A program made the translations under genes and the position numbers. From positions 16,880 through 80,879 of the forward strand of contig CAVQFQ010000019.1 in NCBI GenBank assembly GCA_963711835.1: a stretch of 64,000 nucleotides of DNA, in the 5' to 3' direction. Source of the DNA: an uncultured delta proteobacterium. GTDB taxonomy: Bacteria; Desulfobacterota; RBG-13-43-22. The notes under the pieces were generated by a model. The model had not been told where the DNA came from, searched no databases, and saw nothing but the letters and a program-made list of their open reading frames with translations. This document shows, piece by piece, positions 1 through 64,000 of the stretch (positions within the stretch are counted from its first letter, which is position 1; each line of letters begins with the position of its first letter).

Positions 1-1092
1 GGCCGCAGGATAGACATTGACTCCCTTGATGATGAGCATATCATCGGCCCGACCGATCACCTTGATCCGTCTCCCCGGAAAGCCGCATCCCGGACACTCT
101 TTCAAAAAGACCTGGACAATATCCCCGTAGGCATACTTGACCACAGGGCAGGCTTCCCGCTGGAGGTTGGTCTGAACCATTTCCCCGACGGCTCCGTCCA
201 CATCCGCATCCACCGGCTTCTTGGTCACCGGGTCCACCAGATCATCGAAGCTGGTACAGACATCCGGGGCAATGGCATGCAGGCCGTAATAGGGTTCCGC
301 ATCACAGGAGATGGCCGGCGCATTCCCGCAGGGGGCCCAGTAATCATAGAATCTGCATCCATAGGCGGATTCCAGCTTTCTCTTTATTTCGGGAATGGCG
401 ATGCCCACTTCACCCGTGGTGAGCACTCCTTTATATCGGAAATCTTCAACCTGGCGGCCCAATAGCTCGGGGGTCTTCTTGATGAGATACTCGGCCAGGG
501 AGGGTGTGCAGGCCATGTAGGTCGGGCGGGTCAGGCCGATGAACTTGGTGAAGAGATCGGTCCCGGCCCTGGCGTCAATATCGATGGGGAGGGCGCCCAA
601 GGTCCTGAGTCCCCAGAGGGTCATCGTCGTCGCATAGATCCCCAGGGCAAAGAAAAACGCCACCCGGTCTCCTTTTCCCACGCCCGCCAGGGCAAGCCGG
701 TGCCCGATCCGGGGGGCCAGGAATTTCATGTCGTTTTCCGTAAAGGTGTAACTGAAGGTGGGCATTCCCGTGGTACCTGAGGTAGTTCCAGTCAGATAGA
801 GATTCTCCAACGGGGCGCACAGGTGTAATCCGAAGGGATGACCATATTTCTCCAGGGACTCTTCGGCACTCCTTCTTTCGTCATCCTTGACCATGAAGAC
901 GGGGAGCTTTCGCAGATCCTCTATGGTTCGAATATCCTCGGGCTTGGCTCCACAGTCGTCGAATTTCTTTTTATAGAAATCGGAATTTTCGTAGCAGTAG
1001 GTCAGCTGTTTAGACAGTCTTGCTTCCTGGTGCTTTCGAATTTCCTCCTGAGACATGTGTTCCAGTTCACCCCTGTAGAAAAATTTCTTCAT
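1..1092 (-). CDS. Phenylacetate-CoA ligase-like adenylate-forming enzyme (PaaK / coenzyme F390 synthetase family), 3' end cut by window edge
   Basis: Minus-strand frame is open from ATG (1092-1090) to position 1. It is absent from the ORF track because no stop lies in the window. Own translation MKKFFYRGELEHMSQEEIRKHQEARLSKQL...YLTGTTSGTTGMPTFSY...RADDMLIIKGVNVYPAA shows the PaaK-type TSGTTG loop and the IIKGVNVYP motif. Confidence 0.8.
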   Translation of the reverse strand, partial: MKKFFYRGELEHMSQEEIRKHQEARLSKQLTYCYENSDFYKKKFDDCGAKPEDIRTIEDLRKLPVFMVKDDERRSAEESLEKYGHPFGLHLCAPLENLYLTGTTSGTTGMPTFSYTFTENDMKFLAPRIGHRLALAGVGKGDRVAFFFALGIYATTMTLWGLRTLGALPIDIDARAGTDLFTKFIGLTRPTYMACTPSLAEYLIKKTPELLGRQVEDFRYKGVLTTGEVGIAIPEIKRKLESAYGCRFYDYWAPCGNAPAISCDAEPYYGLHAIAPDVCTSFDDLVDPVTKKPVDADVDGAVGEMVQTNLQREACPVVKYAYGDIVQVFLKECPGCGFPGRRIKVIGRADDMLIIKGVNVYPAA

Positions 1093-1354
1093 AATTTCCT
1101 TCTCCTTCCAAATTCGGCACTATTTTAAAAGTTTATAGGCCCGGCCATTGAGGGGGATAGATGGGGATGGCCTTGCTGGCGGTACTATAGAGAATTTTAT
1201 TTTGATTGGCAACCTCCTTGCGCGCCCCAGGGAATCATGTGAATCCGAGCGGTTTCGCCTAAGGCGCGTATCCGCTATTTTTGCAGTTGAGGCCGGTCTC
1301 CGGCATGATTTTGGGTGAAGGGGTCGCAGAAAAAATCGGCCAGGCACTTTTCCA

Positions 1355-1382
1355 TTGACTTTTTCAAATGAGCATTTAAAAT
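1355..1382 (+). promoter_or_regulatory. Candidate sigma70 promoter TTGACT-N16-TAAAAT overlapping an imperfect palindrome TCAAATG-AG-CATTTAA (1364-1379), a plausible TetR operator
   Basis: Hexamers and palindrome (6/7 complementary) read directly, about 45 nt upstream of the TetR start. Confidence 0.4.
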
Positions 1383-1426
1383 AATAATTTGATGGAAATA
1401 GAGGAGATCATGGTTTAGAGGCTAAG

Positions 1427-2128
1427 ATGAAGACCCCAAAAAAAGGTACTGCAAAGACCTACCATAGTCTTCTGGCTGCAGCAACCGAGGTTTTTGCGGA
1501 CAAAGGCTACCGGGATGCAACCATTGCGGAAATATGCGAACGAGCCCGGGCAAACGTGGCGGCGGTAAATTACCACTTTGATGATAAAGAAACGCTTTAC
1601 CGGGAAGCGTGGCGGCATTCTTTTTTCGAATCCGTGAAAGCCCATCCCCCGGATGGCGATGTAGGTAAGGACGCACCACCCGAAGAACGTCTGCGGGGAC
1701 GGGTGCTGGCCCTTTTGCATCGGATTGCCGACGAGAACAACAAAGAATTTTTGTTTATACAGAAGGAAATTGCCAACCCGACAGGGCTGTTGGAGGAGGT
1801 CTGGCGAGAAGTACTGCGGCCCCTGCGCAAGGAGATGGAGTCCCTGGTTCGGGAGCTGCTTGGCTCGCAAGTCTCGGACAGGCAGGTACATTTCTGCGAG
1901 ATAAGCAGCATAAGCCAATGTCTTAATCCGATGCTTATGAAAAGAGGGCCGGCAGGAAGGAACAAAGACAAAGACGGTTTTCACGAAATCGACGATATGG
2001 AAGCCTATGCGAAACACGTTGTGAAATTCTCGCTGGCCGGGATCCGCGCTATTCGCGAGGAAGCTGAGGACAAGGGAAAGGTGTTCAAAAAGCGACGAGG
2101 AAGCGAAGAGGCCGTTAAACGGGATTAG
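1427..2128 (+). CDS. TetR/AcrR family transcriptional regulator
   Basis: 233 aa. N-terminal HTH region LLAAATEVFADKGYRDATIAEICERARANVAAVNYHF is typical of TetR. It lies directly upstream of the efflux genes. Confidence 0.85.
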   Translation: MKTPKKGTAKTYHSLLAAATEVFADKGYRDATIAEICERARANVAAVNYHFDDKETLYREAWRHSFFESVKAHPPDGDVGKDAPPEERLRGRVLALLHRIADENNKEFLFIQKEIANPTGLLEEVWREVLRPLRKEMESLVRELLGSQVSDRQVHFCEISSISQCLNPMLMKRGPAGRNKDKDGFHEIDDMEAYAKHVVKFSLAGIRAIREEAEDKGKVFKKRRGSEEAVKRD

Positions 2129-2131
2129 CTT

Positions 2132-3586
2132 ATGAATTTTCAGAAAAAAACGACCGTGATTCGCTATAAATCATGGCTCGCCGTGGTGTTCGCCTTTGTG
2201 ATCCTCACCGGGTGCGCTACTGTGGGGCCTGATTATGTCCCACCCAAGAAATCTGTGTCCAAGGACTGGCACACCCAACTCAAGGGTGGCCTGACCACTG
2301 GAGAGATGGATCCCCAGACCTTGGCCGCGTGGTGGACGACGCTCAATGATTCAGAACTTTCCAGTCTGATCGATCGCGCGGTCTTGGGTAACCTCGATCT
2401 GAAGAAGGCTTTAGCGCGAGTTCGTGAGGCGCGCGCCCGCCGGGGTATGGCCAAGGCTGATCTCTTTCCCACTCTCGACGCCACGGGTTCTGCCACGTGG
2501 AGCCGTAGTAGCAAAGATACGGGGACAGGCAAGACCAGTGACCTTTACGCGGCGAGTTTTGATGCCGGATGGGAGCTGGATATTTTTGGCGGCGTTCGTC
2601 GCTCCCTGGAAGCAGCAGGTGCGGATTTACAGGCCAGCCAGGAGGACTTACGCGATGTGCTCGTCTCCCTACTCGCAGAAGTGGCGTTGAACTACGTCGA
2701 GGTGCGCACCTTTCAGGCTCGACTTGCCGTGGCAGAAACGAACCTGGAGGCCCAAACCGAGACCTACCAGTTGACCCTGTGGCGGTATGAGGCGGGTTTG
2801 AGCGACGAACTGGCGGTGCAGCAGGCCCGCTACAACCTTGAAAGCACCCGTTCTCAGATACCGACCCTGCGTACCGGGCTGGAAGAGGCCATGAACCGCA
2901 TTGCCGTGCTTCTGGGAGAACAACCGGGGAAGGTTCATGCGGAACTGGAGAAACGAGAGCCCATCCCGGTCACGCCTCTGGAAGTGGCGGTGGGTGTGCC
3001 GGCTGACGTCCTGCGACGCCGGCCCGACGTACGCCGGGCCGAACGCGAACTGGCGGCGCAGACAGCGAGGATCGGTGTGGCTACGGCGGATCTCTACCCC
3101 AAGTTCACGCTGAGCGGCTCCATCGGCCTGGAAGCCCTTTCGTTGAGCAACCTGTCCTCTGCCGGCAGCTGGACCTTAAGCGGCGGCCCTAAAGTCACCT
3201 GGGCGATTTTCAAAGCCGGAGCTATCCGCCAAAACATAGAGGTGCAGTCAGCACTTCAGGAACAGTACCTGATCGCCTATGAAGCCGCTGTGCTCAGTGC
3301 CTTGGAGGAGGTTGAAAACGCACTCGTGGCCTATGCAAAAGAACAACAACGGAGACAGTCATTGAGCGAGGCGACAGAAGCGGCCCAAAAGGCGGTAGAG
3401 CTGGCACAGCACAAGTACCAGGCAGGTCTGACGGATTTCAGCAATGTCCTAGATGCGCAGCGTTCGCTCTTGTCCTTCCAGGACCAACTGGCCCAAAGCG
3501 ACGGGACCGTAACCTCTAACCTGGTCCGTCTATACAAGGCCGTGGGTGGTGGATGGACTTCCCTGGCCCCCAATGATAACAAATAA
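2132..3586 (+). CDS. Efflux transporter outer membrane factor lipoprotein, NodT family
   Basis: 484 aa with lipobox LTGC (Cys28). OEP-type repeats carry DLFPTL, WELDIFGG and ADLYPKFTLSG, and the C-terminus has LVRLYKAVGGGW, typical of NodT/OprM-like proteins. Confidence 0.9.
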   Translation: MNFQKKTTVIRYKSWLAVVFAFVILTGCATVGPDYVPPKKSVSKDWHTQLKGGLTTGEMDPQTLAAWWTTLNDSELSSLIDRAVLGNLDLKKALARVREARARRGMAKADLFPTLDATGSATWSRSSKDTGTGKTSDLYAASFDAGWELDIFGGVRRSLEAAGADLQASQEDLRDVLVSLLAEVALNYVEVRTFQARLAVAETNLEAQTETYQLTLWRYEAGLSDELAVQQARYNLESTRSQIPTLRTGLEEAMNRIAVLLGEQPGKVHAELEKREPIPVTPLEVAVGVPADVLRRRPDVRRAERELAAQTARIGVATADLYPKFTLSGSIGLEALSLSNLSSAGSWTLSGGPKVTWAIFKAGAIRQNIEVQSALQEQYLIAYEAAVLSALEEVENALVAYAKEQQRRQSLSEATEAAQKAVELAQHKYQAGLTDFSNVLDAQRSLLSFQDQLAQSDGTVTSNLVRLYKAVGGGWTSLAPNDNK

Positions 3587-3607
3587 TTTTTAACATAGAG
3601 AGAAGAG

Positions 3608-4920
3608 ATGAAATCAAAGATTAATCCAGAATCGGATGTTGCTCAAACCTTGGAAATTGATCAATCTTCGGGCCGCCGAAAGGGTCTGAGGCAATGGCTC
3701 ATTGTGGCCTTCCTAGTGGCAGCCGCTGTGACAACTGTTGTGATCTGATAAGAGAATGGAAAATTCCAATTCGGTGCAGTACAAAACCCAGGAGGCGGTG
3801 CGCGGAAATCTGACGGTCATCGTCACGGCCACAGGCACCCTGCAGCCAACCAATAAGGTCGACGTGGGCAGCGAGTTGTCCGGTATTATCAAGACGGTCG
3901 AAGTGGACCACAACGGCAGGGTGAAGGTCGGCCAGGTCCTGGCCAGGCTGGACACCTCGAAACTCGAGGCCCAGGTAACCCAATCCAGGGCCGCCCTGGA
4001 ATCAGCAAAGGGCAAGCTCTTGCAGACGCAGGCGACTCTCAAGGAGACCCGCAGCAAACTCGGACAGCTTCAAAAGGTACGGGAACTGAGCAAGAACAAG
4101 GTTCCTTCACAGTCTGAGCTCCATGCGGCAGAGGCGGCGTTCGAACGGGCAAGGGCTGATGAAGCCAGCGCCAAGGCTGCGGTCTCCCAGGCCCGGGCCA
4201 CGCTCGAAGCCAAGGAGACGGACCTGTCCAAAACGGTCATCCGTTCGCCGATCAATGGAATCGTTCTCACCCGCAGCGTGGAGCCCGGCCAGACCGTGGC
4301 CGCTTCCTTCCAGGCCCCGGTACTCTTCACCCTGGCCGAGGACTTGACCCAGATGGAACTGAACGTGGATGTGGACGAAGCCGATGTGGGCAGAGTGCGG
4401 GAAGGCCAGAAAGCCACGTTCAGGGTCGATGCCTATCCGAATCGAACTTTCGAGGCACGGATCACCCAGGCCCGTTATGGTTCGTCAACGACCGTCAGGG
4501 GTAGTGACCTACGAAACCGTGCTGAAAGGTCAACAATTCGGATTTGTCCCTGCGACCGGGAATGACGGCCACGGCGGACATCACGGTCAAGAAGGTCGAA
4601 AACGCCGTCCTGATACCCCAAGCGGCCTGACGGTTTACACCGCCGGTGCAGGAAAGGAAAAGAAACCTTCCGGCGGGCTCTGGTCGGCTCTCTGCTTCCG
4701 CGTCCGCCCAGCCTTCGGCGTCAAAACAAGGCGAGGATGCAACCGCCAGCAAAAAGCAACAGACGCGTCTGGATCCTTAAAGGACGGGCAAGCCTCTCGC
4801 CCTTTCCATCTCCATCGGATCGACCGATGGGACCATGACCGAAGTGACGGCCGGGGAAATCAAACCGGGATGGCGCTGGTGGTTGATACCGATCAAGGCG
4901 GGGCAAATGAACATGAGTAG
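3608..4920 (+). pseudogene. macA: MacA-like periplasmic adaptor (HlyD/RND-MFP family), disrupted by multiple frameshifts and an in-frame TGA
   Basis: The N-terminal TM piece (3608-3754) ends in TGATAA. The body (3756 onward; GNLTVIVTATGTLQPTNKVDVGSELSGII) is in another frame. VVTYETVLK, VNNSDLSLRPGMTATADITVKKVENAVLIP, RRVWILK, PLALSISIGSTDGTMTEVTAGEIKPG and MALVVDTDQ each sit in different frames. Confidence 0.8.
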
Positions 4921-6531
4921 CCTCCAGGCAAATGGCATCAATCGGAGATCCCTGATCGATCTTTCAAGGGGTGTCGAAAGTCTATGGCAGGGCCAGGCGG
5001 CCATGGAGGCCTTGCGCGGCATTGATCTTTCGCATCGGGAAGGGGAATTCGTGGCGATCATGGGGCCGAGCGGTTCGGGCAAGTCCACTTGCATGAACAT
5101 TCTGGGATGTCTGGATACGCCGACGGCCGGGAACCTATCGATTCAAGGGCATCGAAGTCGGCAGGCTGATCCGCAACCAGCGGGCGCTGCTGCGTCGCCA
5201 TTTTACCTTGGATTTGTCTTCCAGGGCTATAACCTGCTGAGCCGCACCTCGGCCCTGGAAAACGTGGAACTGCCCCTGATCTATCGCGGGAGTCCCCGCC
5301 GGCGAACGGCGAGCACGGGCCGTTCAGGCGCTGGAGATTGTGGGTCTTGAACGGATGGGAATCCCATACACCCGGCGAACTCTCGGGCGGTCAGCAGCAG
5401 CGGGTGGCCATCGCCCGGGCCATCGTCACCAAGCCGGCTGTATTACTGGCCGACGAACCCACGGGCAATCTGGATACGGCCCGAAGCCGGGAAATCATGG
5501 AAGTGCTAGCTGGCCTTGAACCACAACCAGGGGATTACCATCGTCATGGTCACCCACGAATCGGATATGGCGGCTTATGCCGGCGCGTACCATCCGTTTT
5601 CTGGACGGCCGGGTCGAGTCGGATCGAGCGAAACGGGAGGGCGTCCTGATGCTTTGGAACACCATTCTTTTGTCCCTGCGTGAAATCAAACGTAATGTCC
5701 TGCGCTCGGTTTTGACCATCCTGGGTATTGTCATCGGGGTGGCGGCGGTCATTGTCATGGTCACCATCGGCGGCGGGGCCACGGTCCAGGTGACCGAGCA
5801 GATTGCCAGCCTGGGCAGCAATCATGTTGATGGTCAGCCCGGGAAAACGGATGGGGCCGGGCCAGTCTTCACGGCCAGCGCCCCTGTTCAAGCTGAAGAC
5901 GGCGAGGCCATCGGCAGGAATGATCGGCTCGGCGGCGGCTGTGGCCCCCGTCGTCTTCCCAAGCATCCATGACCGCCATATTCGGCAATGAAAACTGGTC
6001 GACCACCGGTCACCGGAACGGACAATCAATTCTTCAAGATGGGGAACCGAGTCATCAAAACCGGACGGCCTTTTCAGCGAAAGCGAGCTGCGCGCCGGGG
6101 CGGCTGCCTGCATCATAGGAGAGACGGTGCGTAAGAAACTGTTCGGCGGGCAGGAGCCCCTGGGGGGGAAGATCCGTCTCCAAAAACTTTCCTGTGAGGT
6201 GATCGGTCTGCTGGAAGCCAAGGGGCAGAGCTCTATGGGCATGGATCAGGACGATCTGGTGGTGATTCCCCTCAGGACACTTATCAAAGGCGTATTTCCG
6301 GAAATCAGGACATCGCTCTCATCGGGGTTTCGGTCCGGGAAGGGGTGTCGACGGACAAGGTCCAGAGAGGATATCGAACGGTTGATGCGGGAACGGCGTC
6401 ATATCGCGGCCAACAAGGACGATGATTTCAACGGTCATGGACATGAAAGAGATCGCCAATATGCTGACCGGAACCACGCGGGTGCTCACGGCCCTGCTGG
6501 GGCGGGGCTCTCCCTCTCTGATCCCGTTTGA
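4907..6531 (+). pseudogene. macB: MacB-like ABC transporter (ATPase fused to FtsX permease), multiply frameshifted and 3' truncated
   Basis: Walker [50 protein letters not shown], signature [48 protein letters not shown], the first TM helix LRSVLTILGIVIGVAAVIVMV and the periplasmic domain are spread over all three frames. The sequence stops after TRVLTALLG, with no C-terminal TM helices. Confidence 0.8.
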
Positions 6532-6739
6532 TAACTTGCAGAAATTCTGGTATAAGGAAACATTCGACCCGATTAGGGCCTAAACCGGCGATAGGGGTCC
6601 ATTAAAGGATGTGGTTCGTTGAATAACCTTGGAAAAAACTTTTCTATGCCTGACCTTTCTCTATCCGATAGTCAGTCCAGGATCCCGATAAAAAAATGGG
6701 CTGTACGGGTGTGACGCTGCCATCTGAGAGGCCGTTTTA

Positions 6740-7345
6740 ATGGGCGGGTTCTTTATGCTCAGGCTCGGTCTGGGCTTTATGCGCCGGGTAAGCGGAGGGC
6801 AGGGGCGGCTCTTAAAAGCGGTTGGTCCCGGTCTGCTTTTTAGTCTGGTTAGGGCGGGTAACCGCCATTTCCGGAAGGCCTTTGCCGCCACCCCCTTTTC
6901 CAAGCGTTTGCTTTTTCTCCCCCTCTGTCTTCGCCCCCCGGATTGTCAGGCCTTTCTGGATCCTGGGCTCGGCTACATCTGCCGGGAATATTGTCCGGAC
7001 TGTGAGCTGGGGAAATTGCGGCGGGATGCACTTGACCTTGGCTACGGCGGGGTCTATGTGGTACCAAGTTCCCGGATGATCCTTCAGGAAGGGGTCATCC
7101 CCAGCGATCAATTCATGTTGGAGAAGGTGAAACAGCATGACCCGACCGCGGTCCTGGGGGTGACCTGTCTCTGGTATGTCCGCCACCGCCTGCTGGAAAA
7201 ATATACCCTTGGACGCAACGGGTATACTTCAGGCTCGGGACATCCCCATTCGGTAGTGCAGGGTGTGCTGCTGGAAAACAGGAACTGCCGGAAGGCCGCG
7301 GTGGACTGGGGTTTGGTCCGGGAACGCCTGTACCTCCGGTCGTAA
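6740..7345 (+). CDS. DUF116 family protein (Cys-rich, conserved hypothetical)
   Basis: 201 aa. RLLFLPLCLRPPDC...CREYCPDCELGK and the later VLGVTCLWYV resemble DUF116 proteins as I remember them. Confidence 0.55.
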   Translation: MGGFFMLRLGLGFMRRVSGGQGRLLKAVGPGLLFSLVRAGNRHFRKAFAATPFSKRLLFLPLCLRPPDCQAFLDPGLGYICREYCPDCELGKLRRDALDLGYGGVYVVPSSRMILQEGVIPSDQFMLEKVKQHDPTAVLGVTCLWYVRHRLLEKYTLGRNGYTSGSGHPHSVVQGVLLENRNCRKAAVDWGLVRERLYLRS

Positions 7346-7352
7346 CAAGGCA

Positions 7353-7402
7353 CCCTGGACGCCTCGGATCTGCAAGCAACGAAACTTTTCAACCATCGAG
7401 GT
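7353..7402 (-). repeat. Fragment homologous to the 5' part of element F (30684-30735), inverted
   Basis: The reverse complement reads ACCTCGATGGTTGAAAAGTTTCGTTGCTTGCAGATCCGAGGCGTCCAGGGTG. Element F reads ACCTCGATGTTGCAAAAGTTTCGGAAGTTGCAGATCCGAGGCGTCCAGGGCG. Confidence 0.75.
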
Positions 7403-7404
7403 TA

Positions 7405-7710
7405 CCCTTATTAAGGGTCTTACAATAATATTTACCAACAGGGACCGGGGGGTCTTCTTTTCTGGGGTTGTCCAAAGGGTAACTCATCGCCCTATCCCGG
7501 CCCGGACGGCTAAGTAGGTTAGGTGCAGGGCATTCACTCAAGTCCGTTTCGGGCATTAGCGTAGGCCTGTCTCTGAATTAGATTCAAATTTTGGCCCGGT
7601 AAAGAAGCTTTGGGCTTGAAGGTGGACAACCCAGAAAAGAAGACCCCCCGGTCCCATTTAATGCAAGCTCCTCAATTTCATGTTAAGACTATGATGAGAC
7701 CCTTAATAAG
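7405..7710 (-). repeat. Palindromic structured element, copy A (core 7441-7655), inverted relative to copies B-E
   Basis: Core arms are GGGACCGGGGGGTCTTCTTTTCTGGGGTTGTCC and GGACAACCCAGAAAAGAAGACCCCCCGGTCCC. Outer stem is CTTATTAAGGGTCT (7407-7420) with AGACCCTTAATAAG (7697-7710). The interior shares GAATGCCC, GGGCCGG and CCCTTTGGACAA blocks with the other copies. Confidence 0.75.
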
Positions 7711-7736
7711 TCAAAAAAAGGTCTTTCAGGAGCGCT

Positions 7737-8201
7737 ATGTTTTCCATAACCGAAATTATTGAACTCGCTGTTCAGATTGAAAAAAACGGGGAAAAATCGT
7801 ATCGAAGGGCCCAGCAGGCGGCCTCCGATGACGCCTTGAAGGCCATGCTCGGGCTACTGGCCGAGGAGGAAGGGGACCACCAGCAGTGGTTCAGGGATCT
7901 AAAGAACCGGATTATCAGCAAAGCCGTTGATCCCGACCTGGAAGAGATGGCCAGGGGATTATTTCAAGGCATTCTGGGGGAAAAGGCTTTTGCCCTGGAC
8001 GAGTTGAATCCGGCTGATCTTTCCGATCTAACGGCCCTGTTGCAGATATCGGCCGAGTTCGAAAAAGATACGGTTCTTTTTTATGAGATGCTGGAGCCGT
8101 TCATAGAAGAGGCTGAGAGCAGGGATCATCTAAAAGCTATTATTGAGGAAGAGAAAGGCCATATTAGAAGGCTTCAGGAACGCATAAAAAACCTGCCCTG
8201 A
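7737..8201 (+). CDS. Ferritin-like / rubrerythrin-family four-helix-bundle protein
   Basis: 154 aa. Paired E..E..H style motifs (AVQIEKNGEKSY, LAEEEGDHQQWF, SAEFEKDTVLFY, IEEEKGHIRRL) are typical of the rubrerythrin/ferritin-like diiron fold. Confidence 0.7.
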   Translation: MFSITEIIELAVQIEKNGEKSYRRAQQAASDDALKAMLGLLAEEEGDHQQWFRDLKNRIISKAVDPDLEEMARGLFQGILGEKAFALDELNPADLSDLTALLQISAEFEKDTVLFYEMLEPFIEEAESRDHLKAIIEEEKGHIRRLQERIKNLP

Positions 8202-8486
8202 GACCGAAATCCTCCCGCGGGAAAGATCGAGGGGGGTACCCTAAAGAAAAATAGAGAAAATTATTCTCATAATAAGAAATCCTTTTCCTTTTTGTGGGAA
8301 ATCGGAAGGCTGAAAAAAACTTTTTTTTTCTTCAAGGAAACCGAAAGACGCCTTCCTGATAAAATGATCTGAAAATCTTAAGAGTTACAAAGGTTAGGGT
8401 CAAGCCCGGCCGTCTATGAGGTTAGGGTATAATATTTGCAATTGTTTTATTGAATTAGGTTAAGATCTTCAAAAAAAATCCTTTTC

Positions 8487-8515
8487 TTGACAATCAGGGT
8501 TGTATTTTTTATAAA
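8487..8515 (+). promoter_or_regulatory. Near-consensus sigma70 promoter TTGACA-N17-TATAAA
   Basis: Read directly in the AT-rich gap, about 95 nt upstream of the 8612 ORF. Confidence 0.5.
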
Positions 8516-8611
8516 GTGGAGAAAGAGGTTTTAAGAAGAGGTATGAGATGAGAGAGTTAACGCTTCATTCTTACCAACTTACCAAGACGGGGTAGCTAAA
8601 GGACATGGCCG

Positions 8612-8860
8612 ATGATGTACTTGAATGGGAAACTCTATAAAAACTTAGGCCCCTACCAATTGTTGAAAGACAGCGTTTTTTGGGAGGATTGTATTGTGTA
8701 CGGCGACTATGTCCTCGAGAAAGTGGCCGAAGGAGAGCGAAGAAAGGCCGATCGCAGAAAAGTGGGAGGGCAGTGGCAAGGGGGCGATCGTCGGAAATGG
8801 GACCGGAGGATCGAATATCAGGCTGCCCAACTAAGGCCGGTAGCCGCTGCCTTACTATAA
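8612..8860 (+). CDS. Hypothetical small protein with repeated DRRK motifs
   Basis: 82-aa ORF downstream of the consensus promoter. C-terminal half is ERRKADRRKVGGQWQGGDRRKWDRR. No family recognised. Confidence 0.3.
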   Translation: MMYLNGKLYKNLGPYQLLKDSVFWEDCIVYGDYVLEKVAEGERRKADRRKVGGQWQGGDRRKWDRRIEYQAAQLRPVAAALL

Positions 8861-9126
8861 TAAAAGGCCTCTTAGTCCAGAGAACCAGAAACGATGTGTC
8901 GCCTCATCATTATCCTCTTGCCGCTTGTTTTTTCCTAACCCGTTACTCTAAAGCCTGATCACCTGATCCCGGTTTGCCTCAAGGAAGCCCCATTATAAAA
9001 AACTACCCCTCCATTGATCAGATTTCCCGACAGGGTAAGCAGAGGGTTCCGGAGGCGGGGAATCCATCGTCTTCCCCATGCGGTCCAAATCCGACTACCC
9101 TAGCCCGATCCGCGCCTGCCCGAATC

Positions 9127-12100
9127 TTAGATCAATTTTTCTATCCTCACGGCGCAGACTTTCAACTCCGGGATCTTGGCTACCGGATCCAGGGCGGTCT
9201 GGGTCAGGGCATTGGCCGCGGCCTCGGCATAGTGGAAGGGAATGAAGATTGTTCCCCGGGGCGAGCGGTCAGTTATTTTTATCCTGGCTTCTAAAGCCCC
9301 CCGCCTGGACAGGACCCGCACCTGTTCCCAGTCCAAAAGTTTCAAGAAAAAGGCATCTCCGGGGGAGATTTCGATCAGACATTCCGGGGCCATTTTTTCC
9401 AATTCGGGACTCTTCCGGGTCATGGTCCCGGTGTGGTATTGATAGAGCAGACGCCCGGTGGTCAGCGTCAAAGGGAACTCGGCATCCGTCGGTTCCTGGG
9501 GACCTTGGTAGGCAACAGGATGGAACTTTCCTAACCCCCGGCTAAAGCGATCCTTATGGAGGTAAGTAGTCCCCGGATGATCCAGGGTCGGGCAGGGCCA
9601 TTGTAGGCCGATCCGGTTGAGGCGGGCATAGGTCATGCCGGCGTAGGAGGGTGTTACGGTGCGGATCTCTTCAAAAATTTCTTCGGCATTTTTATAAGCC
9701 ATAGGTAGGCCCATCCGGGCGGCCAAGTCGCTGATGATCTCCCAATCCGGGCGGGCCTTTCCAAGAGGAGCGATGGCCTGACGGACCCGCTGGACCCTCC
9801 GTTCGGTGTTGGTAAAGGTCCCATCCTTCTCGGCAAAAGAAACGCCGGGTAAAACGACCTGGGCCAAGCGGGCCGTTTCGGTCAAAAAGATATCCTGAAC
9901 TACCAGAAAATCCAAGGCCTTCAATGCCTGGAGGACATGGTGGGCATCGGGATCCGAGAGGACCGGATTCTCTCCAAAAACATATAATCCCCGAACCTCT
10001 TTTTTTAAGGCCCCATCAAACATTTCCATCAAGGTCAGGCCGGGCTGATCGGGAAGATCCCGGACCCCCCAGGCCCTTTCCATTTTTTCCCTGGCCTCCG
10101 GATCGCTCACCTTTTGATAGCCCGAAAAAACATCAGGCAGGCCGCCCATATCGCAGGCCCCCTGGACGTTGTTCTGCCCCCTCAGGGGATTTACTCCGGC
10201 CGCCGGGAAGCCTACGTTGCCGCAGAGCATGGCCAGATTGGCCAGGGCCTTGACGTTATCGGTCCCGTGGCTGTGCTGGGTAATACCCATGGTGTAGTAA
10301 ATACCGGCCCGGTCTCCGGCGTACAGGCGGGCAGCTTGGTTCAGATCCTTTTCCGGGATGCCGCAAATTTTGGAAACGAAATCCGGGGTGAACTGGGCCA
10401 GGGATTGCTTCCATTCCTCGAACCCTTCAGTCCTGGACCGGACATATTCCTGGTCATAAAGGTCCTCATCCAGGATGATTTTCATAAGTCCGTTGGTCCA
10501 GGCAATATCTGTTCCCGGACGGGGGTGGAGCCAGAGGGTGGCCAGATCAACCAGTTCGATTTTTCTGGGATCCACCACAATCAGCTTGGCCCCGTGTTGC
10601 TGAACGGCTCGCTTGACGGCCGCCCCGATGATGGGATGGTTTTCAGTGGTATTGGAGCCGGTAATCAGGAGGACCTTGGCCTGTTCGATCTCGGCTATGG
10701 AATTGGTCATGGCCCCACTTCCGAAAGCGGCAGCCAGACCGGCTACCGTGGTGGAGTGTCAGAGGCGGGCGCAATGGTCTATGTTGTTGGTTTTAAAAAC
10801 CGCCCGGACCAATTTCTGCATCAGATAGTTTTCTTCATTGGTGGCCCGGGCCGAGGTCAAGGTCGCCAGGGTATTGGGGCCATAGGTTTCCTGCAGCTTT
10901 TGGAAGCGGCCGGCCACCAGATTCAAGGCCTCTTCCCAGGAGGCCTCGCGGAAACCATTCCCCTCCCGGATCAGAGGGGTGGTCAGGCGATCCGGGTGTT
11001 GGATGAAATCGAATCCAAATCGGCCTTTGACACAGAGATGTCCGAAATTAGGGGGCACCCGTTCCACCCCATTGACCCGGACAATTTTCTGGCCGGCTTT
11101 TTCCAGATAGAGCTGGCAACCTACCCCACAATAGGTGCAGGTGGTCTTGGTCCGTTCCAGTTGCCAGGGGCCCGGCAGACCCGGCGTCTTTTCAGTTAAG
11201 GCCCCGGTGGGACAGTTGGCCAGACAAAGTCCGCAAGAGACGCAGCGTTCGTTGATGGTCGCCGAATAGGCCGGAGGCCCGCCTTCGCTTAGGGCCGGCA
11301 CTTCCGGAAGTTCAAAGGCCTTTTGGATTTGGTAATCCGAACAGCCACGGAGGCACCTGCGGCAGGTGATGCACTTGTTCGGGTCGATATGAATGAAGGG
11401 ATGGTACTCCTTAAGAGGGTGCATCCGCTTCGACCAGACCGGCAGCTTATCGATCTCCACTCCGTATTGGACCGAATAAGCCCTTAAACGGCAGTCAAAG
11501 AGATCCTGGCAGCCGCAGGAGAGGCAGCGGGAGGCCTCCTGCATGGCTTCTTCGGCTTTTATGGTGCATTCCACTTCCTCAAAGCTGTTGCGCCTTTTCT
11601 CGATCGGGATATGGGGTTGAAGGACCCGGGGTCTTGGGAGAATTCCTTCAAAATTGACGGGATCTACTTCAGTCCATTTCCCTTTGCTGATATTGAAAGG
11701 TTTTTTCTCCGGATGGATGAATCCCTGGGTCAGAACCTGATGGATGGAAATAGCCGCTCTCCGACCGTCGGCGATGGCCTGGATAACGGTCTGGGGGCCC
11801 CGGAAAAGATCGCCCCCGATAAAAAGATCGGGAATGGAGGTCTGGAGGGTTTGGGGATCGGCTTTAGGGGTTCCCCATTTAGTCAGGGCCAGATTGATCA
11901 ATTCCGGATCCTTTTCGAGAAAGGAAAGATCCGCATATTGGCCGATGGCCACTACGGCGGTATCGGCTTGTATAACGGTTTCCGACCCGGGGATTGGAAA
12001 GGGCCGGGGACGGCCTCCGCTTTCCGATTCACGGAGTTCATTTTGGATATATTCCATCCCGGAAAAACGGCCCTCTTGAGAAAGAATCCGGGTGGGAGAA

Positions 12101-13248
12101 ACAAGAAAGTGCATTTTTAGGCCTTCCTGTTCCGCCGCCGCCACTTCTTCGGGATGGGCGGTCATTTCATTTGGGGACCGGCGATAGAGCAGGGTCACTT
12201 CTTCGGCTCCCAGCCTGAGACAGGTCCTGGCCGCGTCCATGCCGGTATTCCCGTTACCGATGATCAGGACCCTTTTCCCAATTTCAACAGGATCCTTGGC
12301 GGCTATCCGGATAAGCAATTCCAGGGCCGGAATGATGCCGGGCAGGTCTTCACCGGGAAGCCCCAGGCGGGTGGATTTCCAGCACCCGGTGGCCAATAGG
12401 ACGGCTTCAAAGCCCTGGCTGCGGAGGCTGCTGAGAGTAATATCGGAGCCGAAGACCTGATTGACCCGGACCTCGACTCCCAGGTCCAGGATCTGCTGGA
12501 TTTCTTTGTCCAAAATGGCGTTGGGTAAACGGTATTCGGGAATGGCATAGCGGAGCAAGCCCCCCAACTGGGGTTTGGCCTCAAAAATATGGGCGGTATG
12601 CCCTTTGAGACGCAGGTAATGGGCGGCTGAAAGGCCTCCGGGTCCTCCGCCGATCACGGCGACTTTATGTCCGCTGTCTTTGGCTAACGGAGGTTTGAAA
12701 GGAATGTCCTCCAACAGAGCGTAATCGGCCATGAAGCGTTTTAAGGGATTGATGGCCAGGGGCTGATCTACCCGATGGCGGCGGCAGACCTCTTCGCAGG
12801 GATGAGGACAAACCCGGCCGATAACCATGGGAAGAGGATTCCTCTCCTTGATGACCTTTAAGGCCTGGCTGAATTCCCCCCGGCTGATATGGGCCAGATA
12901 ACCCTGGATATCGATCCCGGCCGGGCAGCTCAACTGGCAGGGAGCCAGACAATCTCCGTAATGTTGTTCCAAAAGGAGTTCCAAAATGGCCCGGCGGGAA
13001 GCATGGACCAGAGGGGAGTCGGTCTGGACGACCATCCCTTCCTTTATGGGAGCGGCGCAGGAGGCGATCAGCCGATCCTCCCCTTCAACCTGAACCACGC
13101 AAATGCGGCAGGATTCCTCGGGTTTTAAAAGGGGGTGATGGCAGAAGGTGGGAATAAAAATGCCGGCCTCGGTAGCCGCTTCCAGGATGGTTTTTCCGGA
13201 TGGCGAAGTCACCATTCGTCCATCAATGGACAGGGAAACGTTAGACAT
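9127..13248 (-). CDS. fdhA: Selenocysteine-containing formate dehydrogenase alpha subunit fused to N-terminal 2Fe-2S ferredoxin, GltD-like NAD(P)H/FAD module and 4Fe-4S domains (1373 codons including Sec830)
   Basis: Track ORFs 10759-13248 and 9127-10710 are in the same frame and separated only by TGA at 10759-10761. The junction reads [35 protein letters not shown], the classical FdhA active-site Sec context. Other motifs are VAVIGGGPGGLSAA, IIGNGNTGMDAA and CTYCGVGC. Confidence 0.85.
10729..10747 (-). promoter_or_regulatory. SECIS-like hairpin 11 nt downstream of the UGA
   Basis: RNA reads GGUAGCC-GGUCU-GGCUGCC, a 7-bp stem (one G-U pair) with a GGUCU loop, at the spacing expected for a bacterial SECIS. 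Confidence 0.7.
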
Positions 13249-13318
13249 GGGCGCTCCTCTTCCTCAATAGGGTTTTCGCGATCAGTAGGTATTACTTTGT
13301 GGCATGTAAATTGGATTT

Positions 13319-13347
13319 TTTATAATATGAAAAAGCAATTGAGTCAA
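13319..13347 (-). promoter_or_regulatory. Candidate sigma70 promoter for fdhA, TTGACT-N17-TATAAA on the minus strand
   Basis: Reverse complement read directly; about 65 nt upstream of the fdhA ATG. Confidence 0.5.
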
Positions 13348-13412
13348 TGGCTTTTCGTGCTCAAAAGCTTTTTGGGCCGAGGCAGGAATTGGAAGGGGTC
13401 CGGAATTAAAAA

Positions 13413-13442
13413 GGCCGGATGTCTTTTCGGAAACACCCGGCC
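13413..13442 (-). terminator. Rho-independent terminator after the GcvH-like gene (A/T runs on both sides, possibly bidirectional)
   Basis: GGCCGG...CCGGCC stem flanked by A and T runs, about 25 nt downstream of the stop at 13469-13471. Confidence 0.6.
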
Positions 13443-13468
13443 TTTTTTAAAAAAAATAACGGCTAAGC

Positions 13469-14377
13469 TTAGCTGAGAAGGAACTGCCGGACAAAACGGG
13501 CCCACTTTTTACCCCGTAAATGGCCGGTAAAATCCTGGCCCGGCATACCCCCGTCCAGAGCGGTAGACCCTATTTCAGTTTGGATTTGGGAAACTAAGCG
13601 GTCTTTTTCATCCACAATCCATTGCTGGGCTTCCTGGCCGAACAGCAGGCTTTTAAGGTCGTTTTTAAGGGTCAGGGGCTCGACGATAAACAACCAGCCT
13701 TCCTCATAAGGTTCTTTATTCACCAGGTCCGGGTGTTTGGCAACCTGAGAATTGATATGGGTAATGGTGCCTTCGATAGGGGCCAGGACCGGTACATCCT
13801 GTTTTTTTCGTTTGATCCCCAGGCTGGGGGAACCTTGTCCCACTTTCTGCCCCACCTTCGGCAGAAGGACTTCCTCAACCTGGCCTACTAATCTCTGGGC
13901 AAAATCATCAATCCCTACCCGAACCCGGCCGCCGAATTCGGTCAAGGCCCAACTGTGGCCGCGATGATAAAAATAATTTTCCGGCTGCTCGAACCCGCCC
14001 ACCAGAGGGATTTCCTTTAATCTGGGGGAGAGGGTAGGGGGCACCTGATCCTGCATCATCTGATCAAAGGAGCATTCCCCGCAGAGAAAGGCATTGGGGC
14101 AAATTTTATAACTAATGGCTCCATTCAGCATATAACGGCATTTGCGTTGCGCGGCCGGCAGGGCCAGAAATTTTTTCATCCATTCCTGGGTCGGCGGTTT
14201 ATTTTGTTTTACCTGGACCTTACCTGAGGCTTCATCCAGGGCCTTCTTGGCCATCCCCTTATCAAAATTGCAGGTCATGCAATTGTAATTGTTGTTGCAG
14301 AGCTTATAGGAAACCACACCGGCATCCATCCAGATGCATTTATTTTCAGAAGCCATAAAATTCAGTTTTTCTCCCAT
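13469..14377 (-). CDS. GcvH-like (lipoyl/biotinyl-type barrel) domain protein with duplicated N-terminal Cys-rich motif
   Basis: 302 aa. C-terminal half FYHRGHSWA...VGIDDFAQRLVG...LAPIEGTITHIN...EPYEEGWLF resembles glycine cleavage H protein. The N-terminus has two CX12CX5CX2C repeats. Confidence 0.6.
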   Translation of the reverse strand: MGEKLNFMASENKCIWMDAGVVSYKLCNNNYNCMTCNFDKGMAKKALDEASGKVQVKQNKPPTQEWMKKFLALPAAQRKCRYMLNGAISYKICPNAFLCGECSFDQMMQDQVPPTLSPRLKEIPLVGGFEQPENYFYHRGHSWALTEFGGRVRVGIDDFAQRLVGQVEEVLLPKVGQKVGQGSPSLGIKRKKQDVPVLAPIEGTITHINSQVAKHPDLVNKEPYEEGWLFIVEPLTLKNDLKSLLFGQEAQQWIVDEKDRLVSQIQTEIGSTALDGGMPGQDFTGHLRGKKWARFVRQFLLS

Positions 14378-14734
14378 GGTGTCCTCCGGTAAAGGCGTTG
14401 TTTTTATGTTAATATAAGCAAGTTGAATGCCAGAAAAAGATAATATTTTAATTACATGAATTTATTATAAAAAATAGAGGCAAAGCCATTCCTGTTTTTT
14501 TGGGGGATGGACGGCTGTTGATAATATTTACACAGGCAGTAGGGTAATTTAAGATAACTGATTGATAATATGTAATTTATTAATATGATGAGATATTAAA
14601 CAATATGTTTAAAAATTATACAGCCATTTGACTCAAAAAACTCTCTTGACCTCTAAAGAAATCCATATATAAATAAAACCATCATGCCTTTAATGTCCGT
14701 ATGGTGGGATGGATTAGGGAACTAGGGGGTGCTT

Positions 14735-15436
14735 ATGAAATTCAGAGAGGCGTTGGTTTTGTCATTGGGAATGGTTGTGGCCGCTATGATCTTCGGTTTC
14801 TTTTTTTATGAAAGCCGGGACAGCGGTAAAACCGTTAAAATTGTGGGAACGGGGACCAGGGGTTTTAATTCCGACATCATAAAGTGGCGCCTGGCCATAG
14901 GCCGCTATGCCTCGCCTACGGAAGTCACCAGCGGTTATGTCAAGGTAGCCAAAGATGTCCAAGCCCTGTCTGAAGACCTGATAAAGAAGGGGCTGGCTAA
15001 AGAGGAAATGATCATCCAGTCCGTCCTTACCCAACCGAGCTACGGCAACAGCGGTAATGTTACCGGCTATACCATTCAGCAGGGCATAACCCTTACCTCC
15101 CGGGATATGTCCGCCGTTGAGAAGCTGGCTTTTAATCCGGGAGAAATAGTGCGGGAAAGCATGATCCTTCTGAATTCCAACGTGGAATATTATTTTTCAG
15201 ACCTGGGCGGGATCAAGAAGGAATTGATTGCTGCTGCCGTTAAAGATGCCAGGGCCAGGGCCGAGGTGATTGCGAAGAATTCCGGAACCCGGATAAAAGG
15301 GATCCAGTCGGCCCGGGTTGGGGTTTTCCAAATTACCGAGCCCTATTCGGCTGAAGTCACCGATACCGGCATCTATAATGTGAACACCAAAAGGAAAGAT
15401 GTTACGGTGACGGTTCATGCCGTCTTTAATTTATAA
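14735..15436 (+). CDS. SIMPL (DUF541) domain protein with N-terminal membrane anchor
   Basis: ATG at 14735 inside track ORF 14729-15436. Has an N-terminal TM helix, and AAVKDARARAEVIAKNSG...GVFQITE resembles SIMPL/DUF541. Confidence 0.65.
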   Translation: MKFREALVLSLGMVVAAMIFGFFFYESRDSGKTVKIVGTGTRGFNSDIIKWRLAIGRYASPTEVTSGYVKVAKDVQALSEDLIKKGLAKEEMIIQSVLTQPSYGNSGNVTGYTIQQGITLTSRDMSAVEKLAFNPGEIVRESMILLNSNVEYYFSDLGGIKKELIAAAVKDARARAEVIAKNSGTRIKGIQSARVGVFQITEPYSAEVTDTGIYNVNTKRKDVTVTVHAVFNL

Positions 15437-15437
15437 A

Positions 15438-16181
15438 TCAGGTCCTCGGTTCGTTGCCCTTCGCCCGGCTTATTAAGGCTTGCTGAATCTGTTCCTGCAT
15501 GGTCCTGATCAAGGCGGCCGGGTCTCCGGCCTGGCGGATGGGACGGCCCACAACGACATGATCGGCACCGTCAAAAAAGGCCGAGTGGATATCCACTACC
15601 CTCTTTTGATCATCGACCGGACGATTTTTAACCGGCCGCACCCCGGGAATAACCACGAAAAAACGGGATCCGAGTTCCCGTCTGAGCTTGAGGGCCTCCA
15701 GGCCGGATGAAACCACCCCGTCGCAGCCCAGCTCCAGCGCCCGCCGGGCCCGGGAGAGAACCAGCTCTTCGGGATTGCACTGGAACCCCAAAGAGTCCAG
15801 GTCGCCCTGGTCCAGGCTGGTCAGAACAGTCACCGCCAGTATTTTTACCTCCTTTTTGACCTGGGCTGCGGCTTTCAGGATGGCATCGTTGCCGTGGACG
15901 GTGGTGTAGGTGATCCCCCGGCCGGTGACTTGTTTGACCGCCGAAGAAACGGTCTGAGGGACATCAAAAAATTTCAAATCCAGCATGACCTCCAGGTCCC
16001 GGCGGATGATCCAATCAATAAGGTCCCAGCCCGCTCCCAAAAAAAGCTGCAAGCCCACTTTGAAAAATTTTATTCCTCCCTCCAACTTTTCCACCCACTC
16101 CCGGGCCTCGGAGGCGGTGGCCACATCTAGGGCGAAGATGATGCGCTTGTCTAATGGTATTTTTTTTTCGGCGGTTTCCAT
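15438..16181 (-). CDS. pyrF: Orotidine 5'-phosphate decarboxylase
   Basis: 247 aa. IIFALDV, FFKVGLQLF and MLDLKFFDVPQTV are PyrF signatures. Confidence 0.9.
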   Translation of the reverse strand: METAEKKIPLDKRIIFALDVATASEAREWVEKLEGGIKFFKVGLQLFLGAGWDLIDWIIRRDLEVMLDLKFFDVPQTVSSAVKQVTGRGITYTTVHGNDAILKAAAQVKKEVKILAVTVLTSLDQGDLDSLGFQCNPEELVLSRARRALELGCDGVVSSGLEALKLRRELGSRFFVVIPGVRPVKNRPVDDQKRVVDIHSAFFDGADHVVVGRPIRQAGDPAALIRTMQEQIQQALISRAKGNEPRT

Positions 16182-16379
16182 GCGTTTTCCTTTTAGTATT
16201 TTCCGATATCAGGTGGTAGAGGCCGGGGTAGAAGTCTATCAAATGAAACCGGGAAAGTCGAATTTAAAAGGACCGGGGATATTTTCGACCTTTAGCAAGA
16301 TCAGTATCTCTGCTATACTCAAACAATGGCCTACCGCCCCGATTTCAGGCCTGAAAAAGGAGAAGCAAGGGCGATCGTT

Positions 16380-19492
<3,113 letters not shown>

Positions 19493-19511
19493 GATAAGTT
19501 AAGCCAATTTT

Positions 19512-19808
19512 ATGGAGAGGGTGTCTGTGGATAAGATCTCGGCCAGGGTAATTATTCAGGGCTGGGTACAGGGTGTTTACTTCCGGGCCTTTACCCGGGA
19601 TCAGGCCATCGCGCTGGGTCTTTCCGGGTGGGTCAGGAACCGGAGGGACGGCACGGTGGAGGCTTATTTTGAAGGGGAAGTCGGACAGGTAAAGAAATTG
19701 GTGGCTTGGTGTCACCAGGGGTCGCCCCGGGCCAGGGTGGAAAAGGTGGAGGTGACCTTTGGGAATTACCAGGGCGGGTTTGATGGTTTTGAGGTTCGAA
19801 CCGGTTGA
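19512..19808 (+). CDS. acyP: Acylphosphatase
   Basis: 98 aa. GWVQGVYFRAFTRDQA...GWVRNRRDGTVE is the acylphosphatase signature. Confidence 0.85.
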   Translation: MERVSVDKISARVIIQGWVQGVYFRAFTRDQAIALGLSGWVRNRRDGTVEAYFEGEVGQVKKLVAWCHQGSPRARVEKVEVTFGNYQGGFDGFEVRTG

Positions 19809-19892
19809 ATTCCAGCCCTCTTCCTCCTCCTTTGCCTTTAGCCTAATTGGGTGACCCTGAAATTTACTTCCATCCCAATTTCAAATATTTAC

Positions 19893-19921
19893 TTGACTTG
19901 AATTTTCATTTTTAGTATATA
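19893..19921 (+). promoter_or_regulatory. Candidate sigma70 promoter TTGACT-N17-TATATA upstream of thrS
   Basis: Read directly, about 55 nt upstream of the thrS GTG. Confidence 0.5.
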
Positions 19922-19975
19922 AAAGGTTTAAACCCCATTATTAACTTAATAATTTACTTGGTAGACAGATTTTAA

Positions 19976-21898
19976 GTGGAAGAAATTCATATACAATTTC
20001 CCGATAAGGCCTCTTTGACCTTCCCAAAGGGGATACCGGCTATTGAAGCCTTAAAGGTTTGGAGCCGAAAGCCCCTGAACGGCATGGTGGCCGCCCGTTT
20101 TGAGGGAAAGTTGATTGATTTGCCGGCAGAATTGATGCGAGACGGGGAATTAAGGCCCCTTTTTGACCAAGAGCCCGAGGCACTGGAAATTTTACGCCAT
20201 TCCTCGGCTCATTTGATGGCCCAGGCGGTTAAGGAATTATTTCCGGAGGTTCAAATAGCCATCGGTCCGGCTATTGAACAGGGATTTTATTATGATTTTG
20301 CCAAGAAGGAACCCTTTACGCCGGAGGACCTCCCCCGCATTGAAGAACGCATGGCCTCCCTGAGCCGGCAAAAGATACCGATGGTCCGGGAGGAGCTTCC
20401 CCATCAAAAAGCGATTGACCTTTTTGCCTCTCAAGGGGAGTCCTTTAAGGTCGCCTTATTACAGGATTTGAAGGACCCGACGGTTTCTCTGTACCGCCAG
20501 GGAAATTTTACCGACTTATGCCGGGGGCCGCACCTGGCCTCTACAGAGCCTATTCGTTTTTTTAAGCTGACCCAGGTGGCCGGGGCTTACTGGCGGGGTG
20601 ATGAACGCAATCCCATGCTGCAACGGATTTACGGAACGGCTTTCTTTGAAAAGAAGGCCCTGGAAGATCATCTGCATCGTCTGGAAGAAGCTAGGCGCCG
20701 GGATCACCGCCGCCTGGGCAAGGACCTGGATCTTTTCAGTATTCATGATGAAGTGGGCCCCGGGCTGGTTATCTATCACCCCAAGGGGGCCTTGCTCCGA
20801 ACCATCCTAGAGGATTTCGAGAAAAAGGAGCATTTGAAACGCGGCTATGAAATCGTCATAGGCCCTCAGCTTTTGCGGGCCGACCTTTGGAAAAAATCAG
20901 GCCACTACGAAAATTACCGCGAGCTCATGTACTTCACCGAGATCGACGGGCAAAGCTATGGAATCAAGCCCATGAATTGCCTGGCCCATATGATCATTTA
21001 TAAATCGAAGATCCGCAGTTACCGGGACCTTCCCAAACGCTATTTCGAACTGGGAACAGTTCACCGACATGAAAAATCCGGGGTGCTCCATGGCCTGATG
21101 CGGGTTCGCCAGTTTACCCAGGATGATGCCCATATTATCTGCACCCCCGATCAGCTTCAGGATGAAATCCGGGGGGTCCTGGATTTTGTGGCCTATGTCA
21201 TGAAGATTTTTGATTTCGCCTTTGAAGTGGAGATCAGCACCCGTCCGGCAAAATCGATCGGAAGCGATGAGGACTGGGAAAGGGCCACTCAGGCCTTGAG
21301 CCAGGCTTTGGAGGCCAACGGCTTGTCTTTTTCCATCTCTGAAGGCGAGGGGGCCTTTTACGGACCCAAAATCGATATCAAGCTAAAGGATGCCCTGGAT
21401 CGGCGCTGGCAGTGCGCCACTATCCAATGCGACTTTACCCTGCCGGAACGTTTTGATTTGCATTACATCGGACCGGATGGAGAGCGCCACCGGCCGGTCA
21501 TGATCCATCGGGTCATTTTGGGGGCCTTGGAGCGGTTCTTGGGCGTTCTGATTGAACATTATGCCGGGGCTTTCCCTACCTGGCTGGCGCCGGTGCAGGC
21601 CATCGTCCTTTCCGTAACGGATCGGACACTGACCTACTGCCGGGGAGTCCACCAGGCCCTGATTCAGGCCGGGATCCGGGCCGATCTGGATATTCGAAAT
21701 GAGAAGTTGGGGCTGAAGGTGCGGGAGGCCCAATTACAGAAAATTCCCTATATGATCGTCATCGGGGACAAGGAAGAAGAACAGCAACGGATCAGTCCAA
21801 GAACGCGAACCGGGGAAAATCTGGGTTTATGGACCCTTCCTCAATTTATAGATCGGGTCCGGGAGGAATCCCTTCCGGGGAAACCTGCTGAACCGTAA
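19976..21898 (+). CDS. thrS: Threonine-tRNA ligase
   Basis: 640 aa with a TGS domain, the [11 protein letters not shown] editing motif, class II core and anticodon-binding domain. GTG start per the ORF track. Confidence 0.95.
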
Positions 21899-21953
21899 GG
21901 CCTTATTTTAATTTCCTTTGAGGGAACAATTCCATATTTAGGAGGTGGTGGGC

Positions 21954-22460
21954 ATAGCTAAATCGGTTAATGTGAATGAGGAGATCAGAGCCTCATCGGT
22001 CAGGGTCATTGCAGAAGACAGCCAGCAACTGGGGATCTTCACCGTGTCGCAGGCCCTGAACTTGGCCAGGGAAAAGGGACTGGATCTGGTTGAGGTGGCT
22101 CCACAACTGGATCCGCCGGTCTGTCGTATCATGGATTATGGAAAGTTCAGGTATCAGCAAACCAAAAAAGTCCATGAAGGCAAAAAACGACGGACCATCA
22201 TTCAGATCAAAGAAGTCAAGCTCCGACCTAAGACAGAGGAGCATGACTTTCAATTCAAACTGCGAAACATAAGAAAATTTTTAGAGAAAAAAAACAAGAC
22301 CAAAGTATCGCTGATGTTCCGGGGACGGGAGATCCAATATCACGAGACCGCCAGGGGCATTTTAAACCGCATTGCTGAAGAAACCAAAGATTTGGCCCTG
22401 GTGGAGCAGGCACCCAAGTTGGAGGGCCGGAATATGACCATGGTCTTGGGCCCCAAATAA
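21954..22460 (+). CDS. infC: Translation initiation factor IF-3, probably initiating at a non-canonical ATA codon
   Basis: NEEIRASSVRVIAEDSQQLGIF...GLDLVEVAP...PPVCRIMDYGKFRY is IF-3. AGGAGG at 21940-21945 overlaps the GTG codons at 21945/21948 and sits 8 nt before ATA 21954. The frame is closed by TAG at 21939-21941. Confidence 0.85.
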   Translation: MAKSVNVNEEIRASSVRVIAEDSQQLGIFTVSQALNLAREKGLDLVEVAPQLDPPVCRIMDYGKFRYQQTKKVHEGKKRRTIIQIKEVKLRPKTEEHDFQFKLRNIRKFLEKKNKTKVSLMFRGREIQYHETARGILNRIAEETKDLALVEQAPKLEGRNMTMVLGPK

Positions 22461-22618
22461 ACCGCCAACCCAGAGTGTAAGGTGCGACATTTCAAATCCG
22501 GAGGGACAACGGTTTTGTCCCTGATCTGCTTTGGATCGGGAGATTCGAATTTTGGACGGCCATTATCCGATTTTCCGATTTCCGAATGGAGGAAGACGTA
22601 TTCAAGGAGAGTGCTGTT

Positions 22619-22816
22619 ATGCCCAAAATGAAAACCAAGCGAGGGGCTGCCAAGCGGTTCAAGACCACAGGCAATGGAAAGATTATTCGATCCAAGGCCT
22701 TTGGCAGCCATATCCTGACCAGTAAAACGACCAAGAGAAAACGCAGCCTGAGAAAGTCCGCCGTGGTGGACCCGGCCAATGCCCGGGGCCTCAGGCGGAT
22801 GATGCCCTACGGTTAA
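22619..22816 (+). CDS. rpmI: 50S ribosomal protein L35
   Basis: [22 protein letters not shown]... with AAGGAGA 9 nt upstream. Confidence 0.95.
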
Positions 22817-22931
22817 GAATGCAATTAGGTCTCATCCGGAAAAGGTGTTTCCAGGGGAGAGCTATCAGCGATCAGCAATAAATTTTAAAAAATGGGTTAA
22901 GCTGACTGCTATTTGCTGACGGCTGAACGCT

Positions 22932-22960
22932 CCATCCGGAAATCAGAGATTTCCGGATGG
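22932..22960 (+). promoter_or_regulatory. Perfect 13-bp hairpin CCATCCGGAAATC-AGA-GATTTCCGGATGG just upstream of the rplT RBS
   Basis: Read directly. It lies in an unusually long 171-nt rpmI-rplT spacer; the word CATCCGGAAA also occurs at 22833. Confidence 0.5.
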
Positions 22961-22987
22961 ATACTATAAGGATTGAGGTGAGTTAAG

Positions 22988-23344
22988 ATGCCAAGAGTAA
23001 AAAGGGGCTTCAAGGCCCGTCAACGAAGAAATAAGATCCTGAAATTAGCCAAAGGCTATCGGGGCGCCCGAAGCCGCCTGTTTAAGACAGCCACTGAAGC
23101 GGTGGATCGGTCCCTCAAATACGCCTACCGGGACCGGCGGGTTCGAAAAAGAGAGTTCCGCGGCTTATGGATTGTGCGCATCAGCGCGGCCGCCAAACAG
23201 AACGGCCTTTCCTACAGTCGCCTGATGGGAGCTTTTAATAAAGGCCAGATCGGTTTGGACCGAAAAGTACTGTCGGAAATGGCGGTCCGAGACCCGGAAC
23301 GATTCAGCCAACTGGTCCGGCTGACCACCCAGCCTCAGGTTTGA
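22988..23344 (+). CDS. rplT: 50S ribosomal protein L20
   Basis: MPRVKRGFKARQRRNKILKLAKGYRGARS... Confidence 0.95.
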   Translation: MPRVKRGFKARQRRNKILKLAKGYRGARSRLFKTATEAVDRSLKYAYRDRRVRKREFRGLWIVRISAAAKQNGLSYSRLMGAFNKGQIGLDRKVLSEMAVRDPERFSQLVRLTTQPQV

Positions 23345-23392
23345 TTCCCCAAAAGGATCCCGGGTAAATAGAAATCCATCCCTAAAGCCGCG

Positions 23393-24400
23393 ATGTTATC
23401 TCTACTAAAATCCCTGGAAAGCCATGTTAGAGAAGAGCTGGAGAAAATCTCCTCCCTGAAAGAATTGGAGGCCTTGCAGGTCCAGGTCTTGGGGCGGAAG
23501 GGGAAGTTAACCGAATGGTTGAGGCAGTTGGGGAGCCTTGCTCCGGAAGAACGGCCGGCCGTAGGCCAGGAGGCCAATCGGATTAAGGGAATCCTGGAAG
23601 CCCTTTTTCAACAAACCAAGGCTTTGTTCGCCGTGCTCGATAAAAAGGCCCAATCCGGATTTGATTGGACCCTGCCCGGCCGAAGGCATTTCAGGGGGAA
23701 ACAACATCCTATAAGCCAGACCCTGGACGAAATTTGCCAAATCTTTTCCCGGCTTAACTTCGACCTGGTTGAAGGACCGGAGGTCGAATTGGATTATTAC
23801 AATTTTGAAGCCTTGAATATCCCACCCGACCACCCGGCCCGTGATATGCAGGACACCTTTTATATAACCGATACCATCCTGCTGCGGACCCAGACTTCTC
23901 CCATGCAGATCCGGGTGATGGAGAAGGTCGCTCCCCCGCTCCGGGTCATCGCCCCGGGAAAGGTGTATCGACGGGATTCCGACATTTCCCACTCTCCCAT
24001 GTTTCATCAGGTGGAGGGGTTCATGGTGGGCGATACGGTCAGCTTCGGAGATTTGAAAGGGGTTTTGAGTTACTTTGTCCACCAGATGTACGGGGAAAAT
24101 ACGCCACTGCGCTTCCGGCCTAGCTTCTTTCCTTTTACGGAACCCAGTGCCGAAGTGGATATCGGCTGCGTGATTTGCCGGGGCTCAGGCTGCCGGTTGT
24201 GCTCTCAAACAGGCTGGCTGGAAATCCTCGGAGCCGGAATGATTGATCCCGAAGTTTACCGGAGGGTCGGATACGATCCCGACCGGGTAACCGGTTTTGC
24301 CTTCGGCATGGGAGTAGAACGGATTGCCATGCTGCGCTACGGGATCGATGATATCCGCCTTTTTTACGAAAATGATCAGCGGTTCTTAAAGCAATTCTAA
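23393..24400 (+). CDS. pheS: Phenylalanine-tRNA ligase alpha subunit
   Basis: 335 aa. [23 protein letters not shown] and [14 protein letters not shown] motifs. Confidence 0.95.
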
Positions 24401-24425
24401 GTTAAAAAAGGGTCCAAAGGGCCGA

Positions 24426-24490
24426 GGATTCAAGGGTTCCAGTGAAAGGGCGGATGGAAAAGGGGCTTGAGCCCCCGAACCCTTGAATCC
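24426..24490 (+). repeat. Intergenic hairpin repeat, family G copy 1 (GGATTCAAGGGTTC ... GAACCCTTGAATCC)
   Basis: Perfect 14-bp inverted repeat with the loop starting CAGTGAAA. Related to 40627-40693. Confidence 0.6.
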
Positions 24491-24508
24491 GTGAACCCCG
24501 AGTTTATT

Positions 24509-26923
24509 ATGAAAGTTACCATAAACTGGCTTAATGACTACGTGGATCTGACCGGCCTCTCCGTGGAGAAGATCGCCGAGGCCCTGACCATGGCCGGGCT
24601 GGAAGTGGAGGCCGTCCAGTCTATCGGCAAGGAACTGGCCGCTCTAATCGTCGGAGAGATCCGGGAGGTGGAAAAGCACCCGGAAGCCGATCGCCTCTCT
24701 CTCTGTAAGGTGTCCACCGGCCGGGAAATTCTGGAGGTCGTTTGCGGGGCCCCTAATGTCCGGCCCGGGGTTTTGATCCCGCTGGCTTTACCGGGGACGG
24801 TTTTGCCGGGAGGGATGGAAGTCAAAAAGGCCGTCATCCGAAATCGTCCCTCAGCCGGGATGCTTTGTTCTGAAAAGGAATTGGGATTATCGGAGGACCA
24901 TTCCGGAATCATGATCCTCCCGGAGGGCTTGCCTCTGGGGCAACCCCTGAGTGGGGCTTTGGGGCTGGAAGATTGCCTCCTTGAAATCAACGTGACCCCC
25001 AACCGAGCCGACTGTCTATCTTTGATCGGCATCGCCCGGGAGCTCTCCGCTCTCTTTGACCGGCCTTTAAGGCTTCCCGCTCCGGCTGCCGGTCCGGAAG
25101 GGGAGGCTATCCGAGGGGAAACCTCGGTCACCCTTCTCGATCCCCAGTTTTGTCCCCGTTATGCGGCCCGTCTCGTCAAAGAGGTTACGATCGGCCCTGC
25201 CCCCTTTTGGTTGCGGCAGCGTTTGAATTCGATAGGTCTCCGAAGCATCAACAATGTAGTGGATATCACCAATTTTGTCCTGATGGAATACGGGCAACCG
25301 CTTCATGCCTTTGACTGGGAGACCCTGGAGGAAAGGCGCATTGTGGTTCGGCGGGCCGAACCCGGGGAGAGCCTGGTGACGCTGGATGGAGTGAAAAGAG
25401 ATCTTTCTACGGAGATGCTGGTCATCGCCGACGGCCGGAAAGGGGTGGCTCTGGCAGGAATCATGGGAGGACAGGAGACTGAAATTCAACCCCGGACCCG
25501 GTCCATCCTGATTGAGAGCGCTTTCTTTGAGCCGCGCACTATACGCAAAACAGCCAAAAGGCTTTCTCTATCCACCGAAGCTTCGGTTCGCTTCGAACGC
25601 GGAGTGGATATAGAGGGAGTCCTTCCGGCCCTTCATCGAGCCGCCCGGTTGATCCAGGAACTGGCCGGAGGGGAAGTGGTTGGAGGCTGGATTGATGCCT
25701 ACCCCCAGCCTCAGGGTAGTCAAACCATTTACCTGGATCCGGTCAAAACCGGTCGATTTTTAGGGATTGAAGTTTCGGCCGGGGAGGTTCTCGAAATCAG
25801 CCGCAGGTTGGGGTTAAGCGCCGTCCTTGAGGGTGAAAATCGGATCAAGGTAAATCCGCCCTCTTTTCGAAGGGATCTGACCAGACCGGTTGATCTGGTT
25901 GAGGAGATGGCCCGGCTCATCGGGTATGATAAAATTCCGGCTACTCTACCTGAAATGACCTCGGTGGCCCAAAAGGAGCCTGAGCCTTTGCTCCTGCGGA
26001 GGCGGATAAAGGAAATCATGGCCGGCCGGTGCTTCGATGAAATTATCACCTACAGCTTTATTTCGGATAAGGCCTCTTCCCTCGTCCCAACCTCCCGGCC
26101 CGAGGCTGAGCCCTCCCTGGTGAGAATCAGCAACCCCATTTCGGAAGACCAAGCGGTCATGCGCAGCAGTCTGGTACCCGGCCTGCTGATGACCATGGCC
26201 AAAAACTGGTCCCAGCGGAACTTGAACCTGCGCCTTTTTGAAATAGGGAAGGTTTTTATCCCCCTGAATTCGAATTCCCTGCCCCTGGAAGTGACCCGTT
26301 TCTGCGCCCTTTGGACCGGAAGGCGGTTTCCGGAAATCCATCATTACCAGGATGCCGGGGTTGACTTTTATGATTTGAAAGGGGTGGTTGAAGAATTATC
26401 GGAAGCCTTAAGGATTCAGGATGTTTCCTTCCGGGCTGGGGACCCTCCCCTTTATTTCAGGCCCGACCGTTATGTCCGGATCTTTTCCGATGAGGAGGCC
26501 TTGGGAGAGATGGGGGAAATATCGGTTCAGGCCCAAACCCACTTTGATCTGAAGGAGCCGGCTTTCCTCTTTGATTTGAACCTGGATCTTCTTCTGCCTA
26601 AAATAGGGGAAGGGGTTTTTTTTAGACCCTGGCCCAGGTTCCCCGAAGTGACCCGGGATATGGCTTTGATCCTCGACGATCAGGTGCTCTGGAGAGACAT
26701 TCAAGAGGAAATCCGGTCTTTAAAGGAAGTCTTGATAGAGGACATCGAACTCTTTGATCTGTACTACGGCAAACCCATTCCGGAGGGGAAAAAAAATTTA
26801 GGAGTCCGGATCCATTACCGGTCTCTTGAAAAAACCCTTTCAGATGAGCAGGTCAATGCCGTTCATGAAAAAGTATTAAAACAGGTTCTTGAAAAATTTG
26901 GGGCAACCTTGCGGGAGAAATAG
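24509..26923 (+). CDS. pheT: Phenylalanine-tRNA ligase beta subunit
   Basis: [14 protein letters not shown] start at ATG 24509; tRNA-binding, B3/4, B5 and FDX-ACB domains are recognisable. Confidence 0.95.
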
Positions 26924-26924
26924 T

Positions 26925-27299
26925 ATGAGTCCAGAGATCATTCCCAATAAGCAGTATTTTAAAATCGGGGAAGTGAGTACGCTCAGCCAACTGGAACCCT
27001 ATGTCCTGCGCTACTGGGAGACCGAATTTAAGATGATTCGCCCGGTCCGTTTTGGTTCCAACCAGCGCATGTACCGCCGCAAGGACGTCGAAACCATCCT
27101 GGAAATAAAAAAGTTATTGTACCAGGAGGGGTTTACCATAGCCGGAGCCAGAAAGAAATTGCTCCAGGGCCATAAGGAGGAGAAAGGAAAGGAAAAGGTG
27201 AAAGAAAAAGAGATTGCGGCTAAGCCCGGAGATCTGGAATTGGTCTTAAAGGAAATAAAAGAGGACCTGACCGAATTAGCCCATTTTCTAAATAAATAA
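26925..27299 (+). CDS. MerR family transcriptional regulator
   Basis: [45 protein letters not shown] is a MerR HTH. The ATG lies 1 nt after the pheT stop. Confidence 0.8.
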
Positions 27300-27370
27300 T
27301 TCCCGGTTGCCTTCTCCCCCCGGCCACGTCCATCTCGAACCTTTCCTGCCCCAACCCTTTTTTTTAATCC

Positions 27371-27682
27371 TTTGGTGTCGTTCAAAAGTTGTGGCATTAT
27401 ATTTCTGATACCCGATGGAAAGGGACCGGGGGTCTTGATTTCAAGGATTGTCCGCCAAAACGCTGGCAACCCTGAACCCGGGCAGGAAGTTTGTAAGTGG
27501 GTTTAAAAACAGGCCTACACCAAAGCGATTTATCGGCTTAGGTGAATGCCCGGCTCTTAACCAACTTAGAAATTCGGGCCGGGTTGGGGCTACGGATTAC
27601 CTTTGCGGACAATCCTTGAAATCAAGACCCCCGGTCCCTAAGTCAGACGATAATACGCCAGTGCCATAACTTTTGAACGTTA
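27371..27682 (+). mobile_element. Palindromic structured element, copy B (core 27422-27638), flanked by direct repeat TTAATCC
   Basis: The 34-bp arms are perfectly complementary (GGGACCGGGGGTCTTGATTTCAAGGATTGTCCGC). Outer inverted repeat is CGTTCAAAAGTTGTGGCA / TGCCATAACTTTTGAACG. TTAATCC occurs at 27364-27370 and 27683-27689. Confidence 0.7.
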
Positions 27683-27743
27683 TTAATCCGTTAAGGAAGT
27701 GGTACTTAGCCAGACCTTTTAACGGCCTTTCCTGATTTATGAT

Positions 27744-29411
27744 ATGGAGCTTCGAGCCTTAAAAGATCTTATGGATGTCTTGCCCCACCAGGTCGGGGTT
27801 TATCTGATGAAGGATCAGCACGACCGGATTCTTTATGTCGGAAAGGCCAAAGACCTGAAAAAAAGGGTCCTTTCCTATCTGAAGGCGGAACGTCCCAAGG
27901 TCTCTTCTCTTTTGGAACGGGTGGAAAAACTGGATTTTCTTCTCACCGCGAATGAAAAAGAGGCCCTGATCCTTGAGAGTAATCTCATCAAAAAGCATCT
28001 CCCCCGCTACAATGTTGTCCTGAGAGACGACAAACAATATCCCTCCCTGCGGGTGAGTCTGGATGAGGCCTTCCCCAGGCTGCAGATGGTCCGCCGGATC
28101 AAGAAGGACAAGGCCTTTTATTTCGGTCCGTTTTCTTCAGCCCGGAAAATGAAGGAAACCACGACCTACCTTCAAAAAATATTTCCTCTCCGGTTATGCC
28201 GTCAAAAAGAAATTCCCCAACGTTCCCGGCCCTGCCTCTACTACCAGACCGGTAAATGCCCGGCTCCCTGTCATGGGAAAATCCAACCCGAGGAATACCG
28301 CCGGCGGGTCAAAGAAATCATCTGGTTTTTTGAAGGCCGGAATCAAGAACTGTTAAAAAACCTCAAGAGGCAAATGAAAGAGGCTTCGGCGGAATGGGCC
28401 TTTGAAAAGGCGGCCCTTTTGCGGGACCGTATCCGGGCTATCTCCGAAACCTTAAAGGAGCAGAAGATCGTTTCCCCCCGATTTATTGATGTGGACGTCA
28501 TCGCCCTCTTCCAGGAAGGGGAGTCGATCCGGGCCGGCATACTATTCGTCCGACTGGGTTCGGTGACGGGTTTAAGCCGTTTCCGGTTTAAAGACTTGAA
28601 CCTTTCTCCTTCCGAGGTGCTGACCGGGCTGATTCAACAATACTATCGGGGAGGGAAATATATTCCGCCGCGGATTCTGATGCCCTTTCCGATTGAAGAT
28701 CGATCCCTCCTGGAGGAGGTCCTTTCGGATCTGAAAGGGCAGAAGGTCACCTTAATGGTCCCGGTTCGGGGGGAGGGACGGCGCTGGATGGCCATGGCCG
28801 AGGAAAATATTCGCTTGGTCCAGGAGAATAAGGAACCCTCCCAGGACTATGTCGAGAAGGTAGCCAAGCCCTTGCAAAGCCGATTGGGCTTAAAACGCCT
28901 TCCCTATTCCGTTGGGGCCTTGGATATCTCCAATATTCAAGGAGAGTCGGCAGTCGGATCGTGGGTGGTCTTTAAACAGGGCCACTCGGACAAATCCGGT
29001 TACCGTCGCTTCAGGATTCGGTCTGGCGACCAACCCAATGATTATGCTATGATGGAAGAAGTGATCGCACGGTTGTTCCGGAGGGAAGCTCCTTGGCCGG
29101 ACTTGGTGCTGATAGACGGAGGCAAGGGACAACTCAATATTTTGACTACATTCATCGGCCGGTTGCCTGAGGATCAGAGACCCGATGCGCTGGCCCTGGC
29201 CAAAAAAACCTTTTTACCCGAGGGCGGCAAGGACGGCATTTACCTCCCGAATCGGAAAAATCCACTGCGCCTGTCTTCCGATTCTCCCCTGCTGCATTAT
29301 CTGGAAAAGGTCCGAGATGAGGCCCATCGATTTGCCCTGAGTTACCATCATAAACTCCGGGAAAAAAGGCTTCGGCCTGAAAAACAAAAGGCCTCGCCTC
29401 GGGTCGACTGA
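27744..29411 (+). CDS. uvrC: Excinuclease ABC subunit C, lacking the usual C-terminal helix-hairpin-helix domain
   Basis: GIY-YIG start GVYLMKDQHDRILYVGKAKDLKKRV, UVR domain and endonuclease domain. Ends at 555 aa just after RDEAHRFALSYHHKLR. Confidence 0.9.
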   Translation: MELRALKDLMDVLPHQVGVYLMKDQHDRILYVGKAKDLKKRVLSYLKAERPKVSSLLERVEKLDFLLTANEKEALILESNLIKKHLPRYNVVLRDDKQYPSLRVSLDEAFPRLQMVRRIKKDKAFYFGPFSSARKMKETTTYLQKIFPLRLCRQKEIPQRSRPCLYYQTGKCPAPCHGKIQPEEYRRRVKEIIWFFEGRNQELLKNLKRQMKEASAEWAFEKAALLRDRIRAISETLKEQKIVSPRFIDVDVIALFQEGESIRAGILFVRLGSVTGLSRFRFKDLNLSPSEVLTGLIQQYYRGGKYIPPRILMPFPIEDRSLLEEVLSDLKGQKVTLMVPVRGEGRRWMAMAEENIRLVQENKEPSQDYVEKVAKPLQSRLGLKRLPYSVGALDISNIQGESAVGSWVVFKQGHSDKSGYRRFRIRSGDQPNDYAMMEEVIARLFRREAPWPDLVLIDGGKGQLNILTTFIGRLPEDQRPDALALAKKTFLPEGGKDGIYLPNRKNPLRLSSDSPLLHYLEKVRDEAHRFALSYHHKLREKRLRPEKQKASPRVD

Positions 29412-29425
29412 TCCTATTTTGAATG

Positions 29426-29454
29426 TTGACAGCCCTCAAATTTATCACTAAGAT
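29426..29454 (+). promoter_or_regulatory. Candidate sigma70 promoter TTGACA-N17-TAAGAT upstream of tatA
   Basis: Read directly. Confidence 0.4.
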
Positions 29455-29557
29455 TAAATAATTAAGCGCGTCCGGAAAAGATGTTTTTGGATAGTTGCTG
29501 TCAGCGCCCCGCTTTCAGCCCTACCCCTGGTCGCGGGCAGTTATTTGGAGGCTTTTC

Positions 29558-29887
29558 ATGTTTGGTATCGGTATGCCGGAATTCTTGTTGATTCTGGTGG
29601 TAGCCCTGGTGGTCCTGGGGCCAAAAAAATTGCCTGAACTGGCTCGTTCCATAGGCCGGGGACTGGCTGAATTCAAAAAGTCAGCCGAAGGTCTAAAGCA
29701 AAATTTCAATCTTGATGAAGACTTAAAGGATGTCCAAAAGGATCTAAAAGATGTGGTGGATCCCCAATCCTACCTGGGGCTTTCCGACCCCACGCCTGCC
29801 CCATCCGAAGCAAGCGAGCCGGAGACCGACACGGCTTCCCCCTCCGACAAACCCGATCTCTCTTCTCTGAAAACCTCTGATGTCTGA
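29558..29887 (+). CDS. tatA: Twin-arginine translocase TatA/TatB family protein
   Basis: MFGIGMPEFLLILVVALVVLGPKKLPELARSIGRGLAEFKK, with GGAG 8 nt upstream of ATG 29558. Confidence 0.85.
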   Translation: MFGIGMPEFLLILVVALVVLGPKKLPELARSIGRGLAEFKKSAEGLKQNFNLDEDLKDVQKDLKDVVDPQSYLGLSDPTPAPSEASEPETDTASPSDKPDLSSLKTSDV

Positions 29888-30629
29888 AGTAAAGATGCCC
29901 TTTACCGCTCACCTGGCGGAACTCAGGAAGCGGTTGATCATTTCTTTTACGGCTGTGGGCATAGGCTTTGCCCTGGCCTACGGTTTTTCCGCGCAACTTT
30001 TTGAGTGGCTGGTAAGCCCCCTGATCGGGGTCCTGCCTCCCGGGGACAAACTGGTTTTTACGGCCCTGCCGGAAGCCTTTTTCATTTACCTCAAAGTAAG
30101 CCTGATCGCCGGCATTGTCTTGGCTTCTCCTGTTATTTTCCATCAACTCTGGATGTTCATCGCCCCGGGTTTATATCATAAGGAGAAGCGTTTTGTCCTG
30201 CCTTTTGTCATTATCTCCTCTCTCCTTTTTATCGGAGGGGCCTTGTTCGGTTATTACGTGGTTTTTCCGGTGGGCTTCCGCTTCCTGGTCGGGTTTTCAA
30301 CGGAAAATATCCGGGCCTTGCCTTCTTTACAGATGTATCTGTCCTTTTGCCTGAAATTACTGTTGGGTTTCGGGTTGGTTTTTGAATTCCCGGTCTTGGC
30401 TTACTTTTTGGGACGGATCGGCATTCTCAATTCCACAATGATGGCCAAAAACCGCCGGATCGCCATCCTGCTTATTTTTATCATAGCGGCGGTCGTCACT
30501 CCGCCCGATGTGGTTTCCCAGATTCTTCTGGCCATTCCCCTTTATTTATTGTACGAAGTGAGCATCCTGATCGTTAAATTTACCGGCAAGAAAAAAAAGG
30601 AAGAAGAAACGGAGGATGAAAAAACCTAA
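29880..30629 (+). CDS. tatC: Twin-arginine translocase subunit TatC
   Basis: 249 aa, six predicted TM helices, HLAELRKRLI and TPPDVVSQ motifs. Confidence 0.95.
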   Translation: MSEVKMPFTAHLAELRKRLIISFTAVGIGFALAYGFSAQLFEWLVSPLIGVLPPGDKLVFTALPEAFFIYLKVSLIAGIVLASPVIFHQLWMFIAPGLYHKEKRFVLPFVIISSLLFIGGALFGYYVVFPVGFRFLVGFSTENIRALPSLQMYLSFCLKLLLGFGLVFEFPVLAYFLGRIGILNSTMMAKNRRIAILLIFIIAAVVTPPDVVSQILLAIPLYLLYEVSILIVKFTGKKKKEEETEDEKT

Positions 30630-30683
30630 TTCCGGCTTCACCCTTTTTTAAGGCAAGGCGGCAACCTGATCCTGAAGACCTTT

Positions 30684-30940
30684 ACCTCGATGTTGCAAAA
30701 GTTTCGGAAGTTGCAGATCCGAGGCGTCCAGGGCGAAGCTGTATATGCATACCGCGAGCCCTGGACAACAAAGGAGATGCGGCTTCCCAGACTTTCCCGA
30801 AGGGTAAAAATTGATCGATACTTTTTAGGCTGCTAAACCTCACCTGGGGTGAATTTTAGTCTCAACTCTAAAATCGTTAGAACGCACTGTTTAATTGATG
30901 AAAAACCCTTTATCGATCAATTTTTATGCAACTTCGAGGT
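30684..30940 (+). repeat. Structured palindromic element F, distantly related to copies A-E
   Basis: Closing stem is ACCTCGATGTTGCAAAAG with TTTTATGCAACTTCGAGGT. Inner stems are AAAATTGATCGATA/TATCGATCAATTTT and GTCCAGGG/CCCTGGAC. It also contains CACC-TGG-GGTGAAT and the CAAAAGTT word shared with the outer repeats of B, C and D. Confidence 0.55.
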
Positions 30941-30959
30941 TTATTAAGGAGAGACAGCC

Positions 30960-31415
30960 ATGGCTAAATCCAATTTACGTGCGGTCCTGTTTTCCTTGGT
31001 GCTCGCAGTGGTCATTTTTAACCCGGTACCGGTATCGGGGGCGGACTGGAAGTTTTGTACGGAAAATGCTTTTTTAAAGGTCTATTATGACGGCGAAAGC
31101 CTCGCTCGTTTTCCCGAGGATTTCGTAAAAATATGGGTCAAATACGGAGCCAAAGGGAAGAAGGGGATTGATTTCTGGATCCACCTTCGGAAGCTGGATA
31201 AGCTTCCCACCGAGGGGTATAAACATTTTGCCTACCATGTGGCCTTGTATGAAATCAGTTGCCAGGGAAAGGAGTATCAGCGCATCTCCGGTATTGATTA
31301 CGACCGGGAGAAGCGCATGTTGAATTCCTTCCCTCCCTCGCCCTGGGAACCGATTTTCCCCGAATCCATGCTGGAGGCCTTGTATAAAAGCGCCTGCCTT
31401 AACTTAAAAAAGTAA
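30960..31415 (+). CDS. Hypothetical secreted protein
   Basis: 151 aa with signal peptide MAKSNLRAVLFSLVLAVVIFNPVPVSGA and AAGGAGAG upstream. No family recognised. Confidence 0.5.
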   Translation: MAKSNLRAVLFSLVLAVVIFNPVPVSGADWKFCTENAFLKVYYDGESLARFPEDFVKIWVKYGAKGKKGIDFWIHLRKLDKLPTEGYKHFAYHVALYEISCQGKEYQRISGIDYDREKRMLNSFPPSPWEPIFPESMLEALYKSACLNLKK

Positions 31416-32073
31416 AGGCCTGCCCATCGAAATGCCCGAAAATGGCCGGGGGTTTTATGGCCCTTACGGTCCCTGAGGGGATGCCGGGCAGGTAAAGGTT
31501 TTTTTGAATTTCCTCTCCCCAGGCCCGGTAGCCGGCGCTATTTAAGTGCAGCCCGTCAGAAGTGAAAGAAGCGTTTAATTGATTATGGGATGACAGACGC
31601 TTGTTTAAATCAAGAAAAGGAAGTTTCTGCTCTCGGGCATAACGACGCAGTTTATGGTTCAAATTTGCGACGGTTTCGTTCCTCTGATCATCACCGGCCA
31701 GGAAAAGAGTGGATTGGATGACCGGTTTGATCCGGTGGGCGAGGAGCCCCTGGATGATACGCCGGTAGTTTGAAAAGACCGCCGCCGCCTCCCGACCTTT
31801 CAACATATCGTTAATCCCGATCATGACCAAAGCCATTTGAGGCTTGAGCCGATATATTTCCTCCATCCTTTCCAGGACATCATTAGTGGTGTCACCGGCC
31901 CTTCCTTTATTGGCCACGTCCTTGCGATTGAGCAGGATCGGCCAATCCCCCCAGGCCGTTAGGGAATCCCCGATCATAACGAGAGTCGTATTTTCGGAAT
32001 CCGCTTTTCCGCAGGCCAAAAAAAGGAAGAAAAAAAGAAGCGTGAAGGCGGTTCGGTTTTTTGCTAAGCTCAT
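31399..32073 (-). CDS. SGNH/GDSL hydrolase family lipoprotein
   Basis: Lipobox LACG, LVMIGDSLT block I, and the GINDM and DGLHLN blocks. Confidence 0.8.
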   Translation of the reverse strand: MSLAKNRTAFTLLFFFLFLACGKADSENTTLVMIGDSLTAWGDWPILLNRKDVANKGRAGDTTNDVLERMEEIYRLKPQMALVMIGINDMLKGREAAAVFSNYRRIIQGLLAHRIKPVIQSTLFLAGDDQRNETVANLNHKLRRYAREQKLPFLDLNKRLSSHNQLNASFTSDGLHLNSAGYRAWGEEIQKNLYLPGIPSGTVRAIKPPAIFGHFDGQAFTFLS

Positions 32074-32179
32074 CTTCCCATAAACCTTGTCATCAGGTAA
32101 AATAATTTGGATTGAACCCCAATAGTAGCCAAAGGTTTTTTTGAAAGAAACCTTTTTCTTTGTTGAGTATTAAAGTCGG

Positions 32180-32815
32180 ATGAAAGGGAAGGGAAAAGAT
32201 ATGGGAAAGATGATTGAAGATCCGGAAGGGTATTTCAGACAATTTATTCCCTCTCGTGACGAAATTCTCCTGACCCTGGAAGAGGAAGCGGAGAGAGAGA
32301 AGATACCCATCATCGGGCCGGTTATGGGGCAACTCCTGACTATCTTAGTGCGGGCGGTCAAGGCTCGAAAGGTTCTGGAATTGGGCACGGCCATCGGATA
32401 CTCGGCGATTTACCTGGCCCGCGGCTTTGGTTCCTTTGAAGGCCGATTGATTTCGTTGGAAAAGGATCCCGATCTGGCCGAGAGGGCCCGTTGCAACCTT
32501 AAAAAGGCCGGGATTGAAAAAGGAGTCGAGATCAGGGTAGGGGAGGCCCTCCGACTTATGGCGTCCCTGGAAGATGACTTTGATTTTATTTTTATGGACA
32601 TCGACAAAGAGGGCTATCTAAGCCTCCTGCCGGAGTGCCGCCGTTTGCTCCGGGCCGGCGGCCTTCTGGTGACGGACAATGTGGCTTTTACGGCCTCCCA
32701 AGAATTTAATCAGGAAATCTTTTGTCAGAGTCAGTGGCAGACCCTGCATCTGCTGTCGTTTCTGCCCGGCCATTCCCCGGAACGGGATGGCTGGTCTCTG
32801 GCCCTGCGCCTCTAA
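32180..32815 (+). CDS. Class I SAM-dependent O-methyltransferase (caffeoyl-CoA O-methyltransferase-like)
   Basis: VLELGTAIGYSAIYLA SAM motif, then DFIFMDIDKEGY and LLVTDNV. Confidence 0.8.
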   Translation: MKGKGKDMGKMIEDPEGYFRQFIPSRDEILLTLEEEAEREKIPIIGPVMGQLLTILVRAVKARKVLELGTAIGYSAIYLARGFGSFEGRLISLEKDPDLAERARCNLKKAGIEKGVEIRVGEALRLMASLEDDFDFIFMDIDKEGYLSLLPECRRLLRAGGLLVTDNVAFTASQEFNQEIFCQSQWQTLHLLSFLPGHSPERDGWSLALRL

Positions 32816-32851
32816 CCTCGAAGTTGCATAAAACCGGTAAAAGGTTTGAAT

Positions 32852-32882
32852 AAAAAACCCCGGCCCTTTTGAAGGACCGGGG
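32852..32882 (-). terminator. Rho-independent terminator downstream of dnaK (also faces the methyltransferase gene)
   Basis: The minus strand reads CCCCGGTCC-TTCAAAAG-GGCCGGGG followed by TTTTTT. Confidence 0.7.
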
Positions 32883-32905
32883 TTTGAAAGGTCAGGGTTG
32901 GGTTG

Positions 32906-34819
32906 TTATTTTACTTCTTCAAAATCCGCATCCACTACGTCGTCGTCGGGTTTGCGGCCGCCGGAGGGGCCGGCCCCTTCCTGAGTACCGGCACCGGGAC
33001 CGCCCGCCTGCTGGGATGCCTGGGAATATATTTTTTCCGCCAGCTTGTGGGAGGTGCCGGTCAGTTCCTCGGTGAGCCGTTTGATCTCATCGGCGTCGTT
33101 TCCCTCCATGGCCTTCTTTAGACGTTCGACCGCCGAATCGATATCGGACTTAAGGGTGCCCTCAACCTTGTCGCCCAGGTCCTTTACCGTCTTTTCCGTA
33201 GTATAGATTAGGGTGTCGGCATGGTTGCGGGCCTCGGCCAGTTCCTTCTTCTTCCGATCTTCCTCGGCATGCATTTCAGCGTCTTTGACCAGCCGCTTGA
33301 TCTCCTCCTCATTCAGCCCGCTGGAAGCGGTGATCTTGATGGACTGTTCCTTCCCGGTCCCCAGGTCCTTGGCCGAGACGTGAACAATGCCGTTGGCATC
33401 GATATCAAAGGTGACCTCGATCTGAGGCATGCCCCGGGGGGCGGGAGGAATGCCCGTCAGTTCAAAACGTCCCAGGGTTTTGTTGTCGCCGGCCATCTCC
33501 CGTTCTCCCTGAAGCACATGGATCGAAACGGCCGGCTGGTTATCGCCTGCCGTGGAAAAGGTCTGGCTTTTTCGCGTCGGGATAGTGGTGTTTTTCTCAA
33601 TCAATTTGGTGAAAACTCCGCCCAGGGTTTCGATTCCAAGAGACAGAGGGGTCACATCCAGCAGCAGGACATCTTTGACCTCCCCCTTCAAAACCCCGGC
33701 TTGAATGGCCGCGCCGATGGCCACCACCTCATCCGGGTTGACTCCTTTATGGGGTTCCTTGCCGAAAAGATCCCGAACCTTTTGCTGGACCTTGGGCATA
33801 CGGGTCATGCCGCCCACCAAGATGACTTCATTGATCTGATCGGGAACCAACCCGGAGTCTTTTAAGGCGGTCCGACAGGGACCTTCAACCTTGTTGATCA
33901 ACTCCTCCACCAACATTTCCAGCTTGGCCCGGGTCAGCTTGATATTCAAATGTTTGGGGCCGCTGGCATCGGCGGTGATGAAGGGCAGGTTGATGTCCGT
34001 TTCCATGGAGGTGGAAAGTTCCATCTTGGCCTTTTCGGCAGCCTCCTTCAGACGCTGGAGGGCCATCTTGTCGTTCCTCAAATCAATCCCCTGATCCTTG
34101 CGGAATTCAGCGGCTAAATATTCGATGACCCTCAGATCGAAATCTTCTCCTCCCAGGTGGGTGTCCCCATTGGTCGATTTGACTTCAAAGACGCCCTCCC
34201 CAATCTCAAGGATGGAGATATCGAAGGTACCGCCGCCCAAGTCAAAGACGGCTATCTTTTCGTCCTTCTTTTTGTCCAGGCCGTAAGCCAGGGCAGCGGC
34301 CGTAGGTTCATTGATAATCCGCAGGACGTTCAATCCGGAAACCCGGCCGGCATCTTTGGTGGCCTGGCGCTGGCTGTCGTTAAAATAGGCCGGTACGGTA
34401 ACCACCGCGTCGGTCACTTTTTCCCCCAGATACTCTTCGGCGGTCTGTTTCATCTTAGTCAAGACCATGGCCGATATCTCCGCCGGGCTGTATTCCTTGC
34501 CCCGGATTTCTATATGGGCATCCCCGTTAGGGGCTTTGACTATCTTATAAGGTAAAATTTTTATGTCATCCTGGACTTCACGGGAATCAAATTTCCTCCC
34601 GATCAGTCTTTTGACGGCATATACCGTGTGGGTCGGGTTGGTGATAGCCTGCCGTTTGGCCACCTGGCCGACCAACCGTTCATTGTTTTCGGTAACGGAT
34701 ACCACGGAAGGGGTGGTACGGCTTCCTTCCACGTTGGCGATTACTTTTGGGTCTCCTCCCTCCATGATGGCTACACAGGAGTTGGTAGTACCCAGGTCAA
34801 TTCCAATGATCTTACTCAT
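32906..34819 (-). CDS. dnaK: Molecular chaperone DnaK (Hsp70)
   Basis: [17 protein letters not shown]..., DLGGGTFD, and a full-length 637-aa Hsp70. Confidence 0.98.
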
Positions 34820-34865
34820 TTTCTCCTCCTTTATCTATTCAGCAAATGGTAGTCGAAGCCGGGGC

Positions 34866-35453
34866 TTAAGCCGTTCCGGCTTCGGATTCTTCTTCAGCAG
34901 TTAACTCGGGACTTTTGGAAACCACGACCATGGCCGGCCGCACCAGACGGTTGTGCAACTGGTAACCCCTCTGGATTTGCGTCAGAACCAGGCCGGGCGG
35001 CTGATCGGCATCCTGTTGAACCATAACGGCTTCATGCAGATTGGGATCAAATTCAGCGCCCTGGGCCTCAATCGGTTTGACTCCGAATTTTTCCAGGACG
35101 CTCAGAAACCCTTTATAAGTCAATTCGACTCCTTCCAGCAGGGTTTTGATATCTTCCGTTTCGCGTCCGTGATCGATGGCCCGATCCAGGTTGTCCAAAA
35201 CCGGGATCAAGTCTTTTACTAAACTTTCATTGGCAAATTTGCCGGTCTCAATTTTTTCCTTTTCGGCCCTCTTCTTGAAATTTTCGAATTCGGCCGAGAC
35301 CCTCAGGTATTTATCATAATTTTCCCCGGCTTCTTTAACTTTTTCCTGAAGCCGGGCTTCCGAGTCTTCTTCTTTGGCTTTATTGGGATGGTCTTCCTTC
35401 GGCCTGACTTCCTCAGGCTGGTCCGAATCATCCCTGATCTTAATTTTGTTCAA
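34866..35453 (-). CDS. grpE: Nucleotide exchange factor GrpE
   Basis: 195 aa. YLRVSAEFENFKKR and a C-terminal GYQLHNRLVRPAMVVV. Confidence 0.9.
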   Translation of the reverse strand: MNKIKIRDDSDQPEEVRPKEDHPNKAKEEDSEARLQEKVKEAGENYDKYLRVSAEFENFKKRAEKEKIETGKFANESLVKDLIPVLDNLDRAIDHGRETEDIKTLLEGVELTYKGFLSVLEKFGVKPIEAQGAEFDPNLHEAVMVQQDADQPPGLVLTQIQRGYQLHNRLVRPAMVVVSKSPELTAEEESEAGTA

Positions 35454-35504
35454 CCTTTTCTCCTTTGCTGGCCCGGATCCCGGCGCTGCCCGTTGGCTGC
35501 AAGG

Positions 35505-36542
35505 TTAAATCTTTTTTTCCAGGATCTGGCTGACCAGCTTAGCCGTATAATCCACGATCGGGATGACCCGGTCGTAGTTCATTCGGGTGGGCCCGATGAC
35601 GCCCAGGGTTCCGATGGGATAATTTTCTTTGGTATAAGAGGCCGTAATCACACTGCAGCCCCCCATTTCACTGATCTGGGTCTCGGATCCGATAAAGATC
35701 TGAATCCCGATGGCACGGATACTTTTTTCCAGCAGCCGGACCAGGATGCTTTTTTCTTCAAAGGCCTTGAAGAGATCTCTCAAGGTTTCCATCCGGCTGA
35801 ATTCCGGGTATTGCATCAGGTTGGTCTGGCCTTCGATATAGACCTCGCCCTCGACCTCATCTCCCAGGGCCTGGTTGGATATTTTTAAGGCCTTGGAAAG
35901 CAAGGTGTCGAACTGGATCTTGTCCTTTTTCATTTCTTCCAGGATTTTTAGTTTGACTTGATCCAGAGTCAGGTTGCTGAGCAGTTCATTCAGGTATTGG
36001 GTCAAATGGTCCAACTCGTTCTGAGAAAGACTTTCCTCGATCTCGATCAGTTTATTTTGCACCAATCCGGCCTGGGTAACCAGGACGACCAGGAGCAGGG
36101 CATCCCGTAACATGATAAATTCGATATGCTTAAAAATGGTCGCGGAAGATTTCGGTTTGGAAACCACGGCCGCCTGTTCGGTAATGACCGCCAGCATCTT
36201 CGAGGTGGTTTTCAGCAACTCGTCAACCTCCTGACCGCTGTCCTTCAGGTAGCCTTGGATCCTCCTCTTTTCAACCTCGGCCAGGGGGCGGAGTTCCAGG
36301 ATTGAGTTTACATAGAAACGCAATCCGGTCTCAGTCGGGACCCTTCCGGCCGAGATGTGGGGCTGGCTGATCAGACCCATATCCTCCAGGTCGGCCATGA
36401 TGTTTCGAATGGTGGCCGGGCTGAGACGCAAATGGCTCTTTTTGGAAACGGACCGCGACCCCACCGGTTCGGCGGTTTCTATGTAATCTTGAATGATGGC
36501 GTCCAGTATGGACCGCCCTCTTTCATTCAGTACGATGGCCAT
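35505..36542 (-). CDS. hrcA: Heat-inducible transcription repressor HrcA
   Basis: LNERGRSILDAIIQDYIETAEPVGSRSV and the hrcA-grpE-dnaK order. Confidence 0.9.
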   Translation of the reverse strand: MAIVLNERGRSILDAIIQDYIETAEPVGSRSVSKKSHLRLSPATIRNIMADLEDMGLISQPHISAGRVPTETGLRFYVNSILELRPLAEVEKRRIQGYLKDSGQEVDELLKTTSKMLAVITEQAAVVSKPKSSATIFKHIEFIMLRDALLLVVLVTQAGLVQNKLIEIEESLSQNELDHLTQYLNELLSNLTLDQVKLKILEEMKKDKIQFDTLLSKALKISNQALGDEVEGEVYIEGQTNLMQYPEFSRMETLRDLFKAFEEKSILVRLLEKSIRAIGIQIFIGSETQISEMGGCSVITASYTKENYPIGTLGVIGPTRMNYDRVIPIVDYTAKLVSQILEKKI

Positions 36543-36709
36543 ATTAAATCACGTGTCCTTGGCGTTTCTGCCAAAAAGTTATGCTAAATCTAATTATAAT
36601 AGGCATCTTTGTCAAGCCTTAAGGCCTTTATTCCGGCCTGCTCAAAAGAAGGCTGGTAAAAAAGGAACTCCATGGTATAATTGAAAAAAATCAAAGGGGA
36701 GTCTTGCCC

Positions 36710-37720
36710 ATGAAAGATCTCGACCTGGCCTGTCCCTCTGGAAAAAAAGACCCTCCCGAGAAGGCAGCGGATGAGTGCCGGCATCCCTCCCTCTACCGGG
36801 AGGAGCTTCCCGGAATCGTTGCCGAGCTGGTTGAAAGCTGTCAGGACCCGGAAACCTTCCACCATCTGAACCTGGTGGGCCTCCCGTCCCGTCAAGCGGT
36901 CATAGAGATTGTGGAACGGCTCAAAAAGGTCCTTTTCCCAGGATACTTTGGCGAAAACGAGGTGGATGGATATAATTTGACCTACCAGATCGGGAATGAA
37001 ATCAACGCCCTTTTTGAACTTTTTTCAAGGCAGATAACTTTGAGCATCCGCCATGAATGCCGGCGCTATCAGCAGGTCTGCACCTTGTGTCAGGATAGGG
37101 GGCAGCAGGAAGCCATCCATTTTCTTGAACAATTGCCGGGACTTCGAAAAATTCTGGCCGATGATGTTCGGGCCGCCCTGCAGGGTGATCCAGCGGCCAA
37201 GAGCTTTGATGAAATTATCTTTAGCTATCCGAGCATCCTGGCTATTCTGACTTATAGGGCGGCCCATGAACTTTTTCACCAGGAAGTGCCCTTGATTCCC
37301 AGGATGATGACAGAATATGCCCATAATATCACCGGAATCGATATCCATCCCGGGGCCCACATCGGCCGTCATTTCTTTATTGATCATGGCACCGGAGTAG
37401 TGATAGGGGAGACTTGCATCATCGGGGATCATGTGCGTCTCTATCAGGGGGTAACCCTGGGGGCCTTAAGCTTGCCCATGGAAGAAAAGGGAGACCTTCT
37501 GAGAACCATGAGGCGTCATCCCACCCTTGAGGATCGGGTGACCATTTACGCCGGGGCTACGATCCTGGGCGGGGATACCGTTATAGGGGCCGGATCCGTT
37601 ATCGGGGGAAATGTCTGGCTGACCCGGTCAGTTCCTCCCGGAACCACGGTCATGATCGAAACTCCTAAACTTCGCTATAAAGAGGAACATAAGGAAGTGA
37701 CGAGTACGAGTAAAATGTGA
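36710..37720 (+). CDS. cysE: Serine O-acetyltransferase (long N-terminal form)
   Basis: Hexapeptide region GIDIHPGAHIGRHFFIDHGTGVVIGETCIIGDHVRLYQGVTLG. Confidence 0.85.
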   Translation: MKDLDLACPSGKKDPPEKAADECRHPSLYREELPGIVAELVESCQDPETFHHLNLVGLPSRQAVIEIVERLKKVLFPGYFGENEVDGYNLTYQIGNEINALFELFSRQITLSIRHECRRYQQVCTLCQDRGQQEAIHFLEQLPGLRKILADDVRAALQGDPAAKSFDEIIFSYPSILAILTYRAAHELFHQEVPLIPRMMTEYAHNITGIDIHPGAHIGRHFFIDHGTGVVIGETCIIGDHVRLYQGVTLGALSLPMEEKGDLLRTMRRHPTLEDRVTIYAGATILGGDTVIGAGSVIGGNVWLTRSVPPGTTVMIETPKLRYKEEHKEVTSTSKM

Positions 37721-37769
37721 CGAGTGACGGGTGCCGGGGGAGATGGGCGATGGCTGACAAATTCTATGG

Positions 37770-37813
37770 ATCCAGAAATCCAGTATCCAGTATCCAGTAT
37801 CCGGCATCCGGTA
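37770..37813. repeat. Tandem heptamer tract (ATCCAGT x3 degenerating to ATCCGGC ATCCGGT)
   Basis: Read directly. It follows a GTGACGAGT/ACGAGT word tract (37699-37735) that also encodes the CysE C-terminal tail. Confidence 0.7.
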
Positions 37814-37817
37814 CCGA

Positions 37818-39218
37818 GTGACAAATATGATCAGTTCAACTTTCTTTAAATCCCTGATCCAGGATGCGGTCTATGAACTGGAAAAGGTTTTCCCTTATGC
37901 CTCCGGGCTGGCCTTGGAAACCTGGGGGGAGCGGCTGACCGTCCAGACCAGACAACAACAGGCCGAACCCCTGGATCCGTTCCGGGGCCTGGTCCTGACG
38001 GCCTTCAATGGCCGCAGCTTTCTGGAGACTGCCTCTCATAATCCAACCCCGGAAGGTCTCCAGGAGGCGGTAAAAAAACTCCAGGACCTAGGGAAAGACC
38101 GGGGGGTCTTCTATAACGGCCCGCCGGTCGATCCGGGGCCTAAAATGGAAAAGGATTTTTTCGTTCCCATTGAAAAATACCCTGAAGCCATACCTCTTCA
38201 GGAAAAGATCCAGGCCTGCCGGGATATCAAGGACCGGCTCCACGACCAAGATAAGCGGATTGTCCAGGCTACCTGCCAGTATGCGCATGTCCGGAACAGG
38301 GAACTGTTCATCAACAGGAATAAGGTCCTTTTCCAGGATTTGCGGCGGACCCAGATGGTGGCCATGATTGTAATGAGGGAAAAAGATCAGTCCGTGACCC
38401 TGCACACCGGCCAGGCCCTTCAGGGAGGCTATGAAAAGGCCTTTATCCCGGAAACTAAACTGGCTCAACTGGTCAGGGATTGCGAAAAATTGCTTTTCGC
38501 CCCCCGTCTCCGCCCCGGGTATTATGAGTGCATTTTCTCCCCGGATTTTTCAGGGATCTTTGCCCATGAGGCCTTCGGCCATGGCATGGAAACCGACATG
38601 TTTTTAAAAAAACGGGCCAGAGGTGAGGACTATCTGGGCAGGGCAGTGGCTTCCGAATTGGTCGATATGTTTGACTCCCCGGCCTTGCCGGGTCAGGCCG
38701 CTTCCTTCTATTTTGACCACGAAGGTGAACCGGCCAAAGAGACCCAGATTATTAAGAAGGGTATCCTGAAAAGGGGGCTGACCGATCTCAATTCGGCCCT
38801 GCGGCTGGGCTTGCCGCGTTCGGCCAACGGCCGCCGGGAATCTTTTGAACGAAAGGTCTATGCCCGGATGACCAATACCTATTTCGGGCCGGGAGAACAG
38901 ACCTTGGATGAAATGCTGGCCTCCACCAACCAGGGTTTTTTCCTGGATCATCCCTCCAATGGAATGGAAGATCCTAAGGGCTGGGGAATCCAACTGGAAG
39001 GCTATTATGCCGAGGAGATCCGGGAAGGAAATTTGACCGGAAACATCTTCAGCCCGGTCATCATCACCGGATATGTCCCGGATCTGCTCCGGTCCATCTC
39101 CATGGTTGGAAATACCCTGGAGATCAGTGGTCTGGGGATGTGCGGTAAAGGGCACAAGGAATGGGTCAAGGTGACCGACGGGGGGCCTTATCTGAAGCTT
39201 CGGGCCAGACTGGCCTAA
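37818..39218 (+). CDS. tldD: TldD-type metalloprotease (TldD/PmbA family)
   Basis: 466 aa with the HEAFGHGME zinc motif and a C-terminal TldD/PmbA fold signature. Confidence 0.85.
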   Translation: MTNMISSTFFKSLIQDAVYELEKVFPYASGLALETWGERLTVQTRQQQAEPLDPFRGLVLTAFNGRSFLETASHNPTPEGLQEAVKKLQDLGKDRGVFYNGPPVDPGPKMEKDFFVPIEKYPEAIPLQEKIQACRDIKDRLHDQDKRIVQATCQYAHVRNRELFINRNKVLFQDLRRTQMVAMIVMREKDQSVTLHTGQALQGGYEKAFIPETKLAQLVRDCEKLLFAPRLRPGYYECIFSPDFSGIFAHEAFGHGMETDMFLKKRARGEDYLGRAVASELVDMFDSPALPGQAASFYFDHEGEPAKETQIIKKGILKRGLTDLNSALRLGLPRSANGRRESFERKVYARMTNTYFGPGEQTLDEMLASTNQGFFLDHPSNGMEDPKGWGIQLEGYYAEEIREGNLTGNIFSPVIITGYVPDLLRSISMVGNTLEISGLGMCGKGHKEWVKVTDGGPYLKLRARLA

Positions 39219-39299
39219 ACCCGCCAAGCGGTCTGCGGTGATAGCCGGCAAAAACCTTTTCCGACTTGTTCGGGGTGGAGGGGTCTGCAGGGAAGGATC

Positions 39300-40595
39300 A
39301 TGGATATCAAACAAATTCGGAAAGAAATAGAAAAGCTAACCGGCTTGTCGGCCTGGGAGATTCGCCGGCATCGGAAAAAAAGCCTTCAGCGGTATTTGAT
39401 CTTCGACCAAATGGAAGCCCAACGGCAGGTGGAAACCGAAAAATTCGGGGTGAGTCTTTATACGATTCGCAATCAAGAGGGCTTAAAGGTACTCGGGGAA
39501 TCTTCTCTGGTCCTATCGGAAGGAGATGATATTCGTGAACGGATCCGTACGGCCTTTGAGATGGCCGGACTGATTGCCAACCCTGTTTTTGCCCTTCCGG
39601 GAAAAGGGCTGATCTATGAAGAGGTCGGGATCCGGGACCCGGACCTGAGAGACCATCCCTTATCCTATCTGGATCAAATCCAGGAGGACCTGGTTGCCGC
39701 TCCCCTGCCGGGGGTAAAAAGAAGCTCGGCCGAGATCTATATTGAAGAAAAGGAATTTTTTCTAGTAAATTCCAACGGCCTGGAAAGGGGCGAGACTTCT
39801 TCCGAGATCCTGGTGGAATTTGTTCTACTGGCCGAAAAAGGGGCGCTCTTAGAGGGGGAAAGCCAGGCCACCCGACGGGCCCGATTCTATAAGGATCTCC
39901 ATCTGACCGAAACCCTGGAAGACTATGCCCGCTTTGCCCGGGAAGCCCAGAAGGCCGGCCTTCCGAAAAGCGGGACGTATCCGGTGGTTTTTTCCGGAGA
40001 GGCCCTGGATACCTTGTTCAACTTTTTTGTCCTGCAGAGCTCAGGACCGGCCGGTTTTCAAAACTGGTCCCAGTTTCATTTGGAGCAAGCGGTTATTCAA
40101 GAGATAACCGGAGAGCCCTTGACCTTGTTCAGCAACCCGGCTTTTTCCTGGGGATTAAGGAGCCGGTCTCTTGACGAGAACGGGCTGCCCTTGCAGCGGG
40201 TTGAGGTTATTCGGGAGAATATCTTTAAGAAGAGGATGAATAACAAACGGTATGCGGATTATCTTCAGGAACAACCTACCGGAGACTTCTCCAATATCGA
40301 GGTAAAAAGCGGGGCTCAATCGGAAGGGGCCCTGCTGTCAGGGTCCCCTTGTTATTATCTGTTCCGGTTTTCCACCTTTGAACCGAATCCCATTACCGGG
40401 GCCTTCTCCGGAGAGATCCGGACCGGGTATTTGATCCGGGATGGTCAGCGACAGCCGGTTAAAGGCGGTTCTGTTTCCGGACGCATGCAGGAAGCCTTCC
40501 GGAGGGCCTTTTTTTCTAAAGAGAGCACCCAAAGGGAAGCCTATTTCGGCCCGGCCGCGGTGCGGATTGAGAAGTTAGAAATAGCGGGGGAATGA
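39300..40595 (+). CDS. PmbA/TldE-like partner protein (TldD/PmbA family, no HExxH seen)
   Basis: 431 aa, adjacent to tldD. C-terminal GAFSGEIRTGYLIRDG resembles the family. I saw no HExxxH motif. Confidence 0.75.
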   Translation: MDIKQIRKEIEKLTGLSAWEIRRHRKKSLQRYLIFDQMEAQRQVETEKFGVSLYTIRNQEGLKVLGESSLVLSEGDDIRERIRTAFEMAGLIANPVFALPGKGLIYEEVGIRDPDLRDHPLSYLDQIQEDLVAAPLPGVKRSSAEIYIEEKEFFLVNSNGLERGETSSEILVEFVLLAEKGALLEGESQATRRARFYKDLHLTETLEDYARFAREAQKAGLPKSGTYPVVFSGEALDTLFNFFVLQSSGPAGFQNWSQFHLEQAVIQEITGEPLTLFSNPAFSWGLRSRSLDENGLPLQRVEVIRENIFKKRMNNKRYADYLQEQPTGDFSNIEVKSGAQSEGALLSGSPCYYLFRFSTFEPNPITGAFSGEIRTGYLIRDGQRQPVKGGSVSGRMQEAFRRAFFSKESTQREAYFGPAAVRIEKLEIAGE

Positions 40596-40626
40596 AAAAA
40601 TATGTGTTAAAGGGGTCAAGGATCAA

Positions 40627-40693
40627 GGGGTCGAGGGTTCGAGTGAAAAACACTAAAAAGTAAAATGGCCTTTCCTGGAACCCTGGAATCCCC
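40627..40693 (+). repeat. Intergenic hairpin repeat, family G copy 2
   Basis: GGGGTCGAGGGTTC-GAGTGAAAAA...-GAACCCTGGAATCCCC, with the same GGGTTC-NAGTGAAA organisation as 24426-24490. Confidence 0.5.
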
Positions 40694-40743
40694 GGTCCCT
40701 GTTGGTCACTATTATTTTCAAACTGTTAATAAAGGGAGGCAGC

Positions 40744-41226
40744 ATGGAATTACTTATTCAAAAACTGGAAATTCCGGAGGGGGCCAATGTTATTTTCGGC
40801 CAGTCGCATTTTGTCAAAACCGTAGAAGACCTGTACGAGATCCTGGTCGGATCCGTGCCGGGAATAAAGTTTGGGCTGGCCTTCAGCGAGGCCTCCGGAC
40901 ATTGCCATATCCGAAGCGTCGGGAATGATCCGGATCTGGAGGCGGCCGCTATTCGGAATACCCAAAACCTTCAAGCCGGCCATACCTTCAATATCCTGAT
41001 GAGGCAGGGCTTTCCCATCAATGTGCTCAATGCCGTCAAGAATTGCCAGGAAGTCTGTACGATATTCTGCGCCACGGCCAACCCTGTGGAAGTCATCCTG
41101 GCCCGGACCGAACAGGGCTGCGGGGTCTTAGGGGTCATTGACGGATCATCCCCCAAGGGTCTGGAAGGGGAGGAGGGCAAGGCTTGGCGGAAGGATCTCC
41201 TGCGAAAATTCGGTTATAAGCTTTAA
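40744..41226 (+). CDS. Adenosine-specific kinase family protein (PF04008-like)
   Basis: MELLIQKLEIPEGANVIFGQSHFVKTVEDLYEILVGSVPGIKFGLAF...INVLNAVKNCQEVC...GVLGVIDG matches my memory of this family. AAGGGAGG lies upstream. Confidence 0.7.
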   Translation: MELLIQKLEIPEGANVIFGQSHFVKTVEDLYEILVGSVPGIKFGLAFSEASGHCHIRSVGNDPDLEAAAIRNTQNLQAGHTFNILMRQGFPINVLNAVKNCQEVCTIFCATANPVEVILARTEQGCGVLGVIDGSSPKGLEGEEGKAWRKDLLRKFGYKL

Positions 41227-41236
41227 AGGGGGAAGT

Positions 41237-41581
41237 ATGGTCAGGTCTCGACTCTGGCTGCAGTGTGCGGCCATGCACGACCCGGTTTCGCCGGTTTTAG
41301 TGCAACCGGCCATTATCGGTTGGGAGGCGAAAAAACGATCCATCAGTTTGACCATCGAGAGGCCCTTTAAAGGAGAGGAACTTCTGATGCGCATGAAGGG
41401 CTGGGTGACCGCGGATCCCAAGGAGGTCCTGGGCCTGATTAAACCGGAAGGATTTTTAAAGGTCTATGATCAAGGCCAACTGGTGGTGGAAGCGGATTCC
41501 GAAAACCTGTTGGATCAGATCCAACAGCGATTGGCGGCCCGTTTCGGGGATCGGGTTTTTTTAGAGCCGATGCCCGATTGA
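41237..41581 (+). CDS. Hypothetical protein
   Basis: 114-aa ORF from ATG 41237 in the same direction as its neighbours. No family recognised. Confidence 0.4.
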   Translation: MVRSRLWLQCAAMHDPVSPVLVQPAIIGWEAKKRSISLTIERPFKGEELLMRMKGWVTADPKEVLGLIKPEGFLKVYDQGQLVVEADSENLLDQIQQRLAARFGDRVFLEPMPD

Positions 41582-41600
41582 TTTTGGAGATTTAAATTAA

Positions 41601-42509
41601 ATGGTTCATCCGGAAGAACGAAGATTAGTGGTGCCGGCCTTTCTCAGAAAAGGAGATACCATCGGGATCATTACACCGGCCAGTCCCTATGACTCAGGAC
41701 TCTTGATGGAGGGTCAAAAGATCTTGAGGCATTGGGGATTTCAGGTCCGCTTAGGCAGGGCGGGATTCCGTAAGAAACATTACCTGGCCGGGAGCGACAG
41801 GGAACGGGCGGAGGAACTGACCGAGTTTTTCCTTGACCCGGAGATCAAGGCCGTCATCTGCTCCCGGGGGGGGTACGGGACCCTGAGGCTCCTGGAGCAC
41901 TTGGATTTTAAAAGACTGGCCCAGGCCCCCAAGATTTTCATGGGCTTCAGCGATATTACGGTCTTGCTGCTGGCCTTCTGGCAGAAAACCCGGCTGATGA
42001 CCTTTCATGGCCCGATGGTCACCACGCTGAAGCGTGTCAAAACCCCGGTCTTAAACCGGGTCAGGGAGACCTTGGAAGGTAATTTTCAGGTCACGATTCA
42101 ACTCCCTCAGCGGGGCTGCCTTCATCCGGGCCAAGGAAGCGGCTTTCTTTTAGGCGGGAATCTCACTCTCTTGACCCATTTGATCGGGACCCCTTTCGAA
42201 CCGCAGTGGGATCAGGCCGTCCTATTTCTTGAAGATGAAGGCGAAGACCTTTATCGTTTGGACCGTCTCTTCATGCACCTGCGTTTAAGCGGTGTTTTAG
42301 GTAGAATCTCCGCGCTGCTCTTGGGCCGGTTTGTGCCCGAGGAACGGAAATCCCAATTCCTGAAGATGATCAGGGAAGTCCTGGGCGATCCGGATATCCC
42401 GGTCTGGAGCGGTATGCCTGTCGGCCATGGCGATCAGAATATCCCCTTGCCCATAGGTGCTCCGGCCTTTTTTGACGGGGAAGCCGGTCTCCTTACCATT
42501 CCATTGTAG
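41601..42509 (+). CDS. LD-carboxypeptidase (peptidase S66, LdcA-like)
   Basis: GDTIGIITPASP, RGGYGTLRLL, GFSDITVL and a C-terminal GHGDQNIPLPIG. Confidence 0.85.
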   Translation: MVHPEERRLVVPAFLRKGDTIGIITPASPYDSGLLMEGQKILRHWGFQVRLGRAGFRKKHYLAGSDRERAEELTEFFLDPEIKAVICSRGGYGTLRLLEHLDFKRLAQAPKIFMGFSDITVLLLAFWQKTRLMTFHGPMVTTLKRVKTPVLNRVRETLEGNFQVTIQLPQRGCLHPGQGSGFLLGGNLTLLTHLIGTPFEPQWDQAVLFLEDEGEDLYRLDRLFMHLRLSGVLGRISALLLGRFVPEERKSQFLKMIREVLGDPDIPVWSGMPVGHGDQNIPLPIGAPAFFDGEAGLLTIPL

Positions 42510-42515
42510 TCCCGC

Positions 42516-43622
42516 ATGTCCTTTTCCCCAAAAATTGACGAACTCATGAAGCAGGGGGTGGTGGAAGGGGTTTTCCCCGGCGCGGTTATATTGGCGGCTC
42601 TGGGCGAAAAGATCCTGATCCATCAGGCCTATGGGTATGCCGTCCTGAATCCTCAAAAAGAACCGGCGCATCTTTCCACGGTCTATGACCTGGCTTCACT
42701 GACCAAACCCCTGGCCACCAGCTTGGCCGTTATGGCCCTGATCCAGGAAGGGAAATTAAGGCTGGATCAAACCCTGTCTTCTCTGGGGCAAGGATTTATT
42801 TTTCCCGGGAAGGAAGCTATCACCGTCCGTCAACTCCTGGCTCATTCCTCAGGATTCCCGGCCTACCGGCCCTATTACATCCCTTATTCTCCGGAACAAA
42901 CCATTGACAAAGGCCGATTGAGAAGCCAGGTCGGCCAGGAAGCCCTGAGTTACCCGCCGGGTTGCGGAACCCTTTATAGCGATTTGGGATTTATTATCCT
43001 GGAAGGGATCATCGAGGAACTTTCCGGACAAGATTTGGACCTCTGGACCCGGGAGAACCTCTATAAACCCTTGGGCCTGGCCCGGTTAGGCTTTCGACCC
43101 AGGATGGGGGCGGTGGCGGTCGAATCGGAAGCCTATGCGGCTACAGAATATTGTTCCTGGCGAAAGAAAATTATTCGGGGTGAGGTTCATGATGAAAACA
43201 GCTTTGTCGTCGGGGGGATTTCCGGGCAGGCCGGACTTTTCGGCCGGGCCATAGACGTCTTTCACATCCTGAGGAGCTTGAAAAAGGTCTATGACGACCC
43301 CACAGACTCCGGGTTGTTTGAGGGACCTTTAGTCCGGGCTTTCTGGCAAAAACAGGAAGAACCGCTTGGAACGACCAGGGCCCTGGGTTTCGATACTCCG
43401 GCCGAGCGGGAATCCAGTGCCGGTCGTTATTTTTCACGCCGAAGCATCGGACATCTGGGATTTACCGGGACCTCTTTCTGGCTGGATTTGGAGACGGATC
43501 TGATGGTGGTCCTGTTATCCAATCGCATCCATCCCTCCCGGACCAATGAAAAGATCAAACTCTTCCGTCCTCTGATCCATGATCTTATTTTTACTGAAGT
43601 TTTTCAGCGTGAAAAACTTTGA
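42516..43622 (+). CDS. Serine hydrolase, beta-lactamase/transpeptidase-like (class C family)
   Basis: SLTKPLAT (SxxK), YSDLGF (YxN-like) and HLGFTGTS (K/H-T-G) motifs. Confidence 0.8.
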   Translation: MSFSPKIDELMKQGVVEGVFPGAVILAALGEKILIHQAYGYAVLNPQKEPAHLSTVYDLASLTKPLATSLAVMALIQEGKLRLDQTLSSLGQGFIFPGKEAITVRQLLAHSSGFPAYRPYYIPYSPEQTIDKGRLRSQVGQEALSYPPGCGTLYSDLGFIILEGIIEELSGQDLDLWTRENLYKPLGLARLGFRPRMGAVAVESEAYAATEYCSWRKKIIRGEVHDENSFVVGGISGQAGLFGRAIDVFHILRSLKKVYDDPTDSGLFEGPLVRAFWQKQEEPLGTTRALGFDTPAERESSAGRYFSRRSIGHLGFTGTSFWLDLETDLMVVLLSNRIHPSRTNEKIKLFRPLIHDLIFTEVFQREKL

Positions 43623-43767
43623 CTTCCTTTTCTCTTTACGATATTAATAATAATTTTTAGCCGTAAGGTCCTACAGAAGGGTTCTGACGATTTCGCTGGA
43701 CCCTGGTTATATACCCAGCCGGACAGAGGATGAAGCAGGAGTTCATTAACTCACGGAGGTTAAGGAC

Positions 43768-44943
43768 ATGGAAGAATTCAGGCGCATGACCCGCCTTCCC
43801 CCCTATGTTTTTGCGACGGTCAATGCCTTAAAAATGGATCTTCGCCGCCAGGGAGAGGACGTGGTGGATCTGGGTATGGGAAATCCGGACCTGGGTACTC
43901 CCAAACATATTGTGGACAAACTGCGCGAGGCGGCCCTAAAATCTCCTAACCATCGCTATTCGGCCTCCCGGGGGATCACCCGGCTTCGATCCGCCATCTC
44001 CGATTGGTACCGGCGGCGCTTCCAGGTGGAATTGGATCCGGAATCAGAAACCATCGTAACCATAGGGGCCAAGGAAGGCATCTCCCATCTGGTTTTGGCC
44101 ACCACCAGCCCGGGGGATGTGGTTTTTGCTCCAAATCCCACCTACCCGATCCATCCTTTTTCGGTTATCATCGCCGGCGGGGATTTGAGGAGTATTCCCT
44201 TGAGCCAGGATCGCGATTTTTTTGAGGACCTGCTCATTGCGACCAAACAGACCTGGCCCAGCCCCAAGATGCTGATCATTTCTTTTCCCCACAACCCGAC
44301 GACCATGGTCGTTGATCTGGGATTCTTTAAAAAAATCGTTGAGTTTGCCAGGGAACATACCATGATAGTTATTCATGATTTTGCCTATGCCGACCTGGTT
44401 TTTGACGGCTATAAAGCACCCAGTTTTCTACAGATTCCCGGGGCTAAAGAGGTTGGGGTGGAATTGTTTTCCCTTTCAAAAAGCTACAGCATGGCCGGCT
44501 GGCGGGTGGGGTTCGCCGTGGGCAATCCCCAATTGATTCACGCCCTGACCCGGATTAAGAGCTATCTGGATTACGGGGTCTTTCAGCCGATCCAGATTGC
44601 CTCCATTATTGCCCTGAACGGACCCCAGGAGTGCGTTCAGGATATCGTTGATACCTACAAGGAAAGAAGAGATACCCTGATCAGAGGGCTGAATAGGATA
44701 GGCTGGAAGGTCGAAAAACCCAAGGGCACCATGTTTGTCTGGGCCAAGATTCCCGAGCCTTTCCGGAAGATGGGATCAGTTGAATTTTCCAAGTTTCTGA
44801 TCCGGGAAGGGAAGGTGGCCGTTTCCCCGGGGCGGGGGTTTGGGGAGTACGGCGATGAGCATGTCCGGTTTGCTTTAGTGGAGAACTCCCATCGCATTAA
44901 GCAGGCCGTCCGCGGGATCAAAAAAGCTTTGAGCAAAGGCTGA
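43768..44943 (+). CDS. Pyridoxal-phosphate aminotransferase, class I (alanine/aspartate aminotransferase-like)
   Basis: [19 protein letters not shown]-like HNPTT and [14 protein letters not shown] (PLP lysine). Confidence 0.9.
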
Positions 44944-44974
44944 TCCGCAGGATCGGGCTGACTGAGAGGCCGAT

Positions 44975-46285
44975 ATGAAAGAGATACAGGTAGGTTTGAT
45001 TGGGTTGGGGACGGTCGGGACCGGGGTGGCCAAGATCCTTTTCGAAAAGGCGGAACACCTGCAGGCCATGGTCGGCCTTCCCCTGCGCTTAAAAAAAATC
45101 GCCGACCTTGATCTTGAGAAGGACCGGGGCCTGCCGATCCCCCAGGGAATACTGACCGACCGGGCCCAGGCTATTTTGGACGACCCGGATATCTCCATTG
45201 TAATCGAATTGATCGGAGGTCTGGAGCCGGCCGGGGCCTTTATCTTAGCGGCCCTGAAAAAAGGGAAACATGTGGTGACGGCCAACAAGGCCCTGCTGGC
45301 CCAAAAAGGGGACGAAATTTTTGAAGAGGCTGTTAGGAGCCGGGCCGATGTCGGCTTTGAAGCCAGCGTCTGCGGGGGCATACCGGTTATTCTGGCCTTG
45401 AAGCAGGGACTCGTGGCCAACGAAATCGAATCCATCCACGGCATTGTCAACGGCACATCCAATTATATTCTGACCCAGATGACCGAGGCCGGCCTGCCTT
45501 ATGAAGAGGCCTTAAAGGAAGCCCAGGCCAAGGGTTATGCCGAGGCGGATCCAACCCTGGATGTTGAAGGATGGGACACCTTCCACAAGTTGGCCATACT
45601 GATGCACCTGGCCTATGGTGCTCCCTTGGGGAAAGAGCCTATCTTCGTCGAGGGCATCACCGGCATTACTCCATTGGATATCACCTATGCCCGGGAATTC
45701 GGCTATCGCATCAAACTGCTGGCCGTTTGCCGCCAGGACGGCAATTTCCTGGAAGCCAGGGTCCATCCGGCCATGATTCCATCCGGCCATATGCTGGCCA
45801 ATGTTCAGGGGGCTTACAATGCCCTTTATATCCACGGGGACTCGGCGGGGGATATCTTGCTCTACGGCCAAGGGGCCGGGATGATGCCTACCGCCAGTGC
45901 CGTAGTCAGTGACCTGGTCGAGATTGGTCGCAACCTGGCCAACGGGATCGCCCGGAGGATCCCTCCGGCTTTGTCGGCCCGGGGATTTCAGAAAAAGGGC
46001 CTGGCCCTGAAGCCTTTTTCTGAGGTGGTGGCCCGGTATTATATTCGGTTTTCCGCTTTGGATAGTCCCGGCGTTCTCTCTTCGATTTCCGGCATCTTGG
46101 GCTCCCATCGCATCAGTATTGCCTCGGTCATTCAAAAAGGCCGGGGAATAAGCAGTTCGGTTCCCATTGTTATGATGAGCCACGAGGCCAAAGAGTCGGA
46201 TGTCCAGGAAGCCATCAAAGAAATCGACCGGCTGCCGGTCATTACCAGCCGAACCGTCATTATTCGGGTGGAAGCGCCGGAATAA
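44975..46285 (+). CDS. hom: Homoserine dehydrogenase
   Basis: VGLIGLGTVGTGV, VVTANKALLA, GIVNGTSNYILT and a C-terminal ACT domain. Confidence 0.95.
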   Translation: MKEIQVGLIGLGTVGTGVAKILFEKAEHLQAMVGLPLRLKKIADLDLEKDRGLPIPQGILTDRAQAILDDPDISIVIELIGGLEPAGAFILAALKKGKHVVTANKALLAQKGDEIFEEAVRSRADVGFEASVCGGIPVILALKQGLVANEIESIHGIVNGTSNYILTQMTEAGLPYEEALKEAQAKGYAEADPTLDVEGWDTFHKLAILMHLAYGAPLGKEPIFVEGITGITPLDITYAREFGYRIKLLAVCRQDGNFLEARVHPAMIPSGHMLANVQGAYNALYIHGDSAGDILLYGQGAGMMPTASAVVSDLVEIGRNLANGIARRIPPALSARGFQKKGLALKPFSEVVARYYIRFSALDSPGVLSSISGILGSHRISIASVIQKGRGISSSVPIVMMSHEAKESDVQEAIKEIDRLPVITSRTVIIRVEAPE

Positions 46286-46300
46286 AAAATCAGGGCTGAC

Positions 46301-47530
46301 ATGGCGCGAAAATATATCATTCTGGTTGGAGATGGGATGGGGGATTATCCCCAGGAAGCCCTGGGAGGGAAGACGCCTTTGGAAGCGGCTTACACGCCGC
46401 ATATGGACGCCATTGCCTCAAAGGGGATTATGGGCTGGGTGCAGACTATTCCGCCCGAGTGCGAACCGGGCAGCGACATTGCCAATCTCTCCATCTTGGG
46501 TTATGACCCTCTCCAGTATCACCGGGGCCGGGCCCCCTTTGAGGCCCTCAGTATGGGCCTCTCTTTGAAAGACCATGAGGTGGCTTTCCGCTGCAATCTG
46601 GTTTTTCTGGATCATTCGGAGAAAGGGCCCATTACCATGGGCTCTTACAGTGCCGGCCATATTTCGACGGAAGAGGCTAAGTCCATCATCACGGATTTGA
46701 ACGTCTTTTTCCAGGGAGGCCCGGTATCTTTTTACCCGGGTGTCGGTTATCGCCATATTGTCATCTGGGAAGGAGCGGATCCGGCCATTAAGACCCTGCC
46801 GCCCCACGACCTGACCGGCCAGAAGGTTACCGAGTATCTTCAGGCCGAAGGACCCCTGGCTCCTGTGGTTACGCTTATGCGCCGGTCCTGGCCTTTTCTA
46901 AAGGACCACCCCATCAATAAGGCCAGGAAAGAAAGGGGACTTCTCCCGGCCAATTCGATCTGGTTGTGGGGGCAGGGCTGCCGTCCCAGGATGCCTCTGT
47001 TCCCGGACCGCTTCGGCATCCGGGGAGGCATGATCTCGGCCGTGGATTTGTTAAAAGGGTTGGGCCTGGCAGCCGGGTTGGAATCCTTGCCGGTTCCGGG
47101 GATAACCGGTTACCTGGATACCAATTATAAGGGGAAGGCTGAAAAAGCCCTGGAGGCCCTTCAGGAAAAGGACCTGGTTTTTCTTCATGTCGAGGCCCCG
47201 GACGAAGCTTCCCATGAGGGGAGTCTGGAGAAAAAATTAAAAGCCATTGAGGACTTCGACCGGGAAGTGGTGGGGCCTGTGCTGGAAGGGCTTTCTCAGG
47301 GGGGACCTTTTTCCCTGCTGGTCCTGACCGATCATTTCACTCCCCTGGAGGTGATGACCCATACCAGGGAGCCGGCTCCTCTGGGTCTGCTCAGGTCGGA
47401 AGACGAGAAAAATCCAAAAATGAACAGGGGCTATTCGGAAAGATCCGCTTTGGAAGGGGAGGCCGCCTTTCCCAAAGGGGACGATCTGATGCCCTGGTTT
47501 ATACAAAGAGGCCTGAGGCCCAAGGCTTAA
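46301..47530 (+). CDS. Cofactor-independent phosphoglycerate mutase family protein (archaeal ApgM type), possibly a non-canonical homoserine kinase
   Basis: 409 aa. KYIILVGDGMGDYP, HVEAPDEASHEG and LVLTDHFTP are metalloenzyme-superfamily ApgM motifs. It starts 16 nt after hom. Confidence 0.8.
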   Translation: MARKYIILVGDGMGDYPQEALGGKTPLEAAYTPHMDAIASKGIMGWVQTIPPECEPGSDIANLSILGYDPLQYHRGRAPFEALSMGLSLKDHEVAFRCNLVFLDHSEKGPITMGSYSAGHISTEEAKSIITDLNVFFQGGPVSFYPGVGYRHIVIWEGADPAIKTLPPHDLTGQKVTEYLQAEGPLAPVVTLMRRSWPFLKDHPINKARKERGLLPANSIWLWGQGCRPRMPLFPDRFGIRGGMISAVDLLKGLGLAAGLESLPVPGITGYLDTNYKGKAEKALEALQEKDLVFLHVEAPDEASHEGSLEKKLKAIEDFDREVVGPVLEGLSQGGPFSLLVLTDHFTPLEVMTHTREPAPLGLLRSEDEKNPKMNRGYSERSALEGEAAFPKGDDLMPWFIQRGLRPKA

Positions 47531-47561
47531 GGTTCAAGGGAAAACAAGGACGAACTTCTCT

Positions 47562-47963
47562 ATGAAATATTTTACCACTACCTATCGGGTTATTTACGGC
47601 GACGTCGATTCCATGAAAGTGGCCTACTATGCCAATTATTTACGCTGGTTTGAAATCGGCCGGACGGAGCTGATCCGCGATTTGGGATTGCCCTATGCCG
47701 AGATAGAAGCCAGGGGATACCTGCTGCCGGTCACCGAAGCCTACTGCAAATATGTCAAATCGGCCCATTATGATGAAAAGCTGCTGATCCAGACCGGGGT
47801 CAAATTCGTCCGCAAGGTTTCGATGCGTTTTGATTACCGGATCCTGAATCAGGAAAACGAGCTGCTGGTAGAGGGCCACACGGTGCATGCCTGTCTGGAT
47901 AAAGAAGGCAAATTTGCCCGGCTCCCGGAACCCCTCTTTGATCTGTTAAATAAATGGGATTGA
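47562..47963 (+). CDS. Acyl-CoA thioesterase, 4HBT/YbgC family
   Basis: 133 aa. YRVIYGDVDSMKVAYYANYLRWFEIGRTELIRDLG is a hotdog-fold YbgC-like signature. Confidence 0.85.
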   Translation: MKYFTTTYRVIYGDVDSMKVAYYANYLRWFEIGRTELIRDLGLPYAEIEARGYLLPVTEAYCKYVKSAHYDEKLLIQTGVKFVRKVSMRFDYRILNQENELLVEGHTVHACLDKEGKFARLPEPLFDLLNKWD

Positions 47964-48045
47964 AATTCCGGATTACGGTTCCGGCGTATTGCGCTTGACA
48001 TTTATAGGGAATAGTGAAAAAAATTTTATGAGTAATGCCATTCAT

Positions 48046-48367
48046 CGGTATCGTTCAAAAGTTGTGGCATTATATTTTTGATACACGATAGAAGGGGACC
48101 GGGGGTCTTGATTTCAAGGTTGTCCACCATAAACTCCTCACCTTGAAATCCCGCTTTTAGCGGGGCTGGAAGGGTGACGGTAATGCCTTAAGCAGGCCTT
48201 CACCAAAGCTGTTTGTCCGGTTGGGTGAATGCCCGGCTCTAAACCACCCTTAGAAATCAGGGCCGGATTGGTGGGAAGGATCACCCTTTGGACAAGCCTT
48301 GAAATCAAGACCCCCGGTCCCCCAGTCAGGAAATAATGCGCCAATGCCAAAATTTTTTAACGATACT
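48046..48367 (+). mobile_element. Palindromic structured element, copy C (core 48094-48322), flanked by direct repeat CATTCAT
   Basis: Arms are GGGGACCGGGGGTCTTGATTTCAAGGTTGTCCA / TGGACAAGCCTTGAAATCAAGACCCCCGGTCCCC (one bulge). The outer repeat GTATCGTTCAAAAGTTGTGGCA faces TGCCAAAATTTTTTAACGATAC. CATTCAT occurs at 48039-48045 and 48368-48374. Confidence 0.7.
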
Positions 48368-48392
48368 CATTCATTAGGATAAGGAATAAAAC

Positions 48393-50987
48393 ATGCTTAA
48401 AAAAATTCGCTGGAAATTTACTCTGATTGCCGTGCTGGTGGCCGTATCCATCCTTTTTATTATCCCCTCCCTGACTAAAAATTTTCCTTCCTGGTGGAAA
48501 CCGATTCTGCCCTCGGAAGGCATGCGTTTGGGTCTGGATTTGCAGGGCGGGATGCACCTGATCCTGAAGGTGGATTTAATCAAGGCTACCCGCAACCATC
48601 TGGAACTGGTCCAGCAGGATTTACGGGAAACCCTGAGGAAAAAGCAGGTCCCGGCCAGCCGGGGAGAGGTTGCCGGAGACAACCGGCTCAGTTTTCTGAT
48701 CCCCAACGCCGACCACTTGGCCCAGGTTCAAAAAACCATTAAGGAAGAATTCCCCAGCTTAACTCTCATCGCCACCCTGCCCAAACAGGAAGGGGTGCAG
48801 CTGGATATTGCTCTCAAGGAAAAAGAGATCAAGTCCATTACTGAGAATGCCCTTTCCCAGAGCCTGGAAATCATCCGCAACCGGATTGATCAGTTCGGGG
48901 TTACCGAGCCGACGATTGTGCGGCAGGGATCGGATGAGATCGTGGTTCAGTTGCCCGGGGTCAAGGATCCCCAAAGGGCCATGGATCTTATCGGCCGGAC
49001 CGCCCAGTTGGAATTTAAACTGGTGGATGCCGAGACCAAACTGGACCTGGCCGGCCTCATCGAACAGGCCGTTAGCAGCGGCAAGCTTAAAAGTGAATAC
49101 GGCCATGCCGACCTGAACCTGGCTCTGAAAGATGCGCTCCCGCTGGAAAGGGAAATCTTTATTCGAAAAGAGGTCAACCGGGAAACCGGCCGGGTCAGCC
49201 GGGTGCCGGTCTTGCTCTTTACCAAGACGTTGATGACCGGCGATGCCATCAAGACCGCCCAGGTTCAGATCGGAGGAAATTTTAACGAGCCCTATGTCAG
49301 CGTGACGCTGAATACCCATGGCAGCCGGGTTTTCGACCAGGTCACCCGGGACAATGTGGGCCGCCAGTTAGCCATTGTTCTGGATCAGGTGGTCCAATCG
49401 GCGCCGGTAATCCAGGAAAGGATATCCGGCGGCCAGGCCCAGATTACCGGCTCCTTCAGCATGGAAGAGGCCACCGATCTGGCTATCGTCCTGCGGGCCG
49501 GGGCCTTGCCGGCTCCGGTGCACATCGTTCAAAATGTAACTGTAGGCCCGTCTCTGGGGCTGGATTCCATCAACAAAGGTTTCCTGTCGGGTCTGGTGGG
49601 GACGGCCCTGGTCGTCTTGTTCATGATGTATTACTACCGTTTTTCCGGCCTGGTGGCCAACCTGGCCCTGTTCTTAAATGTGATTTTTATGATGGCTGCT
49701 TTGGGAATATTCCGGGCCACCCTGACCCTGCCCGGGATTGCCGGGATCATCCTCTCCATCGGAATGGCGGTGGATTCAAACGTCCTGATCTTTGAACGGA
49801 TGCGGGAGGAATTCCATGCCGGAAAGCCGGTCAAGTCCGGGGTGGACGGCGGTTATGACAAGGCTTTCTGGACCATCATCGATTCCCATGTTACAACTCT
49901 GATCACGGCCTTCGCCCTCTTTCTCTTCGGCTCGGGGCCAATTAAGGGCTTTGCCGTGACCTTGAGTATCGGCGTGATCTTTAACCTTTTCACCGCCCTT
50001 TTTTGCACCAGGGTGGTTTATGATTATCTCAGCGTCAAGCGGCGTCTCAAGGCCCTGCGCTTCGTGGAATTTATCAAGAAATCCCAAATCGATTTTATCG
50101 GCCTGAGGAAATACGCTTTTATCCTGTCCGGGATCCTGGTCCTGATCGGGATTATCGCCTTTGTTCAGATCAATCGGGGCGAGGCCAACCTGGGAGTGGA
50201 TTTTTCCGGAGGGACCATGGTCCAGTTCAAGGCCGCTCAATCCTTCCGGCTGGATAAAGTCCGCATGGCTTTAGTCCAAAGGGGTTTTAAGGATGCCGAA
50301 CTGCAGCAGGTGGCCAATGAAAATATTCTGATTGTGCGGACCAAGAAAGCTGAACAGTCGGTCGGCAAGGAGGCCGAGGCCATCGGCAAGGCCCTGCAGG
50401 AGGACTTCCCGGAACTCAAATTCGCCATGGAGAGCAAGGCCGAGATCGGGGCCTCGGTCAGCAGCGCCTTAAAGAAGGCGGCCCTGATCGCCATTGCCAT
50501 TTCCCTGGCGGGGATCATCATCTACCTGGGCTGGCGATTTGAACTGCGCTTCGGGGTGGCGGCCGCCATCGCCACCTTTCATGATGTCCTGGCCGTATTG
50601 GGGATCTTCTATCTGCTGGACAAGGAAATCACCCTGCTCATCATCACCGCTTTATTAACCCTGGCCGGGTATTCCCTGACCGATACCGTAGTGGTCTTTG
50701 ACCGTATCCGGGAAACCATGGGCCGCGGCGGCAAAAGGACCTTCGGGGAGATCATCAACATCAGCATCAACGAAGTCCTTTCGCGGACCATCATTACTTC
50801 CCTGACCGTCTTCCTGGTGGTCCTGGCCCTCTTCTTCCTGGGCGGGGTGGTCATCCATGATTTTGCCCTGGCCCTGCTCCTGGGGGTGGTGATCGGCACC
50901 TATTCCTCCATCTTTGTGGCTTCTCCTATTGTCTTTCACTGGCCGGGAAAGAAACAGAGAGGGAAGAGGGGAAGAAGCAAGAAATAA
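48393..50987 (+). CDS. secDF: Protein translocase subunit SecDF (fused SecD-SecF)
   Basis: 864 aa. GLDLQGGMHL and the first periplasmic domain, followed by two 6-TM halves. Confidence 0.95.
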   Translation: MLKKIRWKFTLIAVLVAVSILFIIPSLTKNFPSWWKPILPSEGMRLGLDLQGGMHLILKVDLIKATRNHLELVQQDLRETLRKKQVPASRGEVAGDNRLSFLIPNADHLAQVQKTIKEEFPSLTLIATLPKQEGVQLDIALKEKEIKSITENALSQSLEIIRNRIDQFGVTEPTIVRQGSDEIVVQLPGVKDPQRAMDLIGRTAQLEFKLVDAETKLDLAGLIEQAVSSGKLKSEYGHADLNLALKDALPLEREIFIRKEVNRETGRVSRVPVLLFTKTLMTGDAIKTAQVQIGGNFNEPYVSVTLNTHGSRVFDQVTRDNVGRQLAIVLDQVVQSAPVIQERISGGQAQITGSFSMEEATDLAIVLRAGALPAPVHIVQNVTVGPSLGLDSINKGFLSGLVGTALVVLFMMYYYRFSGLVANLALFLNVIFMMAALGIFRATLTLPGIAGIILSIGMAVDSNVLIFERMREEFHAGKPVKSGVDGGYDKAFWTIIDSHVTTLITAFALFLFGSGPIKGFAVTLSIGVIFNLFTALFCTRVVYDYLSVKRRLKALRFVEFIKKSQIDFIGLRKYAFILSGILVLIGIIAFVQINRGEANLGVDFSGGTMVQFKAAQSFRLDKVRMALVQRGFKDAELQQVANENILIVRTKKAEQSVGKEAEAIGKALQEDFPELKFAMESKAEIGASVSSALKKAALIAIAISLAGIIIYLGWRFELRFGVAAAIATFHDVLAVLGIFYLLDKEITLLIITALLTLAGYSLTDTVVVFDRIRETMGRGGKRTFGEIINISINEVLSRTIITSLTVFLVVLALFFLGGVVIHDFALALLLGVVIGTYSSIFVASPIVFHWPGKKQRGKRGRSKK

Positions 50988-51013
50988 AGAATTAGGATAA
51001 ACAAAGGCATTAT

Positions 51014-51134
51014 CGGAAATTCGAAATCCGAAACAAATCCTAATGATCAAAACTCAAAATTCAAAACGTTTGGTTTTGATAATTGAAATTTGAAAATTTG
51101 TGCTTGTTTCGGATTTCATGCTTCGAATTTCGAG
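51014..51134. repeat. Long AT-rich imperfect hairpin of low-complexity words between convergent secDF and cytochrome b genes (possible bidirectional terminator)
   Basis: CGGAAATTCGAAATCCGAAACAA pairs with TTGTTTCGGATTTCATGCTTCGAATTTCG. The inner GATCAAAAC...GTTTTGAT segments are also complementary. Confidence 0.5.
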
Positions 51135-51224
51135 TTTAAGAAACAGGGGAGGTTGACTACATTTTCTAACTCGGCATCCGGCATCAGACACCAAGCATCG
51201 GATATCCCCGTCACTTGTCACACA

Positions 51225-51863
51225 CTAAAGCGGTTTTCCCGCCAAGCCGTCCTTTCTCACCCTCCAGAAATGATAAAAAATCAACAGGATCATCAGCCCG
51301 GGCAGGATCAGGCAGTGGAAGAGGTAAAAACGGATAGCCGTCAGGGCGCCTATCTCCGGACCACCCACTAATAAAATATAGAGAGGCTTGCCCAACAAGG
51401 GGATTTCACGAACCAGTTGGGTGGCCACCTGCAGGGCGGCAAAGGTATCGGCATCCCAACGCAGTACATAGCCGGTAAAATCAATCAACAGGGTTAACAG
51501 GAAGAGACAAAGACCCACCCACCAGTTGAGCTGCCGCGGGGGCCGGTAGGCCCGGTAATAAAAGACCCGGATCATGTGGAGCATAAGGGCCAGGACCATA
51601 AGTTGACCGGACCAGTAGTGAAAAGTGCGCAGGAAGCCCCCGTAGGGAACCAGATAGGTGATCCGGGTGATGCTGGGATAGGCCCGGTCCTGAACAGGCA
51701 GATAATAAAAAGCCAATAGAATGCCGCTTAAAATCAGCAGGAAAAAAAGAAAGAAAGTGGATCCTCCCAAACAGAAGGTGTAGCTGAAGCGGATGCTCTC
51801 TGGCGGGAGCTTCAAAGGATGCAGGTGCTTCCAGAAGCTGTCTTCGAGGTATCCTTTTTTCAT
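51225..51863 (-). CDS. Cytochrome b (b6-like N-terminal four-helix unit)
   Basis: 212 aa. FLRTFHYWSGQLMVLALMLHMIRVFY and RFYLFHCLILPGLMILLIFYHFW carry the paired haem-ligand histidines. Confidence 0.9.
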   Translation of the reverse strand: MKKGYLEDSFWKHLHPLKLPPESIRFSYTFCLGGSTFFLFFLLILSGILLAFYYLPVQDRAYPSITRITYLVPYGGFLRTFHYWSGQLMVLALMLHMIRVFYYRAYRPPRQLNWWVGLCLFLLTLLIDFTGYVLRWDADTFAALQVATQLVREIPLLGKPLYILLVGGPEIGALTAIRFYLFHCLILPGLMILLIFYHFWRVRKDGLAGKPL

Positions 51864-52333
51864 AAATTAACCCGAAAAGCCTGATCCACTATTCGGCCGG
51901 TATCGGCCCAGAGCGTTTTTTTCCCGTCCAGCCAAAGGAAGGGCCGGGAGAGGGGACGCGTTGCCGGTCCCTTGGTCGGGAAACCCTGGAGGTCGAAGCG
52001 GCTGCCGTGACAGGGGCAGATCAATAGCTTGCTGGTTTGATCCAGCGCCGGCCGGCAGCCTAGATGGGTGCAGATGTTGGAAAGGGCATACCAGCCTCGT
52101 TCATCTTGAATCAACCAGAGGCCCTGTGCAAAATGCCAAGGGGTTTTTGATTGGGCCAGGGCTTGGGAACCGATTACCGGAAATTTGGCGGGCCTGTCCG
52201 GCATGGCCGGAGAAAAAAGAAAGGAAACCCCCTGCTTCAATAGGAGATAAACCGATCCCGCCCCGGCCAGCAGGCCCAGCGTTAAAAAGATCCTTCGGGA
52301 AAATCGGGAATCAAAGGGGGGAAGAAATCTCAA
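51860..52333 (-). CDS. Rieske 2Fe-2S protein with Tat-type signal
   Basis: SRRIFL twin-arginine motif and CTHLGC...CPCHGS cluster boxes. The stop overlaps the cytochrome b start. Confidence 0.9.
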   Translation of the reverse strand: MRFLPPFDSRFSRRIFLTLGLLAGAGSVYLLLKQGVSFLFSPAMPDRPAKFPVIGSQALAQSKTPWHFAQGLWLIQDERGWYALSNICTHLGCRPALDQTSKLLICPCHGSRFDLQGFPTKGPATRPLSRPFLWLDGKKTLWADTGRIVDQAFRVNL

Positions 52334-52527
52334 AGTTGACTCTGTTCAGAATTTCTTTTTTTAGGTATAATTTCCTTAAAAGTAAATCCCGGCTCTGCCG
52401 GAGGAATCCCTGAGGTTGACAAATCTCCCTCAATCCCCCTTCCCAAAGGGGAAAGTTTCCCCTCCCTTTGAAAAAGGCAGGTCGGGAAGGATTTACAAGG
52501 CCTTTTGTTTTTTTAAAATATTATTCC

Positions 52528-52905
52528 ATGGAAAACAAGGAAGAAAGAATAACCCGCGATCAGCTCCTGTTCAAGGAATTCATCGCCCTTCTGGTTTTAT
52601 TGTTTTTCTGCTGCTGGCTGGCGGTCTGGGTTCCCGCCCCTTTGTCCCAGCCGGGAGGAGAGATGCTACCTCCCGGGGTGACGGTTCAGGCCCCCTGGAT
52701 CTTCGCCGGCCTGCAGACCTTGCTGCTCTATTTCCATCCCCTTGTGGCAGGTCTTGTCTTTCCCCTGGTCGTACTCCTCTTCCTGGTCCTATTGCCCCTG
52801 GAGGCCAAAACCCGACTCCACCCCGCCCTGACGCGAATTCTTTTCGCCCTCCTCCTACTGGGAGGAATCGCCCTTACCCTTTATGGTCTTTTTCGAATAA
52901 AATGA
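52528..52905 (+). CDS. Small three-TM membrane protein resembling cytochrome b C-terminal part / b6f subunit IV
   Basis: ATG 52528 inside track ORF 52468-52905. VQAPWIFAGLQTLL resembles the PEWY-loop region of subunit IV. It is divergent from the Rieske gene. Confidence 0.55.
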   Translation: MENKEERITRDQLLFKEFIALLVLLFFCCWLAVWVPAPLSQPGGEMLPPGVTVQAPWIFAGLQTLLLYFHPLVAGLVFPLVVLLFLVLLPLEAKTRLHPALTRILFALLLLGGIALTLYGLFRIK

Positions 52906-52909
52906 TCGG

Positions 52910-53239
52910 AATAGTCCCAAAGTTACGTGAATCTCAAACCGATGGGGTCGCTTCTTAAAATATTAAAACACCCCAAAGGGCTTCAGAGGCCTTGATTCCA
53001 AGGATTGTCCGCCAAAACGCCAGCCGCCTGAACCCGGGCAGGAAGTTCATAATGGGGTTTAGAAACAGGCCAACACCAAAGCTATTTATCGTCTTGGGTG
53101 AATGCCCGGCTCCCAACCAACTTAGAAATTAGGGCCGGGTTGGGGCTACGGATTACCTTTTGGACAACCTTGAAATCAAGACCCCCGAAGCCCTCTATGA
53201 ATGGATAGCTTAAAAATCACGTAACGTTGGGACAAACTC
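52910..53239 (+). mobile_element. Palindromic structured element, copy D (core 52977-53194), flanked by 10-bp direct repeat AAATGATCGG
   Basis: AAATGATCGG occurs at 52900-52909 (it includes the TGA stop of the upstream gene) and at 53240-53249. Outer inverted repeat is GTCCCAAAGTTACGTGA / TCACGTAACGTTGGGAC. The core interior closely matches copy B. Confidence 0.75.
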
Positions 53240-53270
53240 AAATGATCGGGTATTTGTTTTTTTGACTGGC

Positions 53271-55187
53271 TCAATCTACCGCCCGGTACAAGCCCTTTTC
53301 CATAAAGTACTTTGTTGCATATCCTTTATAATTATTTGATTTATTTAGTAATAATCTTAATTCGCTTTTATTGTAGGGGCGGGCGCCCGGGCGGGTTTGG
53401 GTCTGCAGGGGCCTTCCATCCAAATCAACCAGGGCCTCCCATTCAAAATCAATAGAAAGGCCGTCTTTCTTGGGCTGGGTCAAGGGGACGGAAAAGCGAA
53501 GAAGGTTCTTTTTATTTCCTGCGGGTAGACGGTTTCCCAGTCCAAGGGCCCGGGGATTTTCGTGACAGCCCTCACAACGCAGCGTTTCCCTTCTGATAGT
53601 ATGGGGGGCGTAGGGATTGAATCCCAAACCGGGTTTCCCATCCCTGGTTCTGGGAATGAGGCTGTCTAAGCGCACCTTTCCTCTCTCATCCACATGACTG
53701 ATGACAAATTGATTAAGGGGCCTGAAGACGCTGGTTTTCCCCCGCTCGTTAAGGCCGAAGATGGGGGATTCAAAACGACGGTAACTGTACCCGCCATACC
53801 AAATGCCAGGCTTGACCGAGCCATCAAGGTAATCCCGGGCCGCAGGAGGGGTCCACTGCTCGCTTTTTAAGGGCAGGTTTTGGCGCAGCAGGGCTTGTAC
53901 CTGAGGATCGTTCTGAATCCAAAGAGGAGCCCACTTTTCATAATCAGCCCGGTCCTCCCGGATCAGGTGGAAGCCGAAATCCTGATAGGACCAGAGGGCG
54001 TGGCAGCTATGGCACTCCATGTTGCTGATATGTTCAGGGATGCGGTGGGAGACTGGAAAGGGTTTCTGGGAGAGTTGTGGGATGCGATGTTTTCTGCCGT
54101 CCAGTTTGGAATAAAGAAAAATTTTTCCAGCTTCTTTCCTGATATGTTTTAATGGATTACCGGCAGAATCTAAAATCACTTCTATAGTGTTAGGGACTTT
54201 AATCCTCTCTGTTCGGGGACCTTTCCGGGGTGTCCCGTGGCAGTCCCGGCAGCGGATGGTTACCTGCTCCGGGGCATGAGAAACCAATTTCCCGCTGCCC
54301 ATGGCATCCCGGGAGCCATGACAGTCAATACAACCCAGGCCCTTTTCGAAATGGACATCGGCCGTCAAGTTCCTGGGATCGAATCCGTGAATTAAAGAAG
54401 CCTGCTCCCCGTCCTTTGAAAAAAAGCGGTAACTTTCCTCATAGTCCCGTTCCGCCAGACCCACAAAGTCCATGCCCACCCGGTGCCCATTGTGGCAGGT
54501 CAAACACTGTTGGGTGGGGATGGCCCGGGTAAGGCCGTGCTGAAGGGGGAAGCCCCTTTTTTGTTTTCCCGGATTTCCCTTGATCTGGTCCATCCAGCCG
54601 GCCATAGCTTGATCCTTGCTCCGGCTGAGGCCGTCAGGCCCATAGGGCATATGGCAGGCGGCGCAGCCCTCGGCCCGCCAGTCCCCATAGCGGCCTTCCC
54701 CGGTGGTTTGGAGATGGCAGCGCAGACAGCGGCGCCGTAAAAGATCATCCACCAGTTGTCCGGTCTGGCCATAGCGGGGCAGGCCCGGATAAGGATCTAT
54801 CGAGCGGTTCAGGTACTGGAGATTCGGTTTTTCCTGAGCGCCCCAGAGATAACGGGTCTGATTGATTTCACCGGCTGAGGTGGCCATGATGGATCGGGTA
54901 ACCCGGGCCACTTGGGCCTCATGGCAGGGCAGGCAGCGGATCGAAGCCTGATTTAAGGCCGAAGGGTTGGCCACCAGGCCCTGGTGGGCCTGGTCCTTTT
55001 CCTTTTCATCGGGTTTCCCCTGGTGACAGCGCCGGCAGGGAAAGGTGTGATTCGGTCCGGGCGATTCAATGCCCTGATGGCAGGACAGGCAGCCTTCTTT
55101 GGTCGGCCGGGCCTGGTCAGCCGCACCTCCCATGAGGCCGAGGAGGCTGATCATCATTAATCCAGACAACAGAAAAGGCCTGGTCAT
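53271..55187 (-). CDS. Multihaem c-type cytochrome (10 CXXCH motifs), secreted
   Basis: 638 aa with a signal peptide. CLSCH, CRRCH, CLPCH, CLRCH, CAACH, CLTCH, CIDCH, CRDCH, CHSCH and CEGCH were counted in the translation. Confidence 0.9.
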   Translation of the reverse strand: MTRPFLLSGLMMISLLGLMGGAADQARPTKEGCLSCHQGIESPGPNHTFPCRRCHQGKPDEKEKDQAHQGLVANPSALNQASIRCLPCHEAQVARVTRSIMATSAGEINQTRYLWGAQEKPNLQYLNRSIDPYPGLPRYGQTGQLVDDLLRRRCLRCHLQTTGEGRYGDWRAEGCAACHMPYGPDGLSRSKDQAMAGWMDQIKGNPGKQKRGFPLQHGLTRAIPTQQCLTCHNGHRVGMDFVGLAERDYEESYRFFSKDGEQASLIHGFDPRNLTADVHFEKGLGCIDCHGSRDAMGSGKLVSHAPEQVTIRCRDCHGTPRKGPRTERIKVPNTIEVILDSAGNPLKHIRKEAGKIFLYSKLDGRKHRIPQLSQKPFPVSHRIPEHISNMECHSCHALWSYQDFGFHLIREDRADYEKWAPLWIQNDPQVQALLRQNLPLKSEQWTPPAARDYLDGSVKPGIWYGGYSYRRFESPIFGLNERGKTSVFRPLNQFVISHVDERGKVRLDSLIPRTRDGKPGLGFNPYAPHTIRRETLRCEGCHENPRALGLGNRLPAGNKKNLLRFSVPLTQPKKDGLSIDFEWEALVDLDGRPLQTQTRPGARPYNKSELRLLLNKSNNYKGYATKYFMEKGLYRAVD

Positions 55188-57280
55188 CGGGGAAGCCCTT
55201 TCAAAAAACGGTTGACGATCTGGAGATGCTTGGGGCTGCGGTCAAGGATCAGGCTTTTTTCAAAGTTCCGGTAAATGGGATCCTGATAGGAATCATGGCA
55301 GGGCAGGCAGGGCGTCAGGCGAAGGATTCGATTCAGTTCCGCCTCATTGAAAGGGCGCGCATCCGGACGTGAGGCGGATTGAAGGGGCCGGCCCTCGGGG
55401 GTGCTTAAGGACTCCCAGGAATAAGGAAAAACCTGTTCACCTTTATGAGGGGAAAGGTGCCTATCGGCAAAGCGACTTTTTCCTGAAATCAGTAGCCCGC
55501 TGCCCAAACCCAGCAATTTAGGATTTCCGTGGCAGTCCTGGCAGGGGCGGACTTCTTTCCGGGTGGAGTGGGGATTGATGGGACCGGCCACTATTCCGGT
55601 AAAGCCAGTCCGCTGGTGCACGGCCCGATCCCATCCCGGGAGGGGCTGGTTCCGGGCATCAAGCAGGGTTACCAAGACCTGACATCCCGGCATAAAGGGG
55701 GAGACCCGGCCCCGCTGATTGATGCCCAGGGGCGGGTCTTCAAAACGGTAATAATCGCGGGTCTCCTGCCAGCGGCCGGGGGATTGGACCCGGGCCTGGG
55801 CATCCAATTGGTTCTCCCCGTTCTTGCGATAGTCGTGACAGCCGTAACACTGGGGGGCCCAGCGGGAGTGGCAGGAGAAGCACTCCATCCGATCGGAGCC
55901 ATGCCCGGGAAACCGATGCGCTCCCGGCTGTCGGGTAATGATCTTAAGCGGATGCCGGCGGCCGTCCACCTTGCTATAGAGCACCCACCCGGGGGATTCC
56001 TTCCGGATATTAACCAGGGTATGGCCTCCGGAGGATCGAAGCAGTTCATCCCCCACCTTCAAGGGCGGGGCCTTTCCAAAGGCCGAAGCCCATAGGGCGG
56101 GGTCTTCTTCGGACTGGATCCGATAGGTTTTCGGAGCTTCCTTTTCGGTTCCATGACAATCGCGGCAACGGATCTTCACTTGTTGAAACATACGGGAATA
56201 AATTCGGCCGTCCCCCATAATTTCTCCGGCCGTATGACAGTCGATGCAGTGCATCCCTTTTTCAAAGTGGATATCCGGGGTCAGATGCTGGACGAACCGG
56301 CCGCCGCTTAAACGGTTGGGATTCATCCGGCCTTGTTGATAAGGAGTTCCGTACTGATCCGATTCCATCAGGCCGCTGAAGGTCAGGCCGATCCGGCCGC
56401 TGCGGTTATGGCAACGCAGGCATTGGGCCGTAGGGATGGCTGCCGTGAGGTGATGTCTTTTTCCATAACCCTCTTTGGTTCGGGACAGGGCGCGGTCCCG
56501 TCCTTCATAGGTGCCGGTCTCGTTCCGCGCCACATGGCAGGAGGAACAACCGCCGCCGTGGGCGCCTGGTCCGGATGGCCTTTCGTTATTCAGGTGGCAG
56601 CGGGAACAGAACTTTCGCCACTGATCATCGGCGACCTGGCCGGAAACGGTCAGGGTGTTTCCCCGTTCATCCCGGCTGATGACGGCGCCGCTTCCATCTT
56701 TGGGCAGGCTCAGGTGATTAAAAAAAGGAATGGTCTTTAGATCCTTATCGGGGCCCTGAATGCCAACGGAACCGTAAAGGGCCTCAGGGGTGAGTTGGGC
56801 GCCCCAGGTATAGCGCAAGCCGGCAATGACGCCGGCCATTGTGGCCATCAGACTTCGGGGAGAGGTCTGAGCCGGATTTTTTTCCACCTGGCTATGCCCG
56901 GCATGGCAGAGGGTTCCGTCCGGCGCCCTTCGGCCGCAGGTTTTATGAATGACTCGAAAGTCCGACGGATTCCTTCCGCCCCACAACCCTTGATGGGCCA
57001 GGTCTTTGTCCAGGGCCAGGCCGTTTCCGCCATGACAGATGGTGCAGCCGAAACTTTGAACAGGATGAGAGCCGGAGATTTCTTCAAGACCGAAATGGCA
57101 GGTCAGGCAACGCTCCCGGATATTCCATTGGGCCAGGTAAACTTCTTTGACTTTCAGGTCATGATGGGAGGATTTCTGGATCCTTTTCCATTCCCGATTG
57201 GCTTCCTGATGCCGGATGCCAAGCAGGGTGGCCAGGAGAATCACGGTGGCTGCAAAAAAGAGAAAGGGCTTTTTCTGCAT
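55184..57280 (-). CDS. Multihaem c-type cytochrome (11 CXXCH plus one CX9CH), paralogue of the downstream gene
   Basis: 698 aa with an N-terminal anchor/signal. CLTCH, CTICH, CSRCH, CSSCH, CLRCH, CIDCH, CRDCH, CFSCH, CYGCH, CQDCH and CLPCH, plus CGRRAPDGTLCH. Collinear with 53271-55187. Confidence 0.9.
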   Translation of the reverse strand: MQKKPFLFFAATVILLATLLGIRHQEANREWKRIQKSSHHDLKVKEVYLAQWNIRERCLTCHFGLEEISGSHPVQSFGCTICHGGNGLALDKDLAHQGLWGGRNPSDFRVIHKTCGRRAPDGTLCHAGHSQVEKNPAQTSPRSLMATMAGVIAGLRYTWGAQLTPEALYGSVGIQGPDKDLKTIPFFNHLSLPKDGSGAVISRDERGNTLTVSGQVADDQWRKFCSRCHLNNERPSGPGAHGGGCSSCHVARNETGTYEGRDRALSRTKEGYGKRHHLTAAIPTAQCLRCHNRSGRIGLTFSGLMESDQYGTPYQQGRMNPNRLSGGRFVQHLTPDIHFEKGMHCIDCHTAGEIMGDGRIYSRMFQQVKIRCRDCHGTEKEAPKTYRIQSEEDPALWASAFGKAPPLKVGDELLRSSGGHTLVNIRKESPGWVLYSKVDGRRHPLKIITRQPGAHRFPGHGSDRMECFSCHSRWAPQCYGCHDYRKNGENQLDAQARVQSPGRWQETRDYYRFEDPPLGINQRGRVSPFMPGCQVLVTLLDARNQPLPGWDRAVHQRTGFTGIVAGPINPHSTRKEVRPCQDCHGNPKLLGLGSGLLISGKSRFADRHLSPHKGEQVFPYSWESLSTPEGRPLQSASRPDARPFNEAELNRILRLTPCLPCHDSYQDPIYRNFEKSLILDRSPKHLQIVNRFLKGLPR

Positions 57281-57384
57281 GGATAGGCATTGTAATTTGA
57301 AATGGGAGTATTGTCAAAGCCTCAAGAAATGATTATTGTAATAAAATAGATTTTTTATCAAAAAAGGAGAATCGGAGGAAATTG

Positions 57385-58542
57385 ATGAGTGAGACGAAGT
57401 CATTCGATTTTGAACAAGGACCCATTCGTCCCCCCAGTGAGGCCCGGAGCTTATTGCTGCGGGTGACCCGGAATTGTTCCTGGAACAAGTGCCTCTTTTG
57501 CCCGGTCTATAAAGGCCAGACCTTTTCCCGGCGGAGCACGGAAGAGATCAAAGGAGACATCCGGACTATAAAAAATATCATCGAGGATCTAAAAGGGATT
57601 TCCTGGAAATTGGGACGCAGCGGTCAAATCGATGATGCCGTCATAACCGAAGTGTTCCAGCAACCTTCTTACAGCCAGGCCTACCGGAATGTGGCCGCCT
57701 GGATGTATTATAAGGAATACAATGTCTTTCTTCAGGACGGCAACAATCTGGTCCTTCCAACGGCCGAGTTGGTCGCGATTCTCGAATTTCTGCGCCGTGA
57801 AATTCCTCAGGTACGGCGCATCACCTCCTATGCCCGGGCCAAGACCGCCGGGCGGAAAACGGTGGCGGAATTGACCGCCATCCGGAAAGCGGGTTTGGAT
57901 CGGATCCATATCGGTTTGGAAAGCGGTTCGGATGCCGTTTTGAAGCTGATGCAGAAAGGGGTAACCGCCGCCGAGCATATCGAGGCCGGCCAAAAAGTGA
58001 AACAGGCCGGCATGGCCCTGTCCGAATATGTCATGCCGGGACTGGGGGGAAAGACCTTGTGGCAGGACCATGCCCTGGAAACGGCCCGGGTCTTAAATGC
58101 CGTGAATCCTGATTTTATCCGTCTCCGATCCTTGCGGGTTCCCCCCCGGGTGCCCCTGCATCAATGGGTGCAGGACGGCCGTTTTGTGCTGTTAAACGAT
58201 GATGAAACCGTTGAGGAAATCCGCTTGATGGTAGATCATCTGGAGGGCATTACCAGCACCCTGACCTCCGACCATATCATGAACCTTCTGGAAGATGTCA
58301 GCGGGACCCTGCCTCAGGACATGGGCCGTATCCTGGCCGCTCTGGATGCCTACCTGAATCTTTCTCCGGAAGAAAAATTGATCTATCGCTTCGGCCGTCG
58401 CGGCGGCGCCTACCGTTCGGTGCAGGACATGAAAGACCTGGTCTTGCGGCGAAAAATTAAAAAAGCGATTGAAGAAGTCCGGCAGACCTATCCCCAAGGA
58501 GTCGAGTCGTTTATCACGGAATTGGTAGATCAATATATTTAG
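57385..58542 (+). CDS. Radical SAM domain protein
   Basis: 386 aa. GPIRPPSEARSLLLRVTRNCSWNKCLFCPVYK gives a CX4CX2C cluster motif at 57475-57501, followed by TIM-barrel-like GLDRIHIGLESGS. Confidence 0.8.
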   Translation: MSETKSFDFEQGPIRPPSEARSLLLRVTRNCSWNKCLFCPVYKGQTFSRRSTEEIKGDIRTIKNIIEDLKGISWKLGRSGQIDDAVITEVFQQPSYSQAYRNVAAWMYYKEYNVFLQDGNNLVLPTAELVAILEFLRREIPQVRRITSYARAKTAGRKTVAELTAIRKAGLDRIHIGLESGSDAVLKLMQKGVTAAEHIEAGQKVKQAGMALSEYVMPGLGGKTLWQDHALETARVLNAVNPDFIRLRSLRVPPRVPLHQWVQDGRFVLLNDDETVEEIRLMVDHLEGITSTLTSDHIMNLLEDVSGTLPQDMGRILAALDAYLNLSPEEKLIYRFGRRGGAYRSVQDMKDLVLRRKIKKAIEEVRQTYPQGVESFITELVDQYI

Positions 58543-58591
58543 TGGCTTATACAGCCTATTTTAAGAATGTATCTCTATCTTTCCAATATCA

Positions 58592-58809
58592 GGTATAGGG
58601 GGGTCTTATTTTTTTAAGTTATCCACCCCAAAGCCATAAACTTCTTTGCCGGGCCAAACTGCGAACCCTATTTTATCAGCAAGCCTACACCCAAGCTGGA
58701 AATAAGCTTTGGTGAATGCCCTACCTAACGTAAACTTAATTATTCGGGCCGAATTAGGGGCTCTTCGTCACCCTTTGGACAACTTAAAAAAATAAGACCC
58801 CCCTACACC
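58592..58809 (+). repeat. Palindromic structured element, copy E (most divergent)
   Basis: Arms are GGTATAGGGGGGTCTTATTTTTTTAAGTTATCCA / TGGACAACTTAAAAAAATAAGACCCCCCTACACC. The interior has GGTGAATGCCC, GGGCCG and CCCTTTGGACAA. Confidence 0.7.
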
Positions 58810-58906
58810 ATACTGCAGCATTTCCCCACTGCTTAACGATTTCATTTTGACATTTGATGTTTCCGGAAGTACGATGAAACAAAAAAACAGGACAGGAGGA
58901 AAAGCC

Positions 58907-59557
58907 ATGAAGAAAGACAATCGAAAATCCTATCTACAAACCTGGCTGCGTTTCCTTGCAGGAAAGAAAGAAATGGATTTCAAGGAAGCCAGCCAAGCCC
59001 TGGAAAAAAAATTTAAAATGCATTATTCTTCCGGAACTTTGAAACGCTACGCCCTGACCCTGATGGGAAACCTTTATGGGAACGACTATCTCATCGGAAA
59101 AAAGGGCAAAGGATACAACGCCGGCCCTTTAACCATTGCCAAGGAGATTACCTATCCGGTCTTGGACAAATGCCTCACCCGAAATTTCAGCAAGATCAAA
59201 TTCCAGGAAGGAGATCTCCGGCTTGAACCCAAAAAGAAACCGGCGCCGGCCGGGAAAAAAGTCCTGAAGAAAAAGGCAGCACCCGGTGTAAAAAAAGTCA
59301 GGACCAAGAAAACTTCCGGGAAGGTCCCCCCAAAACCGCCCGCTAAAACCAAAAAGAAACCCCCGCGGAAGCGTGAGTTGATTCGCATGGGCCAGGGCCA
59401 CTATCTTTATGCCCAGGAATTGAACCAGCAATTGGCCGAACTGGAAAACCGCATTGCCTCCTACGAACGCATTTTTGACAATTTGAGAAGCATCTTCAGC
59501 CGAGAATTTCATGAAATGGAAGAATGGCTGGATGAATTTTTTAATGCCGGACGATAA
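58907..59557 (+). CDS. Hypothetical protein with histone H1-like Lys/Pro/Ala-rich central tract and C-terminal coiled coil
   Basis: ATG 58907 preceded by AGGAGGA. Central tract is KKKPAPAGKKVLKKKAAPGVKKVRTKKTSGKVPPKPPAKTKKKPPRKR. Confidence 0.5.
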   Translation: MKKDNRKSYLQTWLRFLAGKKEMDFKEASQALEKKFKMHYSSGTLKRYALTLMGNLYGNDYLIGKKGKGYNAGPLTIAKEITYPVLDKCLTRNFSKIKFQEGDLRLEPKKKPAPAGKKVLKKKAAPGVKKVRTKKTSGKVPPKPPAKTKKKPPRKRELIRMGQGHYLYAQELNQQLAELENRIASYERIFDNLRSIFSREFHEMEEWLDEFFNAGR

Positions 59558-59563
59558 GGTCTT

Positions 59564-60064
59564 ATGGTTACACCGGCGACTATGCGTGAAAAGGCCATGG
59601 ACCTGTTCGACCGCAATTTTTATTGAGCTCAGGCCGTCCTGGCCGTGGGCCTGGAAATGATTGGGGAGGAGGAAAGGGATACCGCGGTGCGGGCCATGGC
59701 CGGCTTAACCGGCGGTTGTTATCGGGGAGAATTTTGCGGGGCCATGGCCGGTGCAGTGCAGGTTGTCGGCTGCCTGTTCGGACGGGCCGATTTGGATGAC
59801 CTGGAAGACGGGCGTCTGACCAACACCATCCGGATCGTGTACGACCGCTTGAAAACGATAGCCGTTGAAAAATACGGGGATACCAGTTGCCGGACCATCT
59901 CAGCCTGCGACTGGTATAACCCGGAAGATGTCAAGGCCAGGCGTCTGGACGGGCGTCGTGACGAGTGCACCCGCTTTGTGGGTGAATGCGCCAGGGTAGT
60001 TGGCGAGGTGCTCCTGGAAGTGGTGGGGGAGGAGGAGTTGAAGATTCTACAAGGAGAATCCTGA
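59564..60064 (+). CDS. C_GCAxxG_C_C family putative redox protein with in-frame TGA (candidate selenocysteine) at the first conserved Cys position
   Basis: ATG 59564 ... DLFDRNFY-TGA(59624-59626)-AQAVLAVGLEM... continues in the frame of track ORF 59645-60064. That ORF carries GGCYRGEFCGAMAGAVQVVG and later Cys residues. Family members normally read NCAQ at this point. Confidence 0.55.
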
Positions 60065-60091
60065 CGATAAACCGTAACGGATACCAGATGT

Positions 60092-60124
60092 CCCCCCTCC
60101 CCCTTTGTCAAAGGGGGAGGGGGG
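60092..60124. terminator. Perfect GC-rich palindrome CCCCCCTCCCCCTTTG-T-CAAAGGGGGAGGGGGG between convergent genes
   Basis: Read directly. It is followed by TTTT on the plus strand and nested in a longer imperfect hairpin (about 60075-60160). Confidence 0.6.
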
Positions 60125-60241
60125 AGTTTTAATCTGGCATCGGGTATCTGTTATCCGTCATCAGCTCTTATCCTCTTTCCCCTTACCAGGGCCGCTTCAA
60201 TAATCCGACGGAGTTTTCGGGAATTCACGGGCCAAGGGGAT

Positions 60242-61459
60242 CTATGAGGATAAAACCTGAAAATTTTCCGGCGAGGTGGTTAAGGCCGACAAGCCTTCCG
60301 GGGTGAGCTGGTAGGTGTTTTCCAGCCCTACCAGCCCATGTTCCGGCAGCATGATTTTCGGTTCCAGGGCCAAGACCATTCCGGCCTCCAAAGGCCAATC
60401 AAATTTCTGGCCGATAATAGGCAGTTCGTCCAGATCCAGACCCAGCCCGTGGCCGATATAAGAGGCCCGCTTTGGGCCGCTGCCCATAAAGGTCCGGCCG
60501 TATCCCAATTGTTCAGCTTCCTCGACAGCCCACCAATAAAGCTGGTCGCAGGCTACCCCCGGCTGGGCCTTGAGTTCAATGGACCTCAGGATTCGGCGGA
60601 TGGCGGCAAAGGCCTCGGCAACCGCTTGAGCCGGCGGGCCGATGGAAAACATCCGGGTCTGATCGGCGATGTAGCCGTTAAAACAGCCGCAATAATCAAT
60701 GCTGATGGGTTCGTGGGACCGAAGCAATTTCAGGCCCGACCCCTGGCTGAAGGCCGGGCTGATACCCAGTCCGCCCGAAGGGGCGTCCAGATAAGAGGCC
60801 TGGGCTCCTTCCGGTCCGGAAAGTACATGCCCATAATACACTTCCTGGTTAAAGCCCCGGGTGCGGATTAAACCCTGGTGGCCTTCCTTGCGCAGGAAGG
60901 ACTCGAGGACCCCGGCCAGCTCGATTTCCGTCATTCCCGGACCTATCAGCCGGGGAACCGCGGCCGTCATTTTCTTGACCATTTCGGCGGCCTTTTTCAT
61001 GTTTTCGATTTCCCAGGGAGACTTAAACATCCGGCACTTGCGGATCAGGGTCGAGGCATCCGAGACTTTGGTCTTTTTAAAGAGGTTTTTAAATTGGAGA
61101 AAGGTGTTGGCCGGCAAGACGTCCATTTCCAGACCCAGGGTCTGGGGTTGACTTATCCCTTCATCGGCCAGATGGGAGGGTATCTCTTTTAAATGGGAGA
61201 GTTCCTTGATTTTCGCCAAGGAGGATTCTTCCAAGGCCCGTTCCAAATTTTTCCGGACCATCAGGAGGGGTTCTTCTTCTGCAGGGAGGTAGAGATATCC
61301 CGGCTGCAAGGTTCCGGAAAAATAGAAAAGATCCACATTCTGGCAAAGCAGGACCCCGTCCAGCCCTTCCTGGGTCATCAATTCCTGCAGGCAGCGGAGG
61401 CGGTTCTCGATTTCAAAAGAGGGCACGAATAAATGGGAAGCCTGATAGGTGATCTTCAT
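60242..61459 (-). CDS. M24 family metallopeptidase (Xaa-Pro aminopeptidase / creatinase-like)
   Basis: 405 aa with a creatinase-type N-domain. HGLGLDLDE and the LALEPK and ENTY blocks are typical of M24B. Confidence 0.85.
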   Translation of the reverse strand: MKITYQASHLFVPSFEIENRLRCLQELMTQEGLDGVLLCQNVDLFYFSGTLQPGYLYLPAEEEPLLMVRKNLERALEESSLAKIKELSHLKEIPSHLADEGISQPQTLGLEMDVLPANTFLQFKNLFKKTKVSDASTLIRKCRMFKSPWEIENMKKAAEMVKKMTAAVPRLIGPGMTEIELAGVLESFLRKEGHQGLIRTRGFNQEVYYGHVLSGPEGAQASYLDAPSGGLGISPAFSQGSGLKLLRSHEPISIDYCGCFNGYIADQTRMFSIGPPAQAVAEAFAAIRRILRSIELKAQPGVACDQLYWWAVEEAEQLGYGRTFMGSGPKRASYIGHGLGLDLDELPIIGQKFDWPLEAGMVLALEPKIMLPEHGLVGLENTYQLTPEGLSALTTSPENFQVLSS

Positions 61460-61618
61460 GGCCTAAATTATGATCCGGGAAGGTGCGCTTGTCAATCCAA
61501 TTGACAGGCTGGACGCGTTCCATTATTTTGTTCTTCAAGCGGCTCGGGAGAATGCGCTTTCTTCAGGACAGGGCTGGTCCCCTGGCATAAAAATTTTTTA
61601 AAAAAGAGGTTTAAGGCT

Positions 61619-62272
61619 ATGAAACTTCAATTTATTGAGGCCCGGGATCTGCCGGATGCCTGGTTCCAGTGCGTTTATGAAATCCTCGATCGCGGCCAGG
61701 AATATGTCATTGACCGGGGAAGCTGCGCCGGGCAGAAGCGCTTGGAATTCGACTATATTACGGTCCGGATCAAATTTCCGGGGACCCGGCCCTTGATTCC
61801 CGATATCCCTCCTGCACTGGGAATTCCCAATCCTGTTGCGGAGGGCTATGTGGAACAATATCTGCCTTATCTGATGACCGCCGCCAAACAGCCCAATGAG
61901 GATTATACCTATGGCCAGTATCTGGAGCCCCAGATCCGGGAAGTGATCCGCATGTACCGGGAAGAAGGCTACGGCACCAATCAGGCCTTTATGACCGTGG
62001 GCGATCCCCAAACCATCTTTCTCAATGACCCTCCCTGCCTGCGGGGTATCGACACCCGCATCCGCGACGGCCGTCTGCATTTTTTTGTCTATTTCCGGTC
62101 CTGGGATTTATGGAACGGCTTCCCGGCCAATCTGGCGGCCATCCAGATGCTCAAGGAGTACATGGCTGCCGAAATCGGGGTAGGGGAGGGCGAGATCATC
62201 GCCGCCAGCAAAGGTCTGCATCTATACGATTACGTCTGGGAACTGGCCAAACTGCGGGCCTTAAAAAAGTAA
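61619..62272 (+). CDS. Thymidylate synthase-like protein (short archaeal-type ThyA / deoxynucleotide methylase-hydroxymethylase family)
   Basis: 217 aa. DYTYGQYL, DPPCLRGID (catalytic Cys context) and FRSWDLWNGFPANL. Confidence 0.7.
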   Translation: MKLQFIEARDLPDAWFQCVYEILDRGQEYVIDRGSCAGQKRLEFDYITVRIKFPGTRPLIPDIPPALGIPNPVAEGYVEQYLPYLMTAAKQPNEDYTYGQYLEPQIREVIRMYREEGYGTNQAFMTVGDPQTIFLNDPPCLRGIDTRIRDGRLHFFVYFRSWDLWNGFPANLAAIQMLKEYMAAEIGVGEGEIIAASKGLHLYDYVWELAKLRALKK

Positions 62273-62305
62273 GGCAGAAATACCGACTGCGCAGGTATTT
62301 CTGCC
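62273..62305 (+). terminator. Hairpin GGCAGAAATAC-N11-GTATTTCTGCC immediately after the thyA-like stop
   Basis: 11-bp perfect stem. It lies inside the 184-bp direct repeat, and a second degenerate copy is at 63127-63159. Confidence 0.5.
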
Positions 62306-62310
62306 AAGAA

Positions 62311-62604
62311 TCATGGATGACGGGTTATGGCAATGATGGTGATGGCCTTCGGACCAGGGCCGTAATACCAGAAGATCCGATAGGCGGCTGAGGTAGATTG
62401 TTCGGCGCAGGCTTCGAATACCTTCTGGCCGTTAGGTCCTTTTAAACTTGTATATTCATGGGTTTTAAGGCCTTGATGTCTGGGATTGGCAGCCAGAAAT
62501 TGCAAGGTCTTTTTTACAGCCTTGAACCTTTTTTCGAGACTTCGGTCACCTCTGAGTTTGTGAAGTTGATCTTTGGCCTGATCGGTAAGAAAGATTTCAA
62601 ACAA
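62311..62604 (-). CDS. Type II toxin, RelE/ParE superfamily
   Basis: 97 aa. AYRIFWYYGPGPKAITIIAITRHP is a typical C-terminal signature. It follows an antitoxin gene 9 nt upstream. Confidence 0.7.
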   Translation of the reverse strand: MFEIFLTDQAKDQLHKLRGDRSLEKRFKAVKKTLQFLAANPRHQGLKTHEYTSLKGPNGQKVFEACAEQSTSAAYRIFWYYGPGPKAITIIAITRHP

Positions 62605-62613
62605 CGGCTGATC

Positions 62614-62895
62614 CTATAGTTCATCAGGGTTTATCTTTGAGATTTTGCCTTCTTTGGCCTCTTTTAATCCTTGAAGGACGCTTTTTAAGGCCGTTTTGTT
62701 TTGAAACAACCAAAATTCAGAGGCCGGAATTTCTACCACAGGCTTTAGCAAGACCTCCCCTCGGTCATTTTGATAGATCCTTATTCTTTTGGAGCCTTTG
62801 ATAAGTTCACCCAGGGTAACTCGGTTTCGTTCATCGACGGTGCGGGTGCCTATTTCAAGGAACTCGTCCTCGATTTTTAAGGTGTTTCTTTGCAT
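62614..62895 (-). CDS. AbrB/MazE/SpoVT-family antitoxin
   Basis: 93 aa. VDERNRVTLGELIKG is the swapped-hairpin AbrB-type motif. Confidence 0.7.
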   Translation of the reverse strand: MQRNTLKIEDEFLEIGTRTVDERNRVTLGELIKGSKRIRIYQNDRGEVLLKPVVEIPASEFWLFQNKTALKSVLQGLKEAKEGKISKINPDEL

Positions 62896-62980
62896 GATCA
62901 GACCTCCGATTTTAGGGACAGTTTACCCCGAATCCCTTAATGGGTCAATGGGAAATTTTGGCTTGAAACTTTTACATTCG

Positions 62981-63162
62981 GGCCAATCTGGCGGCTATTC
63001 AAATTCTCAAGGAATATGGCGGCCGAAATCGGGGTAGGGGAGGGCGAGATCATCGCCGCCAGCAAAGGCCTGCATTTGTACGATTATGTCTGGGAACTAG
63101 CCAAACTGCGGGCCTTAAAAAAGTGAGGCAGAAATACCGACTGAGCCGGCATTTCTGCCAAG
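62981..63162 (+). pseudogene. Orphan duplicate of the thyA-like 3' end plus terminator hairpin (direct repeat of 62125-62308)
   Basis: GGCCAATCTGGCGGC...GGGGTAGGGGAGGGCGAGATCATCGCCGCCAGCAAAGG...AAACTGCGGGCCTTAAAAAAGT(A/G)AGGCAGAAATACCGACTG... is shared. The second copy has an indel near 63010-63020 and has no upstream part of the gene. Confidence 0.8.
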
Positions 63163-63254
63163 TTATTTGAATAAGTTGGCAACGTTTCATAAATCCTTGA
63201 CATAATGGTACTATGATGCTATGGTATCATTAAGTAACTGAATGGAGGTTCATT

Positions 63255-63506
63255 ATGGCTGCAATGATAGCAACAAATATACGGCTTCCCGAAGATCTTT
63301 TGAAGGCCCTTAAGTACAGAGCAATCGAGGAGAAAAAGAGCGTGAATCAGATTATCCGCGAAGCGATCGAGATGTCTCTTGCTGCCGCTCCCCAGCCGGA
63401 AGAACGCGAAATGGACCCTTTTGAAGACATGATCGGAATCGCAAGATCAGGCATCAAGGATGCGTCTTCTAAGCATGACCGCTACCTCTACGGGACAAAA
63501 CGATGA
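63255..63506 (+). CDS. Ribbon-helix-helix (CopG/VapB-like) antitoxin
   Basis: 83 aa. TNIRLPEDLLKALKYRAIEEKKSVNQIIREAIE is an RHH motif. Its stop overlaps the PIN gene start. Confidence 0.7.
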   Translation: MAAMIATNIRLPEDLLKALKYRAIEEKKSVNQIIREAIEMSLAAAPQPEEREMDPFEDMIGIARSGIKDASSKHDRYLYGTKR

Positions 63507-63911
63507 AGTTGTTTGTAGACACGGGGGCATTTATAGCGCTCACAGATGCAGATGACGAAAACCACAAAGCTGCTGTCTGCCTTTTACAGAAATGCAAAGG
63601 AAAAGGGGACGCGGTTTGTCACCACAAACTTCGTTGTCTGCGAGACGATGAATTACCTCAGGGCAAGGATTTCACATCATATCGCTGTTCTTTTCCGGGA
63701 GAACCTGAAGAAGAGCGGCTTCATTGAAATTGTCACAGTTACCCCTTCTATTGAGGACGCGGCTTTTACTATTTTCAAACGATACACTGACAAGGATTTC
63801 AGTTTTACCGACTGCACGAGCTTTTCCATCATGAGGTCTCTTAAACTGAAAAAGGCCTTTGCCTTTGACAAACATTTTGAGCAATTTGAAGGCATCAGCC
63901 GCCTGCCCTGA
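63503..63911 (+). pseudogene. vapC: PIN-domain VapC-like toxin interrupted by one frameshift near 63575-63590
   Basis: MKLFVDTGAFIALTDADDENHKAAV (frame of 63503) continues as AFYRNAKEKGTRFVTTNFVVCETMNYL...FSFTDCTSFSIMRSLKLKKAFAFDKHF in the frame of track ORF 63546-63911. Confidence 0.6.
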
Positions 63912-64000
63912 ATTTCGCCTAAATAGAAATCAGTAATTCAACGTAATTAACGACATCCCTTTCGACCTCCCCCAGGAAGAATCAGCATGAAGACCTAAGC

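Follow-up and report, generated by a model that had tools for sequence, protein, structure and literature searches.

MITEs of probably two or more unrelated families share a hairpin passenger in a 64-kb stretch of a delta proteobacterial chromosome

The window, by which we mean the whole analysed stretch of 64,000 nucleotides from an uncultured delta proteobacterium, is core chromosome without a transposase. A Pfam scan of about 60 ORFs returned housekeeping genes only (thrS-infC-rplT-pheST, ligA, dnaK-grpE-hrcA, tatBC, uvrC, secDF, cytochrome genes and others), in agreement with an earlier note on this DNA, which had seen no transposase, integrase or reverse transcriptase gene in the window. 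A tblastn search of the window with the ISH6 transposase described below gave only a marginal 69-aa match (E 0.06), and within the 64 kb no transposase gene was tied to the genome of this organism.

Five related stretches, A to E, were located in the window, all of them intergenic (Table 1). In four of the five, the start codon of a housekeeping gene (secDF, uvrC, a rubrerythrin-like gene and an unnamed gene) follows at a distance of 17-90 nt, and these copies may therefore affect the expression of the adjoining genes. The distance from the element end to the downstream start codon is 17 nt for C (secDF), 51 nt for B (uvrC) and 28 nt for A (rubrerythrin-like gene). The window positions concerned are 48368-48395 (C), 27685-27746 (B) and 7707-7739 (A); transcription of these three genes either crosses the element or begins inside it. 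The cytochrome gene adjoining D had no exact-protein record.

Table 1. Positions of copies A to E, of their passenger modules and of the duplications flanking D, in window coordinates
Feature	Position	Remarks
D, left duplication AAATGATC	52900-52907	Holds the TGA stop of ORF 52468-52905; single copy kept in the X2 empty-site contig
Copy D, 332-bp element (probable MITE, ISH6 type), diverged ends	52908-53239	Terminal repeats 52908-52930 (GGAATAGTCCCAAAGTTACGTGA) and 53217-53239
D, right duplication AAATGATC	53240-53247	
D, passenger module (hairpin stem and conserved centre)	52978-53194	nhmmer E 4e-45; alignments
Copy C with duplications	48039-48375	321-bp element (probable MITE) 48047-48367; terminal repeats 48047-48069 and 48345-48367
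C, passenger module, small extra hairpin CCCGCTTTTAGCGGG in centre	48094-48322	
Copy B with duplications	27366-27692	311-bp element (probable MITE) 27374-27684; terminal repeats 27374-27396 and 27662-27684; upstream of uvrC
B, passenger module	27422-27638	
Copy A with TA duplications (7409-7410 and 7707-7708)	7409-7708	296-bp MITE 7411-7706; ends TTAAGGGTCTTA.../...TGAGACCCTTAA
A, passenger module	7441-7655	Orientation opposite to B-E in window coordinates; nhmmer E 7e-59
Copy E, 234-bp segment	58578-58811	Module 58592-58809, with 14 nt to its left and 2 nt to its right; neither terminal repeat nor duplication

Other features of the window were recorded alongside the five copies. On the minus strand two ORFs (10762-13248 and 9130-10710) are parts of one molybdopterin oxidoreductase (formate-dehydrogenase-like) gene, separated by an in-frame TGA (10759-10761) within HCARL*HSTTV; this TGA looks like a selenocysteine codon rather than the sign of a broken gene. 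An AT-rich imperfect palindrome of about 110 bp (51010-51135, arms 51023-51067 and 51073-51117) has a depth of 300-900x in metagenomes compared with 7-10x for its flanks, and in related strains the segment 50989-51224 is replaced by 156 other letters. This palindrome probably represents a further repeat family. At 52430-52495 a short G/C-run hairpin repeat (CCCCTTCCCAAAGGGGAAAG...CCCCTCCCTTTGAAAAAGG) reaches a metagenome depth of up to ~4700x, and in other genomes sequences similar to it form the cargo of some TA-duplicating MITEs (L166, L186, L193). Close to the end of the window there are two ~93% identical copies of a stretch of about 180 bp that ends in the 33-nt palindrome GGCAGAAATACCGACTGCGCAGGTATTTCTGCC (62125-62308 and 62981-63162), the first of which overlaps the end of a thymidylate-synthase-like ORF. 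They are followed by a small ORF and a PIN-domain ORF (63255-63911), likely a VapBC-type toxin-antitoxin pair.

The part common to A-E is a module of about 215 bp, in which a stem of 35-40 bp closes a conserved, asymmetric centre of about 150 nt. The layout of the stem is ...GGGGTCTT-variable-GGTTGTCC / GGACAACC-variable'-AAGACCCC..., and the centre contains the invariant blocks TTTGCCGGGCC, GCAGGCC, GTGAATGCCC and GGGCCGG. Outside the module the sequences differ. The arms of B and C end in GGT(G/A)TCGTTCAAAAGTTGTGGCA (the ISH6-type end sequence is GGTAWCGTTCAAAAGTTGWGGCA), D has the diverged form GGAATAGTCCCAAAGTTACGTGA, which is a variant also present in L030 and L047, A has TTAAGGGTCTCA, and E has neither type of end. 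The five stretches, listed as copies in the earlier note, do not form one transposon family: the module is shared and the ends are not. With regard to size and coding capacity the elements resemble MITEs: they are 296-332 bp long, contain no conserved ORF, and the centre has stops in all frames. Terminal repeats combined with a duplication of fixed length were found in B, C and D (23 bp with 8 bp) and in A (12-18 bp ends with TA), and not in E.

The terminal inverted repeat of the B, C and D elements is the 23-bp sequence GGTATCGTTCAAAAGTTGTGGCA, of which D has a diverged version. When the flanks were anchored on this repeat, a uniform 8-bp duplication was found directly abutting both ends in all three copies: AATCCTTT (27366-27373) and AATCCGTT (27685-27692) in B, CATTCATC (48039-48046) and CATTCATT (48368-48375) in C, and AAATGATC on both sides in D. 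The direct repeats listed in the earlier note are thus present, but their lengths had to be revised. The 10-bp repeat AAATGATCGG of D (52900-52909 and 53240-53249) is an 8-mer plus GG, where the left GG opens the left terminal repeat and the right GG is flanking host DNA. The 7-bp repeat CATTCAT of C (48039-48045 and 48368-48374) belongs to a duplication of 8 bp, and so does, after a change of register, the 7-bp repeat TTAATCC of B (27364-27370 and 27683-27689). The stop codon that had been placed in the left repeat of D is indeed there, the TGA at 52903-52905 ending ORF 52468-52905. The statement that A and E lack a duplication proved correct for E; A is flanked by a 2-bp duplication, TA.

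The flanks were then compared in a larger sample. Genomes, one per species, were scanned for CGTTCAAAAGTTGWGGCA, which yielded more than 100 loci, mostly in Thermodesulfobacteriota assemblies. The test set (n = 28) comprised 27 inverted pairs with the 23-bp terminal repeat, taken from other genomes and from the window, plus copy D. The two flanks were identical at 8/8 positions in 15 of the 28 elements and at 7/8 positions in a further five, that is 20/28 in total. As a null we paired left and right flanks across different copies, an arrangement that preserves the AT-rich bias of the targets. In this null the probability of a match at 7/8 or more positions was 0.033 per element, and the chance of such matches in all three window copies B, C and D was about 4e-5. 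The consensus over the 15 perfect duplications, AAWTNWTT, has the length and the AT-rich composition of ISH6-type duplications. The flanking repeats are true target-site duplications.

Because tblastx detected no orthologous loci among the assemblies examined, empty sites were sought in metagenome contigs. Public sediment metagenomes contain strains ~94-97% identical to the window, and the comparison with element-free sites in relatives, which the earlier note had recommended, gave a positive result for D, A and C. For D, one 2349-nt contig (X2) covers 52000-52899 and resumes at 53240; 8 letters fit both sides of the joint, and the 340 bp skipped correspond to the element plus one copy of AAATGATC. 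For A, contigs of X1 and X4, whose depth is that of a single copy, pass from 7410 to 7714 via AGTC. The empty site reads CCCT-TA-AGTC and the filled site CCCT-TA-[TTAAGGG...CCCTTAA]-TA-AGTC, from which a TA duplication at a TTAA target follows. For C, contigs of X1, X6 and X8 join 48044 to 48389 through eight diverged letters and leave a single CATTCA. The empty sites of D and A are precise or nearly so; the C site also differs in a few adjoining bases. No empty site was found for B in eight metagenome runs, where the orthologous contigs end at the element. In the case of E, contigs of X1, X3 and X4 at single-copy depth join 58577 straight to 58812 with no shared letters, and another X1 contig runs into the element, revealing a 234-bp presence/absence polymorphism. 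The occurrence of filled and empty sites at the level of strains in sediment populations suggests that the activity was evolutionarily recent. It is virtually inconceivable that the flanking repeats are chance matches in AT-rich intergenic DNA: the two 7-mers are weak evidence by themselves and target sites are biased in composition, but the observed matches, those of all three window copies included, far exceed a null that preserves this bias, and the existence of empty sites with a single repeat copy already refutes chance.

A search for insertion sequences with matching ends, also advised in the earlier note, led to full-length elements in related genomes that have a perfect 8-bp duplication and an ISH6-family transposase. 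The terminal repeat of B and C matches the ends of transposase-encoding elements of 1.5-1.7 kb in related deltaproteobacterial assemblies at 20-22 of 23 positions. Two inverted pairs of ends, 1533 and 1662 bp apart (L135:2841-4373 and L060:1607-3268), have related transposase ORFs, and L135:2841-4373 is flanked by the perfect duplication AAATAATT. The 459-aa protein of L060 matched the NCBIfam model NF041731 (ISH6 family transposase) with 467 bits (E 4e-140, cut-off 240) and showed weaker matches to IS256; the ORFs of L135 cluster with this protein in blastp comparison. Autonomous elements with the same ends as the B/C/D type thus exist at both loci. The terminal repeat of D agrees with the consensus at 15 of 23 positions, and because its ends are diverged, the assignment of D to ISH6 rests on partial similarity and on the 8-bp duplication. 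Contigs ~85% identical to the whole L135 element were found in the metagenomes that hold the relatives of the window (e.g. in X3, 2031 nt, depth 46).

Two further arrangements of ISH6-type ends were encountered in this search. At L087:4635-6581 two such ends are separated by 1.9 kb, and the stretches of about 100 nt that follow them are inverted with respect to each other. This locus was considered as an autonomous element and rejected, as it encloses a TPR-like gene and no transposase; it may be a composite or gene-capturing element. At L135:2841-4404 a second ISH6-type left end is situated eight bases past the right end of the full-length element, with the same 8-bp sequence AAATAATT, forming a head-to-tail insertion pair at one target.

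Copy A has other relatives. A scan for its end TTAAGGGTCTCAWARTAR showed that this sequence is present in many Deltaproteobacteria and Nitrospirota assemblies, and among the matches listed TA was found on both sides in about 45 of 49 inverted end pairs. The elements of this family are 87-490 bp long; the short ones have unrelated interiors, and the module is present in most of the elements that measure about 300 bp. No ORF that could encode a transposase was found inward of the ends among the 104 loci listed. A is a MITE of a second family, which duplicates TA at TTAA, and its assignment as IS630/Tc1-mariner-like is made because of the TA duplication only.

We consider it very probable that B, C, D and A are MITEs of at least two unrelated families, which carry a shared hairpin passenger of ~215 bp and were moved by transposases encoded elsewhere. 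Terminal repeats, target-site duplications, empty sites (D, A and C) and autonomous relatives with the same ends were observed, and there is no enzyme in the window. These results uphold the claim that the elements moved in the past through an enzyme supplied in trans. B, C and D would be ISH6-family MITEs (Mutator superfamily; ISDesp5-like), whose 23-bp terminal inverted repeats would be bound by a DDE transposase. Integration would take place at AT-rich sites, preferentially at AAnnnnTT, a pattern seen most clearly in B and less so in C and D, and repair of the staggered cuts would generate the 8-bp duplication. A would be a MITE of the second family, with TA duplicated at TTAA, and would resemble IS630/Tc1-mariner or some IS5 groups, and E would represent the module in a third setting, where no transposon ends can be recognised. 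The transposases were probably encoded by the same genome or by a recent ancestor. In our preferred reading the module is passive cargo, which would flip when its own stem arms of 35-40 bp recombine, and would often be deleted. The cut-and-paste model does not explain the presence/absence of the 234-bp segment E, which has no ends and no duplication, and passive cargo does not explain the conservation of centre blocks such as GTGAATGCCC and TTTGCCGGGCC or the use of several unrelated vehicles.

The distribution of the module was determined by a profile search, which found 86 copies in at least eight assemblies. They sit within at least four or five types of ends: ISH6-type, TA-type, two more in JAZDOU01, and the E context, where the motif TTAGATTCT-N-CTGAGAATTTATCTCTAAC lies on one side of the module. 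Relative to the asymmetric arms the centre occurs in both orientations (e.g. 13 vs 8 in the TA family), and the flipped arrangement was also seen in metagenome contigs, in which a left arm of the C/B type is joined to the opposite strand of the module. In other genomes MITEs with ISH6-type or TA-type ends contain unrelated internal sequences. Such heterogeneity of the interiors between the same ends indicates that the module is carried as cargo and does not belong to the ends. The same arms also occur without the module, and where these module-free versions could be read they are deletion derivatives: L167 retains about 20 nt from one arm of the stem, with ATTT at either end of the deletion, and other module-free joints share a GGTC microhomology. 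We also considered whether insertion had copied the target in inverted form to give the variable outer stem, and rejected this, the module-free versions being deletion derivatives with microhomology. No recurrent protein gene was found adjoining the module copies, and the plasmid and phage collections contained no match. One match in the viral collection was rejected as a chance match in coding sequence.

A small independent repeat was noticed during the inspection of the copies. It consists of the mini-hairpin GGTCGGC-TATG/TTTG-GCCGACC followed by GGCTTCC-NNNN-GGAAGCC (L011:6500-6560, L024:5830-5890, L049:80-140), and the same pair is also nested in the module copies L028, L032, L025 and others. 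Between genomes, one pair of its stems varies with compensation (GGTCGGC/GCCGACC vs GGTCAGC/GCTGACC).

In another reading the module would be an element in its own right, either a hairpin transposon that makes no duplication or a unit with a function as DNA or RNA, and would ride in MITEs of several unrelated transposase families. We regard this as possible, though we would not expect it to be the case. The 150-nt centre would then be the recognition site of an enzyme or of another partner. In a more specific form of mobility, which we judge to be unlikely, the module is an independent mobile hairpin of the REPIN or IS200/IS605 type (single-stranded, duplication-free) that has colonised several MITE families and has been spread further by them. 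Its occurrence within at least four or five end types agrees with such a history, as do the presence/absence of E without duplication or microhomology and the existence of module-free versions of the same MITE arms. Moreover, the boundaries of E lie inside the conserved flanking motif GAATTTATCTCTA, which also occurs without the module. However, several of the module-free versions are clearly deletion derivatives (L167 with ATTT, the GGTC joints), and the single clean presence/absence case could likewise be a deletion. Neither a Y1 (tyrosine) transposase nor any other recurrent gene adjoins the copies, and no target motif common to the different contexts was seen.

A multicopy structured non-coding RNA gene, in which selection on RNA folding maintains the stem and the centre and the flanking repeats are incidental, is an improbable identity for the module. 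Double changes were found in 17 of the 31 predicted stem pairs, some blocks of the centre are invariant and a small hairpin there varies with compensation, the folding z-scores for the two strands of D are -5 and -9, and the centre is covered by metatranscriptome contigs. In these RNA contigs, however, the depth of the module relative to its flanks is about equal to that in the DNA runs. The better folding of D on the minus strand, for which this strand was considered as the RNA strand, did not prove general, as in other copies now one strand and now the other has the lower minimum free energy. G-U-type stem mismatches are equally frequent on both strands (66 vs 72), and this balance is the pattern of a DNA palindrome and not that of an RNA made from one strand. 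Rfam gave no match to the whole window at the gathering score, and nothing relevant to D and B even at E 10. In MAFFT alignments, one with 36 and one with 53 copies, the centre showed no detectable covariation except at a single small hairpin, which was assessed by eye. Scans revealed no conserved promoter or terminator. The orientation of the module to the neighbouring genes is inconsistent in the window, and the centre occurs in both orientations to its own arms. What appeared as variable domains lengthening some copies is an independent mini-repeat, which is also found outside the module. Since Rfam gave no match, the strands are balanced, promoter and terminator are not conserved and the orientation is inconsistent, the module is treated here as a palindromic DNA repeat.

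The two orientations of the centre, which were seen in every family with enough copies, could also mean that the module is an invertible DNA segment (inverton), with the stem arms as recombinase sites and the centre as a directional signal switched by inversion. The contigs in which a C/B-type left arm is joined to the opposite-strand module fit this interpretation, and within the stem conservation is highest at the inner arm ends GGTTGTCCA/TGGACAACC. We nevertheless find an inverton very improbable. Both orientations were seen only among paralogous copies and not at one locus, the metagenome contigs breaking at the repeat, and ordinary recombination between perfect inverted repeats of 35-40 bp accounts for the flips. 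The window has no recombinase gene, and the centre no conserved promoter-like signal.

The transposon biology of the preferred reading, in which MITEs carry the module as passive cargo, is itself ordinary: MITEs, terminal repeats, duplications and enzymes acting in trans. The copies add a concrete bacterial set of ISH6-derived MITEs with the 8-bp AT-rich duplication of the family. Less ordinary is that one conserved hairpin module is common to MITEs with different ends, is found either way round and has in turn been invaded by a smaller repeat. Should the module have a mobility or a function of its own, it would be a passenger sequence exploiting several transposition systems.

ISH6 is a small family, known mostly from archaea. 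In the literature searched we found no description of bacterial MITEs derived from ISH6 or of MITEs of this kind. Compared with the ISH6 insertion sequences, the window copies are only 311-332 bp long, lack an ORF and have foreign cargo in place of the transposase gene. ISH6 was placed in the Mutator superfamily by Guerillot et al. 2014 (PMC3942029), who reported a duplicated target of 8 bp, AT-rich, AANATNTT, and a deltaproteobacterial member, ISDesp5, from an uncultured Desulfobacterium. B, C and D are like ISDesp5/ISH6 (p-MULT 2) in their 8-bp AT-rich duplication of the AANATNTT type and in their ends, which begin with GGT; the likeness to ISDesp5 is one by description.

Copy A is similar to IS630/Tc1-mariner MITEs (Stowaway-like, Correia-like) in its short terminal repeats, its TA duplication at TTAA, its length of about 300 bp and its intergenic, multicopy occurrence, although this assignment is made by the duplication alone and some IS5 groups also give TA-containing duplications of 2-4 bp. 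The module and the mini-hairpins nested in it recall REP/REPIN and ERIC sequences, which are likewise intergenic, palindromic and multicopy, have compensated stems, and nest within one another and within MITEs. The module differs from REP sequences in its length (~215 vs ~35 nt), in its conserved non-palindromic centre of 150 nt and in having no linked RAYT-type gene. The very small nested repeats of cyanobacteria, reportedly described by Elhai et al. in 2008, can be likened to the module and its nested mini-hairpins. The arrangement can also be compared with Pack-MULEs and cargo-carrying MITEs, which are also non-autonomous Mutator-type elements with ends around a captured, unrelated interior and with a cargo that is heterogeneous among identical ends. 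Pack-MULEs are plant elements that contain gene fragments, whereas the cargo described here is non-coding and palindromic, and recurs in unrelated MITE families.

Follow-up and report, generated by a model that had tools for sequence, protein, structure and literature searches.

Bacterial MITEs, among them Correia/NEMIS of Neisseria, ERIC/IRU of enterobacteria and bcr1 of Bacillus, are non-coding, multicopy, intergenic elements of approximately 300 bp that are bounded by terminal inverted repeats, flanked by direct target-site duplications and able to form, as whole units, a long stem-loop; for bcr1, stem changes that compensate each other have been reported (PMC3184786). The sequence discussed here, at positions 58592-58809 of a 64,000-nucleotide stretch of DNA from an uncultured delta proteobacterium (the window), is probably a copy of a nested, near-palindromic family of non-autonomous DNA transposons (MITEs), the arms of which evolve concertedly at the DNA level. 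The kind of element is already known and the family is new. It shares the properties listed above with the described MITEs but differs from them in that an internal core of 215 bp, not the termini, is the most conserved part, in that this core is found in at least five terminal shells and in both orientations, and in that the stem of the core combines a conserved bulge with two conserved boxes that are separated by rapidly evolving segments. The layered construction, with a single conserved core inside several different terminal shells, is unusual.

REPINs, the RAYT-mobilised doublets of REP sequences, are likewise dispersed, hairpin-forming intergenic repeats that behave as a replicating population within a genome lineage; they have conserved end motifs and a variable spacer in which compensated changes preserve complementarity, and an IS200/IS605-like single-strand mechanism has been proposed for them (PMC3116915), so that no target-site duplication would be expected. 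REPINs are approximately 70-110 nt long and are built of two short REP palindromes, whereas the unit described here measures 215 bp (304-332 bp with its shell), has arms of 32 bp and carries 8-bp duplications in at least three shell types. Identity with REPINs or REP sequences was rejected on account of the 215-bp core and the flanking 8-bp duplications, the compensated hairpin being the only one of these features that is shared. The attC sites of integrons also are imperfect palindromes that contain conserved boxes and extra-helical bases and remain paired as their sequence changes, but they measure 57-141 bp and lie in cassette arrays beside an integrase, whereas the units found here are at least 215 bp long, are spaced 5-20 kb apart among housekeeping genes and have duplications of the transposon type. 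Identity with attC was rejected for units of at least 215 bp that are flanked by pheT, uvrC, secDF and similar genes in a window that encodes no integrase.

The window contains five copies (A to E) of the core, a quasi-palindromic, non-coding sequence of approximately 215 bp, with pairwise identities of 62-91%. All five are intergenic, and the sequences and coordinates quoted for them in a preliminary description are all present in the window, including GCCCG at 27548-27552 with CGGGC at 27575-27579 and CCAAC at 27561-27565 with GTTGG at 27583-27587. Each core sits within a variable shell of approximately 45-65 bp per side, and the shells recur in different genomes. Copy E, the core at 58592-58809 (+ strand), is a 218-bp imperfect palindrome with arms at 58592-58625 and 58776-58809 that are 94% complementary, the two mismatches both being A.C. 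It is surrounded by shell-2, the left part of which (58538-58591, + strand; TTAGTGGC...AGAATGTATCTCTATCTTTCCAATATCAG) overlaps the stop codon (58540-58542) of the upstream radical-SAM gene and the right part of which (58810-58860, + strand) is degenerate; the outer boundaries of both parts are approximate. A promoter-like box, TTGACA-17-TACGAT (58847-58875), is present in the right part of this shell, ahead of the next gene. Copy A (composite 7407-7710, - strand; core 7441-7655) has a shell-3 with the ends TTATTAAGGGTCT and AGACCCTTAATAA. Copies B (composite 27374-27684, + strand; core 27421-27639; terminal inverted repeats GGTGTCGTTCAAAAGTTGTGGCA and TGCCATAACTTTTGAACGTTATT) and C (composite 48047-48367, + strand; core 48094-48322) are enclosed by the terminal inverted repeats of shell-1, and copy D (composite 52908-53239, + strand; core 52978-53194) by those of shell-5 (GGAATAGTCCCAAAGTTACGTGA and TCACGTAACGTTGGGACAAACTC). 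A solo remnant at 40690-40735 (+ strand) consists of the final 10 nt of a core arm (CCCCGGTCCC) and the right part of a shell-3, with 83% identity to the corresponding end of copy A. The window is a housekeeping region (ligA, thrS, pheST, uvrC, tatC, dnaK, hrcA, hom, secDF) in which the neighbours of the copies include pheT/uvrC, thioesterase/secDF and cytochromes, and neither a transposase nor an integrase is encoded in its 64 kb. The ORFs that overlap the copies vary in strand and frame from copy to copy, none being conserved: the element has no coding capacity.

The shells were examined in the 110-140 nt on the outer side of the cores. Software detection of terminal repeats and duplications placed repeat ends imprecisely, and its output was read manually for the duplications of shell-5 and of copies B and C. 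Shell-1, which encloses copies B and C and many others, has the terminal inverted repeat GGTATCGTTCAAAAGTTGAGGCAA and its complement; shell-5 (copy D and at least eight others) has GGGATAGTCCCAAAGTTACGTGA, equal to that of shell-1 at 15 of 23 positions; and shell-6 has CCTTGCCCCCCTTCACT. In shell-3 the terminal inverted repeat is TTATTAAGGGTCTC, with ambiguous ends and an ambiguous duplication, and the homology of copy A to two copies in other genomes (L022 and L023, 81%) stops exactly at the shell ends. Direct duplications of 8 bp, identical at seven or eight of the eight positions, flank copies B, C and D and at least ten further copies with shells 1, 5 and 6. At copy B, AATCCTTT (27366-27373) is matched at 7/8 positions by AATCCGTT (27685-27692); at copy C the pair is CATTCATC (48039-48046) and CATTCATT (48368-48375); and at copy D AAATGATC is perfectly repeated (52900-52907 and 53240-53247). 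Duplications at other loci are AAAAAGTT (L024), TAAATTTT (L018), AACCCTTA (L016), AATAATTC (L066), AATTATTT (L134) and GGAAAAGA (L022b), and shell-5 copies with a duplication include L129, L043, L099, L107 and L133. Since these duplications lie outside the shell repeats, copies B, C and D with their shells constitute MITEs that measure 311, 321 and 332 bp. The outer stems, previously described as differing completely between copies while remaining paired, are thus real inverted repeats, but they belong to the enclosing transposon shell as its terminal inverted repeats and not to a single folded element. As read from its ends, the whole unit is a nested MITE, with composites of 304-332 bp, and the duplications indicate that the composite inserts by an 8-bp staggered cut that leaves direct target-site duplications. 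Shell-2 is the commonest shell in the MAGs and carries subterminal hairpins, with neither a terminal inverted repeat nor a target-site duplication found in the sequence examined; by analogy it may be an end structure of the IS200/IS605 type.

A DDE transposase supplied in trans would move the composite and make the 8-bp duplications. Elements of the IS6 family transpose through cointegrates and are not known as a typical source of MITE derivatives. The IS6 family (IS26 / IS15-delta-I) also has target-site duplications of 8 bp, and the inverted repeat of shell-1 (GGTATCGTTCAAAA) shares 9 of 14 positions with that of IS15-delta-I (GGCACTGTTGCAAA; PMC5328509), a weak resemblance to be taken as a lead only; no IS6-type transposase was found with the element in the 809 kb around copies. 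No transposase and no autonomous element with the same ends was found in these 809 kb. In the 3-14-kb pieces around the copies, no transposase-like protein was present among the recurrent proteins and no RAYT, HUH or tyrosine recombinase gene was seen. Clustering of ORFs across loci revealed no recurrent neighbouring gene, the clusters being ordinary paralogue families (ABC ATPase, NtrC-type regulator, SDR, acyl-CoA dehydrogenase and similar) that were named by eye from the sequences.

Relatives of the core were sought by its invariant interior motifs (GTGAATGCCC ... CTTA ... GGGCCG), and true copies were confirmed by nhmmer. In a genome collection 27 loci matched the motif pattern, of which 20 were true copies, from the four 'Deltaproteobacteria' MAGs JAZDOU01, MGQB01, JACQYK01 and CAWAKF01, and none of the loci derived from the window's own genome; in a metagenome collection 106 of 113 matching loci were true copies. 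The core is thereby known from more than 120 loci in four related MAGs and in metagenomes, and removal of duplicates left 93 distinct full-length cores from 84 sources. The same DNA pattern had no matches among IMG/VR viral contigs, and composite B had no match by BLAST among PLSDB plasmids. The copies are dispersed in unrelated intergenic sites, and this dispersal together with the target-site duplications points to mobility. No clean empty site was found among the loci collected: the sole close ortholog, the metagenome contig L127, is also occupied, and in the more distant syntenic contigs L080, L103 and L128 the gene content near the sites differs from that of the window.

The position of the copies, which is strictly intergenic and among housekeeping genes, could also be that of host-domesticated cis-elements like REP/BIME or ERIC, selected locus by locus as stabilisers of mRNA ends, transcription barriers or sites for nucleoid proteins. 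Such a role would account for the invariant interior motifs, for the small terminator-like hairpins followed by a T-run at each arm and for the retention, with a compensated change, of an orthologous copy in L127, from a strain 3.5% divergent across the 4-kb locus. It is nonetheless very improbable, because target-site duplications show arrival by transposition; copies decay and become truncated (40690-40735, L016b and L023b); copy positions are not common to the related genomes sampled, one very close strain excepted; and orientation relative to the gene on the 5' side has no clear bias (16 copies co-oriented and 9 opposite, by a crude longest-ORF heuristic).

Within the shell, the core is bounded by a perfect or near-perfect inverted repeat of 31-33 bp, the closing stem P1, which from outside to inside comprises a variable segment of 5-6 bp, the conserved box GGGGGTCTT, a variable segment of 9-11 bp and the conserved box TTGTCC. 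A single unpaired base lies by the inner box, on the right arm in 41 copies and on the left arm in 18, and is absent from 30. The pairs of P1 in 90 copies comprise 2709 Watson-Crick, 36 G.T, 29 A.C and 24 transversion mismatches, and 36 of these copies have no mismatch at all. Identity between the two arms of the same copy is 96.8%, compared to 78.7 +/- 0.8% when right arms are reassigned to other copies (z = 22). In a covariance-model alignment of 84 copies, P1 is paired at 97.9% versus 80.3% in shuffled data, its covariation score is 0.48 versus 0.14, double changes are found at 27 of 32 pairs, and none of 500 shuffles matches any of these measures. The two arms of P1 evolve in concert, as the preliminary description had noticed from five copies. 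Its expectation that neutral decay of transposon ends leaves uncompensated mismatches is sound: such mismatches are present at approximately 3% of pairs, on top of differences between lineages at approximately 20% of arm positions. The mismatches are mostly transitions and are strand-symmetric, which is the spectrum expected from neutral decay after a perfect start. Between nearest-neighbour copies, 168 compensated differences were counted versus 182 in a single arm; the arms of these neighbours diverge by 10% and the interior by 7.7%, with a mismatch within copies of just 3.2%. Differences between arms often consist of entire blocks that have been exchanged on both arms.

P1 encloses an imperfect palindrome in which the mismatched 'loops' CAGGCC, GTGAATGCCC and CCGGGCC/GGGCCGG are nearly invariant; across 87 copies, from at least five genomes, these motifs and CTTAG vary little or not at all. 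Because the interior structures predicted by RNAalifold on MAFFT alignments were unstable, alternating between a rod and local hairpins, a fixed set of six candidate helices (34 pairs) was scored twice, on 87 copies aligned by MAFFT and on a model-fitted alignment, which leans towards structure. The interior helices were paired at 74.3% versus 74.1% in shuffled data on the MAFFT alignment (score 0.099 versus 0.111) and at 75.1% versus 74.5% on the model-fitted alignment (covariation score 0.104 versus 0.108), with 12 double-change pairs on the latter versus 14.0 expected. Interior pairing equal to that of shuffles reflects only the conservation of columns. Covariation in the 84-93 copies is accordingly a property of the terminal repeat, with none in the non-terminal helices, which is in essence the sequence pattern that the preliminary description had named as refuting it. 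The interior 5-bp helix CCAAC/GTTGG that had been thought to covary is paired in only 59.6% of copies, and the CCACC/GGTGG of copy C stands in a register three columns off that of copies B and D and is therefore not covariation of the same pair. Its proposed partner in an H-type pseudoknot, GCCCG/CGGGC, is essentially invariant and thus holds no covariation information, and the pseudoknot does not survive the larger sample, with 73.5% pairing versus 73.8% in shuffled data. A pseudoknotted RNA fold is not supported, both pseudoknot pairing and interior covariation being equal to shuffles in 84-87 copies. The invariance of the interior motifs and the persistence of the bulge imply that the arms are not simply recopied in each generation and that something sequence-specific is selected; most likely, as judged from their conservation, the motifs are putative cis-acting protein-binding sites needed for propagation.

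A further reading makes the core a structured non-coding RNA gene, or a cis-acting RNA element, of either strand that travels with the transposon shells as a passenger; purifying selection on RNA features would then maintain the long stem and the conserved loops. In favour of such an RNA, each copy folds as a long rod of very low energy (z = -7 to -13) on either strand; unpaired motifs of 6-11 nt are invariant across five genomes; additional hairpins inserted at the apex resemble expansion segments of RNA; and a promoter-like box in shell-3, TTGACA/TTAACA-17-TATTAG/CATTAA, points into the core, as seen by eye and not flagged by a consensus scan. On the other side, the terminal repeat alone covaries, and non-Watson-Crick standard pairs such as G-U are rare in P1 although 27 of its 32 pairs vary. 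The mismatches of P1 are alike on both strands (36 G.T versus 29 A.C in 90 copies), and the wobble-type counts of the interior, 179 versus 284 between strands, are dominated by a few columns. The six transition mismatches of copies D and E that would be G-U pairs in a minus-strand transcript, part of a strand clue that had been called ambiguous, are correct for those two copies, but the asymmetry vanishes in the full set. Neither strand has the better folding energy overall (44 of 87 copies favour the minus strand, p = 0.16), neighbouring genes show no clear bias of orientation, and in some lineages the apex loop is probably inverted. A consistent promoter is lacking from most shells, and the only terminator-like sites that were flagged are weak mini-hairpins with a T-run inside the P1 arms, on both strands. 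Rfam gave no match at the gathering score in the whole window and none at E <= 10 for copy B with its flanks. An RNA is scarcely credible on this evidence, and RNA base-pairing would not be the selected property: of the two readings offered earlier, homogenisation of the arms within the element fits and a selected RNA structure or pseudoknot does not. Where the terminal inverted repeat alone covaries, wobbles are missing and the strands are alike, even perfect covariation of a long stem does not argue for a structured RNA.

Rearrangements of the core point to inversion or conversion at the level of DNA. Within one type of shell the core can face either way, having been found flipped relative to the asymmetric shell spacers in shells 1, 2, 3, 4 and 5. 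The apex is probably also inverted in some lineages: the apex loop (GAAAC versus GTTTG/ATTTAT) of the lineages of copies B, C and D is closer to the reverse complement of the loop of other lineages, and reverse-complementing raises its identity from 0.51 to 0.61, a modest signal. At L016:2820-3033 the right internal loop, conserved elsewhere, now reads as the complement of the left loop, and among near-identical cores the outermost 6 bp have been exchanged en bloc on both arms (GGGACC/GGTCCC versus GGCTTC/GAAGCC). L127 is the ortholog of window positions 45549-49535, with 96.5% identity, and its core differs from that of copy C by a 12-nt indel and four substitutions, compared to 0-1 differences in the shell. 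The indel is a 12-nt mini-hairpin insertion (48151-48162) that copy C carries and L127 lacks. Two of the four substitutions (C>T and G>A) fall on the single P1 pair 48100/48316, which is C-G in copy C and T-A in L127; the chance that two among four random substitutions hit one pair complementarily is, by a rough estimate, approximately 0.005. The compensated pair would follow from conversion of one arm by the other or from substitution of a paralogous copy for the entire core. In the reading preferred here, of a MITE with concertedly evolving arms, complementarity would be kept at the DNA level by recombination of one inverted arm with the other or by template switching from arm to arm; gene conversion from copy to copy, across the conserved boxes, may also keep the palindrome symmetric; and selection would favour those copies that have retained the ability to form the hairpin, or that offer a pair of identical ends, and that can still propagate. 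With its block swaps, its flips and a compensated change between orthologs, the family is a clear natural case of concerted evolution of inverted repeats in a mobile element.

The flips and the multiplicity of shells also bear on another explanation, in which the core is itself independently mobile and structure-specific, folding as single-stranded DNA that is recognised by an enzyme of the HUH or tyrosine type, in the manner of REPINs, IS200/IS605 ends or integron attC sites, and invading the centres of palindromic repeats without target duplication, so that the shells would be unrelated MITEs that it has colonised. One core, facing either way, is found at the same position in five or more unrelated shells, and the outermost variable segment of the arm travels with the core and not with the shell (GGGACC is present in both shell-1 and shell-3). 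The core boundary has no direct repeat in the copies compared, mismatches and a bulge are conserved in an otherwise perfect stem, and the subterminal hairpins of shell-2, with no terminal inverted repeats or duplication, are like ends of the IS200/IS605 type. This explanation predicts empty shells, but none of the 36 shell-1 and 24 shell-5 repeat matches in 809 kb is core-less; the apparent solo shell-5 repeat at L092:58 adjoins a truncated core at the contig start. Moreover, G.T and A.C are equally frequent, so that no single folded strand is favoured; the flips can be explained more simply by inversion between 32-bp arms; and no gene for an HUH enzyme or tyrosine recombinase was found near the copies. 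An independently mobile core is therefore unlikely. The equally unlikely form of the idea in which the core is a self-standing module with its own recombinase would have it recognised by structure, as folded single-stranded DNA or possibly as an RNA-templated unit, and homing into the centres of palindromes, with the perfect stem, the invariant unpaired bases and the bulge providing specificity. If true, mobility of the core on its own would make it a new kind of structure-specific element, and a self-standing core would be a large, MITE-colonising analogue of the substrates of attC or REPIN systems. That shells are never seen apart from the core fits a single element, which by itself would not account for the presence of one core in at least five shells.

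At five copies per 64 kb in the window, the family is dense in uncultured Deltaproteobacteria/Desulfobacterota-like genomes, and it breaks metagenome assemblies: numerous metagenome contigs terminate inside the element, as is expected for a high-copy repeat.

Several loci from related metagenome-assembled genomes or metagenomes carry structural variants of the MITE core, the conserved imperfect palindrome of about 215 bp. The apex, at the centre of the palindrome, holds 45-300 nt of additional stem-loops in L007:6037-6343, L018:720-1023, L015, L016:499-757, L017, L103 and L106, and the GTGAATGCCC module is tandemly duplicated in L030, L034, L042, L054, L106 and L118. The right internal loop, which is conserved as GGTGAATGCC, reads GGTGTAGGC in L016:2820-3033, the complement of GGCCTACACC on the left; a formerly asymmetric loop is now palindromic in this copy. 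Within the window, copy C contains a 12-nt mini-hairpin insertion (48151-48162, CCGCTTTTAGCG) that is shared with L048 but is missing from the orthologous copy on metagenome contig L127 and from most sister copies.

The intergenic site of copy D seems to be a hot spot for insertions. Its counterpart in L128 is occupied by a different composite of core and variable surrounding shell. At L128:160-1045, beside a region homologous to window positions 52335-52896, the contig has approximately 800 nt of additional coding sequence and, in place of copy D, a composite in which shell-1 (the shell type found around copies B and C) encloses a C-type core. L128 also contains, at positions 1631-1653, a 23-nt part of a 50-nt sequence that immediately adjoins copy A (7353-7402) and has an inverted second occurrence with 86% identity after tatC (30684-30733); this 50-nt sequence may represent another short dispersed repeat. 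At the start of both arms of copy A (7441-7456, 7640-7655) there is a small terminator-like hairpin, GGGACC..GGTCTT, and then a T-rich run; because the arms are symmetric, the hairpin is present on both strands. The left end of the shell of copy E (58538-58542) and the stop codon of the radical-SAM gene upstream overlap, and the right end of the shell contains a promoter-like box, TTGACA-17-TACGAT (58847-58875), ahead of the next gene.

Elsewhere in the window, two adjacent ORFs on the minus strand (9127-10710 and 10759-13248) match positions 146-672 and 1-128 of the formate dehydrogenase alpha profile, with NuoG/GltD-like domains upstream. The two ORFs look like a single gene with an in-frame stop, which would probably be a TGA selenocysteine codon. 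A direct repeat of approximately 185 nt (62125-62308 and 62981-63162) has 86-93% identity and a spacing of 854-856 nt, and each copy is terminated by a 33-nt hairpin, GGCAGAAATACCGACTG.G..GG.ATTTCTGCC. An AT-rich hairpin with 45-nt arms of 76% complementarity and a 5-nt loop is located just 3' of secDF (51023-51117).
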